Source of the DNA: Bugula neritina
Taxonomy: Eukaryota; Animalia; Bryozoa
Assembly (NCBI GenBank): GCA_964035545.1
Contig: OZ037765.1
Span: 6,396,698 to 6,460,697 of the forward strand
Reading direction: 5' to 3'
DNA: 64,000 nucleotides
Part shown: positions 1-64,000 of the stretch, in pieces
Numbering within the stretch: position 1 is the first letter of the stretch
Layout: the number at the start of each line of letters is the position of its first letter
The notes under the pieces: generated by a model
The model's database searches: none
Seen by the model: only the letters and a program-made list of their open reading frames with translations
What the model was told of the DNA's origin: nothing
Position numbers and translations under genes: made by a program

Positions 1-390
1 CTGATCTGAGCTATAATATAGTACAAATGTTAAACTTAATTACTTCTCTCATTGCATTTCACACACTCACGCACAATATAATATTTATTTGAGACTCAGT
101 AGGTATAATAAAAAGGAAAACAATGGATCATCAAAACTTTTATAAAAAGCTTGAGGTTATCTGATTCAGAGTAAGATATCATAAGCTGCAGGGCATATGT
201 TGGTTCCCTAGCCCATTGAAAGATGAGGAACATTAAATTTATAAGCGGGGCCTCAATGATTCCCATTCTGAAATGATTCGGTAGGAGCTGAAGTTATTTG
301 AGTCAAGAAAGCAAAATATATACAGTAAATGTTATTAATGTTGATGAGTTACTTTAGTTACAAACTGGAATCAGCATATCAGCGTTCAAA

Positions 391-1008
391 ATGAAGTTCA
401 ATCTCTTTGCTCTCATACTATTGGCTTCTACCGTACTAATGGCAGCATCTATAAATGTGTCAGCAATACTGGACAAGATAGGAAGCAAACTTCCTAACAT
501 TAAAGGCCCAGGTAACAATCCATGACACGCACATAAACTAGTTTTATTACTTTATCTATAGGCTAGCTTATAAATAGTATATTGAGTGCATTGAAGAAGC
601 TAAGCTGACTAACCCAGTCATAATTTCCTTTTGACAGCACCTTCAAACAAAAAGTAACACACATGGAGTTTATCTGGTAGATTTTTATGGGTAGCCTATT
701 TATGATCAATCTATTAAGTATTCTAGTACAATCTGAAGAGTTGATCATTTTCATCTAGCTGTGACAATTTGTGTTTTTTGGTAGATATATTCTCTTTTCT
801 GCATTAGAGCATTTTCATTGGCACCATCTTTTACTTTGTAGCAGTTCATAATAATGGATTCTATCTTGTAAAATTCAACATGTTTTTATTTATTTCTATA
901 TTGATTGTTTTAGATTATGCCAATGCTGGAAATAAGAATCATGGTGGAACAACACCACCACCTTTTAATCCTTCAATTGGAAAAAGAAACTTTGTGTATA
1001 TTTTTTAA
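391..1008 (+). CDS. Putative small secreted peptide precursor (71 aa, 2 exons: 391-511, 914-1008), C-terminally amidated; candidate antimicrobial peptide or neuropeptide
   Basis: ATG 391 (caaaATG) opens MKFNLFALILLASTVLMAASINVSA (signal-peptide-like) then ILDKIGSKLPNIKGP. A phase-1 intron runs from cag|GTAACA (512) to tgttttAG (913). Exon 2 reads DYANAGNKNHGGTTPPPFNPSI-GKR-NFVYIF, with TAA at 1006-1008 overlapped by AATAAA (1007-1012). It is too short for the ORF track. Confidence 0.6.
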
Positions 1009-2019
1009 TAAAACTATTTGAGAATTTATCTTATCTAATTATCTATTTACTTAAATATTCAGTGATGTACAAATTATAAAATTATATACAATACATAAGC
1101 TTCATGTTGTTAGGCAAAACAGGTAAGTAGTGTAGTGCAGCCTCATCAGAGCGCAAGCTTGAGGCACCATTTCCTGCCCACTATCCATTTCCTGTTGACT
1201 GTAGTCTGTGAGCCTCATAGACCAGGTCTTTCAATAACAATTTGTCATATACTTTGCGGTGTCGGCATATACCTTTATTCTGTTGATTACTTTATAGATT
1301 TTAAATTTGATCAAATTTTTTTTTCAAGATTCTACTTAGTTAATATCCATTAGTCAAAGTGCCTGTGCATAAGCAGAGACCAGAATGTGCCATAACTTTT
1401 ATAAGGCATATATAATACTTTCCACCAACTCAAATATTTTTCACCAAACAGCACAATGTTTTGTGGACCCCTCACCAAGAAAAAATTGAGGTAGGCTAGT
1501 CACATGCACAATATTGATGACGACATGCATTCTCAACAAATCAAGGACTCTCAACTTAAAAGAGCTGCTCTACATTTTGGAAACAGATTGATTAAAGGAC
1601 ACTGCAAAAATGTTTCAATGTAGAGTGACACCAATAAAAATTCGAATTCTCTTAATATAGAAATTAATATAAGCAGAGAAAAATTGTTTATGTAGAAGTC
1701 GTGAGATAGGACAGCCAGTGATGATGAGCCATTTTACCAAACTGCAAAGGTTGTCTTCTTCTTGTATTTTGACACAAGGGAGCGAAATAGCCACTTATTT
1801 TGTTCACTCTAATTATCGGAATATAGTCGAATATATACGTAGTGGCTGATGTATAAAGTACAAAGTATACGTATAACTTTGCACTCCCGCTGGCAGCTCC
1901 ATAATTTATTTTTATTTTTAATTCCGTAAAATTCAATGAATGATAGAAAATGATAGAAAATCAGAATGTGAACGGATTGTCATTTATGCATTTTTAGTTG
2001 ATAAATTGATATCAACATG

Positions 2020-2520
2020 ACATTTTCTATAACTAGGTTTAAATTCTAGTGTATTGGAGATTGAACACTATCAGTATCACTATGACAGTATGACTACCAT
2101 CTATGATACTCTAACTCTAAGTCTTAGTCTAACTCTAGGCGATTAGTAATACTAATACTAATACTTATAGTATAAGTATTAGGCTTAGCATTTAAAATTT
2201 CACTGTCAGTGTTGAATATCAATATTTGATAATTAATGGCTATACGTAGAACTATAAGTTATAAGTTTATAGCAGTATAACTATAAGTACTAGCCACGCC
2301 TAGCCACTAGCTCTAAGTCTAGTCTAGGTCTAGTGGCTGTCGATAAAAATGGCAATATTTATATAATAATAGTTGATAAATAAAATATATCATCATTGTC
2401 ATAATTTAAAGCAATAATTTAATATTAAACTAATTTAAAACTAATAATTACGATATGAATATTTTACTTATATTTATAGTATAACTGTTATACTTATAGT
2501 GTGGTAAACACGTTTATATC
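2020..2520. repeat. Low-complexity tract of degenerate 6-nt duplications upstream of the PRKCSH ATG (probably promoter or 5'UTR intron)
   Basis: Runs such as tactct aactct aagtct tagtct aactct, atacta atacta atactt and ctatca gtatca ctatga. An acceptor-like tttggtAG at 2584-2585 lies just before the ATG. Confidence 0.6.
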
Positions 2521-2596
2521 TTAAACTATTTTAAATGTGGATTAAAACGTTCTCAAAATTTAATTGTCATTTTTATATTTGGTAGCATAAGGCAAG

Positions 2597-5500
2597 ATGC
2601 TCACTGCCAGAAGAATTATGGCATCTTTGCTGTTAGCATTCTGTGTGATTGTTTTGCCAGTCTTTGCATCTGAACCGATTCCTAGAGGAGTTAGCAGGGC
2701 TAGTAAGTCAAGTATAGATCAATGCATATGCTTGGTTGTGCACTTTCATTTTCATTGTTTTTTAATTTTTATTTCTGATATCCAATATTGCTAAAACACG
2801 CACTGCATTGAGTGCGACTTCCAATTTTGTAGAGGGTAGTTTTTACAAGGCAGGAGTACCTTTCAAATGTTTGGATGGTAGTCAAACCATTCCTTTTGAT
2901 CAAATAAATGATGACTACTGCGACTGCGCTGATGGAAGTGACGAGCCAGGAACCTCAGCGTGCCGTAATGGCAGGTTTTACTGCGTGAACAAAGGCTACA
3001 AACCGGAAAGCATTCCATCCTCCAGAGTATCTGATGGTATTTGTGATTGCTGTGATGGATCAGATGAGTATGATCAGAAAGTCAAATGTGAAGTAAGCTC
3101 AGCTAACATACCTTTTGAAATTACTCTCCTGGCACTTAGCTTGTCCACTTGTTGTTTTGATGCAAATAGTGAAACACCATTTTTAATGTACAGCAAAGAT
3201 TTTTGCGAAATGGTGATACCTTGAATGTAACTGACCTTAAAAGTCACTTTTTAAAATGTATTCCATGATATCTACAGAGAGGTGAGTTATTCGATAATGT
3301 TTTTAGACATTTTTGTTTTTTTTTTTACATTCTAAAATATATTTTTATGGTGTACAATATATTATGTTGCTTGAAATCAGCAAGTCTCAAGATTGTAATG
3401 ATATAAATTGCTGCAAAAAACCTTGAGTTTTTACCTATTTTCAATGGTCTTGCAAAGCAATTGTGGTAGAAAATGCATTGTACATCATAGTACCAGTTGT
3501 AGCATCATAATGGATCTATGCTAATACAATACAGGCCACAGAATCTGTACTTCTTTTACTTATTTTCTGATTATTTTTCACTTTCTGTTAGAACACATGC
3601 ATAGAGCTGGGTAGAAGCATGAGAGAGGAAATGCTGGCCATGAAGAAACTAGTGGAGGAAGGCTACAGGATACGATCAGAGTATGCTTCTCAGGGTAAAA
3701 CGGCTAAACTGGAAAAACAAGAGCAGCTAGTAAGTTTGGGACCTAAGAGGGAGGTGCTAGGTCAAACCAAGGATGAACTGATGGTGAGATTTCACATTAT
3801 CTACAATCATTTATTATGCTAACTAAACATAATAGATATTAGCCTGTCGGTGTTTGGCGTGGACAAGATCAGTGCACACTATATATTTTACAGCTTAAGA
3901 AAGAAGCTGCCGAGCAGCCTGAGAAGGCAGCAAAGGAAGTGCATGAAGCCTGGTGGAAAGACCAGAAAGCTATAAAAGATGCAGAGAAAGAGAAAGCTAA
4001 AGCCGCCGAAGCTTTTGCTCAACTTGACACCAATCAGGATAATTTGTAAGTCTTGACACCAATAGATGCTGTATTTATTCTTCCGACTATTGTTGCCGTT
4101 GCTTTTTCATTTTAATGGCCGATTGCAGAGTGTCTATGGCGGAGATGCAGGCGAGAGCGGAGTTTGACACTAACGGAGACGGTACTGTATCCGAAGAGGA
4201 AGTCACTATTCTACTCACCGAGGCTGTAGACACCATGGACTTGGCTCAGTTTACTGATACTTACTGGGAGCTGATCAAGAAAGTATATAAGCCCCCAGTT
4301 GTAGAAGTACAGGAGCCCGCTCCACCCGCCCCTACCGATGCCGTACCCCCTCCTACTGAGGCTACTACAGGTGATGACGAGGACGATGACTCAGACTTTG
4401 AAGAGGTGAGTCCTTAATAGTATGACCTTGACCTTACTCTGCATATAACACAACGTAACGGTGTGAAATACTGCACTGAATGTGTATAGTCAAGGCGCAG
4501 ACTATGCTTGTATTCAGGATGATTTTGACGAGGGTGATGATGACGACAACGAGGAGGCTCCGCCCCCACCTACTCAAGATAACCTGATGCCAGCCTATCC
4601 GGAGGAAACTCAGAGACTGATGAGTGTAGCTGACGCTGCCAGAGAAGAGTATAACAAGGCAGAGAAGGAATATAATGATGTAGATAGAGAGATACAGTGA
4701 GTGTGCTTTTAAGAGTTTCATATTTCAAATACTGAGAATTTGCTGATACTTGAAGAAAGAACATTAAAAAATTCAGGAGCAAGACTGCCGTGTCGGCTAA
4801 AATATAAATCATTCATTCATCTTTACAGTATGTAAGGCTGTTCACTGTTCAATTTATAAATTATGCTCATCATAAAGCTGTGTGCCTGATTGCACTACTT
4901 CAGCTGTGGAATTTTGGGTAATTATTTCATAAGGAACATATATTTTACTTCAGAAAATTTACCAGAATTTTTCATGTTAATATGTTTGTTTGCAATACAT
5001 TACACAGGTCTTGTTAATTCATAGTTTTATAAGTCTCTTCTCACTGCAACCAAAATAGTATAACTCTCATTGTACTGGCAGTAATACTAGGGCTCGTCAG
5101 GGAGTTGTCACATCTATTGAATTTGTATTTCAGCATAAGTTGTCAAAAAGCATTTCCACTTGCTATTATTAATTATAAATAACAAATTTTTAGTTTCATT
5201 AACTCTGGGTTTCACTATGTTTGAAACATATTGGTCGTTAAAAGTTGCATGTGCCTCTACATTGAATGTAGTGACAACTCCAAAACAAAAAATTCAATAA
5301 AAGTAACCTATCTACACAATGGGGGATCACCAGAAGCGGCACAGCATTTTGGGTTACTGAGTGCAAAGTTTCGCAACCCTCCCCAACCACTGCACTCGGT
5401 GACCCGAAACTTTGTGCTGCCTCAATTGATCTCCTTACACGGTTCTGCTGCAGTTGCTGCCTTTTTCTTTAATTTAGTAGCTTTGAGTCGTTTTGTAACT

Positions 5501-7074
5501 CATTGCAATTGTTACAGGGATATTGAGAAATTCTTAGCTCAGGATCTAGGACCAGATGATGTGTTCTACCCTCTTAGAGATCAGTGCTACGAATACACAG
5601 ACAGGGAATATACGTATAAATTCTGCCCGTTTGAGAAAGCTACACAAAAGCCCAAGGATGGTGGCACTGAAACGAGTTTAGGGTATGTACTGCCTTTCTA
5701 ACAATATTCAGGAGGTTATGGAGTGATGGCTGAGTTTAGTGTTTAAAGTTACACCAGTGTTATATAAGATGATGGGCATAGCTTTAGATTTGATACTTTA
5801 TTAAACTGTATTCACTTATTTCTCCTTTTCCTCTTAGTTACAACTTTCTCCTGCATAATCTGCATACCAGAAGTTTACTTTCATTTTAATAACTCCTATT
5901 TCATTGTACAGAAATACAGATGGGGATTATTGTGAAATTTATGAGCTGCCCTCCCAAATTTTCCCACTTTTTAGAATATTATTTTGTTTTTTCCTTATAA
6001 AATATATTTCCAAGAGTAGTAACTCTTTTATCAAGAGTTGTTTCCTTTTTGTAATTATATGTTTAAGTTAGAGTTGTTATTCCCATTTGAAGGCAATCGG
6101 CCTGCGGCAAGTAATGGCATGAACATGATATTCTTATCTTTTCTTATTTGATTATCTCAGGTGGCCTTCACACGTTCATTGAGTAGAAAATAAAATAATA
6201 ATTATACCCAATAATTAGCTTTTGATGTGTGAGAAACCTCACATTACATAACATTCATTTTTCAGTTTCTATTGTGGCTATTTGTGGCTACAAAAACTCT
6301 ATTTTTATACAAAATAAAGCAGCTGACAGTTTTCACTGCCAATTGTTTGTCCTCATGAGAAATGATATTTTTGATAATCTTACTGAGAATTTTGATATTT
6401 CTGGAATGCATGCCCTGTAAGAGTTGTTAGTCTTGCAGCTATCTTCATCAAATTATAATGTACTCTTCTACTTCACTTGTTTATGAAACCTAAGATTTCA
6501 AAGCCATCCAATGAACTGGTGTTGCTTGTAGTACATTCACCAAGTGGGAAGCCAATGGTGATGATAACTACGGCTATATGAAGTTTGAGAAAGGTCTACA
6601 TTGCTGGAATGGACCAGATAGATCTGCATCAGTAAGTCCATGTTCTTGCACTTATCAAATTTTAATGCCATTGTTGAAAGACTTGCAGATGTTCAGATAT
6701 TTGTTTTGGCTTTCTTAATAACATTGTGAGTAAATTTAATTTTTGTTTTTAAATCAATAGCAAGCCTGTCTGTATGTTTCTCTCCATACTCTATGTTATT
6801 ATATTGCGATTATTGCCTGTGCAGTTGATACAATGATGAAATGTCACCTAGCATCACAGTGCATATTGTTGTTGGCACACCTTGCACTTATTCTTTGTCA
6901 TTGTGCTCGTAGGTAAAGTTCATGTGTGGCACTGAAAACAAGTTAGCCAATGGGGCTGAACCTAACAGGTGTGAATATACGTTTGAATTCACCACTCCAG
7001 CTGCCTGCCACTCTCTACCTGATGACAGTGAGTCAGAGCAGCTAGATGTGGAGCATGTTCATACTGAACTGTAG
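2597..7074 (+). CDS. PRKCSH: Glucosidase II beta subunit (PRKCSH/80K-H), 9 coding exons: 2597-2702, 2833-3092, 3592-3783, 3894-4045, 4129-4405, 4518-4696, 5518-5682, 6532-6631, 6913-7074
   Basis: Signal peptide; Cys-rich LDLa-like region (FKCLDGS...[20 protein letters not shown]...[15 protein letters not shown]); EF-hand-like [12 protein letters not shown]; acidic/Pro linker; MRH domain ([16 protein letters not shown]...CWNGPDRS...EPNRCEY); C-terminal HTEL. All introns are GT-AG with consistent phases. Confidence 0.97.
5322..5434 (+). other. Long intronic stem-loop (candidate pre-miRNA or structured RNA, or decayed inverted repeat)
   Basis: Arm 5336-5365 pairs with arm 5391-5420 (23 Watson-Crick + 5 G.U pairs, one 2x2 internal loop) around a 25-nt loop. 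A basal extension pairs GGGGATCA (5322-5329) with TGATCTCC (5427-5434). It lies in PRKCSH intron 6, sense strand. Confidence 0.55.
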
Positions 7075-10000
7075 GCTGTCCAGCTACAAGTTTCACTTCT
7101 ACTACTACTTCTGGCCTGTGCAATTGTGATTGAAAAGTCTGATAGCCAACTTCCATAAAACTATACTTCATAATTAATTCACAATAGTTGTTCTATACTT
7201 CCTGAATTTTGTATTCAATTCATAAACTATAAATTCTGATAGTTAATATTTTAAATAATATGTTTTTGTGTTAGTAGCTAATAAATTTAGAATACAAGTA
7301 ATTATACTATAGCTCTGTTTGATCTAACATTTACTTATTATAAAGTGTTTGAAAATTATGCAATAAATGCTGGCAGAATGTATATAGAAGTGCTTTACTA
7401 TTAACAGAAGTGTTTTTGGTCATAAAAATGATACACATGGCATATTATTTTCCGTGTGAAAAAGAGACTATGATTATGCACTGCCTTACTGTTTCTACTA
7501 GTTTATGTTACACTTAATCTCACAATTACTAGATTTAAAGGTTTCGTTACTGGCTTTTAATGATATACATGCCTATACGTAGAAATAGCATCTCCATATG
7601 AAATGTTGACATAAATGCTAAAGTCACTGCTGTAACAGAAGTAAATATAATACATTTCACATTAGCAATGGGTATTTGGTAATTGGCACCATCAAACCTC
7701 TCCATTCTATGGGCAATGCAAGATGTTTAAAGCTTATTGACAAACACACTGATCTGCGCTACTGGTGGGGGTATTAAATTTATCTTCAAGACTATCTATA
7801 ATAAAATACTGTGTAAATGTTTCACCTGTGCTTGACAGACTTTGCAGTTTGGCTTAATTCGACACAAGCTGTGTCTTTTAATACATGTGATATGTTGACT
7901 GTGTTAGCATCTTAATAGCTTATGGTAGCCTTAATACTTTTGCCAATGTGTTAATATACATATCCCTTGCATCCATATCCTTCACACTTGAGCAATGCTG
8001 CGTCTTCCTCTATAATATCGTTTGCTCAGTAAGGCTGGCCTTCTAAAATCTAGAGACACCTCCCATCTCTCCAACTATAAGTTCTACAGATTATAATTAA
8101 TACATATATACTTCTCAAGGAGTTTAAACCATCTTGTTGACTATCATATCTCTAAAATGACAATATGAAGCTGGGCAACAATCCCTTAGTCAAACTACAA
8201 CCTATTCATGACATACTTTTTATAAACATCAACTGTGTATGCCTATTGGTATCAACTGTCAAATTTGTATTTGCTGAATGTAGCGATCTAACCCCATTGA
8301 CGCCTAACCTATCATGAACAATCTCTTTTTAATTCCACAATCATTTCTATCATTATTACCATATTCCTTCAACTATAAGTACTTGAATTTTCACAGCCCA
8401 ATGCAAGAACAACCGCCAAACTGCTACTGCATATTTAAAAAGCATCAGGATTGTACCTGCTAATACATGTAGTTCCTTACACTATAGCAGTATGAAGGCA
8501 TATCATGGTACTCTGGCATTAAATAAGTTCTTTGTAGGTTGTGCAGTTTTTTACCAAACTATCACCAGGTTATGCTATAAACTGTTGCATAATATCATAT
8601 ATAGTAGTCACTAAGGATGGTGTAAAAAAATTCAAAGTAAAAGTTTTGGCTTTTGGTTAGGCATTACTGCCGTGCATTATTTGCACACATAGCAAGCTGC
8701 AATGACAATAGATAAAAACTTCATTTGTTTGCTAGAATATCTTATGTGAGAGCTTTAAATGTTATAATTTTAATTTAAAATAAATACAAGAGCAAACAAT
8801 TGCGGAGACAGCGTGACCAATCCTTTTGTTGAATTTTGATTTGGTTACATGCGACATGAAATCAATATTTGCTAAATTTTAAAGCAAATAACTTTCGCCA
8901 TATATTTATTGGTATTGCAACACTATTTCAATGCTATAGAACAGAAACTGAAAACTTTGCATACAACAGTGTTGTATTAAAAGATTAGTAATTGTCAAAA
9001 GTTGACTTGAATTAATATTTTGGTGTTTACATTACAACTACTCTGAATATTGTGGATTGTATCATTTCTTTCGCAACTGCTGGGCTTTTTATTCGGAAGT
9101 ATCATTGTTTAACATGATTAGTCAATTAGAGTGTTTCAAATATCTTTTAAATAAATTTTAGATATTTGATAAACTCGCAAATAGTTGGATACTGACTAGA
9201 TCGGAAATTGGACTTAGAGAATACATTTGCATCAACACAATGTTTTGCTCTGCAGTATATTTATATACATGCTCCAACCTTTGAATTATATATTAGGTGT
9301 TTGTTTCTGTGCTTGCCACATGTAACAGAGAGCTCTCCTCCAAACCTGCACGCAATTACAATGTTTTACAACACCTAAATTAGAGCAAACAATTGAATCT
9401 TGAACTGATTACAGAATGTTACAAAAAGGAATAAGCCACGTGATGATTAATTAATGCAGGCTGATGTGTTACGGTTTCAGTTAAGTTTGCTAAGGACAAT
9501 GATGGTCATGTAAATAGATGTTCAACTGGTGCAATATTCATTATTAGCAATATTTTTATTATGGTGTACAACAGTTCAACCACATGTGCAATATTCAGCA
9601 CTGATACAATGCACTAAATAATATCCAATTGCTCATGTGTTTACAGTGTGAGAAAATTATTACTATATTGAAAGATGCCTGTTGCAGGCAGAAGTGCGTG
9701 TCTGCACTTTATCCAATAAATTCGCAAATTGTTGCCTATCAAGTAAAGATTTTTATTTGTAGTAAAGTTGTTTTTATCTCGGAATTCTAACAAAGTATTC
9801 AAATCTATCTGCAATTTATTTGTCAATATTTCCACTATACCTAATGTTATTTTATAACTCCAACTTCTTAGTACAAACCTAAAGTTATGTATAATAGCTA
9901 CAATGTAATAAATCTAGTGCAGTAAAACAGTTACACATCTTCTTTGTAACTATTTACTGCTCATTTCATTCACAAATTAAAGAAAAATTAAACATTGTTT

Positions 10001-13000
10001 TCGCCACTTCAAAAACATGGTTGTAATTGGTTTAATAATTGTTGCATCAAAATGCTGTAGTGGTTTATTTATGCCCAACTATTATTAAATATTAAGCTCA
10101 ATGTCAACAAAAATACATTTGCATTTTTTGGCAATTTTTTATTCCTTTAAACATTATTACAACCTACAATTTAATAAAATAAAGATTGTAATAAATAAAT
10201 AAAACTGATGACAGCATATTTGGAGTTTGTGGGATATGCCAGTACACCAAGATCCTTCACAGGTAAGATTAAGGCTACTAAATAGTCCGAGATATTTCAT
10301 ATGAGAGAAAGCCTTGAGCATATCGACAGCAAAGGACTAACATTTCTTTCCAAAACTCAGAAACCGTCATCTTAAATGCAAATGAACGATCATCCCTTTA
10401 AATACTATTTACTACATTATTGATGGAAATATGTCTAGATTTTTTTCTTAGAATAACATTTTTGTCAAAGCATTTTACGTAATCACACTATTCAGGTGGT
10501 GTTACCCAACAGGGTAACTGTCATATAAAGTCAATTTGTCATTAGCATTTAATTGTTTTTCACATAACTGCAGTTAAATACATATAATATAATATCATAA
10601 TTATTGTTACTATTAATAAAATATTTATTATGAAAACAAACAAGCAATTGTTAGTTTCTCACATAAGGTTTTTTGTAAGTAATCTTCAATAGTATGTTTT
10701 TCTCCTGATTGTTTTATAATTGGTAAAAACAAATTTATTCTATTCTATAAAATAATTTAAGACTTTCTTTATACACTATTCAGTAGATTTGAGACTAGTA
10801 ATTAATTTTGACCCATTCACGGACCAGCTACGAACATTATTATGTGTTGACTTGCAGGATGTTTGTGCCATTATAAAGTGTACAACAACATGGTTTGATT
10901 TTCCATTGCTTTATAGTAACATAATATAATACTGTCATTACTGCACACTTTGCTACATTCTTGTTGCATGACTTACATCACAAATATTAAATAGATATTA
11001 ATTTTGTTGATTTAGTTACACAGGCAGGGTGAGGGTCAGCCTAGGCTAAAGGTATATCCTGTAGACTTGCCAACATACCTGATCAAAGTGCTTGTATGAT
11101 GAGACCTTTGTTGAAGTTTGTTCAAAAAAGTAGAAATACAGTGCATTGTGTGCACGCGTGGCATAAAATAAACACTTCCTGTTGTGTAATGATGCAATAT
11201 AATATAAAATATATTATAATCTTTTGTATTAAATTCAAAATTTATCATCTAACTTGAGAACAGTATACACTGAGAAAATTAATATAGTTTGTAAAATTGG
11301 GTAACAATTATACATATTTGGTATTCAGTTTGATATTTTAGTAGAAGTTAATTATAGTGTGGTTTCTCATAATGAGTTATAAAACAAGAAAAGTTCAGTA
11401 AATAAGTGTATAAAGTCCTTCCTTGATAGAATCAAGTTTTGATAATTTGTCACTCGTGTTAAAGATAAAGCGTATCATATATAATATGTGCACTACTGGA
11501 GTAGCTGTTTGTGTTAGCTTACTTTACAATTTGATACCAATAGTAGTAAAAACTGATATTCCTGTTTGAATCAGATAAAATTGTTTATTGTTTTTATTTT
11601 CACCAATATTAGGTCTGCAAGTGGTACTTGTAAGTGATAACTGATACAATTACACACACTAACACTACCAATAGTCAAGTCTGAGGTGAACTCACATGAA
11701 TGGCTAGTGTGTATCTGGCTTGCCATCGCTTGGCCTCAAGAGCTCTCCAACTCAGGCAGGTGTTAAATTCTTAAAAGAAAACTAAATAAATATATTAATT
11801 TACACAATATCTGATCCTTGAGGCCCACGTTTACACAACTAGGCGCCTGCCCCAGTGTTATTCGAAACAAAATTGATATTGTGACATTATTGCAATTGTG
11901 AGGGAAGAGTGAAAATTCAAATACTCACCATGGGACTAAATTGTAATTGAATGCTGGCAGACACAACGCTCAAGATGAAACATTACGGCCACTTCAGCCA
12001 GTGCTTAAACTCAAATTCTACAATTTTTCAAATACTTTTATATTGTGATTCTAGAGCCATTGTAATATAATATAAATCATAATTAGCCTTTGTTGTTATT
12101 TAATGAATTATCTGTTGGACAGTAGGAGAGGGAATATTGCTATTACATAACATTAAAAGCTCAATCCAATTCAAATTCTTCATTAATTTGTAATTTTGTT
12201 TTGAATATTTCTGAGTAACCCATATGCACGCAGTAAAGGTGAACTTTACACCTTTATAAGTTGAAATTTTACAGCTTGCATAAAAATTTAGTTGAATTTG
12301 CAATCAAAAGCCACAAACAAATAAGATGCCTTAGCTATGCTGTGCATGCAGTTTAAAAAAATATGCAAACTTGTTTTAATCAGTGCAGCGTAAAATACTT
12401 ACCTCGTTAATGGCAATTTACACTTTCCACAGTAGCAAAATAGCAGACGCCAGCAAGTTATGATTATCTTTGCAACTAATATATTCTCAGTAATTGGGTA
12501 GTAAAATCATTTTTCTGTTTTTTATTGCATATATTGAGCAAGATAAAATGAATTTATTGGCTTAATAGTGGAGGAGCTGGTCTTAGTTTGTTTACACCTG
12601 TGAAACAGACGTTCAATTTCAATAGCTATAGTTGCAAAGATACAGTTGTTCCTGTAAGGTTTCAGCTAATCAACACAATCTTTCCTCCCTCCCAACAAAA
12701 AGCCATTATAAGAAACTTCTTGCCAAGATTTCTTTGTGCACATTATTCTGTAGGCTGTATTTTATACTACTGGAAAGAGTGTGTCACAAATTCTTTTTCT
12801 TGTTAAAGAGAATTAATTCAGTATTAAATCTTTTGTTGTTATTGTCACTGTCATTTATGTGGTCTTACAAAATGTGTCAATTTGTTTATTAGTACAAAAA
12901 GTATTTTTCTCCCAAACAATTATTTATAGTTTGTAGGCCTTATTTATTGCACATCACCATACGATCATCTTCAGCTGTCATGCAGTAAATTACCGGCTAG

Positions 13001-14626
13001 TCTGCATTGTATCAAATGTAGAAAGTCTTTACGAATTAGCATTTTAAATTAAAAATAGTAACTCACCCAGACCAACTCACCACAAATAAATTACAAAAAA
13101 CTATAATGAAACTGATCCTCTTGACCAACGAAACATACCAACATTATAATTTATAGAATTTCGCTAGTTTTTACAGTCTGTGAAGTTATGTTTGTTGCAG
13201 TTGATTATTTTTTAAAAGATATGTTTTAATTTGACATGCACAATAAATATGTCATTTGTGACAAAAAATGTATGATTGGTATTTCACTTAATGAATAATT
13301 TGTATATTTTCTTAGACTTTATATCCTGAAAAACTTTATTGCAAAATAAATTTAGAAGCTTTTATAACTTATGCTTTATACTTCAATTATTATTATTACT
13401 GTATATGGAATGAATCATTGTGTTTAGTATGAACTATTGAAGCAGTGTTTAGATTATGTATTTAGAAATTTGTATACTGCCTACACAGACTGCATTATGA
13501 ATCAGTATATAATATTTAAAAGAGGGAATGCAAACTAACTGATAAAAACATTGCAAATACTGGGATTAGGGTCACAGCGCAGGGTACAGGTGTAGGTGAC
13601 ATATCTCTTATCTGAACTAGCTGCTTGTATCTTCTGTAATTGTTGATTCAACCCGTGTTACCCCTTAGAGAAGCATACCAAAACCTTCCAAAAAGTGTAG
13701 ATAAAGTGTATCAATCAAAATTATTGTTCTTGGTATGGTGGAAATCAGGCTAATCGCTGGTAGAGTCATGGCCGATTGTACTGAATGATCAGTGACACCT
13801 TTATCACAGAAGTTTGGTTTTGGAATTAGTTTGGTGCAGCGAGATGATTATGCTGTGCATGCAAGATGGCCTCCTATGCCAATAACCATCGATTTTAAGT
13901 TAATCATTGAAATGTCGATGTTAGCTCTTATAAAAGCTAAAAAATGTTATGCTAAGACTTTAGAACTAAACTTATAGTTGTAAATACTGCTTGAGATTTT
14001 AATACTGTATGAAAAAACTAAGAGTTACTACTACTAAAGTAAATAGGCGTATGTATGCATTGAATTATTTTTGGTGAATTGTTTAATTTTAACTTTTAAT
14101 GGAAAAGGATGTTTTTATAAAGCAAATTTGCAATGGGCTAATAGTGGTATGCAAATAATAGGTACCGCAAGCATTTTTCTTTGAATTCACCAACAATAAT
14201 GGGCAAAGGTAAGAAAAAAGTAGTATATGTTTCAATTCCTTTGCCAATATCAGCTTTTCATCGAATTATTTAGCTGATCAGTCATAAATTATTATATATA
14301 TTACATATATGTACTTTAGATTAAGTAACTTTGAAATTTTGCATCAGCTTTTACATACTTGCTGCAAATGAATCATTAAGATGATGATGAAATCAATTAT
14401 ATTTCTGTTAAGGTTAAAACTAAAGCACCAAAGATACAAAAATCATTTCTAGATCTGTACACATTTTTACAATAAAAATATATAATATATAACATCAGTT
14501 GGTAGTTTATAAAATATTGCATCACAGGTCAGTGAATAGTTGAAAATTAAAAATTCAAATAATTATTGCAACTCAGAGTCTGATATATAAAAAGAATAAT
14601 ATTTCAATTCGCAAGAGTTTATAAGA

Positions 14627-17074
14627 CTACCTATGAATACCTTCGTCGCTGTCTATTTCGTGCAACTTGCTTTCTAAATTTCTTTGGTTCAAATGTCCAG
14701 AAAATGCTGTGATACCTGCGGCAGCTAGCTGACTCATAAAGAAGGGTGTCATGGCTGCTGCCCCGGGGAATGCTGTAGTCAAAGGGTAGTTGATATAAGG
14801 GTTGGTAGAGGGCGTCGCGGAAGCTATGGGTGGAAAACTGAACTGTCTATGTGGCCGTCGTCCGACGGGGTTTACATGAGGAATAACTCCAGCCGTTAGC
14901 GAGGGCCGGTTGAGCAAGGCTTCCATTGAGAAAGGATTTTGTGAGAGGAAAGCTGAATGTATATTCCCTGAAGGTGTTGCAGTTGATGTGAAGGCTGAAT
15001 TGTCTCCACCTGAAAAAAATTAATATTTGCTTAAAATAAAATAATTGGGTATGTTTGGACTAGCTATAAAATTGCCAATAGAATTATTGTGTTGTCTCCT
15101 TCTTTTGATGTGTAAATGAAGAATTAACAAATACATCAACTGTTTAAAATAAAATGTAGAAATGTTCCAACACCAGGTTAATACAAAATAAAAACACAAT
15201 TATTGAAGTGTGTGAGATCCGTCACACGTCTCATATGATTACACATCTATTTTTACCCATAATACTGCAATTATTTGCTGAAAGTTTCCTTCTTTAATAT
15301 TATGCTTGTTGCCAAATTATAAAAAATAATGATTAGTAAATTAAGTGATTTGGTATGGTTTAGTTAAATCACTATAATATAGGGTCAAATCACGTTTAAA
15401 TTACATTTTAATTATATTTGTTCATCATATTATTGGGTATAGCAGGATTCAGCTAAAAACAGCTATGCAACTCTCAGCATTCACTAATTTAAAAAGTCTA
15501 AAATTTAACTTCAAACAACAGTTCTTGAGAACTACTGTTAGATTTCTTGTAGCTTCTACAGCCCCTTTCAGACTTTAGAATGTTTTAAATAAAAGAAAAG
15601 CGAATCTATTTTCAATGTGCCTATTAAAACCTTTGCTGTTTATTACCTTAGCAAGCCGAAATTCAATCTATTTCATAATTTTTGATACACTCTCTAGATA
15701 TTACATTCTAATACTGCTAACACTAATTGTTGTATGAAAACAAATCCTAATCTAAAACTAGCCATTACACTCACCGATATGAGATGTTTTAACTGTATGT
15801 TTGCTGTCTGTCAGAGTTCTTGGTGGTAGATTAGATGAAGGCTCTTGTGCTGATAGGAAATGCTCTATAGCTTTGACTACATCACCTTTACACCCTTGTA
15901 GAACCAGTTCTAATACATTTCTATTGAAATAAAAAACACATGTGCGGGTGAAATGAATATACAACTTGCATGTGCAAAAAATTAAGTTGCTTACTAATTT
16001 ATTAGAACTTGGCTTGAGCCTATACATAAGTACTGAAAATGTGCCCAGTTATATAATTAAGTATAGTATTTTAGTGTTTTAATATTTAACTAGTTCCAAC
16101 TTTGTTGAATAGTCTACACTCTGAAGTAATAAAATTCATAACAACTTAATTTTATTTTATTTCCAATTATACAATTAAATTTTCACTATTCAAATATTTA
16201 TAACTAAATTACCTTTTTTGAAATGGAAATATTTTTTCCATCATTTCTAATCCTGAGAATCGGCCAGGCCGGAGTCCTCCAGCATTTGAGACGAGTTGAT
16301 TGCTAAAGCTAGAAAGTTTACTGCAAGTAGAAACTCTGGATTTCTTAGGCTCTGGTTCTGGACTTGTTGGAGGGGAACTATTATCTTCATCACCTTCTTC
16401 TGAATCTACATTATCATTATGAACATAAGATACCTGTACTTTTATACAACCTAATGATACAACAGTTATTTGAAAAATGTGTTATTTTAAACCTATTTGG
16501 TTTGAATGACGAAAATTCCTAGCAATGTTAAATTGATTTTATATTTTGGTCAATATATTTCAATTAATATTTTTTGATTAGCAAAGCAAATGCATGCGTG
16601 ATATAGGGCTAAATTAATGGCTTTAATTGCTATTGTAAAACAACCAAAGTCTTCTTTTACAAGCATGAATTATCTTTTATTCAGTTAGTGCTTACCATTA
16701 TCTTCTGAGTGAGCTCTCTTAGATGTTTCTTGTGGTTTGGATACAGTACCTGGCCCCCAAAGTGGCCCAGGCGTCATCATTGGTATATCGCTGTCGTCTG
16801 TGCTGTTATCTCTAGACTGAGTGCAAGCTCTAAGACCCAAGACTATAGCATCTTCTGCTGCCTGCTGCCTTTTGAGAGCCACCTGCGCTGCCATGACACG
16901 CTGCCTCTCAGCTATGAGGTTACACTTTGCGCACGCACAATCTTTGTACGGACAGTGACGCTTGTGGCCTTTTAGCCAGGAAACCATCCCGTGGTTTCTA
17001 CAGCGAGCACATTTCGGTTTCCGAGCCCCTTTCTCTGTTAGAGGGTAGAAGGACTGTTGCATATGTGCAGTCAT
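14627..17074 (-). CDS. Dmrt93B: Doublesex/mab-3-related transcription factor, Dmrt93B type; 4 coding exons: 17074-16696, 16405-16213, 15920-15775, 15009-14627
   Basis: DM domain [63 protein letters not shown]; the [13 protein letters not shown] tail is typical of the Dmrt93B group. DMA domain [13 protein letters not shown]|[22 protein letters not shown] spans exons 2/3. GT-AG introns are in frame. Subfamily is assigned by motif recall, not phylogeny. Confidence 0.9.
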
Positions 17075-17140
17075 TATGCTAGCATGTGTGATGATAGGAG
17101 CTTCTGTTTGATGAATGGTAACACATATGCATAAATTTGA

Positions 17141-17238
17141 TATTTATAACAACACTCTGTATCATTAGTTATACGCAGACGAGCTGTGCTTCTGTAATCT
17201 TATTGGTCAGCTGTTATTAAAACTAGACTTCTCATTGG
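17141..17238 (-). promoter_or_regulatory. Putative core promoter of Dmrt93B: TATA box plus two CCAAT boxes
   Basis: On the minus strand, TATAAATA at 17148-17141 (about 70 nt before the ATG) and CCAAT at 17206-17202 and 17238-17234 (32 nt apart). Confidence 0.45.
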
Positions 17239-20200
17239 ACTAAAGTAAAACAACACTAATAACTATAGACAGCTCATATTATAATGTAAAAAGCATCAAT
17301 ATGTGCAAAATTATGACAAATTTGTATTTTTCTTGTGAAAGATTTTATTTGTGACACAAAAGCTGGTGTACAGGTATTTTGTTTTCAATCTGCAAGAATT
17401 TGAAACTTTACATGCAGTATATCAAACCTATACAAAATATAAGTTTCTGCTTTCACAACTATTGCTGTTAAATAAATAAAAAGATAGCCCAAAATTTTTT
17501 TCAAAAGAATTTCTCTCATGATAACTTACTAAAAGTTATCTTAGCTAGTAATTTAACAACAGTGATTGAGGGCGTGTAATTTTTACGATCACATCTAAAA
17601 AACCCAGAAGCATTCTTGGAAAAAATTACGCAGAAATAAAACACAGTTATTGTTGATAAGATAATGTAGCCATAATATCTAGCAGTAAGAAGTTAAAGTT
17701 ATATTATATGGCTAAGCTTAAGGTTCTGCAGTCTGGGTCATGCTGAATGGTTATTATTGCTACAGAGAACTGCCTGTGTTAGTTCTGTTAATTAGACATT
17801 GTAATTCGTTTAGCCATACATTGAAGTCGCCAATACATCCTTAGAACATGCATCTGCAAAAAACATACAAGTAAATTTCTTTGTGATAAAAAGCAAAGAA
17901 AAAGAAACCAGATGCTATTGGATGTTGTAAGTGTGCTGTCAAAGTGGCAGCAGCACGCTGTATATTAAATTATTATTATTGATTGTAATTTAACCTGGCT
18001 CCAATATTCACACATGACTAATTAATTTATAAACAATTATCAGCTAAAAGATAGCCATTAAAATTTAATGTTGAAATCATCTTTAGCCTATCTTTATTGG
18101 AGTAGCAGTCATTATAGATGCAAAGCTTTTGCTGAGGTATAAATTATTCATGGCTCTTGAGTTTTATGGGTATATACAGGTTATTTATATACAATATCAA
18201 TTCTTTGCTACTCTCAATATAACAGCTTTATCTCATTTCGTATATGGAAATGTATTTTGAAATATGTTTTATCAAAATATAAGAGCTCTACCGTATCCTG
18301 CACCAACCATTGCTTGTTCATTGAATTGATTTAAATAAATTTCTAACAAATTGAACAAGAAACTGTTTCATATTTTCATTTATTTTACTTCTTTTACTCA
18401 GAAAAAATAATTTAAAAAATAAAGTGTACATTGCATTATTATTTTCCGTATAAAGAATAAAAGAAGTACTGTATACTACAAGATATAAATTGAGTTATAA
18501 AACTTCCTGATGAAAATTGCAAATTTTATAATACTTTATTATTACATTAAGAAATATTATATTAGGCTAGATCTATATTAAGAAAATGTAGCACTGAATT
18601 TTATTTTGAAAACTAGAATCCCAAATTAAAACTACAATTTTGTAATAATAATTTCTTTAGATAAGAAAAGTAGTTTCTGGCGTTAGAATTGGCACAGTAC
18701 AACACCAAGTCGATATTAGAAATTATGTGAATAGAAGCTTTACTTTGCTCAATTTCAACATACTAGATAATTAATATGCAACGAATATAAATGACATTGA
18801 GTAGGTAAATCTACAAAAACTGCTCAAAAGTCTCCATATTAAACATTAGAACAACCTACGTATAATTGATAACTTTGTAAATTGAAAGTTTGAGCCATTG
18901 TGCTACCTTTACAATGCATGGCTATCATCTGTTCAAACATTTTGACTTCTATCTCTATTCCAGCTTGTATCTCAATATGGCTGGTTCCCCATATATATTA
19001 ATTTCATGCTCATTTTACTTTAACAAAATTATTTTATTTTTTCAGCAGTGTTGTAACTTGTAAAACATTGCAGTAGCTAGTGCTTGCTGTAATTTAACTG
19101 GCAGTCTTATTTCACCATCACTACAAAAGTATACAAATCAAATATCTTGCTATGTTTTTTAATGAACTTTGAACATTTTTAAAGCTACTAGAATTAAACT
19201 TTGTTGTTTTTTTCATTAATTTGAAAGCACATTTTCAAATTTTACATTTGAAGTTATATTTTTACAACATCTGAAATAAGGCCTGTTGTTACTAATGTTT
19301 ATTAACAACATTAGTTTTTTTATTTGATCAAATTAAATAATTGTCATTGTATTGTATAATGAGCACAAGGTTTTATATATTATTATGCAACTATAGACAT
19401 TGCCTGTAAGGCCACAGTAACTTTAGTTTATGTGGGCGGTTGTAATCTGAGTTTTCACAAATTAAATTAAGTTTAATATACACAGCAACTAGGAATGAAT
19501 AATAATAAAGTATATAATGCTCATGTGACTGATGACTCAGAAAAGATAGTCAAGTTTTAAATATCAAAAGTCATGTGACTATAGTCTGCCGCCTGGGGAC
19601 AATTTATCATTTAGGTAGCTGCCACGCTGCCACTGATCAAAGACATGCATGTAGCTTTATTCAAATTTATAAATCTTTGCAAAAAACAGGATTATTGGCA
19701 AAAAGTTTACACAAAAGAGTGTAAAAGATTATTTCAATAATTAATGGCACCAAATATTGTTTGACACATGCGTTCTTACTATGGCAGTGTTCAACAGGTA
19801 TATGTCAAGTTGATGGGAAGGAAGAGAAGTGTATACACTGTGATGCCACATTAAAAGCATTAATCATTGTAAACAAGCTTAAAGATACTTCAGCTTAGTG
19901 CAGACACAGATAAGGCAGAAAAAGAAGGCTAGCCCAAGTTTTCAAACCATTACACAATTAAACTAATAAAAACAGAAGGCCAATACTAGTAGAGAGAAGC
20001 AAGGCTACAACTATAGCTTATGCTCAACTGTTCTTAAACACCCATACTTACTTGTGTCTTTGTTATCAAACATTTTGGGTAGATCTTAAGCTAAATAGAT
20101 GTTAATGTTCTACGCCACCTAGTCTAAGCTAGAATAAACAGTTAACATTATCAAGGCGTATTATACATTGTATTAAAATATAACTAACTATTTAGTATAA

Positions 20201-23200
20201 TCTGATGAAGGAAGAGTCAAAATGTGCAGATAGGGTGAAGAGTTGTGTTAAGATAAAGAATTTTCAGCTTACAAACTCTCAGTACAAGTATCTTCTATCT
20301 CTTGTATGTTTATCAATAATAACGTCTTAATATCAGCCTGTACTCAGTGACTTTATACTAATTAGGCTGTAGAAAATTAGCAATGCAATACTGTGCACAT
20401 ACTCCTCTCACTGACAGGCATATCAGTGGCAAGGACAGTTCCCACGCCTATTGAAAATCTAACACTAAACCAGAAATATTGGAATAACCAATTTACTTTT
20501 TAGGACTGCAGCTTAATATACTTTATATTATTTTGTTGGTATTAATGTAAGCTGTGAAAGTAGTTAAAGCTGATGTTTATTGAAGCATGAATATCTATAA
20601 AAATTAAATAATTTATAGGAGAAGATGGTGTGAATCTATATTTTCATTTCTTTACCTTAATTTCTGTAAAAATAAAAGTGGAGACATGGAAGCACATCCT
20701 GTACTCGTGGAACAAAGAGCAGAAAGCATATTTACAGTCAATATATGTTCTCCATACACTTTCAGTGATTAATTTAGTCTTTGTAAGAAGCTGCAATGTA
20801 TAAACATGTGAAAGATGAATGAAATTTATGGGTGAAAGGTGTTGGATATAATTGGTTGCAGACAACTAAATCATAAAGCTGTATCAAATCATATACATCA
20901 TTGACAACATGCATAATTCTTAAGTAAAGTCATAGTCTTCCGTTCTCTGCCCACTATCTTAAGGCCATGTACAACTATAGTAGTTTAACACATACTGTAT
21001 TAATTTAGCCATAAACTGGCCATAAAATTGTTAAAAAATGGCAAATGGGCATCACAATGCCGCAGTCTTCAAACCAGTCAAAACTATTATCACTTAGCAA
21101 ACTTTGTTTGCTTTATTTGGATGATTTTATATTTACTACTTTCAATTTTTAAAGCACAAAAAATAAGAAACACTAACTTAGAATTGCTTTAGAAAAACCT
21201 AAATAAATCTGTTTAAAATCACAACTGCAGTAGCCATGGTGTGTCATAGCTAATTTATATCCTCATGCATGTCACCCATACAACTATAGTTAAGACTTGC
21301 AAGAATGGCTCAGGGTGAATGAAACAATACAGCAGTTCACAACTGCTAAGAATTACTAAATTTCTTGCTAACTCAGCTAATTTAAGTTCTTTCAGAGATT
21401 AATATCTCTCTTTCTCTGCTGCTGATGTGATTCAACACTTCAAACACACATAATTGGTATCAAATAAAGCAAATTGGCAGCACTGCTTGAAGTGAGTCAG
21501 CAGTTTACTTCTACATGCAACTGACACGAATCTGCAGGTACTTGATTGTCTCAAGCTTTGTCACATGACCACCTCTGTCTTGTGTATTTCTTGACAGCCG
21601 AAGAAAGAAATATATTAAAAATTGTCAGTAAGTTTATGAATGATTCTATATTGACATTATGTATGTATACACGGACAAATCTAATTATAGCCAAACAAGC
21701 TTGCTGACTACAAACAATCAAATGCATCAATTACATATAGTAGCTGCTCTCATTGTTGACAGCCGAGATTTTACGAGCTCTCCCTGCGCGTCTCTATACT
21801 TAATTTGTAGGCTAGCTTCTCTTGTCCTGCATTATCTTAATGTGTTAGTGTACATGGTTAGTGAAAGATAATTAGTCTTGTGTGTAAATTACAGATCCAC
21901 TACCGGTGAATTTGGAGCCACGTGAGCTAGATTATAGAACACAACTATTTTTAAAAGTGGAGCTTTTTACTTGATGCTCCCAAAATGTTTTCAATGAGTA
22001 TTTAGGGCTGAGGCTAGCTCTGTCACTTAAGCTGTCAAGTTCTGCACATGACTAAATTAGGTACACCTGTATAACGTTTGATGGGAAACTTTTGGATCAC
22101 ATGTTTTACAGTGTTACTTGCATATTAATATATGTACTGGAGTTGTAAGTGAGGGGTGTTCCATTGAACTCAATGGCCAGGAAGGTTTTGTCAGTACAAA
22201 AAATTATTGTTACAAAGAGTTGGACCCATATTTATGTACCTGATCAAAAGGTAATTTCTTGACAGCCTTTTATATCAAAGATGATAAATTATGGGGGGAA
22301 GAAGTGATATTGGTCATTGGCCTAGAATAGTGTCAAACAGACCGACAGCAGTAGTGCAGGCTTGCTGCACTTGTTACTGTAAAACAATACCTAATATAAC
22401 AATAGAATATAAATGCGAAATGAACAACATTATGAACAATATATGTGTATATAACATAAATGTGTCAATGTCATACTATCCTGAGCAGCTACTGCATGTA
22501 GTTAAGCAGAAAATATCTTTATTAGTAAGCTAGAAAAAGTTTTAATGTTCTGACACACATTTCAACAAGTGATATGATTATTTTAATCCTAGTTTCTTCA
22601 ATTTTGTTCTACATATCTCAAGGTTGCTCTTACAACAAGCAATAAAAGTATACTGACTTTGCTACTATTACGTTACACTTCTAACACTTGGCAGCCATAA
22701 AATCCATAAAGTAATAATTATAATGTTGAACTCATTATTTCTAAATATTCCTATTCTATGGATGACCTATGAATTTCCCATGACTTATTGTATTTTTATA
22801 GCAAATGATATTGTTTTAGTGGCTATAGTATTCAATAACATTACATACTTGAAATAGTTCAGTTAGAATTGGTTGTTATATACAAAATATATGCTCTCCA
22901 TACAATTCCAACAACATAAGTCTTGGAATATTAACTGCTTATGAACATCAGCTACTGATATTGATTGCTGTAGTATGTTACAAATGCCATAATATAGTAT
23001 GTGTAAAATGGCTAGCAGTTGTAGCTGATTTGATTTATAAAAACATTATATTGTGAGTATAAAATGTACTATTGATATAAAAAACATGGATTTCATGTCA
23101 GAACAATCAGTAGACAATTATAGAAATGTAATATATTCGAGGTAATTGCAGCATTGAATAAAAACACACGTTTGTATGTAAATTGCAAGAGAACACAAAT

Positions 23201-26200
23201 CTGAATTTCTTATCTCTTGAATTTGAGACATGGGCAGGCAATTCGAAATAAATTCATAATTGCATAAATGGGAGTTGAGATACACATCAGCTGTTGTAAA
23301 TAATTTATATAATTTTATTAATGGACGGCAAAGTTTATAAAGTTAAAAATAAAAAAGTTTACAGTAAGTTTTGTAATCCAACTTGCCAAGACGAACTCTA
23401 TCCATACACCGACAAGGGAAAAAATTGGAAATATTTCAAATCAAGTTGTGAAATTCGCTACTGGATATTTTCTGCTGCTTGCAATTTCTAGCATCACCAA
23501 AAAGTTTGAGGCTGACTGATTTTGACTATGATAATACTTGGCCCATTGAGAAATGTACAGTGCAAGCCAAAAGACTTTTCAAGTCATTTAACATTATATG
23601 ATGGATTTATGGTACCCGTTTGCCAATTCCAATTCCAACTTGATGAAACACTGTGCTTATAAGTGAGAGAAGACTTCGAGGGAATCGTCTGTTTATGTAT
23701 TTACAGATGTTTGTAATCTCAAATTCATTTAATATTTTGAAAACTAATAGCAAGAGCTTAAATATGCAAGATATTTTCAAACATTTTCTGTTATTATTAG
23801 CCATTCTTTTTACTCTTATTTTACTTATTGAAACGACTCTTTAATTTGAGCCTTTTAGCAAGTAAAAGGATCATAGTGAGAGTTGCTTTTGTAATCCGAA
23901 CATTATATAACATATAATGCAGTTGGAAATATTAAGTTGGTGTAAGTTTTTATATTATATGTTTTGTATTTGTTTATCATAGAAATACAAACCAAATAGC
24001 TTTTAAAACTCAGTCTTTGAGTTGTTGTATTAGCATGTGCTTTGACTTTTGATTATATCCTGACTATTACAAAGTAATTTTGAAGTTGTATAATTTGTAC
24101 CTCAATTAGGTTGAAAATTTCAAAGATTACGCAATATTTGAAATCTTGGTTAGAGAACGGATTTAGTGTTTTAAAGATATTTTATGTGTTGCACAGTTAT
24201 AGCTTTTTATACTTTATTATATATTATATTACGTTACACATATATTACATTGTACTATATTATATTATATATTGTATTATATTATGTTACATTATGTCAT
24301 ACAATAAACAGCAATATCCCATTGAGTGGGGATTAGACAATATTATATAGATTTCTGGTTAAAGTTAAAGATATAATTTTTTAATTAAAAAGTTAATTTG
24401 TTGCTTTGTCTCAATACTTTTGAAAAGCTATCTAGAGCAAGGTATGCATAGCAATAAGTGATTAACTTGGCAGATGTTAAATTTATAAACTTAGTTCGAC
24501 AATGTTAATAATTAAGAAATTTAGCAATTGCTTCTGGGAACTAGTTTCTTTAGTATTATAACTCTAGCCATGCTGTTATGAATACTATTTGTACCAGCAA
24601 TACTGTGTATTATAAAGATAGTTATCATTTGCTAATTGCTTATATTTATGTCTTACAGTGGCTGGAAAACAGATCATTTTATAGCAAAGAATTATAATGC
24701 TAACAAGATACGTGTACATTTGACAATAAAGGTTAAATAGTTATAGCTGCAAAGTAATTATTTTTTACATACTCTTATTCAAACTGATTTTTGACACTGT
24801 ATGATAATTATTTCAAAATATTTTTTTCTTTGCAGCTCTCAAATAATAAAAAGAAATTTGTCTGCTTTTATTCACTGCACGATATTCTACAAATTATTTT
24901 ATTACATTAAGAGATTTAAAGCATTGTGCCTATTAAAGTATATTGTCTAATTCTCAATTTCAAATTATATGCATGTATATTTTTTTATAAAGTTAAATAA
25001 TAAAGTTATTAATAAGCTATGTTGACCTAGTGAATTCAACATGCAGTTGAAAAAATCTAAACAATAATATAATGCCAGATTTGCAATATCCATTTTCACT
25101 TGCTCTCTTGCTATGCTAATTACATTTCTTCTAAAAGAAATATAATCAAAATATTAATAATTTCATTTTTATGATCATACACTTGTAATGATTATAATTA
25201 CAACATTTGATTAAATAAATTTTCTTTGTCCAAACATATTAGAATATAATGCCAACAAAAGTAAAGCTTTCTGAAAAACTTGTGGATGGCTGTTAGCACA
25301 TTCTTATATCATACCAACATGCAACTAGCCTCTGAACTGATTTCTGTATTATTCCCAAACCAGTAACGTTTTAAAATGTAAATGTTTTCACTTGTAAGTA
25401 AAAATAGCCTTTTATATTAACAGTGTGTACAAGTGCAACATTTAGCAAAAAGATAAATTGTTCCATGGTTGATAAAACCATCTCAGATGTGATGTAAATA
25501 TAAATATATTTCACTAATTTAAATACTTAGAATTATTGAGGTTACTGTGAAACAGTGATAAACTATTAGTTACACAAACGTCCCATTTATGTTCTGTGAA
25601 TATGTACAACAGAAAATTATAAAGCTTTTTGTCAAATAAGAGCAAACAAGATTGTGTGCTGAGGTACTCACTCAGCCGCACTCTCTAAAGAATTTGACAA
25701 AGAAGCTAATATTGTTATTTATTATCAACTAGAAAAGATAACATTATGATCAGGTGTGTGTACACGCACTATCATTAACAGTAGTTGAAACTGTGAGATA
25801 TCCATAATCTCATACATTAACTTGTTAAGAAAACTCCAGTACAATTGTCTTACTAGAATAGAATGTTACTTTTGAATACTTAAGATTTATTTAGCAACCT
25901 TTTGGTTTGTTTTGATATTTTTACTATGTTTGATGATGAGATTTTCTCATGCACTCTTGCATTGATTGCCGTGTATATAGAAAAGCGATGTTAAAAGGTG
26001 TGATTGTTTGTTATGATTTACTAATACATGTAGCATACATCTATTGTACTGGAAATAATGTAGTTATACCTACCCTCCACCTGGTTGCAATTATTTTAAT
26101 GGCTTTTACAGAAGCAAAATGCTTGTTAGTTTTCCATCAAAACAATCACATCATTTGTAAAAGGAAACGGTTGGTTTTTTATCTACACAATGTCTTGTAT

Positions 26201-28330
26201 TTGTTAAGGTACAGGTTATGAAACAAAAACATACATAATATAAATATGTGTAGATAGTTTGACGTACCAAATAAAAACTCTTTTTAAAATTAACGCCACT
26301 AATTGCTTTAAGCAGAATATTAACAATGTTTGACCAGCTTTTCAGAAAAATCGTTTGAAGTTTTTCAGAACTAAGAAATAACAGTTGAATTTATGAAAGT
26401 TAATGAATCCAAAGGAATGCTAAATTATCTAATACAAAGGTTAAGATTTCCATTAGCCACTGTTTCTGTGAACTTCACAAATTTCTTTCCGCTTCATTAA
26501 AATCCTATAAACACAATTAGCAAAATTGCACTTAGATTTTTGATCACTGATTAACTAAATTCATTTTAAAAGCCAAATTGTGAACTTTTTCTATGCCATT
26601 GCCGTTTACCTGGCGATTGTAAAACACATTCAAAGTATTAACATAGATTGCCATGCAAGGAGATTTATATAATAATAATTTTATAAGTTTCTAAAAATGT
26701 TTCAAACTAAAATATCACTTATTAACTAAATTATTATAATTTTAAACCGTTATTGCGCCTGATCATCAATTAAGTAACATTGGTATGGTGTAATTTTTAT
26801 TTTATAAAGACAAAAACACAATTTTATAGATAATGCTATTAATTTGCCTAGTAAGTGTTGTGAAAGTAATACAGTTACAAATAATCTAACATTCTAAAAT
26901 GCAGTATACATTTGAGTTGCTGAAAATACAATGATTCAGCGGAATGTTTTATTGACAACAGCTGGGTGGAAGTTATGCAAGCATGCCTAAGCCAGCTCTG
27001 ATTTGATTATATTATATAAATACATTTCTGCTACACTTCATTTATACAACTTGCTTAATTAATTAATTACTGTTTTCTGTAAGGTATGATGGTAAACCTC
27101 TCCATTTGTTTTAGGAAAGATATTGTGAACAAAGTTATTAACAGCAGTTATTTGCTAGCAAAATAATTTATTTTTCAAAAATATAATAAATGTTTTTATT
27201 TACAACTTGGAACATGTTATAATATATTGATCAGTTAAAACGCTGATGACTCCTCAGTACCTTCTGGCTTTACCAATATAAATCAAAGAGATAACAGTTT
27301 TATTCCAGTAGCTTCCATATAAAAATAGATAACAACATAGTGAAAGCCTCACCATCCAAGGGCATCATCTTTCATGTTTAAAACATGCAAATCATGAATG
27401 TTGGATATTAAATTTTTTTTTTTTATATGCAAAAGTTTTCTACAACGGCAAATTCGTTTGTGAAATAGTTAAAAAATACAAGTTTTTGTATTTGTTGTGA
27501 CTCAATTACTGGTGTTTTTTTCTAATAGTTGCACATTAAATTCATTTACTCCAAATTTTTTTGCCAGTAAGGTGTCAGATGTTTTTACTTCGAGGTTATA
27601 TACACTAGGCTCATATAAATATTTCAACAAAAAAGATGTGGGATTGTAATAATAAAGCATTTGATATTAACAACTGACAACTGGCATAAACATGGTTTAA
27701 TCCTTTTCAAGTACCTAACATTGCATTGGCAGTGAATACGAAATATGACACAGTAGTCTTTTACTTTGTCAAAGTGGGTGATAGTTGCATTTGAGATTAG
27801 GCCTGTATTTGAAATGGGTTTTATTTCACTTGAGATGTGCGCACTTCAACGCTCATAATTGCCCTAACACAATCTATACAGTTTACACAGTTGTAAAAGG
27901 AGCAAAAGTAACTAAACTACAAAATGAAGTCAACCATTTTTAAATACAAAGCAATGCTAATCTTTTTCTTTTTTATTTAAAGAAAGACGCCAGTTGTTGT
28001 ATGTATAATATAGATGGCATGAGAAAATAATGTCTTTGATTATTTAACACCTAGTCTAGGACAAGGAGGAGATTAGAGAAAGCATGTTTTTCATATTAGT
28101 TTCATACACTAACAAAGCGCATATTGTAAATGTTGCATAAAATACACAAGTAATATCAAGTGGGTAAACTATATATATAACTACCTTTGAGCAACCAAAA
28201 CAGGATTAACAAAAATATAATGCAGCTTCTGTAGATTTAATATAATTTAGAGCAACTCTAAAAAAGGCAGTAAAAAGTAAGTACATCAAATAATATTTTA
28301 GTAATTGAGTAAAAGATTCAATGTGAAAAG

Positions 28331-28355
28331 TATATATATATATATATATATATAT
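28331..28355. repeat. (TA)n microsatellite just downstream of the DmrtA stop codon (probable 3'UTR)
   Basis: About 12 TA units, read directly. Confidence 0.9.
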
Positions 28356-28405
28356 TAGATGTCTAAAATTACAACTGCTTCGCTGACAAATTTTCATAGT
28401 CTAAT

Positions 28406-30886
<2,481 letters not shown>

Positions 30887-33800
30887 TCATACAATCGGGC
30901 AGCAGAGATCAGCTGTCTATTCCTTGGAAGAACCGTCTGACAATGTGATAAGCAACTACTGTTCATGGATTAAATATCCCTGATTTCATTAAAAGGTGTG
31001 TTGATCCGTTAATTCACTTGACAGGCCGCCTTACAGCCAATACAAGTCAGTTGCACGGACTGATGTATTGTTTACATGTCAAACAGCACTCGAGTGACAA
31101 AAGAAGCTCCGCCTTTCCTTAAGTTAAAAAGAAGTGAGTGGCTGATATAGATATACTGATGTATAATATTAGCAACCCTCTGCCTGCCTAGTGTATGGTG
31201 TTAATCAGTTAATGTTCAGCTATTAGTCCATGACATTATAATGGCCACTATTGAGTGTAAATAAATACTTAACATCAGCACGTTTATAGATATCATAATA
31301 AACACATGTTTGTAAGATGGAGATACTTTGGTAACTGAAATAGTTAGCAGTAAATATGAAATACAATTAGACATAGCAAACCCAAAAGTAAGAGCAGTGA
31401 GAACAAACAAAATTCTGAATTTAGATTCCTAAAACAGAAAGATAGTTTACAAATTTCAATTCTTTATAGTTGACATATTGAAAGAAATCACAAATTATCA
31501 ATTTTATAATTTACCTTTTAGGTTTTTTGATTGCTTATCAAAATTTAGGAAAATATTAATTTTAGGGCAAAAATATTTTAACATAGGTATGTGATATGCT
31601 TACAGTATGGCACCATTATTTGCATTTTTATGGCTTAGATGATGTGTAATATATTGACATCAAAAAGTAGCAATATATGCTACTATATAATAAACAGATT
31701 ATAGCATGCCGGGCTAAAACTCTTCTAGTTCACTACTTCATCAATGTTGCACTTTAGCATGATGCTGTGAAATAATAATGCTATGGTTTAAAAAAAGTCT
31801 ATTAGTTATAAATATAATGTTGTGAGCTGTTGAATTATTTAGTGTGTTTTAGCAAGCTTATAATAATGGTATAAGAGTGAATTTCCAGTTGTTCTCATTT
31901 TTATGTAGAATCTAGACATGAAAATGAAACCATTATATTATGGGAAAATCTATTAAAAGAATTTTTAAAGTAATAACTTTATACATTATGACCGCTCTAA
32001 ATAGCTTTTTCTAACATTTATGCAGAGGGTGTTACCAGTTATGCAGTAGAAAACACAGCTCAGTAAATTATTTATTACTGAAAGATAATTTGATGAGTTT
32101 AAACCAGAAACCAAATTTCCTAGATAAGAATTGTTGAAAAACTAAAATATTTTCTTTATAAATATACTAAAATATCTGTAAACATCTTTAGCTATATGCA
32201 CTCACCACTACTTTATATTACCAGAAAATTGAGCATATCATAGGATCTAAAAATATGTCCACCAAAACATAAGTTTATATGCTTTAGAAGAGCAAAATTG
32301 TCAAAAGAAATGCATTATTTGAGATTAATTGGTACGTTAATATTACTTTTTTTAGTCTTTTTGCTTCTCAGCTATAAAATATGTTTTGTGCAGTGAATTA
32401 AACACAAAGGGCCTCAAGATTTTTAAAAATACGAAAAGTATCGAGCTGCAGTAGAAGATTAATTAATGCACTGCCCCTGCCTGAAAGTTTCTATGCTTTT
32501 AAGACATTATTTTTGGTTCAGTAAATAGTAATACAGCAAAAACTAAATGATTAGCTTTAAATAAACAGCTAAATAGCTCAAATTACAAAGACACCGATGA
32601 CCGTACTAAAGAGCGCAATAATTACTGTACCAACATAAAAGACAAATTATCAACATTTCTAAAGGATTTTACAATATTTAAAGCATATCTTAATAGCTGA
32701 CTTAATGCGAATGCCAGTTTAAACAACTGAAGAAATACCTTGTATATTTTTATAACAGAGTGTGTAATTTATGTAATTACAAGAAGATATTTTTCTTATT
32801 GATTATACATTCAGTACTTGTAGAGCTCCTAATGAATCGTTTTAAAGCTATTAAATACAATCAAGCAAATAGGTATATTCTCTTCCATAAGTATATCTTG
32901 GAGTAGAGAGCAACTGATCCTATTATCACTTAGTTATATTAATTGTAGTGGCACACAGCATGATGTTGTTAATTAATAACAAAATATAACTTAATGCAAT
33001 ATTCAGATGATTCAAGTTATCAAGTTGTTTAGTTTTTAGTTTTTCTGCTCAGCATGTCTGATTGTTTCATGATTCCTTTAGTAGGGTGAGTTAATATTTA
33101 AGTGTTCTGTGAATTGACAGGCAATATTCAAATTAGCATCATAATAACTTTTGCTAGAGCACATAAGAAACTGCAAACAAAGAAATGTAATTTAACAAAT
33201 AATCTCCACTTATAGTAGGCAGCAATTAATTTTGAATAACGTCAGTGATGGTTGTTAAGAGTTCTAGCATCAACTTTAAAGCAACAATAACACAACATTA
33301 AATCACCCAACACATTGTCTATAAGGAAGCTTGTAAATAAAATGGACACTGACATTATACTGTTATAAAATATTCCGCTCATTATGAATAAGAAAATGTT
33401 TATGTTTCTTAATGGACTATGCATTAAGAAAGTTTGTGACTAACAGCCATTCAACACATTTATTATATTGAGTAGATAGACATTTACACCTCAACTGCCA
33501 TGACACACAAAGTTTAAAACTTGAGTATTAAAATTAATTGCAGCTCAACTGTGATGTGAATAATTGAGTACATCCAGACTTTTATGCTAATTAATTTGAT
33601 GGCAAATTCAATATATGCCAGTCATGACAATTTTAATTTTCTCAGTATAAAGTTGCGTCAATCAAATTGACTAATTATCCAATATTTGAGCAATTTGAAA
33701 CTTGAACCATAAATCTTAAAATATTGCTTTTAAAGACCTGTCAAAATGTTCAACACATGCTTGGAATATTTAAATTAACTTAATTATATAAGCTATGCTT

Positions 33801-34258
33801 ACTTTAGAATATATGATTTCAACAAATTGTAACTGTTGCTAAAGTAAACAGGAAGTACAGTTGCAGACGACATATTGATAGCTGTAGAGTTTCAGTATGA
33901 CGAGGTACAACCTTTAAATACTGGACAAATATTTAAGTTATTACAATTTTAAACATTGTTGATATTGGCATATTTTTGTAACAAGAAAGAGGCAGTAAAT
34001 TAAGTGGAGGGTAAAGTTACATCTTAGTTAGCTTCCAGACGCCAGTGAATGCAGCCTCTAGACATTCAGACAGTGCAAATATTTACCTTTTCAACAAACG
34101 ATATGTGAAGCAAGATTATATTAATTTATCAATCTTATGCTCAAGATTATAAATAAAACCTTTCAACATTGTATACAGAATATTTTATTATATTTATTTA
34201 TAAACAGATAATTTTTATACAAGTTTTGTGCAAAGCATGGAATCTAGAAGACACTTCC

Positions 34259-37200
34259 TCAGGTCTGGTTACTGAAGACATTTGTAGAGACAACTCTTAC
34301 AATCTGCTTGATGCTTTTAATAGAGTCAGCGGAGTTACGAAGGGCAGCAGTCTTGAATGCCACGTCCAACATCTTCTGCCGGTCATCTAAACACACATAC
34401 CATCACATTACTTAACAAACACAAACTTACGAGAAAATATGTCTGGCTGGTAAATCTAGACCAAAAGTTGTTTGCTGACGTTGGAAGGAGCTAGCAAAGT
34501 AAAACTAAACAATGTCTATACAATTATTTCACTTTATACAACACAGGGCCATAGGAGATGTCTAAAATAAAGCTTTACTAACACAATGTTATAATGCATC
34601 TATTTTAGTATCTCTTGCCTACTTCATTATATCTATACAACGTTAGCAGAAAAAAGTAAACAAATGCATAACAATTGGCTAGGATGGTCTAATTACTGTC
34701 CACTCTAGCAGCCTGTTTATTATAAGCAATCAGCACTTAGAACTAAACAATGAAAGGATTTTATTAAACAGTGGCTAACCTTGAAACAGAAGCAATGCCA
34801 GGTCAGCAACATATGTGAGGGCAGTGGCAGAGATGTCAGTGTTATCATGTTCTAGACAGGCTAGGACAGGTGTGAGGAAGTCTGTAGCTACCCTGCAACA
34901 CATGACAGCATAGTGACAAGCAGTGACAAGCAGTGACAAGTGTATGACATATTACAGTAGTAGGTGATGCCAATGGCTTCAAGCTTGTAATGAATGAAGT
35001 TGTAGCAGTGAGTCAGGAACAGCTTTATTACTATGAGTCATACTCTGGCAGGCAGTTCAGGTGCTCTAAGCAGGCAGTTCAGGTGCTCTAAGCAGGCAGT
35101 TTAGGTGCTCTAAGCAGGCAGTTCAGGTGCTCTAAGCAGGCAGTTCAGGTGCTCTAAGCATGCGCTATTAGTTAAGTTTTTTTTCTACACTAACTTTTCC
35201 AACATGGAACAATAACAATATAAAACTTTGGTAAAGGGTTAGAAATAGTATTAAGTTTATAAGTGGATATGGAGATGTTAGCTTAAGAGGAAAACAAGAG
35301 TGTAAACGATAAAAAGATGATATGATGAGTAAATATAAAACAAGAAATGATATCTCTGCCGGTAGTAACATATCTGAGAAGATATTCTACCTGGGATTAT
35401 GCCGACAGTAGCGGGTGATAAGTTTAAATGTAGATTCTCTAATTTGTTTATTCAGTGACAGAATAAGATGCTTGAACTCATCCTAAAACAAATACACAAC
35501 GTACATTTGTGATGCAATAGGCAATGTTCACACAGCTGAGTAAATCTACGCTCATTCTCACAGGTGCTCCCAAATTCACAACTTATTGAACAAACCCGGT
35601 TTATAAACATAACAATTACAATAAAGCCTTAACATTATAACATAGTCACTATGATGTTTTGCATATACTAAATGTCACAAGTGGGTAGAAACATTATACA
35701 AGAAGTTGTGTGCCCATGACGGGGACATGCAAAATGGAATTACAACTCCATAAAACCTGTAAAGACTGTGAAAGTAAAACAAGTTGTTGCAAATATTACA
35801 AAATAAAAACATCTCCAATCTATAAAACATATAACACGGCAAATTACAGAATACATTGTGCTTATTTTTCCTAAAATGCTACAGAATTAACCGCAGCAGC
35901 TGTGCGTATTTGCTGAAAGTTCATCATAGAAAAAGATACAAGAGAGAAAGGTTTGCCAACAGCTGTGTAAGGAGAAGTATACGTACCAGGCAATGACTCA
36001 ACACATCAATAACTTTCTTGGAGGTCTGCTCCAAATCACCCAGAGCACTAAGAATATCTGAAACAGTGACTATGCTCTCAATAAAATAAATCAACAATAT
36101 AAAACTTTCTCGTTCAATAGAATTGCTTCTTAGCCAAGTATAAGAGGCAGTAATTAGTGCAAGTGGGTAAATTACTTTGTCCTAATATTGAGTGAAACAG
36201 TACAAAAACACTACCTTCTGTAGGCGCATCCTTGCCAAGCTTTCTTAACGTAGCCTTCATCTGTTCATTTGTAAATGTATTGCTTTCTGAAGGGACGGTT
36301 AGCACAAACCCTCCACTCAGTAGGTCAGAACAACTGGGAGATTCTATAGCTTGTGGCATGCATGTGGCTGTGGCCAGTGACTTCAAACTTTGGTTCTTAT
36401 TATACTTGGAATCATTTTGTAGCAAACTGTAAGTACAATATTAAAGCAGCTGAAACACCAGTAACGGTGAATAATATATAATATAGTAATACTAGATTAG
36501 CATAGTGGTAGTAATAAACAGTAAAAATTTCCCAGCACATTACAATATTTTCTTTGAAAAATAAGTAAAAAGATATATTAATAACAAAGCAAAAAATACT
36601 TAAACTGGAACAGTACTTGAAATGTTTGTCTATGTCAAGTAACTTTCACCATAAACGATGAAATCACAATTGTTTAAACTTTAAATCATCGTTTAAAACA
36701 AATGACTTTTACAGGAGGCTGTAAATGAATGCAATGCAATCAGATGAATATAAAATTACTAAATTCATCACATGAAAAAACCTGTACTCTACATTCATTA
36801 TACATATCAATTGTTTGTTTTTAAAATTTTTTCAGTATTTTCACATGACTTTTGTAGAAACAATTTCCATTGAAATTACAATTTTAACATCACACAGTAT
36901 TGCCCTTATAACAAAAAGGTTTATTGTTTTTAGATTTCTATGATTCAAGGTACCACTATAGGGTAAAATATTAATATTAAATACATTTATTAATTTCAAG
37001 TTTAATTGTTAAGCACGAATGGACAGGTTCTAAAAAAAAAATATATCAAATTTGACGAAGGTCATTGCAGTAATAATATTTTGGTTCACACATATTACAC
37101 TGTACACGCAGCATACAACAGATAGAATATTATAACATCAGTGAACATCTCACTTGAGTAAATCTTTGTACTGGGAAATAGTCCTTATACAGAGATCTGG

Positions 37201-40200
37201 CAAACAGCTGAAGAATTTACAGAGAATAGCAATAAACTTGATGATCAGAGCAGCCAAGACATCGTCATTTTGAGTTCCATGAATCTGCAATCACATGCAT
37301 ATGATGAACCTTACACTCTGAGTGGATAAACATAGCAGGTTAATAGTAGAATACATTCATCCCCACCTCTCAACCCCACCTCCCTACCCCCATTCTATTT
37401 ACTTGACAACTAGCACCTAAGTAATGTAGGTTAAACTACAATTTGGCCAACAGACTTTGAAAAACATTTGGTAAGTTTTATCAGATTTCGCACATAATAG
37501 TTATAAATAATATCACATACAACTAGCTCACCTTGATAACATTGAAATAAGACTCAACAATATCTGGGAATTGAGGATGTAGATATATATGCGGCTGTAG
37601 TAGTTCAACCAGGCCTAGGATGTTGGTGTGTAGAAGTAGCATGTTTCTGTGCAGGAACTCTCCAAACACAAACTGCGCTCTCCCACCTAGCAGTGAGCTC
37701 ATCATCGACACATGCCTGACCAAACAGACAAAAATAGTAACAAAATAAATAAATAAACAACATTAGACATATTGATTCATTGACAGTTAAAGCAGAAGAA
37801 TTTCAAGAGTCAACAAGAAAGTGACCAAAAAGCTGAAATACCAGTCAACTAAGTTTACCAAATTGAAATCTTTTGGCTCCATATTTTCAATAAACCAGAG
37901 AAGTTGAATAAAGGGAAGACAACTGCAGAGAGAAGTGAATCACCTGTGAAATAGAAGTGGGTGGAGAGAAGCGAGTTTGCGGCAGGCTAGAGTGGCATCA
38001 CTGCTGCTGACAGCGTACTTCTTGCCGGCCTTGACCCTGCCCAGAGTAGAGAGGGCAGAGTGGATCTCAGAATCCAGAGTACACGACCCGTTCAATACCA
38101 ACGTCATGTCCTTCTGCAGAATACTGGGGTCCCCCAACCAGTGGATTATTTCTATAAGTAAATTAATTACCTCATAAGGTGGCAGAAGTATACAGTATTA
38201 TAGTATACAGTATTATAGTATACAGTATTATAGTGTACAGTATTATAGTGTACAGTGTTACAGTATTCCGTGTTATAGTATACAGTGTTACAGTATTCAG
38301 TGTTATAGTGTACAGTGTTACAGTATTCAGTATTATAGTATACAGTGTTACAGTATTCAGTATTATAGTATACAGTATTATAGTGTACAGTGTTACAGTA
38401 TTCCGTGTTATAGTATACAGTGTTACAGTATTCAGTGTTATAGTATACAGTGTTATATTATGCCAGTAAATAAACAAAATGCCGAATAAAAAGCTGCAAG
38501 GAATGATTGCTATAATATAATATTACATAGCTGGCAGCAGCAGCAGCAGCACATACCAGGTCTCTGGGTGTACAGCGAAACCAGGAGACGTCTGTTGCTG
38601 ATGCTGTATTGGTAAGAGCTGACGGCCTGAGACTCGAGGTAGAGGACGAGAGAGTGGAGGACAGACTCGTCAACGCAGCAGTCGAGTAACAGTTGAACTC
38701 TGTGAGTGGATGTAACAGCAGTCCTATCATTTTCTGTATTATAAAAAGATGACTGCAACTTATAATACTAATATTATTTGCATACTACAAAGACATATAA
38801 GTTACTAAAGTTAGAATAATTAAACAGACTACACTTACTGGCTAAATACTGGATGAAACTTGACATTTTTGATGCCAAAAATTGGCTGTATCAGCAAAAT
38901 AATAACAATATCTATCTGTATTCACTGCTCAATCTCCACCTACATACAATTGCACACATGTAACCGAGCATATTGAGTTACCTGCAACACTTACCTGAAT
39001 GTGACAAGCTTTCTCCCTCCAGACATATAAGATGCGCCACCATTTGTGTTTGTTCTCTGGTTAGACAGAGCACATTCTCTGACACTGGTTTCTACAACCA
39101 CACCAAGCCATGCAGTACCAAACACTTTCATGTATTGAATAAAGTAATGAACAAAAGAATTTAAAACTTCCTCGGAATAATATGTTGGCCACTATGTTTA
39201 GACAATTGATGCTGCAAACAGTAAATTATCATTCTATTATTACTAGCATTATTTAATTACTTAAATAAAGTCATTTAAAATATGACTATCAAATAGAATA
39301 TGCATGGAAACACCATACATTATTTAATAACAAAAATAAAGTAATTTAAAATAGATTATACATGACTGCACCCTACAGGATATTATACCTTGGGTTTCCT
39401 TTGCTCTCTTCCTTGATACAGCTTAGGATGACTGATACACACAGCTAAGAAGTCGAGGACAGAGGAGGGAGTCCACTGACTCACTCTATCAGCAGACAAC
39501 AGCCTGTCAATAGTCTTTCTTATGGTGCTCCATCTAGCTTGGTGAGTAAGGAGGGAGCGGAGGTATGCGGGCCCAGCCAGCGTAGATTTAGACTGAGCAC
39601 CTGCGTGACCTCCAACAGCACCTGCGGGGGCAGCTCCTTGTCCAAACAGCAATTTGTCTTGCAGCTCAGTGCAGAGGTTGTCTATTTCAGGGTCGAGTAA
39701 CTCCAACCAATCAATTATCAAACCAAGCATTGCTTTACTTTCTTGTCTAGAAGGATAAGATACAGCTCTCCCTCTCACAATGAGAACAAAAATTCTGAAA
39801 ACTAGTTATTTCATCAGCTTGTGACTCAAGAGTAAAGTTAACTCCCTTTCCAAATTACAGTATTTTAGTGATTATATTCAACTTAAAAAGGGTGTTTTCT
39901 CAAAAAAAGTTGATAATTTTTTCCTGTATTTTCTTAGCTATTGAAGAGAACTACTAATACTTACCCTCTCTGTATCCTATAAGCTTGTTTTATGCACGTC
40001 TCTATAGCCTCGGCCCGTTTATTAGAAACACACAAGTTCACCATTTGCTGACTAAACGCTGACGCACTATCCAATGACGTGGCAGAGAGAGAAGACAACT
40101 TTGAACACACACTCTTCACAGTACTTTGCACAGTTTTAGACAATACGGACTCATTTCTCAGCATTTCGAAAAGTTTTAATGTGATAGATTTCTCTGTCTC

Positions 40201-43200
40201 AGTAGTCTAAAATACAAAACTCACCATAACTAATAAAGGCTAGCATTCTCAAAACCAATCAGCAATATACTATCAACTTTATCATCAACTAAAAAGGTAG
40301 CAGCCATGGTCTAGGAGTTAGAGTGTTTGCTTAGTGAACACGAAGTCATGGGTTCGAACCCGAGTAAAGGCCATTGGTGATATTAGGAAAAACATCCAGT
40401 TATAATTGCTCCTGTGCCACATCTGAATAACTCCTTAGTCTAATTTAACAAAAATCCTTTCCATCAGGGTTTCTTACAGATATAGAGACTATAAACTTGC
40501 GTGAATGAGTTTATTTTATCAACTATAACTATAGCCAACAACCTTAACTCCAAGTAGCCTTAATAAAGCAGCCGAGAGGTGGGGGGCAGAGTTCAGTGCA
40601 GTAACGAAACGGGATTTGTCTGACCCTGACATGACCTCGACCAGTACTTGAATAAACTGAGTTCTCCTGGAGGGATCAGTAACCAGAGTGTGCTGGGCGA
40701 CCATCAATCCTTCCTTACATGATACCTCATTACACAGTTTCTGTAAACATAGACAGAGTACAGGGGAATGCAACTCCCAGGGCAAAAGAAAGTACATAGA
40801 GCTGATACAATAATATTTTATACACTAGTGTATAAACATGCAAACATAAACTCCTAGCAACTTTCTTTTTATTACTTAGCTACACTCACCGTATGCACAA
40901 AGCTGTGAAGGTCTGTGTCCATAACCTTGACATTTCTAGACTCCAAGGTTGACAGAGTACGCGACACTTTCCCCGATCTCTTAGTTTTGATAACAGAATG
41001 AGGCTCTGAAGTATCCATAGCCTCAGAGCCATCTTTGTCAAGAATAGTGGCAAATACAGCGCCTCCAGAGACGCCCCTCAACCTTTGAGTACCTAATAAC
41101 TGACTAAGGTACTGTTTCTGTGCCTCCGCAGCTGTCTTTACAGCCTACAGAGTGATATATCAGTGTGTATAATGAGACGTGTGTTACAGGCTATTTTATC
41201 ACCAACTTGTAAAAAAAAGAAATAACATTCCCACACTAAATACGTCAAGGCATTTGACTTTACAAGTTTAGAGAAACACATGTGAACGCTTTTCTGTCCA
41301 CAGGTGCTTCTTCTACGTAGAGAAGCTTCAATTTAGTGAATTTAGAAACATAATGATTTGTACTTTATAAAAATAAATCTTATAATAAAGAAAAATAAAG
41401 ATATTGTAAAGCATCATTAGGTATAATTTAGCTATACAACATGTATTCGTGCAACAATTTTGATATCTCACACTTTCTTACCTGTGGATCTTTCTGAGAG
41501 AATTGATCAAGAAGTTTAAGTATAGCATTTACAGCATTTACTGGGAGGCCAAAGGACTGGAAGTAGAGAATAAGTTGCGCTATAGTTACGTCACTCAGAG
41601 CTGTAAGTACAAGCATACAGTACAGTTGTAACAGAATGTACATATGTGTCTGTGCTTTTCAGCTGTTTATAGGAGTTACCGTGATTCCAGCAACAAATAA
41701 CGGAACTTATGCTGCAATTTCATGAAAGACATGGCTATAAAGTCATAGCAAGACTCTATGACAATATAGTACCATTACGTATATCAGTAGATAGACTCTA
41801 TGACAATATAGTACTATTACGTATATCAGTAGATAAAAGTCAGAGAGTTGTCTGTACCTGCGCTGATTAGCCGAGTGTTTCCTGTTTGCAACATTTTCCT
41901 TCGCAGACTATCGGTGAAGAGGTTGGCAAGGTCAGAGTTGGTGAACATACACCCGACTGGTAGAGCTCCCGACTCAGGGAACCACAACTCCAGAAGCTGA
42001 TTGTTCACGCCCATACTGGACTCTGTGAAATATTATATTCAATGACTGTAAAAACATCTGTACAAGAATCATATATGCTGACTTCATAAGCAATAGTCTG
42101 AGGAAGAATTATTTTACTTGTAAAAGATGGTAGTTCTAGAATCTTCCTATTGGCTTGATATGAGTATTTGCTAAGTCTAATAAGAATACCAAATGCGCTT
42201 AGTTAGCTCTGTGTCACAATAAACTACGTTCATGAAATTCTCATAAGTATTGTTGAGCCAACTTTACATGTGTAATATAACATCAATTACACTGTACAAG
42301 CAACAGAAAAAAAGATATTTATTTGCTTCAAGAGAGGTGAGCATTTTAGTGTTTGTTAAGTTCACAGCTAAGCGTATAATTTTATTTAAATAATATTACT
42401 GTATAATATAAGGAATGAAGTAAACATTTAAATTAAGGTGAGAATATAATATTATATATTAAAATACCTGAATGTTGATTATGAGACAACAACTCCATAA
42501 CTGCATGTACAATTCTCATATCCAATACAACAGAGTGACTTTGGGGCCATTCAACCATGACAGCGTAGGAGTTGTCTTCCTAAATATATATAAATATAAA
42601 CATGTATAAATACACAAGAGCCACGCATAGCATCAGTTGTGTAAACACAAGTGTCAAGGTACCTATGATAAGGTCATAAATTACTAACTCACTATAACAC
42701 AATTAATAGTATGACGCACAGTTCGGCTGCCCAGTTACAAATTTATGTAGTGCTAATCCATGCAAAATATCTTGGCTAAAAATAAGTTCAATATCACAGT
42801 TGTATGATGGAGAAGATTAGTTTCAATGAAAAAGTAGTTCATTCAGTTTTTGTTCGTTTGAGTGAAGTTTATAGATGCTCTCTGATGTTTTATTTGATCC
42901 CAGGTTATAACATAAACAACAGCCAACTCAATCTTAACAGTATAATTATAATAATTATTATAATTTGATAAACTGTGGTAAATTATTTAAATCATTTAAA
43001 TTGCTAATGAATACTAAATTAAATGATTTGCAACACTATACCTTCAATCATGAATCAAATATTAAGTTATATAAATGTTTTATCACCAACCACAATTGGT
43101 AAAACAACGCTATCACCGTTGCAGAAAATAGCTCAGCTATTACTGCAGATTACAACATTACATAAATATAACCCAACAGTCCTGCTTTAAAGAAGCACTG

Positions 43201-46200
43201 GTAATGAGTCATCAAGTTTCAAGCATACCTGAGTGCTGGAATAGCCTATGCAGTAAAATTCAAGCCATAAAAGTAAAAAGTAAAAAGTAAAAGTAAAACA
43301 CAAACCATAGAATTATTGAGTGAAACACAAACCATAAAAGTATTAAGTGAAACACAAACTGTGGAATTGCCTACCCATTCAAAAGCAGACTTGCGAGCTA
43401 TAGCATCTTCAGTGAAGTGCTTAAAATTGAGTATCAGCATGTCGTATGTTTCTGAGTGACTTAGAAGTTGATTACATAATGCTGGTCTTGAACACAACAT
43501 CTTAGATATCTCCTGTAAAGAAAAAAAGTCCAAAATATTCAAAACAAAAATCAATATAGTGATATCTTCAATACCCAAAATATTGAAATTGAAGCAAATG
43601 ATGTGCTTTCGATTTAGCCTTAATCTTGCAATTAGTAGCTTTGCTCAAGGTAAGTAGAAGGTACCCTTTCAGTGAATGCATTCAGCTGTGGCTACAAGAA
43701 TAATGCTAAACAATGCAAAACTTTCAAAAAGCTAGAATAGTAAATGCTGGGAGTTATAATCACCACCTAGAGCAGGGCTATCCAACAGATTGGACAACCT
43801 AGACCTAGAGCATTGACAGTGTAGCCTAAGAATCAACTAGTAACTTTACTAAATTTATCAACATAGCGGGTGCTCACCAGTATAGCCAGAGATGGCTCTT
43901 TTCTGTACATCTTAGACTCCATCAGATAAGTTATGTACGCAGACACTACCTCATAGTCTGTCTCCACATGTAGTGCCTGAGAGTGTAAGAGACCATAGAA
44001 TACATATTGTGAGTAGATTACTTATATCTATGTAGCTGAGGCTACTCTACAGAGGCACACACATCACCATATATCTCAGACTAAACTGTTTTCTTGTACA
44101 CATGTGGTAAGACTTACAGAGACTCACATGTACTGTTATGTACAAAACACATACATATCATAGAGGTGCGGGTTAAAGCTCTCTCCAGGATGAAATATTG
44201 GTATATAATTAATAAGAGTAATAACCAACTTTTATGCAATTGCAGTCTAATATTTGTACTACACATAAGACAAGCTGTCTGAGCTGCAGGAGGTGATAGA
44301 CTAGTATTACTAGAGCCAAAGGCTATCAATCGTTATATCATTTTTAATCGAGTAAAATCTGGACAACAGCTAGTTTTCACGCCAAGAGATACCCAATTTA
44401 CTGATTTACTGATTCTCTTTAACTTAGATAATTAGAAGAATTATTGTTGAGGCAAGTTTAGTTTTCCCACGAGTAAAATGAAATAATAATTTCACCCCAT
44501 TAGGGTGACTGACCAGTGTGTTCGTATACGAGCAACAAACTTAAATATAATATTAGAAAATTCTTCAAGAAATTGGCAGAATATGCGAATAGAAGTATTG
44601 ATACAACCAAAAAAAAAACTGTAGATTAAATTACAAGTGAAAGAAAGCATATAGGCGGTGATATTACCTTCTGTATGGAGGTCTGAATCAGGTCTTCTAC
44701 ACTGCTAAACATACTGATCTCCGGGATATTGACATGTAACCAGTCGAACTGATTACTGTCAGTATTGATATCTATGTCCATTGCTTGCTGGGTTACAGGG
44801 TCCACGAACATAGTCCTCAGTGCCTGTAATGGTAGAGCTACCCGGTCAGTCATACCACTAAGTGAAGCGAGATGCACTCTAACTTTGTGTGCATATAAAT
44901 ATTAGATGAGTGAGAGTAGAGTCCATGGCTTCATCAGCATGAGATCTCAAAGTATCCGGGAGAAAAAGAGATCAAGCAACATAACAGCCTTTAGCATTAG
45001 GATTCATTTATTGAAACATTTACACTATAATTTAGCAGAATATTTCTTTGTTAAAAGTTATTTTATTTTTTTAATTGCTCACTCAATAAGAAAACTTAAT
45101 GCTCTTAGTAAATTTCACCTTAAGAAATGTTCAGCCATTTGTAACATTTAGTAAAAAACACAAAAGATAATTATAAAATCTGATGGAAACTTGTTTTGTT
45201 GATATGCAAATTAACATAGTTGAGTACCTTAACTGACAGATCTCTGGTGTAAGGGGAGGTAGAGTACAGCCTTTCAAAGAAGTAGCCAATAACTTGAAAA
45301 GCAGGGCTATCACCATCTTCAGTATCAGAAGGCTGCTGCATTATCATCTGCAGTCTCTGCAGCAGACGGTCGTGACGTGCAATCTTCTGGAATACCACAA
45401 AACTGATATTTAGGAGTTGCCCTTTTAAACAACTGCGCAGACAAGACTACACCGTATTTTCTGCATATATACCAGAGAAGATACTGATGTGAAACCAACA
45501 TGTCAGTTGTTAGAGATGGAAGTCATATGTACTATTGGGCAGATAACAGTAAGTTTCTTTTCCAAATAGTCCATTTCATTGGCCAATTTGATAAAGAGGG
45601 ATGAAAAGCTTATAAATATAACAGTAAAGTGAAGTCTACAGAATTAGTATGTATTGGGAACATAAATACCTGACTGTGTTTAGCCTTAGGATCTTCGCTC
45701 TTACTGTCACCATTAGACATGAGTAGAAACTCACACAAACATTGAATGGGCAGAACATCCAGCGAGCCCTCACTAGACTCAACCAACTCCGAGAGCCAAG
45801 GCATTGCATTAGAAGTTCCCTGAGAATATATAATTCTTGTATTGACTGAAAATTAAATTACAGCAAAACAAAAAGAAACCTACACATTATCATAGTCCAT
45901 TACAATCCAGACAAAAATTAGAATACAAAACTGATGAGTGCTAGATTATAAAGCTTTCCCTTTCTGAAAAAACAGGCTGTAAACAAACTATAAAGAACAT
46001 TCAATGGAAAAAGCAACATGAATGATTCATAACTGATCTAATAGAGGAGTATAATGATACCTGCTTCTGAATAACTTGAAGTAGAAAGTCTGGGTTCCTA
46101 CTTTTGGATAGTGTGTGGCCCAAATGTAGAGACGAGTTTAGCATCTTGACTTCTTCTACTATTTTAGCTGGCGGTTTACGAGATGGACCACTGCAACATT

Positions 46201-49200
46201 ATACAGCATATACACTACTAACTAACATATACACTACTAACTAACATATACACTACTAACTAACATATACACTACTAACTAACACATACACTACTAACTA
46301 ACATATACACTACTAACTAACACATACCCTACTAACTAACATATACACTACTAACTAACATATACACTACTAACTAACATATACACTACTAACTAACATA
46401 TACCCTACTAACTAACATATACACTACTAACTAACATATACACTACTAACTAACATATACACTACTAACTAACATACACACTACTAACTAACATATACAC
46501 TACTAACTAACATATTCACTACTAACTAACATATTCACTACTGACTAACATATACACTACTAACTAACATACACTACCAACATACACTACTAACTAACAT
46601 ATACACTACCAACATACACTACTAACTAACATATACACTACTAACTAACATATTCACTACTAACTAACATATTCACTACTAACTAACATATACACTACTA
46701 ACTAACATATACACTACTAACTAACATATTCACTACTAACTAACATATTCACTACTGACTAACATATACACTACTAACTAACATATACACTACTAACTAA
46801 CATATACACTACTAACTAACATACACTACCAACATACACTACTAACTAACATATACACTACTAACTAACATATTCACTACTAACTAACATATACACTACT
46901 AACTAACATATTCACTACTAACTAACATATACACTACTAACTAACATATACACTACTAACTAACATATACACTACTAACTAACATATACACTACTAACTA
47001 ACATACACACTACTAACTAACATATACACTACTAACTAACATATTCACTACTAACTAACATATTCACTACTGACTAACATATACACTACTAACTAACATA
47101 TACACTACTAACTAACATATACACTACTAACTAACATATACTACCAACATACACTACTAACTAACATATACACTACCAACATACACTACTAACTAACATA
47201 TACACTACTAACTAACATATTCACTACTAACTAACATATTCACTACTAACTAACATATACACTACTAACTAACATATACACTACTAACTAACATATTCAC
47301 TACTAACATATGCCTTACTTGCTGAACAGTGCTAATAAAAATAACTTACAGCTACACAGTACACAATTTCACAAACAGAATGACAAATACAGTGCGAATA
47401 CTTTAGCCTACCTGGCGTTCATACTAATCAGCTGTGAGAGCAACAGACTATTAGTCTCCGTGATGGTCACATTACTCGTTGCTGCCGCTAAATGACCTTC
47501 AAACTCCAGAATTTCCTGTTTCTCCAGTTCGCAGATCTAACGGCATGTATAAGAAATGAGTGATGAATATTGCTATAGTGTTGGTAATTACACTAACTGA
47601 AAATGCATTGCCAACAGTCAAGCACAAAAAGAGGAAACACATTTATTTGTAAGATGTAGTCTGACCTGTCTCTCCTGAGCTACCAGCTGCTCCATGTCAG
47701 TGCCAGAGCTGACAGGTGGAAACAGGTACCTGTTGGTCATCACCATCTCCATAAGCATCTCCAGAGTTGGGTACTCCTTCCAGACATATTTACCTGAAAT
47801 ATTGAGACTAAAACATTAGCCTTTAGCATATTATATGCTACTATCAGCTGAAGAAAGTTCATTATTGAATTGGAAATTAGTATAGGGCTAAATATAAAAC
47901 TTTTGACATTCAAATTAATTTCCAATATTTTAATAAACATTAGAGTTCCATATTTTTATAATGAATACTTCTATAAATTGCATTCTATTGTGTAAATACA
48001 TACTACTATGTATTAAATTATTAAATTACATACTATTATTTACAAATTACATACTCTAAGCAAAAACTATACCTTTCAACATTAAAATGAAACTATTAAC
48101 ACACGCAAGCACAAGGATAAAAAAACACAACTTACCAAATGTAGTTGGATTATATGCGACCAAAACAAGTATTAATAGCCATGATTTCCAAAACATGGAA
48201 GCGATAGCAAGGTGGGGAGGTCTGTAGCCTTTCGGTAATTTAATATTATCTGGGTGGTGATAAGTTGATACATTTAATAGCAATTTCACAACGTCTAGAT
48301 TCTTAATCTCCAAGGCAGGATAATCTACAATAAAATGTGTAATGAAATGTAGTTGTACGATATTAGCAGCAAAGAAGAAATCACTTACCAGTCAGCAGTG
48401 TCTCAAAAACATTGAGAGAAATTAGAGTCCTTAAAATAACTTTTCACGAACTTTACTCAGTTATATTTTGATATGAGATTTGAAAATTGAAACGACCCCC
48501 AATTGGAAATCTCTTGATAATTTCTTATAATCTTAAATTTATGTTTTTCAATTAACACTTGCATAGGGAAATTAACACAGCATTGATGAAAAGAGAAACT
48601 TGAAGATATTACTTCTATTCTTGCAACATTTTCTGCTTACAACAGCTATGCACTGTTTTCATACTTCTATTGATGAGTTGCAATGAAGACTGATTATTAG
48701 TTTTTGCTATTATCACTAATTTACTGTTCTTTACATTAAATATAGTTGACACTAACTAGTGACTTTGAGAGCAGCTGCTCTGTTCACCATTAGCTCCATA
48801 ACATCAAGAGCATCAGAAGCTTTAAGGGGGTACTCTCCATCCATGCCCATCATGAGCAACCTTAGCAGAGTGTCCTCCAGCACTGGGGTCTCTGAGGCTA
48901 AGCGCAACATAATCTTTCGATCCTACAGCAGAAAACAAAACACGCTTCAGAACTGCGAAAGAAATAGGAAGACAAATTAAGACACGACACAACTTATAAT
49001 AAGGAATGTTATACAACCAAAGCAAAAAGATGTCAATTTGATAAAATCTTACAATAAATTAACAATGACTTACATATAATAAGAAATATTATGCAGCAAA
49101 AAAGGAAGATGCTAAAACCTTGCAATAAATAAACAAAAAATTTAAATTCTTGAACAATTTTGAGATTTATGAGATATTGCCAACTGTTAATTCTCAAGTG

Positions 49201-52200
49201 ACCGGACAGGTATGTCTTACAGCTTCTGTGGGCCAATTGTCTACTTTGGAGTAATGTTCCCCATGAGCCATCATCAACAGCTTATAGAGACACTGTATAA
49301 AGCCCTGACCATCAGTGACGTGTAGCATAGATGTGAATGTCTCGTACATCCACGAAACAGACGTCTTCTGAATGTTAGCTATCTGCGACCAGAACGTCTG
49401 AATAACAGATGCGTCTGCAAAGAACATTCAACAGTTATGTGTTACCCTCGAGGATAAAAGCTAAAATTTCCTTATCCAAGTATTTTATTTTAGGAAATGT
49501 ACTCATTTGCTGGACCATTGTGGAAATATTTTGGTGTGCACTCTGCAGTTAAAGAATGAAAACTTGCTTAATTGGATGAATGCTGAGGCGTTATATTAAA
49601 CTATGAGCTGATGCAATAACCACAAAAAGGAATGTTGTTGACTAGTGGTTTACAGTCTGCCCTGTCAACCCAAGTTCTCTCACCCAAAGAATCCTCTAAA
49701 TACACCTTGATTAAAAAGTAACAGACTTTGCACACTCACCTTTTCGCTTGTCTGTAAACGAGACGGAACTGCCAAGGGCCTCCTTCACTGCGGGACTGAT
49801 GGTGAGCAGCTCGGTGACAGCCACGAGGTCAGCTATGCCGTACATCACTCGCTCCTTAGCACTCTGCTCCAAACTCAGGTACACTGGGTGAGTGGAGCGG
49901 TTAGCCATCAGTCCAACACAAAAAGCGTGAAATGTGAAATCGGTTCTCATTGCCCGCACTATCTCCCTGAGCAGAGCTCGTAAGGATCTCATGTAATCCT
50001 CCTTAGTCATCAACAAGTCTATGAATATGTCTGCTAGCAGCTAAATATAAATAAATAAAAATGATAGTCACTAAGTGTGTTACCACTCAGCAGGCTGTCC
50101 ATTATTATACTGTATATAGTTTAGCTAAACACTTATTCCTTATATTATCCTTGATTATTCTTTCAGCTACATCCAATAAACTTCCCAATCTAATAAAGTT
50201 TTTATTTGGTAAAATGTTACAACAGCACTCATAAACAATATCCAGTAAAAAACGTTTCCAACTTATAGCCTCAACATTTCTAAGATGTGAAACTAATGCA
50301 GCTCTGCAAAAACCAATGCCATTGTATTTTTGCACAACTTATAGCCTTAGTCACCTACCTTAGGAGATAGCTCGGGGTTCTGTTGGAACATGGTAGCCAA
50401 CATCTGCATGTTATTCGGGTGTCTGGAGGTAGACAACTCATTGTACACGGTATGAGTCAGAACGATTCTGAGATTCTCATCGTCCGCTTCTAACAACTCT
50501 CTACAGTTTGAAGGAGACAGGCTGGACTCACAACAATAACTGTTCTATCTGAATCTAAAGGCTAGACAGCAATTGTTATCAATGAAAACAAGGAACATTA
50601 ATCATAAATATTCAGAACACAGAAGGTCAATATGTAGAAACAAGAACTGAGTTTTTTGAAGTTAAACAATAATGCAGATAGCAATATAAAGTAAAGCAAA
50701 ATATTATGAAGAACATAATTTCAACTTGTTAATCCAACAAATATATTAGGAAAAATATAGTATATTCTGACAAACTCAAAGTTGAAACTTTCTATCAAAC
50801 AAAAGGTAACAATTTAACTTACAAGTATTCCACCATACCTTATACAGTTTAACAAATACTACCTTATCCAAATTAACAAATCATACCTTATACACTATAC
50901 AGACTAACTAATCATACCTTATACAGTTGATGTAGTGAGAGAGCACAGGCTTGGTTTTAGCTCGTATTTTCAACAGACCCACTATTACATCCTTGTCATT
51001 AGGATTCTGCCCTGAGCAGTTCAGACAGACAGCTAAGAGAAGATCCTGGGCTGCTTTCATCAACTTTAAAGTTTATAAAACTGTATCAATATGTAGACAA
51101 GATCTTTTCAATGCACTTAGAGCAAGTTAATATTGTTAACCTGCGTCCTTTTGGCTAATACTAATCTTGCTAAACTAATCTTTTTGGTGAAAGAATACTA
51201 TAATTAGCAATTGGCATTGTAAGATTTGGCAATGTAAGAAATGGCAATTAGCAATGCAAGAATTGACAATTTAATATCAAAAGCTGATATAATGTTAAAA
51301 TTAAAGTTTCAGATTCATAGCGAGATCTATAACATATAGTAATGAGTATATTTCTACTAATATATATAGTCATTTTAAGGTCTACAAACCATTTCTACTG
51401 ACAGAAATAGAACCATACTTATATACTAAAATGAGATGATATGCAGCTGGCATGTAATGTACATTCATGTATAAATAAAACTAATCAATCAACTAGTAGC
51501 TATATTATAAGTTAGTATTAATAACTATATGTTTATTAAGGAAGTAACATATGATCACACTGTACAAACACTTGTATACATACAACCTAAGAGTATGATT
51601 ACTAACCTTGGGATTCTGTAACCAACTGTCTAACTTGTTGACAACCATGAGTCTGGCAGCACAGTAGCCCGAGACACTCGTCAGCAGTCTCAACAGCTGC
51701 TTACTCGTCACCTCCAAGTGCTGCCTCTTAGTCATCTGCTCTGTCACTGTATCCATTACTAGCTGCTCTATGCTGTCCATTTGAAACCTGTACCTTTTAT
51801 ATGGAATGAAAAATACTGCCTGATCATGCTCATTGCTAACCATAGAAAATAATCACATAATAATTATGCCTAATATATACTTTCACAATAGTTACGCCCT
51901 AAATTAAAAACAACTCATAAAACTCAAAAGTAAAGTTTTCTTTCGACATCAAGTTTCAAAATACACATAGGAATATCATTACCAAATACAACAGTTGCTA
52001 AGATACAGCAGTTGCCGAGATACAACAGTTGCTAAGACACAGCAGTTGCTAAGACACAGCAGTTGCTAAGACACAGCAGTTGCTAAGATACAACAGTTGC
52101 TAAGACACAGCAGTTGCTAAGATGTTGAACAGCCAAATTGAAATAAAAAGCTGTATACATAAAAACAATTATCTTACCTGTGTTTAACTACCGCATTAGA

Positions 52201-54734
52201 TAGTCCAAGGGAGAAGCCGGCAGTACTATCATCCCCAGTGTCCACAGGTGAGCTCGAGTGATGAAATGGACTACTACTGGGACTAGATGAAGCTCCAGCT
52301 GTTGATACAAAACATAAAGATTGGTAAAAGCAGCATCTGATGCCCGACAACTACATGTGAGAAAATCAACATACGCAAACCGAATACAGTAAAATAACCT
52401 AATTTAATCAAAAATTTATCAGTTTTAATTTAATATTGAACTAAAACACACCTCCTGAAGTGCTGGGCAAACCATAGCCCGAGCTTTCCCCTAATGATGG
52501 ATTCTTAGGAGTGAGATTAGTGCCAAATGCAGTGACAATGTTGTTGACTAGTGGTTTACAGTCTGCCCTGTCAACCCAAGTTCTTTCACCCAAAGAGTCC
52601 TCTAAATACACCTTGATTAAAAGTAACAAACTTTGCACACGGTTTTTGTGTTTAGATTTAGATATTTTAAGGGTATTCCTGTAGTCTATGACAATGCAAT
52701 CACAATTCTTATCTGATAGCTTAACAAGCTGTAGTGGATAGACTATGTTCCATTTTAAGCCTCTAAATGCATACTATAATAAATAACATAATTATATTTA
52801 ATAAAACAGCTAAACCAAAGTAAATAAAAAACCTTACAAGCAAGATATCTCCAAAAATACTTAAGCAGTTTATTTTGCACGTTTAATAGCAAATAAGTGA
52901 TATTTTTCTATATCTGAACTTAGAATTTTGCATAATATGTTTAACAAAAAACTACAATTATTAATATATTTTTCTAACTGCAAATCTATTGCAGAGTTGT
53001 CCACTCCTACCTCCACAAGTTGCTGAGGCCAGTGTTCCTCATCTGCATATGCTGTGTAGAGTAGATTACATGCCAATACTGTGACAGTGGGATTTCCTTT
53101 GGCCTTGAAATTAGCAGACGCATCTCTCTTCAGTAATGAGCAAAATGCCTGCAGAAATCACAGCAACTAGTAAACTTATATGAAAGATGGTTTCGCAGCA
53201 AATGTGAAAAAAAAGACATAAAACTTCAGTAGACACTGATTAGTCTTCAACTACAAAAGAGAACTATTTCTTAATAAATATATTTATTATGAGAACCTTT
53301 AGCATTGTCTAGTACTAATATATCATCTAGTATGTTCTATTAAATTCTAAGTGAACAATATAATACAAAATACAAACAAATAAGAGCAAACTGACAAACA
53401 CTGCTCAATGCAGATTACACACCCCAGTAGCAACATCAGTGGTGAAAAGACTTGGTCTATCCTTAGCCAATGACATTAGGGTTAACACAATCTGGTAGTT
53501 GGGCTTAGCTCTCTGAGCTCTCAAATGTTTCACAGCTCCACACAGCAACTTGTCCGTCACCTCAGACGGTTCACTCTCTCCTTCTATCTTATCATACAAC
53601 TCTGGAGGGAGACCTGGGGAGATATGAGAGAGCACCACTTAGTTAAACTATTCAATAAAAACTCTTGAATAAATTAGAACATAGTTTGTATTACAACTTC
53701 ACACTGTACAGTTTTTATTTCAATATGATAAATTATACAAACATTACAATTATATTTATTTAAATGTTTACTGTTTTTATATTATTTTGTACAAGTGAAA
53801 AGCACCTAAAACAAGTAAAAAATGACTGTGTGTAGTTTTTGTACAATGCAAGTTTATATAGCGACAGTCCACACTGGAGCAGCCTATCCTGAACTACACT
53901 TACAGTCAGTAGCCATTTCATCATACTTCATTTGAGCTTTGTTGGGGACTCCATACTTAGCTTTCTTCACAAGTAGACTGCTCCCAGCAGACAAGGATGC
54001 ATCTGTCTTTGCAGCTGCTAGAAGTTTTGATTTAGAAGCTTCACCAGATTTTTGCCCTGAAACCATGAATGGAGATAATATGTAATATCAGCTTACCAAT
54101 GGCATGATATTGACAAGGCAAGACGTAGCTGATGAGTGTGGCACAATATGTAAGTAGAGATCATCATTGCCACAATGAGACACTATCGGGTTAGGTTGAA
54201 ACACTATTGGGTTAGGTTGGGACGCTATTGGCCATTATTGGGTTAGGTTAGAGCAGGTAGTACAATATATAATTAATACAAGCTTCACGTAACAGTGAAA
54301 GTTCTGCTTCAGACAAAATGAATTTTTGAAAAAAGCAAATAAAGAAAAATCTGTATGAATTATGATTAATTTAAAAAAATAAGCAATATTTCAACACAGG
54401 TACAAAATATACAATCAACAGTTAACACAGTATGGCAAATTATCAATTTGAAAAAAGTAATTTAGCCAATAAAATTTGTTTGCCAAAAAACCTTGTTATT
54501 TTGTAAAATAATTTTAAGACTTACCCAATGGTATGAGATCAAAAGGTGTATTGTGACCTGGAATTACACGAAAACATATCCTGAGCTTAGAGTGAACAAT
54601 AACAAATATCAACATATTTTCAACATCCATTGATTAAGTAATAACTAAGACTTGAGGGATACAATATAGCAAGTGTAGATACCTTTAGGTTTGCCAGGGC
54701 GTTTAGCATTGATAGAACTCCTAATTTTATCCAT
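34259..54734 (-). CDS. INTS1: Integrator complex subunit 1, about 39 coding exons (first 54734-54683, 33-nt micro-exon 54557-54525, last 34386-34259)
   Basis: Spliced translation carries INTS1 motifs: AFCSLLKRDASANFKAKGNP...LACNLL, VYLEDSLGERTWVD, LDSWLQNPKL, KEDYMRSLRALLREIVR, MPWLSELVESSEGSLDVLPIQCLCEFLL, GLIIDWLELLDPE, LLTHQARWSTI, LACRKLASLHPLLFHR. Exon phases were traced by eye from ATG 54734 to TGA 34261-34259. Confidence 0.95.
35048..35160. repeat. 22-bp minisatellite x5 (GCAGGCAGTTCAGGTGCTCTAA) in an INTS1 intron
   Basis: Five near-identical units with one C>T variant. Confidence 0.95.
38187..38457. repeat. 15/30-bp minisatellite (TACAGTATTATAGTA and variants) in an INTS1 intron
   Basis: Read directly. 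The period is divisible by 3, which explains spurious ORFs 38172-38477 and 38179-38469. Confidence 0.95.
40296..40430 (+). mobile_element. tRNA-derived SINE fragment, antisense within an INTS1 intron
   Basis: A-box-like TGGTCTAGGAGTTAG (40307-40321) and B-box GGTTCGAACCC (40351-40361) at tRNA spacing, no closable acceptor stem, then a non-tRNA body (GGCCATTGGTGATATTAGGAAAAACATCCAG). The 3' boundary is approximate. Confidence 0.7.
41751..41835. repeat. 42-bp tandem duplication in an INTS1 intron
   Basis: AGACTCTATGACAATATAGTACYATTACGTATATCAGTAGAT x2 with one mismatch. Confidence 0.9.
46208..47309. repeat. 19-bp minisatellite (ATATACACTACTAACTAAC), about 1.1 kb, roughly 55-60 units, filling most of INTS1 intron 47411-46191
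   Basis: Read directly. Variant units (TATTCAC, CTGACT, shortened ACTACCAAC) recur in blocks. Confidence 0.97.
49631..49735 (-). repeat. 105-bp dispersed copy of the INTS1 exon-6 acceptor plus the first 75 nt of exon 6 (source 52537-52640)
   Basis: The two segments differ by 3 substitutions and a 1-nt indel. Confidence 0.93.
51988..52123. repeat. 17-bp minisatellite x8 (ACAGCAGTTGCTAAGAC) in an INTS1 intron
   Basis: Read directly. Confidence 0.93.
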
Positions 54735-54859
54735 GGTAGTTTCTCAGCAGCTCATTGCTATTTAAAATAAATATATATGAATCAGTTATTAATTTTGGGA
54801 TAACTCAATGACTATGACGTACGTTAAAAATAGGCCTGCTCACTATAAATAAAATTCTA

Positions 54860-55230
54860 GCAATGTTAATATGATAATGATATCCATATTGATATTGACT
54901 CTCATATTCCAATTTATATTGAAACTCAAACTCATATGCCTACGCCTAGCCCTATGGACATATTGATATTGATATTCAATATGAATAATAATATCAATAT
55001 GATTAATCAAACTGAAATTGAATATTACTATCAATATGCATATTATAAGTATAACTGTTATAAATTAAAATTTATCAATTAATATTTATAATTTAGATTC
55101 TATCCAATAAATATAATGATCTGCATATTTATATTAATTTCAATTTAAAATTTAATAATCATAATGTTACTGTTAGAGTTTATTACTAGTAGTAGTACTA
55201 GTAGTACTTCAAGTTCAAGTTCATTATTTT
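54860..55230. repeat. Low-complexity tract of degenerate 6-nt duplications upstream of the INTS1 ATG
   Basis: catatt gatatt gactct catatt ... gaaact caaact catatg cctacg cctagc cctatg ... gatatt gatatt caatat. A minus-strand acceptor-like tttaaatAG lies near 54759 and a donor-like GTGAGT near 55333. Confidence 0.6.
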
Positions 55231-56495
55231 CCTTTTTATTTCAATATTGGACTAGAGTGATTAGAGAGAAATTTTAATTGAAACTCACAAATGGAGCTAT
55301 ATTTTATCAAAAGCCTTTCTCCCCTTGACTCACTTATCAACATGAGAGTGGGATTTAGGTAACTATCACTCTGCATTTAATTTTTCAGTGAAGAGTAAGA
55401 AGAAATGAAATAATTATAGCGCGTATTATGTGCAAAGGAACCACTGAATTACAACTCCTTAGTTTATAGCTCAATAAGGGGACTACTATACTATCACTAG
55501 AATATTTACTTATCCAAAGTATGCTAAGTCAAGGCTAATATATAATTCGAATTGTCTGAACTACATTATATATAGAGTTGTCTTCCCTAATACAACAATC
55601 TAACGTAATCTAATATGTGCCTTTAGATCCTTTGCAATCATCATGAACCAAACATATTATGTAGCATAATAACAGTTTTTAGGACGAAAAATAGTTCGTG
55701 CAGCTTTTTCATATGGCCTTTGTTTTAGTACATAAAAACCGTAGTCATTTTTTCACTGCTTTGTTAGCTTGCAAAATTAAGTGAACAGGCTTGAAACTCT
55801 TGTGGTCTCCTTCCACATGAGCTCAAGTATACTCAAATTTGTCCAGAATTACACCTCAATATTTTCTTTAATTATACAATTTAGCTGCAGTTTTTTGATT
55901 GAAATGCTCAAAGTTTTTTCTAGTTTGGTTAAATTAGAAACATATGCTCTTTTACAAATAACCTTTTGGGAATTTTCTTGACGCCTTTTTGCAATAGGCA
56001 TACTTGTTTAGCAAAAATAGAGAAAACAACTTTGTGAATTACACGTTGAAATCCTATTTTTATCAGTTATATCATTTCAGCATACAAATCAGCTTAAAAA
56101 AATATGGTATGAAATTGACACTTTATTGTCTAAGGCATGAGCTAAACTTATGAGTTATTTGTTTGATTTCATTTATACAGACTATTCTAAAGAGTAAAAT
56201 TGACCAGATCCAACAAAGTTGAATTGCAGACATATATTTTATATGACATGGTGTGATAACTTCTATTAGTAAAACACAGAAATGACATTAGGTTACAACT
56301 TTTTATGACCCATCATTAAAACTAGTGCCAAGACGAAACATTTCACCAGCTCTTAAACAAAAATAGAAAGTGATGTTAGTATTAGTCTAGCCAAAGAATT
56401 AATACTTAACAATAAATAAAGAGATTGTGCTATAAAAATACTTTATTATAGCACCGTTAAATAAGTACATAAAACTTAATTTTTTGAAAACAGCA

Positions 56496-59400
56496 TCAGG
56501 AAAGTTTGGCTTTCCTCTGCTCGGCAATCCACTTTTGAATCCGTAATTTCAGTTGTGAATCTGGAATGACTTGGTCCAAAGAAAGTGGATTTCTGTTGAA
56601 AGGATCATTTTGGTCACTAGAGTAAACAAACAAGTAACACATTAACATAACCCATAATATGCATGTGTATGCTCCCAGTAAAGTATGTTATATTGAGATA
56701 AAATTTAGCTTACAACACATTCTGTTTTTCTATTCTTATTGTAAAACTCCAATCTCATATAAAAAATGTTGTATCAACTTAGGATAGACTTCATCTTTTA
56801 TCACGAGCACATTAGCACATAAGCAAGTATTTTAATTTAGCTATTTTAACAGTCCATGTATAATATTTTCCCCACGACCTCAATGTCCCCCATCACTAGT
56901 GAAAATGAAATTCTTTTATTAATAATAATTGAAAGCAATTATTAAATATCTCAATGTCTAACAAATGGAAAAATATTGGAAATATCTTTCAGTAAAAAGA
57001 ATAAATTGTGAAGGAAAAAGTAATGATAGACTAGTACCTGAGTATGTGCCTAGCAATAGTAGACTTATCAATTACGGTTTTACTACTAGGAAGAATAACT
57101 GGATCCTTCATCAATGTGCCCAAAAGAGGGTCTAGAAACTCCTCAGGGGCAGAGGCTACCAAGTCGTCATCTTCCAGTTGTTTCGCTGCAGCGTTCTACA
57201 AATTAAAGGGTCAAATATTACATAACTATGATTGACTTTCAATTGGGTATTACAGATATATATATAAATTTAATTGTAACTCAAAAAGAAGCTACAATAT
57301 ATAAAAAGACAATGACAGAATTCACAGTTCACTTATTAAACTTAATCACCACGTTGTTGTTTTGGGAAGTGGGTGAATGAAACACTTATCTTGCACTGAG
57401 TATTAAAGTTTAGTATTGAATCCAGAGTATATCATTATATTATAATATATTATAATATTATGTAATTATAATACATTATATGATGAAATTATTATATATG
57501 CAAAAGCTTACAAATAATAAAGTTGCAAATTGGTAGACACTTGCCTCTATTGTGTGACCCAGTTCAGTAAACTGCTGTATTTTATGAAAAGGATGATGTA
57601 TTTTGTTGAGCACAGCGATAGCTTGAAGGAAGAGCTTAGGGGAGTAGCTCCGACCATCTCCAGAAACTGCTTCACAGAAACTCTCACTGTGAGCGAGATT
57701 GAGGTAAATGTCACTAATCTCCGCTACAACGACTGCGGGCTTAAACTCGTACTTTGCAAACTCTTTAACTTTAAACGCGCCCATCTGGGGTCCAGTCTAC
57801 AAGAATAAAGATCCATATATGAGTTTATTAACAATGATGATCAAAGTGAAGACTACTTATTTTCATATATATTTGAGTTAGACACTGTAGTGTTGAGATT
57901 ACCCCATAGTGTAATGGTTAGCACGCTAGCTTGCAAGTTGGAAATCAGCTGTTCCTGGTGGGGGCAGAAACTTTTACAGACACGCCGTTCAAACTGTACT
58001 TGAATTGGAAAATCAAAGTGAAGCAAAATTTATTCATAAAACAATACTCACTAGTTCGCGCAAGAAATAGTTGAGCATGGAGGCAATTCTGTCCACCATG
58101 ACACTGTGACAGAAGAGCTTGGAGCACTCAGATGTAAGAAGTGAGAGGGTGTGAATAGTGTCCAGCGCCGCTGAGTTATGGAACCGAGCAAACTGAGCCA
58201 TCTGAGACATGTTAGCTTCTCTCCGCTGCATCTCTCGCTGCGACATGGTGGCGGCAGATTCCTGGTTCTCCTGTTCCTTCTCCTTCAACTGTTTCATTAG
58301 CTACCAACAAAACACCAACTCAATTACACTAGAAGCTGCTCGCCTGAAACAGCTACATAAGACAAAGTTGCGTTTGAACCGCGTTAAAGTATGCAAGCAT
58401 ACTTACATCAAGGGCTTCACCTAGAAGAAAGTTGGCATCATTAACTAGGAGGTTAACAAACTTGAGGAAGAGGGGAGGATCGGTGTGTTCGATGTCTTCA
58501 AGAGCCACATCAGCCAACCTCTAAAAGTGTCATTAGGAATAGCTTTTTGAATAGAAATACACAACAGGTATTGTCCAATAATTGGCTATTACTTCATACT
58601 AATAAAGATAGAGCTCTGCTACGCAGTTCAGTAACAAATATTAAATACTAAACCAATTTAGAGACAAGAAACAGAGAATGGCACTTACGATGCCACCACT
58701 TACCACTATGGCTTTCTGGTGCAAATCTATTTTCCAAATATAATCTATAACCTTGTACATGGGCTGTCTATAGTTGAGTTTCTGTTCAAACTGTACAGAC
58801 TCGCCGGTAGTCTCAATACTGACAAACACTGTGAACAGAACCTCAGCTAAGTTATCAATGTTTGGGTGGCTTGTAAACAGCTCCCTTTTCCTCATCTCCT
58901 GACTAAAGACAACAATATAACATCATACACTATGCAGCAGTGTGTCATAATATGATAGTGGCTTATATTGTAAGCTCCTCTCACTTATTGTAACTATATA
59001 TTAATATTGTGTTTTATATTATAAATTATTTAACCTAATAAACTAGTAAATGATCCACACAACAAAACAAGACAATACGACACAGTGTTACACAATCACT
59101 GCATTCTCATACCTCCCATTATGTGGATTCTCATTGAATGCATGGGGATAGGTAATCGAATGAAACCACACCCATGGGTTAATGCAAGTGGTATCCACTG
59201 ATGTATGGGAAAGTGGTGAATGATTTTAAATTATTGTGTTTAGCAGCCATGCTTATCTCTTTAATAAACATCCAATTTCGTTGTTCTACTCTTCAATGTT
59301 CATAAAAATGTTTTGTTTTGAACCAAGCAACACAGGCACTTGTAAATAATAATTAGCCCAAAGTTTATACAATGTCAAAGTTTTGAAAGATTTCAAGAAA

Positions 59401-62400
59401 TCACATAGCTTTAAAGGTTCTCTAACGTCTGCCATCATTATTTACCTTAGAGAAAAGTTTTTAACATGAAATAATTGTAATACGAATTATACAAAGACTA
59501 TAGTGCAGTTACTGCCTGCCCAACCAGTATGATAAAATAACATGGAAAAGTCAGGACTTTCTGCCACTTGACTTTTCCTGCATCAGAAAGCTTAAAACTT
59601 ACTGATTATCAGCGAAACTATGTTCTATTCATTGGCAAAATATGTACATTGACAAAAGGTTTATCAAGTGTCATTTAACTTTACATAATGCTTTCATGGG
59701 ACTCTTAGTACTATATTGTATGGCAAAGAATTTAGTTATTTGACGCAATATTGTTATGCTAGGTAGAGATTTAGTCAATCTCAAGCTATCTAATAATACG
59801 ATATACATACACATTTTACTATACATGGTCATCAATGCAAAATGTCATTACATTCAAGAATTTCCTATTTAATTAAATGTGCCGTTTAGGTTGCATGTAT
59901 TTAGTCTCAAAACTGACGAAGGCTCTCACAGAATTTTAGAACATAATTTAACTAAGGTAGAATACTAGCCCCTAATGTCAACACCTCAAAACACATCTCA
60001 TGATGTGTTATCAAGCCTGACCAGTATACAACATCAAACCAATTAATCAAGTATGTCATAGAATGGTATAATCTGCTTTGATAAAACTTTAGATTATTTA
60101 CATTAAAAATATATAAAACCATTTAGATTATGACTTTAAGCAACTTGAAAGAATATTTTGAAGATACAGTAAAAGCAATCTAAAAACTTGCACAATATCC
60201 CTCCCAGTAGAGTTGTTGTCCTCGTTGGGCATCATTTCACACAGAACCTCGGCCAACTTGGCTCTTAAATGTGGATTCTTAAGTCTAGACTTGCTTCCCA
60301 TAAACACTAAGATGAGATCCATGAAATGGCCACCAAACTCCAAGACATCCTATGCACCAATACATATAGTGGATAAACTTAGTTGTTTGGTAAAAAAAAA
60401 GAAGATACGATAACTGGTTGCGGAACAAATAAGCATAAGTAAAATAACGATAAATTAAGTAAAAGCACATACTCAAATATGATTAATACTAACCTGTAAA
60501 TAAACACTTTTAAATCGTCTGGTGATGACCATAGCATCTGTGATGTTATTGATGACAAATTCTGGCATACAGCCAAGTAAATGTGTGTTACAAGCTGTCA
60601 GAGGGAATGTTAGAGGAGAAAATAGGCTGACGTTATCCCCACCTGTTGCCAGATATGACAAGTAAGTGGCGCTGGCAATATGAAACCTCAGAATTGGTTT
60701 CAGTAGCTCAGGGTCAACCATGGCTGTTCTGATTGACATATAAGCCTTCATAGCTGCAAAATACAGCAAAGCTACAACTAAGTGCTGCAAAAGATTCTCA
60801 TTATATACGAGTCACTTTACAACATTTGGTACACAAAAAATGTTTTTGTTTTTCGATATTTTATGAACTTATATTTGCTAACATATCTGCTTTTGTTGCC
60901 TAAAAATAATGAAATGGTAACAAATACAACTAATATGTAAATATCGCCACCTATAATATTTTTATGACTTTTAACCAATTTTAATTTTGGGTTTCAATTT
61001 ATTGGTGTACACTAAATAAAGTAAAATGTTAATATTATATGTCCAGTGAAAGTCGGTCTTCGTTGCTAATCATTAAAAACTCAAGTGACTGAATACTCAC
61101 CCCGTTCAAATGCAAACTTGATGGCTTCAGCATTTGGTGCGGCTGGATTATTCTGCACTTGCTGGTATAGAGATTGAATATGATTCAGTTCCCGATTCAA
61201 ATTTAGAAACCTGCAGAATATAAAATAAAAACACCATTCAGGCAAAGCACTGTGCATGGATCAAACAACACTTTATAAAAAAACAATTATGGCTGAGTTG
61301 TTAATAAAAACATCTATATTTCCTAAAATACTTGGAAGTTTTTGTTTCATGAAACAACCCTGAAAAGTTGCATTGAGATTTATTCACCAAAAGAGTTAAA
61401 CAAAAAATAGAGGTTGCAAACACAGTAGGAGAAAATACATGAGTGAATACTTCTGTCTAACAAAAGAATTTGTTAAATTATTTACTACTAAGCTACAACT
61501 TTTCCTTTTTTAAGTATTTCTGCCCAAGTAAATTTGGTAATTTATTTTGAATATAAATTTTATATAACTCGCCAAATGACACAACTCTATTTTATTCAAT
61601 AACAATAATAAACTTCTAGCATGCCCATGGCTATTGTTTACAACATGACACAAGAAAAATTTGTCAACTTCACTAAAACGCTAGTCAACTGTGCCCAGAG
61701 CAAATATGGCAACTTCAAGCAAAGAAACTATCAAAACAATAAAAAGAACAACTAAAAATTTTTGGGATAAATGAAATTACAATGAAAAAAATAGCATGCA
61801 AGAACATCTATGTATAACATTACTTCTCATTGGTTCCGTGTACACCGAGATACAGCGCCTGCTGAGTTAGGAAGAACATATCACAGACGAATCCATACTC
61901 AGTTGGCATCTCTAATTCCTTCACCTCATTCTCTTCCAGCGAGATTAGGAAAGTTTCATCAGGCAACCCTAATGAGCGAATAGAATAAGAAGTGCATTAC
62001 ATTGCATAGTCTAACATTACCGGTATACAAGGCAATTACTAATGGGACAGAGTCCACAAATTTTACAAGCACTCAACAATTATTTTGATATTCCTGTTTC
62101 ACAATAGCTGAATGTGATTAGAGCAATAGGGGAATAGAAGCTACTAGAGAGAGAGAGAGGGGGGGGGAGGGGGAGGAGAGGGGGAGAGAGGGAGGAGGGG
62201 GAGAGAGGGAGGAGGGAGAGAGAGGGGGAGGAAAAGAGAGATTCACCTTAAATTGTAAATAATTGTATGAAATATGGCCTACATCGCAATAGAAAATATG
62301 ATTTGACAGTTTCATCCAAATTTTAAAAAACCTATCAATTGCATAGCAAAGTCCAGGCGCTGATTCGCGTTGATATAACAAGCTGTAATAAAATACCCAA

Positions 62401-63724
62401 GCAGTGGTGATGTCGCTGCTTCTGATCATTGGCCTCTTTAAACTGCTGCCGACAGTATTGTGGACGCAATTTAAGCAGCAATGAACTCTTCGGCTTACAA
62501 AATGGCTCACACATCCGCACGAGGACGTTGCAAAGATTCAGCATCAGGCCGTCACTGCATTCGTCTCGAGGTGGAGCTCCATCCATAGCCATTGTGGAGG
62601 CCAGCTGCACCCGCCCTTAAATATACCACAAAAATCATTAGGATGTAGAAAAAAGAGGCAATGAAATCTAAAGCTTATGACAGTGAAAGAGCTACAGCAA
62701 CTGTAATTTAGAGCCATATGTACATGACCATATTTCAAGTATAGAATTACGAAATCGAGTGATTTGATCGTACTAATGTTGTATATCATATATTCTCTTC
62801 AAAGTTATGTGTTTTATTGAACATTTGAAGTTAGATAACTAACCACCAGAGCTCATAAAACAGCATGCACCTGAAACAATTACACATTAACAAAAAGACC
62901 AAATAAAAATTATAGTTGTGCCTCCTTGAACCATTGCAGTCTTGTTCATTGCCACACCCAATGTTTTAACACAAGGCACCCTACCAGAGTTGGCAGCTAT
63001 GAGTCTTCCAATCCAATTGAGAAGAACATGTTTGGTGCGTGGAGACAATCTGAATATTTTGTTGAATAGGTTATACATGCAACTGGTAATCATGGATGAA
63101 TTCTACAACACAAAATAAAACTCCCTGTTCATTCTTCCACATGTACTGTAATCACAAGAAGGTTTACAATATGGCAAACTGCAACATAATATATTCATAT
63201 CAGAACAGTATAATATTTTCTTTCCTAATTGCAGATAACTGGTTCGGTTTCCAAACCAACCAATCGCTGTATAGCTTTAATGCACCATTACTGATTAAAA
63301 TGCTATAAAACCTATTTATTGGCCTAAAATATCTTTTAATTACCTTTTTTAAGATTGTCAATAACATAGGCTATGATAGTTTCTTATGACTAGTCACTAT
63401 CTTTACTAAAAGCACAAGCTGTTGATTCCCTCTTATTTAGCAAGTTTGATATTTAATTGGGAAATCCGTGGAAACTGCAACTTGTTCTACTTGAACAAGT
63501 ATTTCAACTTCTTATTATCTAGTAACTCAACATACAGAATATGCTAAAGCCTCAGCTCTATCCACGTCTGCTTGAGTCATTTTGGCAGGGTCAGTGAACA
63601 GGTCATTAGCCGCCCCTTCCCTGTAATGTCCAGGAGCACAGCTACTGCTCAGTATCGTCCCAAACAGGGATTCTTCAAATGCTCGTGCTGAGCTAGATGT
63701 AGTGTTTGTGTAACCTAGCAACAC
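56496..63724 (-). CDS. UBE4A: Ubiquitin conjugation factor E4 A (Ufd2 family U-box ligase), 5'-partial; 13 exons in the window, the gene continues beyond the window
   Basis: Ufd2 core motifs ([88 protein letters not shown]) and U-box [23 protein letters not shown]...[21 protein letters not shown] at 56498-56496. The QFEQKxNYR.PMY motif favours UBE4A over UBE4B. Confidence 0.93.
57900..57966 (+). pseudogene. Degenerate tRNA or tRNA-derived SINE head, antisense within a UBE4A intron
   Basis: CCCCA...TGGGG acceptor remnant, intact D-arm and A-box (TAGTGTAATGGTTAGCAC), anticodon stem CTAGC/GTTGG with a 6-nt loop TTGCAA, and a T-arm truncated after GTTC. It is not a functional tRNA. Confidence 0.7.
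62146..62240. repeat. Pure purine (G/A) tract in a UBE4A intron
   Basis: About 95 nt of only G and A with several G-runs of 3 or more. Confidence 0.9.
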
Positions 63725-64000
63725 CTAAACAACACAAATATATAAAAACTTTACATCGTCTTATAATGCGAATACTTGTAGAATGCAATCATGAGTTTAA
63801 TTATTATAATCAAAACCAAAATATATTAACTTGCTGAACTACTAGTTACAACAGCCTTAAAATATTTGAGCAAGTATTATATGTTAGCTCAAGTATAGAC
63901 TTAAAATGCACAACTACAACATTAACTTTTACAATACAAAAATATACCGCTGAAGCTTCTTGCAAATAGTAAAATAATTATTTTTTCCTTTCTTATCATT

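Follow-up and report, generated by a model that had tools for sequence, protein, structure and literature searches.

A two-exon reading frame upstream of PRKCSH in the Bugula neritina complex, possibly encoding a fast-evolving secreted peptide

The stretch of DNA analysed here, called the window, has 64,000 nucleotides (G000:C1:6396698-6460697) and belongs to a 216 Mb assembly with 33% GC from the Bugula neritina complex; the host is a bryozoan of this complex and not an insect. The candidate locus is single-copy in this genome and intergenic, 1.6 kb 5' of PRKCSH, and sits in the 3.6 kb gap between that gene and its upstream neighbour, a gene on the same strand whose end lies some 1 kb ahead of the window start. 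PRKCSH begins at 2598 with its own ATG and signal-peptide exon (2598-2702), spliced to 2833. Exon 1 of the candidate is therefore not a PRKCSH exon, and its use as the signal-peptide exon of this gene was rejected. The rest of the window carries ordinary metazoan genes, including PRKCSH itself and a DMRTA-type gene (Pfam), and further ORFs that we take to resemble an integrator subunit and UBE4. Some 300 nt 5' of the PRKCSH start, positions 2040-2340 are a patchwork of low-complexity repeats (tagtct, aactct and ctag motifs). A match to Rfam mir-1743 within them (2138-2204) is sub-threshold (25 bits, with a gathering score of 100) and most likely due to chance. Two other repeat arrays were noted in the window. 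A 19-nt minisatellite (CATATACACTACTAACTAA) with about 60 copies occupies positions 46207-47307 and accounts for a GC skew of -0.49 between 46 and 48 kb; a 15-nt array (38187-38461) yields mirror "ORFs" on both strands.

The candidate frame is composed of two predicted coding exons separated by an intron (Table 1). The anatomy given for it in the earlier note, with an ATG at 391, a leader, a phase-1 GT-AG intron, GKR and a stop codon inside AATAAA, is exact to the base. Positions 391-510 translate to MKFNLFALILLASTVLMAASINVSAILDKIGSKLPNIKGP, in which residues 1-25 (391-465, MKFNLFALILLASTVLMAASINVSA) form a signal-peptide-like leader followed by ILDKIGSKLPNIKGP. Crude heuristics identify in this leader a Lys in the n-region, a 17-residue uncharged hydrophobic core, Val at -3 and Ala at -1, all kept in the sibling lineage described below. 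The split Asp codon is made of base 511 (g) and bases 914-915 (at), the splice dinucleotides are GT 512-513 and AG 912-913 with a pyrimidine-rich acceptor, and positions 916-1008 translate to YANAGNKNHGGTTPPPFNPSIGKRNFVYIF and the stop. An in-frame alternative acceptor at 841/842, which would add a hydrophobic 24-mer, was discarded because the sibling has a 10-nt insertion that disrupts it; the acceptor ending at 913 is therefore the conserved one. The predicted precursor has 71 residues and no Cys. On the assumption of a cut after VSA, the mature peptide would have 15+1+21 = 37 residues, in agreement with the length of about 37 residues expected by the earlier note. Its composition includes 6 Pro (16.2%, in both lineages), 4 Lys, 2 Asp, no Arg and no Cys, for a net charge of +2 before the termini are counted. 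Positions 317-322 read TATATA, a TATA-like string that is CATATA in the sibling, and position -3 of the ATG is an A. Upstream ATGs at 329, 338 and 344 would precede the candidate start if transcription begins 5' of them. At the other end, a TATAAA at 1075-1080 would put an alternative mRNA end near 1104, where conservation stops.

Table 1. Features of the candidate locus in window coordinates, with their state in the sibling lineage
Feature	Positions	Strand	Remarks
Upstream block, putative core promoter and 5' UTR	286..390	+	no indels relative to the sibling, well conserved; roles inferred only
Exon 1, predicted coding part	391..511	+	40 codons and base 1 of the split Asp codon
Predicted phase-1 GT-AG intron, 402 nt	512..913	+	donor cag|gtaaca, acceptor ttgattgttttag|at
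Exon 2, predicted coding part	914..1008	+	(D)YANAGNKNHGGTTPPPFNPSI, GKR 979-987, NFVYIF 988-1005, TAA 1006-1008
AATAAA polyadenylation-type hexamer	1007..1012	+	overlaps the stop TAA 1006-1008; identical in the sibling
3' block, putative 3' UTR	1009..1106	+	97.9% identity to the sibling

The frequency at which such a layout arises was estimated with a composite scan for an ATG ORF of at least 30 codons with a G|GTRA donor, a pyrimidine-rich in-phase AG acceptor, G[KR][KR] and a stop associated with AATAAA. The candidate locus is the sole match among about 1000 such ORFs from the window, its reverse and other loci of the genome, and the crude signal-peptide filter is passed by 4 of the 2517 ATGs in the window. 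The composite layout is thus beyond what chance would usually give. Extrapolation to 216 Mb still yields up to a few tens of accidental composites genome-wide, and the anatomy alone is therefore no proof of a gene.

A word-index search of 5.8 billion proteins, carried out separately with each exon frame, gave one protein for each, both unspliced ORFs on JGI metagenome contigs, and no homologue beyond these. The contigs come from a sibling lineage, about 10% diverged, that carries the whole locus in two JGI metagenomes: a 9084-nt contig of sample 3300002729 (L015) has the full locus, and contigs L016 and L003 of sample 3300003318 hold its two halves with the same sequence as L015. The spliced product of the sibling is absent from the 5.8-billion-protein collection. 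A HMMER search of 1.84 billion representatives with a profile of exon 2 recovered the sibling ORF and, besides it, only three repeats in translation (P0003-P0005), which are not relatives. Pfam and the ESM Atlas have no match for the candidate, Rfam has no family match for its locus, a metagenome scan with the exon-1 frame returned nothing, and a 24-nt conserved string of exon 2 has no match in the genome contig collection. Paralogues in the same genome, a search for which the earlier note had proposed, were found neither at the DNA level nor with the exon-1 or exon-2 protein. The peptide strings occur in no paper of the literature searched, and the candidate peptide is absent from the set of cloned B. 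neritina neuropeptides (Wong et al. 2016, PMC4990251, text and supplement). The description of the locus as lineage-specific and missed by annotation is tenable for a single-copy locus kept in the sibling and having no known relatives.

The same neuropeptide set includes CYIRTCDLGIL, the cloned vasopressin-like peptide of B. neritina (Wong et al. 2016, PMC4990251, Table 2). A back-translated pattern for it matches the assembly twice, both times on contig C5, and a control pattern has no match, which places the animal in the B. neritina complex. The two matches are identical copies 7 kb apart on the minus strand (G000:C5:7281489-7281520 and 7288522-7288553) and suggest that the vasopressin/neurophysin gene is duplicated in tandem or that the assembly contains a duplicate.

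Alignment of about 1600 nt to the sibling contains 31 gap events, which fall in the intron and in the flank upstream. Identity is 89-90% in the flanking DNA, where indels are many, and 86-91% in the intron, with indels at 528, 559, 657, 692, 697, 771, 851 and 855. Exon 1 (93.4% identity) and exon 2 (91.6%) have 8 mismatches each and no gaps. The longest stretches free of gaps are 286-527 and 856-1062, and these two match the positions of both predicted exons and their UTR-like flanks; outside the exons, a lack of gaps is seen in only 3% of windows of 121 nt and 8.8% of windows of 95 nt. The ATG, GT, AG, the split codon GAT, the stop and AATAAA are unchanged. At the predicted cleavage site, Val -3 and Ala -1 survive while 4 of the 25 leader residues are changed, and the Lys-Arg site and NFVYIF are conserved. 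A frameshift in orthologous sequence, named in the earlier note as a finding that would count against the gene, is thus not seen in the sibling exons, in which all these signals are intact. The 98 nt past the stop (3' block of Table 1) are more conserved than either coding exon, and this conservation ends where the sibling carries a 344-nt insertion.

The sibling intron harbours an LTR retrotransposon of about 7.5 kb in sense orientation (L015:1064-8540), inserted between window positions 725 and 751 and found only in that lineage. It encodes RVT_1, integrase (rve) and MLVIN_C/SH3_Tf2-1 domains, and the LTRs at 1064-1258 and 8281-8475 share 98% identity, so that the insertion postdates the split of the lineages. 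Copies related to this element are scattered across the genome of the window. A further contig, L017 (ENA metagenome assembly ERZ1740065, NODE-15653, 4393 nt), reached with PRKCSH exon 2 as synteny anchor, has PRKCSH exons with 83% amino acid and about 75% DNA identity and dissimilar introns; it probably originates from a more distant bryozoan or other lophotrochozoan. Its DNA 5' of PRKCSH, limited to 1.1 kb, has no match to either candidate exon.

Within the peptide, the predicted carboxyl terminus is the part in which the two lineages differ most. The sibling product ends in HAGTTPPPFNHPI-RKR-NFVYIF, a replacement of the amidation Gly by Arg (GKR to RKR) that is the same in both JGI samples. 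TPPPFNP has become TPPPFNH, and the end preceding the Lys-Arg reads FNPSI-G in the window lineage and FNHPI-R in the sibling; three of the four replacements in exon 2 fall within the four residues before this site. The amidation signal on which the earlier note relied is consequently missing in the sibling, a lack of GKR that the note itself had considered damaging to its proposal. Amidation is chemically possible in the window lineage, since the B. neritina genome contains Cu2_monoox_C genes (copper monooxygenase, PHM/DBH family). These genes form clusters at G000:C9:5514310-5543137 and G000:C4:5715823-5729083, which look like tandem gene expansions, with more copies on contigs C3, C2, C5 and C8.

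The 16 coding differences between the lineages are split 5:6:5 over the codon positions. Nei-Gojobori counts, made exon by exon and then summed, give Sd 5 and Nd 11, with pS 0.10, pN 0.068 and a ratio of 0.68. An omega of 0.2 would predict about 60% synonymous changes, and 5 of 16 are seen. This pattern is compatible with neutrality, and neither with an omega of 0.2 or less nor with the strong constraint usual in neuropeptides. The two-lineage comparison gives no sign of purifying selection at the protein level, which argues against a conserved neuropeptide. ORFs overlapping the candidate in other frames or on the other strand, at 354-518 (-), 917-1021 (+) and 329-394 (+), are also intact in the sibling, and intactness is therefore not specific to the candidate frame. 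An intact ORF in a sibling diverged by 10% is weak evidence by itself when ORFs in other frames are intact too; what helps with such ORFs is to test for codon-position bias and to map indels. Read in this way, the comparison speaks for two indel-free blocks that change somewhat less than their surroundings, and not for translation of the candidate frame.

We privilege, with a probability of about 0.5, the hypothesis of a real, lineage-restricted and fast-evolving orphan gene for a small secreted peptide, cut at the conserved Lys-Arg. The anatomy of the locus, its single copy, its retention in the sibling and the absence of relatives are direct observations; the candidate would be at best a fast-evolving orphan gene, whose transcription, splicing, secretion, processing and function we infer from the DNA. 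The gene, single-copy and with its two exons between the upstream gene and PRKCSH, would encode a secreted prepropeptide of 71 residues. Its leader would direct the product to the secretory pathway and be removed after Val-Ser-Ala. An enzyme of the furin/prohormone-convertase type would then cut after Lys-Arg to release a weakly cationic, Cys-free peptide of 37 residues and the invariant hexapeptide NFVYIF. The Gly exposed in the window lineage would be converted to a C-terminal amide, and RKR in the sibling would leave the peptide with a free acid at its end. Substitutions accumulate in the sequence at nearly the neutral rate, yet length, frame and signals stay the same, a combination fitting a young or fast-evolving extracellular effector, acting in defence or interaction, better than a conserved neuropeptide. 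In favour of such a gene are the indel-free blocks that match the exons, the rare composite, the kept cleavage residues, the Lys-Arg and NFVYIF; to its detriment are the 5:6:5 pattern, the intact ORFs in other frames, the more conserved 3' block, the LTR element in the sibling intron and the upstream ATGs. A more specific version, in which the gene is a young, possibly de novo, bryozoan-specific secreted effector that gained or lost its signal for amidation between cryptic species of the B. neritina complex, is rather unlikely. If true, it would provide a natural pair of amide and free acid, possibly used for defence or in relations with microbes on the body surface or with the bryostatin-producing symbiont. 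Should the orphan gene be transcribed and its mRNA translated, the phylum, whose peptides have hardly been explored, would gain a further orphan secreted peptide, along with a two-lineage contrast between amidated and non-amidated forms of a fast-evolving peptide. The gene would not link bryozoan and insect immunity.

The main rival to this orphan gene is a chance ORF running through two conserved non-coding blocks, which could be short ncRNA exons, regulatory DNA between the upstream gene and PRKCSH, or stretches low in indels, the leader and GKR being accidents of AT-rich sequence. We regard this as a serious possibility, if a doubtful one. It accounts readily for differences spread without codon-position bias at a pN/pS of 0.68, for ORFs in other frames that are as intact in the sibling, for a 3' block better conserved than the "coding" part and for an amidation Gly that is not conserved. 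Neither a homologue nor a protein derived from a transcript is present in the collections searched, chance would produce up to a few tens of these composites genome-wide, and gap-free blocks of 200-240 nt are not rare as such when indels are clustered. Accident explains less well why the two largest indel-free blocks match exons whose prediction made no use of the sibling, why a leader, in-phase splice sites, a dibasic site, a stop and AATAAA come together only once among about 1000 ORFs, or why the residues at -3 and -1 survive in a leader with 4 of 25 residues changed; the blocks also have no Rfam family match. Splicing could alternatively be irrelevant, the 44-codon ORF 391-525 (the leader plus ILDKIGSKLPNIKGPGNNP) being translated as it stands into a micropeptide. 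The sibling keeps this ORF intact, together with the TGA (P0002), but such a gene would leave the second conserved block (856-1106), the acceptor, the stop and AATAAA unexplained and has no polyadenylation signal close after 525, which makes it the least credible of the readings considered.

Two further proposals accept the secreted peptide and assign it to a known class. A conserved amidated neuropeptide or hormone, one of the readings offered in the earlier note, would agree with the order of signal peptide, peptide and Gly-Lys-Arg, and possibly with SIFamide, as PPFNPSI-amide matches 6 of the 8 positions of the arthropod core PPFNGSIF-amide. This core turns up in 54 papers, all of them on arthropods among the matches listed. 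The C-terminal end is normally the most conserved part of amidated neuropeptides, whereas here (FNPSI-G versus FNHPI-R) it is the most variable. The sibling lacks the amidation Gly, the pN/pS of 0.68 gives no hint of purifying selection, and the peptide is not in the cloned B. neritina set (PMC4990251). The conserved amidated kind of neuropeptide is thus not upheld, and we consider it very improbable. In SIFamide precursors the peptide directly follows the signal peptide and precedes a Cys-containing C-terminal partner peptide. The candidate motif lies 29 residues past the leader cleavage, ends as PPFNPSI-G with the terminal Phe-amide missing, and is followed after Lys-Arg by NFVYIF only, with no Cys-containing partner; membership in the SIFamide family was rejected. 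The other proposal, a host-defence peptide related or convergent to lebocin, abaecin and metchnikowin, started from the TPPPFNP string, and the motif match behind it is accurate: TPPPFNP is contained in lebocin-1/2 and PFNP in abaecin and metchnikowin (PMC7736402). The candidate also has the secreted type, the lack of Cys and the net charge of +2 in its favour. Defence peptides, moreover, commonly evolve fast. Proline-rich antimicrobial peptides (PrAMPs) are defined by at least 25% Pro, a net charge of at least +1 and antimicrobial activity with an intracellular target (DnaK or the 70S ribosome), a PRP motif being indicative (Welch et al. 2020, PMC7736402, Box 1). The charge of the predicted 37-mer lies within this definition, but its 16.2% Pro falls short of it, and neither a PRP motif nor Arg is present. 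The sibling has TPPPFNH, and word-index and HMMER searches with single exons found no lepidopteran lebocin or other relative. The cationic amphipathic helix suspected at the N-terminus is not significant, a muH of 0.62 over 9 residues being reached by 7% of shuffles. The insect link, drawn moreover for a bryozoan when lebocin is lepidopteran, is not sustained: the TPPPFNP resemblance to insect peptides is chance, and a defence peptide tied to these families is improbable, if slightly less so than a conserved neuropeptide.

The orphan peptide can be set beside three known systems. Lebocin is a lepidopteran peptide with 25% Pro, net +3 and an O-glycosylated Thr, and RXXR sites are where it is cleaved out of its far longer precursor. 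With lebocin-1/2 of Bombyx mori the candidate shares the TPPPFNP string, a secreted type, the lack of Cys, a mildly cationic character and a release at basic sites that is here predicted; it differs in its 16% Pro, its 71-residue precursor with one Lys-Arg site and the loss of the motif in the sibling. Arthropod SIFamide, (A/G)YRKPPFNGSIF-amide, has likewise PPFN-x-SI and then Gly-Lys-Arg at the peptide end, while the candidate is without the C-terminal Phe-amide, carries the motif at the end of a 37-mer, and has both motif and Gly changed in the sibling. Generic small prepropeptides, the precursors of neuropeptides, hormones or linear antimicrobial peptides, frequently come from two-exon genes that carry the leader in exon 1. 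The likeness to them extends to the layout, the size, the two exons with the leader in exon 1, the Lys-Arg and, in the window lineage, the Gly amide donor. Unlike these, the candidate has no family, no paralogues and no acidic propiece, and its cleavage site is followed by a hydrophobic tail of only 6 residues.
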